From: Escherichia coli
GTDB lineage: Bacteria; Pseudomonadota; Gammaproteobacteria; Enterobacterales; Enterobacteriaceae
Strand: one strand, 5' to 3'
DNA: 377 nt
NCBI RefSeq assembly: GCF_003334355.1
Contig: NZ_QOWP01000111.1
The notes under the pieces: generated by a model
Databases searched by the model: none
What the model was told of the DNA's origin: nothing
The model's input: only the letters and a program-made list of their open reading frames with translations
Made by a program: the position numbers and the translations under genes
Shown here: positions 1-377 of the stretch, in pieces
Layout: the number at the start of each line of letters is the position of its first letter
Position numbering within the stretch: position 1 is the first letter of the stretch

Positions 1-377
1 GCATACAGCCGGGCAGTGACGTCATCGTCTGCGCGGAAATGGACGAACAGTGGGGATACGTCGGGGCTAAATCGCGCCAGCGCTGGCTGTTTTACGCGTA
101 TGACAGGCTCCGGAAGACGGTTGTTGCGCACGTATTCGGTGAACGCACTATGGCGACGCTGGGGCGTCTTATGAGCCTGCTGTCACCCTTTGACGTGGTG
201 ATATGGATGACGGATGGCTGGCCGCTGTATGAATCCCGCCTGAAGGGAAAGCTGCACGTAATCAGCAAGCGATATACGCAGCGAATTGAGCGGCATAACC
301 TGAATCTGAGGCAGCACCTGGCACGGCTGGGACGGAAGTCGCTGTCGTTCTCAAAATCGGTGGAGCTGCATGACAAA
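1..377 (+). mobile_element. IS1-family insertion sequence, internal fragment covering roughly the distal half of the element; no terminal inverted repeats inside the window
   Basis: The full window is near-identical at nucleotide level to my recollection of IS1 (insB region). The element is oriented so that the transposase reads left to right on the + strand. The right inverted repeat should lie roughly 50 bp beyond the window end, and the insA gene with the A-run frameshift site should lie upstream of position 1. Confidence 0.9.
3..377 (+). CDS. insB: IS1 transposase InsB / C-terminal part of the InsAB' fusion transposase; partial, truncated by the window at both the 5' and 3' ends
   Basis: Frame +3 is open across the entire window (125 codons, no stop). 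My own translation is [125 protein letters not shown]. From memory this matches the IS1 InsB protein almost residue for residue, and the nucleotide sequence is near-identical to the canonical 768-bp IS1. The first in-window ATG (39-41) is an internal Met, not the start. The start and the stop (expected a few codons past position 377) lie outside the window. Confidence 0.93.

Follow-up and report, generated by a model that had tools for sequence, protein, structure and literature searches.

A 377-base Escherichia coli sequence identical to the interior of the insertion sequence IS1

The stretch of Escherichia coli DNA analysed here (377 bases; hereafter the window, taken at its full length) raises the question of which element it belongs to, what it encodes, and what it can say about the locus around it. 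An earlier note, made from the letters alone, had read it as lying wholly inside an IS1 element. This reading was upheld by a 100% match over the full length of the window and by the position of the matching segment in complete copies. We are very nearly certain that the window represents an unaltered internal segment of IS1, in the form found on plasmid R100, and spans element positions 338-714. Nothing in the sequence speaks against this reading.

Identity and spread of the segment

The window matched IS1 at 377 of 377 bases (100% identity), both in the IS1 of R100 and in thousands of annotated copies. A megablast search of complete E. coli genomes returned the whole window at 100% identity, with 72,890 places in 9,407 matched records, distributed over chromosomes (58,656) and plasmids (14,234). 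A match was present in 4,967 of 5,426 genomes, with a median of 10 and a maximum of 66 places per genome. Most of the places in this collection were full-coverage matches, and the annotation beneath the matches was that of an IS1 family transposase. On plasmids, the window was found in at least 5,000 records, all with at least 99% identity among the matches listed; the hosts among those matches belonged to at least 10 genera and included Escherichia, Klebsiella, Enterobacter, Salmonella, Citrobacter, Shigella and others. The segment was also present in 18 phage records, from P1-like and other phages, including P1, RCS47 and SfIV. With this number of places in E. coli, and with the plasmids and phages in addition, the segment cannot be placed uniquely, as the earlier note had anticipated for a multicopy element.

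The copy number also bears on what the 377 bases represent. It is possible, and in our view rather doubtful, that a short-read assembler merged many IS1 copies into the consensus read here as the window, which would then mark no single locus. The source sequence is just 377 bases long, and a copy number as high as that observed for IS1 is the typical repeat-collapse situation. Such a collapse is, however, compatible with the main explanation, an internal piece of IS1, and would alter only the meaning of the "surrounding locus".

Position within the element and state of the copy

Two reference copies with flanking sequence, both identical to the window, were used to establish its position: one chromosomal (L001, from E. 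coli 203740) and one plasmid-borne (L002, from plasmid p720632_94). In the complete copies, the 768-bp element occupies locus positions 1164-1931 and the window 1501-1877, with 337 bp of the element to the left of the window and 54 bp to its right. The window is thus wholly inside the element (Table 1). An extension of about 400 bp upstream and 60 bp downstream had been proposed as a means of finding the element ends; at the true distances, it would reach both.

The terminal inverted repeats of the reference copies, GGTGATGCTGCCAACTTACTGAT and ATCAATAAGTTGGAGTCATTACC, are 23 nt long and complementary at 18 of 23 positions (78%). They were located with a 6-base seed, as the default 9-base seed missed the IS1 ends. 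In the reference copies, the A6C frameshift motif occupies element positions 305-315 (TTAAAAAAC at 305-313), preceding the window by 22-32 bases; the insA stop codon, at 330-332, comes just before window position 1. As both are upstream, the window carries the insB' frame only. Outside it are insA, the A6C site, the last 12 insB' codons, both inverted repeats and any target-site duplication.

Table 1. Features located in the window, with strand and the evidence for each
Feature	Position	Strand	Evidence
IS1 internal segment, element positions 338-714 of 768	1..377	+	100% identity and alignment to complete copies
insB' frame, no start or stop codon inside; InsAB' residues 96-220, DDE_Tnp_IS1 catalytic domain	3..377	+	Open frame, NF033558, PF03400
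Predicted first catalytic Asp, GAC, window residue 14, InsAB' D109	42..44	+	Conserved in alignment
Predicted second catalytic Asp, GAT, window residue 71, InsAB' D166	213..215	+	Invariant column
Predicted catalytic Glu, GAG, window residue 96, InsAB' E191	288..290	+	Invariant column

Both the inverted repeats (23 nt) and a target-site duplication (9 bp) were seen among reference copies, as had been predicted. A 9-bp duplication was observed at the plasmid copy L002 (TAAGTATGC) and at K-12 IS1E (GACATTAAA, in yrhA). No target duplication was found at L001, R100 or K-12 IS1A, which implies later rearrangement at these copies. The behaviours that the earlier note had listed for IS1 were likewise seen among the reference copies, namely a catA1 neighbour in R100 (as in Tn9-type structures), an inverted pair, and gene disruption (in yrhA and afuB, for example).

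Two of these settings can be described more closely. In p720632_94 (L002 1164-2390), the IS1 with its clean duplication lies approximately 240 bp upstream of sta2, a gene for a heat-stable enterotoxin, in surroundings that hold fragments of IS66 and IS3; no other place in this plasmid matches the window. In the E. coli 203740 chromosome (L001 1164-3377), two inverted IS1 copies flank a 1-kb pseudogene fragment of glycoside hydrolase family 15. The absence of a target duplication at the examined copy is consistent with either a composite structure or a rearrangement brought about by IS1.

An unlikely alternative to a complete, potentially active element, as the source of the window, is an IS1 remnant that was truncated or rearranged through a further insertion or through a deletion mediated by IS1. 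Partial copies do occur: 342 of the 9,407 matching E. coli records have no place covering at least 80% of the window, and example partial copies cover 63% or 10% of it and adjoin other transposase fragments. The later rearrangement implied at L001, R100 and K-12 IS1A points in the same direction. However, neither a stop codon nor an indel interrupts the window, every base agrees with the copies in L001, L002 and R100 that are annotated as intact, and full-coverage matches make up most of the places in the collections. We infer that the window's copy is most likely a complete element, residing in an enterobacterial chromosome, plasmid or phage; as truncated IS1 copies exist, completeness is likely and not proven.

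A surprising location for this copy, either in a host outside the Enterobacterales or as an arm of an undescribed composite transposon with new cargo, is very improbable. Were this so, the interest would lie in the flanks and not in the window, which offers no hint of such a setting.

Coding content of the window

The window was translated in all forward frames. Frame 3 was free of stops from end to end and encoded 125 residues, and the other two forward frames were full of stops. The translation scored 137 bits with the NCBIfam equivalog model NF033558 (transpos_IS1), whose curated cut-off is 100, and the alignment spanned profile positions 91-199 of 199. It also matched the Pfam model PF03400 (DDE_Tnp_IS1), with E = 5e-71 and coverage of model positions 1-119 of 131. 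The InsAB' numbering takes the stop codon of the annotated frameshifted CDS (232 codons) as its reference and runs backwards from there. On this numbering, the window holds residues 96-220 of 232, which is the InsB' catalytic part of the transposase and not the whole gene. A search for a solved structure of a relative gave no match at E values up to 1.

To place the catalytic residues, the window was aligned with diverged IS1-family sequences from phage records, with identities of 93%, 85%, 45% (IsEc30, from phage Rac-SA53) and 37% (a remnant from APSE-2). The aspartate at window residue 14 was kept in all four aligned sequences covering that column, including the 45%-identical IsEc30. Aspartate 71 and glutamate 96 were invariant throughout, including in the 45% and 37% identical relatives. 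In the translation, exactly 24 residues separate these two, and an arginine follows the glutamate at +7. A spacing of 24 residues between the second aspartate and the glutamate is unusually short and distinctive for IS1, as was reportedly described by Ohta and co-workers in 2002. The triad with this spacer, one of the marks by which membership of the IS1 family was judged, is present in the window.

Frameshift control, InsA repression and DDE catalysis in IS1 were reportedly worked out by Sekine and Ohtsubo in 1989 and by Ohta and co-workers in 2002. In this mechanism, insB' is translated only after the ribosome slips back one base (-1) at the A6C motif, and the slip joins InsA to the segment held by the window, giving the 232-residue transposase InsAB'. 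The InsA part contributes a zinc finger and a helix-turn-helix that bind the inverted repeats of the element, and the window segment, with D109, D166 and E191, forms the DDE catalytic core. To judge by analogy from other transposases of the DDE class, the triad would hold the metal ions required for cleavage of the element ends and their joining to the target. Transposition would leave a target duplication of 8-9 bp. The mechanism, comprising frameshift control, InsA repression and DDE catalysis, has been summarised previously (PMC12428005).

The earlier note had further held that the window contains only transposase coding sequence, and the searches for anything else agreed with it. A scan of both strands against Rfam, at E values up to 1, gave no match, and a scan for promoter-like and terminator-like sites found none in the window. 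The 103 nt after the A6C motif, which overlap the window start, were folded in search of a frameshift stimulator, and the fold was no better than that of shuffled sequences (z = +0.65). The RNA fold of the whole window was also not better than shuffles (z = -0.55).

The longest other open reading frame, of 94 codons on the minus strand (92-376), was open in all copies with at least 99% identity. As a gene, this candidate was rejected, with two to three in-frame stops in the compared IS1F-type copies, including those of phi458 and KFu015, in which the forward frame is intact; the antisense frame is not conserved, and is most likely a by-product of codon usage in the forward frame.

The distribution of substitutions followed the forward frame. 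Relative to the IS1F-type copies, 30 of 41 differences fell at third forward-codon positions (binomial p = 2e-7), and across four diverged copies the proportion ranged from 22/30 up to 33/42 (p from 9e-6 to 2e-9). As the differences concentrate on forward-frame third positions, selection acts on insB' only, and the pattern indicates purifying selection in this frame. An extra element overlapping the transposase frame, whether an antisense gene or a structured RNA (a frameshift stimulator, for example), is extremely unlikely and was largely refuted: the 94-codon frame is open in the window and its closest copies, but it is interrupted in IS1F-type copies, the substitutions track forward codon positions, and neither the Rfam and signal scans nor the folds gave any support.

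A short repeat was noted within the frame. Window positions 323-335 contain 1.4 copies of a 9-base unit (ACGGCTGGG ACGG), and in a chromosomal IS1 of E. coli JSMCR1 (L015 923-953) this unit is expanded by 18 bases, in frame. The expansion adds six residues (RLGRLG) just after the region of the DDE glutamate, and looks like replication slippage.

Isoform, relatives and significance

The six IS1 copies of E. coli K-12 MG1655 were taken from the annotated genome and compared with the window. IS1A to IS1E showed 99.2-99.7% identity to it. The classical 768-bp IS1 of R100, called IS1R in ISfinder, shares all 377 bases and the same 125 InsB' residues, in a comparison that covers the window only. IS1B and IS1C are identical at 376 of 377 bases, with a single difference at position 367 (Leu to Gln), and IS1D is also identical at 376 of 377, with a single difference at position 294 (His to Tyr). 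These three copies carry the window's bases at all three positions that set it apart from IS1A and IS1E. The latter two have the same frame and are identical to the window at 374 of 377 bases; the differences at positions 56 and 59 are synonymous, and that at position 107 encodes arginine in the window and serine in IS1A and IS1E (InsAB' residue 130). IS1A and IS1E are the transposition-active "consensus" copies of K-12 (PMC12428005).

K-12 IS1F had 41 differences from the window (about 89% nucleotide identity). The IS1F-type copies, which include those of K-12, phage phi458 and pTW14425, have the same 768-bp architecture and frame as the window, with about 89-90% nucleotide identity, and differ from it at 37-42 bases and 9-10 residues. 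An in-frame stop is present in K-12 IS1F and in the pTW14425 copy. The IS1-family element IsEc30 of phage Rac-SA53 carries an insAB gene with a -1 frameshift and shows a target duplication of 8 bp; it keeps the D, D, E triad and its spacing, whereas its protein identity over the window is only 45%.

The window is identical to copies labelled "IS1A family" and to copies labelled "IS1B family" by NCBI's PGAP. As all differences between these two types lie upstream of the window, the isoform is narrowed and not fixed; judged by sequence, it is narrowed to the R100 type, and K-12 IS1A/E, IS1B/C, IS1D and IS1F are excluded.

Two further observations concern other members of the family. Of the 34 differences between the IS1 of plasmid pKFu015_1 (L012 364-1131) and the common type, 30 fall within the part of the element that corresponds to the window; the left end of this copy (GGTGATG...) belongs to the common type and the right end (ATCAGTAAG...) to the IS1F type. 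This arrangement suggests a mosaic formed by recombination between IS1 isoforms. In the APSE phages of Hamiltonella (APSE-2, L013 701-901, and APSE-1, APSE-4 and APSE-5), short degraded remnants of an IS1-family transposase were identified, with 37-67% identity over 29-54% of the window protein. They lie in the toxin-cassette variable region, in APSE-2 beside cdtB.

The window is already known and ordinary: it is part of a textbook mobile element, the same as the reference sequence, and contains only the known coding frame of that element. Its value is in annotation only, which calls for masking the segment or giving it an IS1 label (part of InsB' and of the DDE domain). It is unsuitable for placing a read or contig, for inferring a host, or for calling a locus-specific feature. 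IS1 causes gene inactivation, deletions and cointegrates, and forms composite transposons with resistance or toxin genes. As the element drives changes of this kind, the flanking sequence, if obtainable, would be practically worth inspecting.

Follow-up and report, generated by a model that had tools for sequence, protein, structure and literature searches.

Catalogues of the IS1 isoforms of Escherichia coli K-12 and of R plasmids go back decades. IS1 makes its transposase, InsAB', through a -1 frameshift at an A6C site that joins insA to insB', and transposition then proceeds by DDE catalysis. Papers routinely use the isoform names IS1R, IS1A and IS1X2; IS1R is the usual name, in ISfinder nomenclature, for the sequence type of the IS1 in plasmid R100. 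Four IS1 types are cited for K-12 (PMC12428005), and IS1A and IS1E are known to transpose in that strain (PMC12428005).

The window, by which we mean the whole 377-nucleotide stretch of E. coli DNA that was analyzed, is an internal segment of IS1 that corresponds on its plus strand (positions 1-377) to IS1 positions 338-714 of 768. Frame 3 of this strand is open without interruption across the 377 bases, with a translation that ends in ...SVELHDK; it is the insB frame and codes for most of the catalytic domain of the InsAB' transposase. The window protein matches Pfam PF03400 (DDE_Tnp_IS1) with E=5e-71 over model positions 1-119 of 131, and it matches NCBIfam NF033558 ("IS1 family transposase") with 137 bits, compared to a curated cut-off of 100. 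An ungapped, base-by-base comparison with the IS1 of plasmid R100 (NC_002134.1; L001:1501-1877) gave 377 identical positions out of 377. The coordinates of the features discussed below are collected in Table 1. The minus strand carries a 94-codon open reading frame with a TTG start at window positions 92-376, antisense to insB, and nothing points to its being a gene.

Table 1. Features of the 377-nucleotide window, in window coordinates; catalytic residues are predicted.
Feature	Position	Strand	Basis or correspondence
insB / InsAB' catalytic-domain segment of IS1	1..377	+	R100 IS1 identity, PF03400, NF033558
GAC, predicted first catalytic Asp (D14), strand beta1	42..44	+	Invariant in alignment A1, 27/30 in the other alignment
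GGA TAC (Gly-Tyr), synonymous isoform-diagnostic sites 56 and 59	54..59	+	IS1 positions 393, 396
AGG (Arg), single nonsynonymous isoform site, InsB residue 65	105..107	+	IS1 position 444
GAT, predicted second catalytic Asp (D71), motif MTDGW, just after beta4	213..215	+	Invariant in A1; model
GAG, predicted catalytic Glu (E96), motif IERHN, long helix 89-108	288..290	+	Near-invariant in A1; model

We compared the window base by base with R100 IS1 and with the six IS1 copies annotated in E. coli K-12 MG1655; because sequences were compared and no statistical pattern was at issue, a test against chance does not apply. R100 IS1 shows no difference from the window. K-12 IS1A and IS1E, which are identical to each other, show three (window/IS1A,E: A/C at 56, C/T at 59 and G/T at 107), reading GGC TAT and AGT (Ser). 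IS1B and IS1C depart from the window at one base (367 T>A, Leu>Gln), as does IS1D (294 C>T, His>Tyr), and IS1F departs at 41 of the 377, with an internal stop among its differences. The diagnostic IS1 positions 393, 396, 444, 631 and 704 correspond to window positions 56, 59, 107, 294 and 367; the bases there are A, C, G, C and T, and all five match the R100 type. Judged by this comparison of sequences, the window is of the R100-type (IS1R) isoform for the segment IS1 338-714. With high confidence, then, we regard it as part of a standard R100-type IS1, and the bases that had drawn attention at 54-59 and 105-107 as the known polymorphism between the IS1R/B/C/D isoforms and IS1A/E.

The R100 and K-12 copies share an element length of 768 bp, GGTGATGCTGCCAACTTACTGAT-type ends and the AAAAAAC motif at IS1 307. 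Seven positions distinguish R100 IS1 from IS1A over their whole length. Relative to IS1A/E, the full-length differences number 9 for IS1B/C, 9 for IS1D and 73 for IS1F, in agreement with published mismatch counts of 9, 9 and 73 (PMC12428005). The isoform-diagnostic IS1 positions 50, 127, 262, 298, 301 and 304 fall upstream of window base 1. At the last three of these (L001:1461-1467), R100 IS1 and IS1B/C/D differ from IS1A/E; the cluster lies shortly before the AAAAAAC frameshift site and alters residues 17-19 of the InsB frame (PPF versus TSL). These differences might influence frameshifting or the C terminus of InsA.

The original prediction had read Gly-Tyr (GGA TAC) at 54-59 and Arg (AGG) at 105-107 in the context YAYD-R-LRK, and both readings are borne out directly and by the frame 3 translation. 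The reference with which it compared the window, having GGC TAT and AGT (Ser), exists and was given accurately: it is K-12 IS1A/IS1E, which shows exactly these bases and differs from the window only at 56, 59 and 107. The predicted codon effects, two synonymous and one an Arg/Ser exchange, proved right when set against IS1A/E. An alignment to reference isoforms had been proposed, with the proviso that a common isoform might turn out 100% identical over 1-377 and its own reference to be a different one; R100 IS1 is such an isoform, and that reference is therefore simply another isoform, a benign outcome. The alignments to reference copies likewise support the view that this is ordinary isoform variation of low interest.

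The Arg/Ser residue is, by arithmetic, residue 130 of InsAB', numbered on the 232-residue transposase (length as given in PMC12428005) that is encoded by the annotated 698-base frameshifted coding sequence of R100. A 50%-identity library of 1.84 billion representative proteins yielded 1,986 IS1-family relatives, and aligned representatives of the family at 42-69% identity show R, K, H, P, S, T, Q or M in this column. An AlphaFold2 model built from the family alignment (pLDDT, 80.5; pTM, 0.72) has the order b1(7-20)-b2(22-34)-turn(35-38)-b3(39-46)-a1-b4(64-70)-a2-b5-a3(89-108), which is RNase-H-like, and Foldseek matches the model to the catalytic cores of retroviral integrase, TnsB and ISCth4 with a probability of 1.0 and E values from 3e-4. 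Conservation, the predicted fold and arithmetic place D14, D71 and E96 as the putative catalytic triad; in the model these conserved D, D and E residues occupy the canonical places of the RNase-H-like fold, and a catalytic role is predicted for them. The Arg/Ser site is window residue 35, with which the b2-b3 hairpin turn begins in the model, and this turn is probably surface exposed and away from the predicted catalytic residues.

Copies of the window are widespread, with BLAST matches in 4,967 of 5,426 complete E. coli genomes. For 19 of 60 evenly spaced matching E. coli records, about a third, the best place is a 100% copy of the whole window. Exact copies are also present in R100, in a plasmid of Salmonella Typhi CT18 and in a few phage records, for example, RCS47 and a P1 fragment. 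At least 5,000 plasmid records contain one as well, with Escherichia, Klebsiella, Enterobacter, Salmonella, Citrobacter and Shigella among their genera. The top E. coli match, NZ_CP030152.1 at 963398-963792, consists of two BLAST pieces that span 395 bases for the 377-base query (721 bits), which suggests that this IS1 copy has a small internal duplication or insertion.

Whole-window BLAST identity bands are unable to separate the alleles, and allele counts in the 5,426 complete genomes were instead made with 30-base queries centered on the variants, such that each 28-base megablast seed must span the variant base or bases. AGG was found at a minimum of 37,268 places in at least 4,017 genomes, with at least 54 in the richest genome, and AGT at 16,616 places or more in at least 2,782 genomes (at least 45 in one genome). 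For the synonymous sites, GGATAC occurs at no fewer than 20,219 places in at least 3,291 genomes and GGCTAT at no fewer than 34,048 places in at least 3,934 genomes, with at least 45 and at least 53 copies, respectively, in a single genome. Both states at each site are thus very common and neither allele is rare in E. coli genomes; among the matches listed, AGG outnumbers AGT about twofold. The K-12 IS1A/E sequence, called the IS1 "consensus" in recent K-12 papers (PMC12428005), carries the Ser allele, which is derived and in the minority.

Could the Arg/Ser exchange nevertheless matter for function? In K-12 BW25113, IS1A/E give nearly all transposition events and IS1B, IS1C and IS1D are almost immobile (2025, PMC12428005); only IS1A/E are regularly mobile, with IS1F also among the nearly immobile copies, and the cause is stated to be unexplained (2025, PMC12428005; PMC12903888). 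The mobile copies are of the Ser type and the nearly immobile IS1B/C/D are of the Arg type, sharing the window state at all three sites, which makes it conceivable that the residue influences activity: Ser at InsAB' 130 might raise activity or cis-preference, or Arg might lower it, and the mobility of the isoforms would differ accordingly. If true, the Arg allele of the window would mark a lower-activity transposase that spreads mainly by way of plasmids and composite transposons. A crippled Arg element is, however, hard to square with an allele that is the commoner of the two, reaches at least 54 copies in one genome and is carried on thousands of plasmids. Clinical isolates with IS1R inserted into nfsA have, furthermore, been reported (PMC10569738), and the residue itself lies at a position that varies across the IS1 family, in a predicted hairpin turn.

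The IS1B/C/D copies also have more suspicious changes of their own. The Leu>Gln change of IS1B/C (367 T>A) and the His>Tyr change of IS1D (294 C>T), the latter in IERHN one residue past the predicted catalytic Glu, are private to those copies and absent from the window, and both are candidate causes of the near-immobility reported in PMC12428005. Outside the window, IS1B/C/D share further changes at IS1 127 and at IS1 298/301/304, upstream of the A6C site at 307. On balance, we consider it unlikely that the exchange is functionally important in this way, and there is correspondingly only a slight chance that Arg/Ser at InsAB' 130 is one determinant of the contrast between IS1A/E mobility and IS1B/C/D near-immobility in K-12. 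Since the position is a variable turn and both alleles reach tens of copies per genome, we consider the Arg/Ser polymorphism most probably neutral or close to it.

K-12 IS1F and four to five other diverged E. coli copies (L008-L012; 89-95% identical to the window) bear on the direction of change. All carry AGG (Arg), and at 54-59 they have GGC or GGT followed by TAC. IS1F and other IS1 copies of about 90% identity are thus like the window in AGG at 105-107 and TAC at 57-59, whereas at 54-56 IS1F has GGC and the window GGA. GGATAC is found in IS1R/B/C/D and GGCTAT in IS1A/E, and among the copies compared AGT (Ser) is confined to those of the IS1A/E type; these include L013, a frameshifted copy that is 97.9% identical to the window and has GGCTAT together with AGT. 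Because the diverged copies all have AGG and this codon outnumbers AGT about two to one, Arg, which is the majority state, is ancestral as well, and Ser is the derived state of IS1A/E. The nonsynonymous change therefore belongs to the IS1A/E reference and not to the window, and the original prediction, which had framed AGG (Arg) as the change, had the direction reversed.

The three sites are incompletely linked across E. coli genomes. Because GGCTAT (at least 34,048 places) far exceeds AGT (at least 16,616), the combination of GGC-TAT and AGG must be common as a third haplotype; by subtraction it would occupy about 17,000 places among the matches listed. An example is L007 (NZ_CP025895.1, 473-1240), which differs from IS1A at IS1 262, 444 and 486. 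Such incomplete linkage might be taken as a sign that the window haplotype is a recombinant, a gene-conversion mosaic of IS1 isoforms with no simple lineage. The three common haplotypes nevertheless fit a stepwise tree, and recombination is not required. The simplest history would begin at an ancestral GGC-TAC-AGG. The lineage of the window (R100, IS1B/C/D) would then have taken a single synonymous step, C>A at 56, and a second lineage would have changed C>T at 59 to give the common intermediate GGC-TAT-AGG, from which IS1A/E would have arisen by G>T at 107, exchanging Arg for Ser. With a stepwise tree that suffices, and with a window that matches one established isoform along its full 377 bases, we reject the mosaic as very improbable. 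Errors of sequencing or assembly, for which nothing speaks, are excluded for practical purposes as the source of the three differences: thousands of independent identical copies, exact over 377 of 377 bases, occur in R100, on plasmids of several genera (at least 5,000 records), in phages such as RCS47 and in about a third of the matching E. coli records.

In the preferred reading, that of an ordinary R100-type segment, the three flagged bases are fixed differences that set the IS1R/B/C/D group apart from K-12 IS1A/E. Of these, two are synonymous third-position changes and the third exchanges Arg and Ser at a variable turn, and both forms would encode working transposases that use the usual IS1 route. 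The result matters little beyond confirming the window as a standard segment of an extremely widespread element. Its by-products are modest: the IS1A/E "consensus" has a derived minority Ser, and the GGC-TAT plus AGG haplotype appears to be very common.

Among the named copies, IS1A/IS1E are identical to the window at 374 of 377 bases, with frame and protein domain alike; of the three differences, those at 56 and 59 are synonymous, and that at 107 gives Arg in the window versus Ser in IS1A/E. IS1B/IS1C and IS1D are each identical at 376 of 377 and share the window state at 54-59 and 105-107. R100 IS1 has GGATAC, AGG, C at window position 294 and T at 367, all as in the window. These isoform differences are already known, at the level of textbooks, and the finding is an ordinary one.
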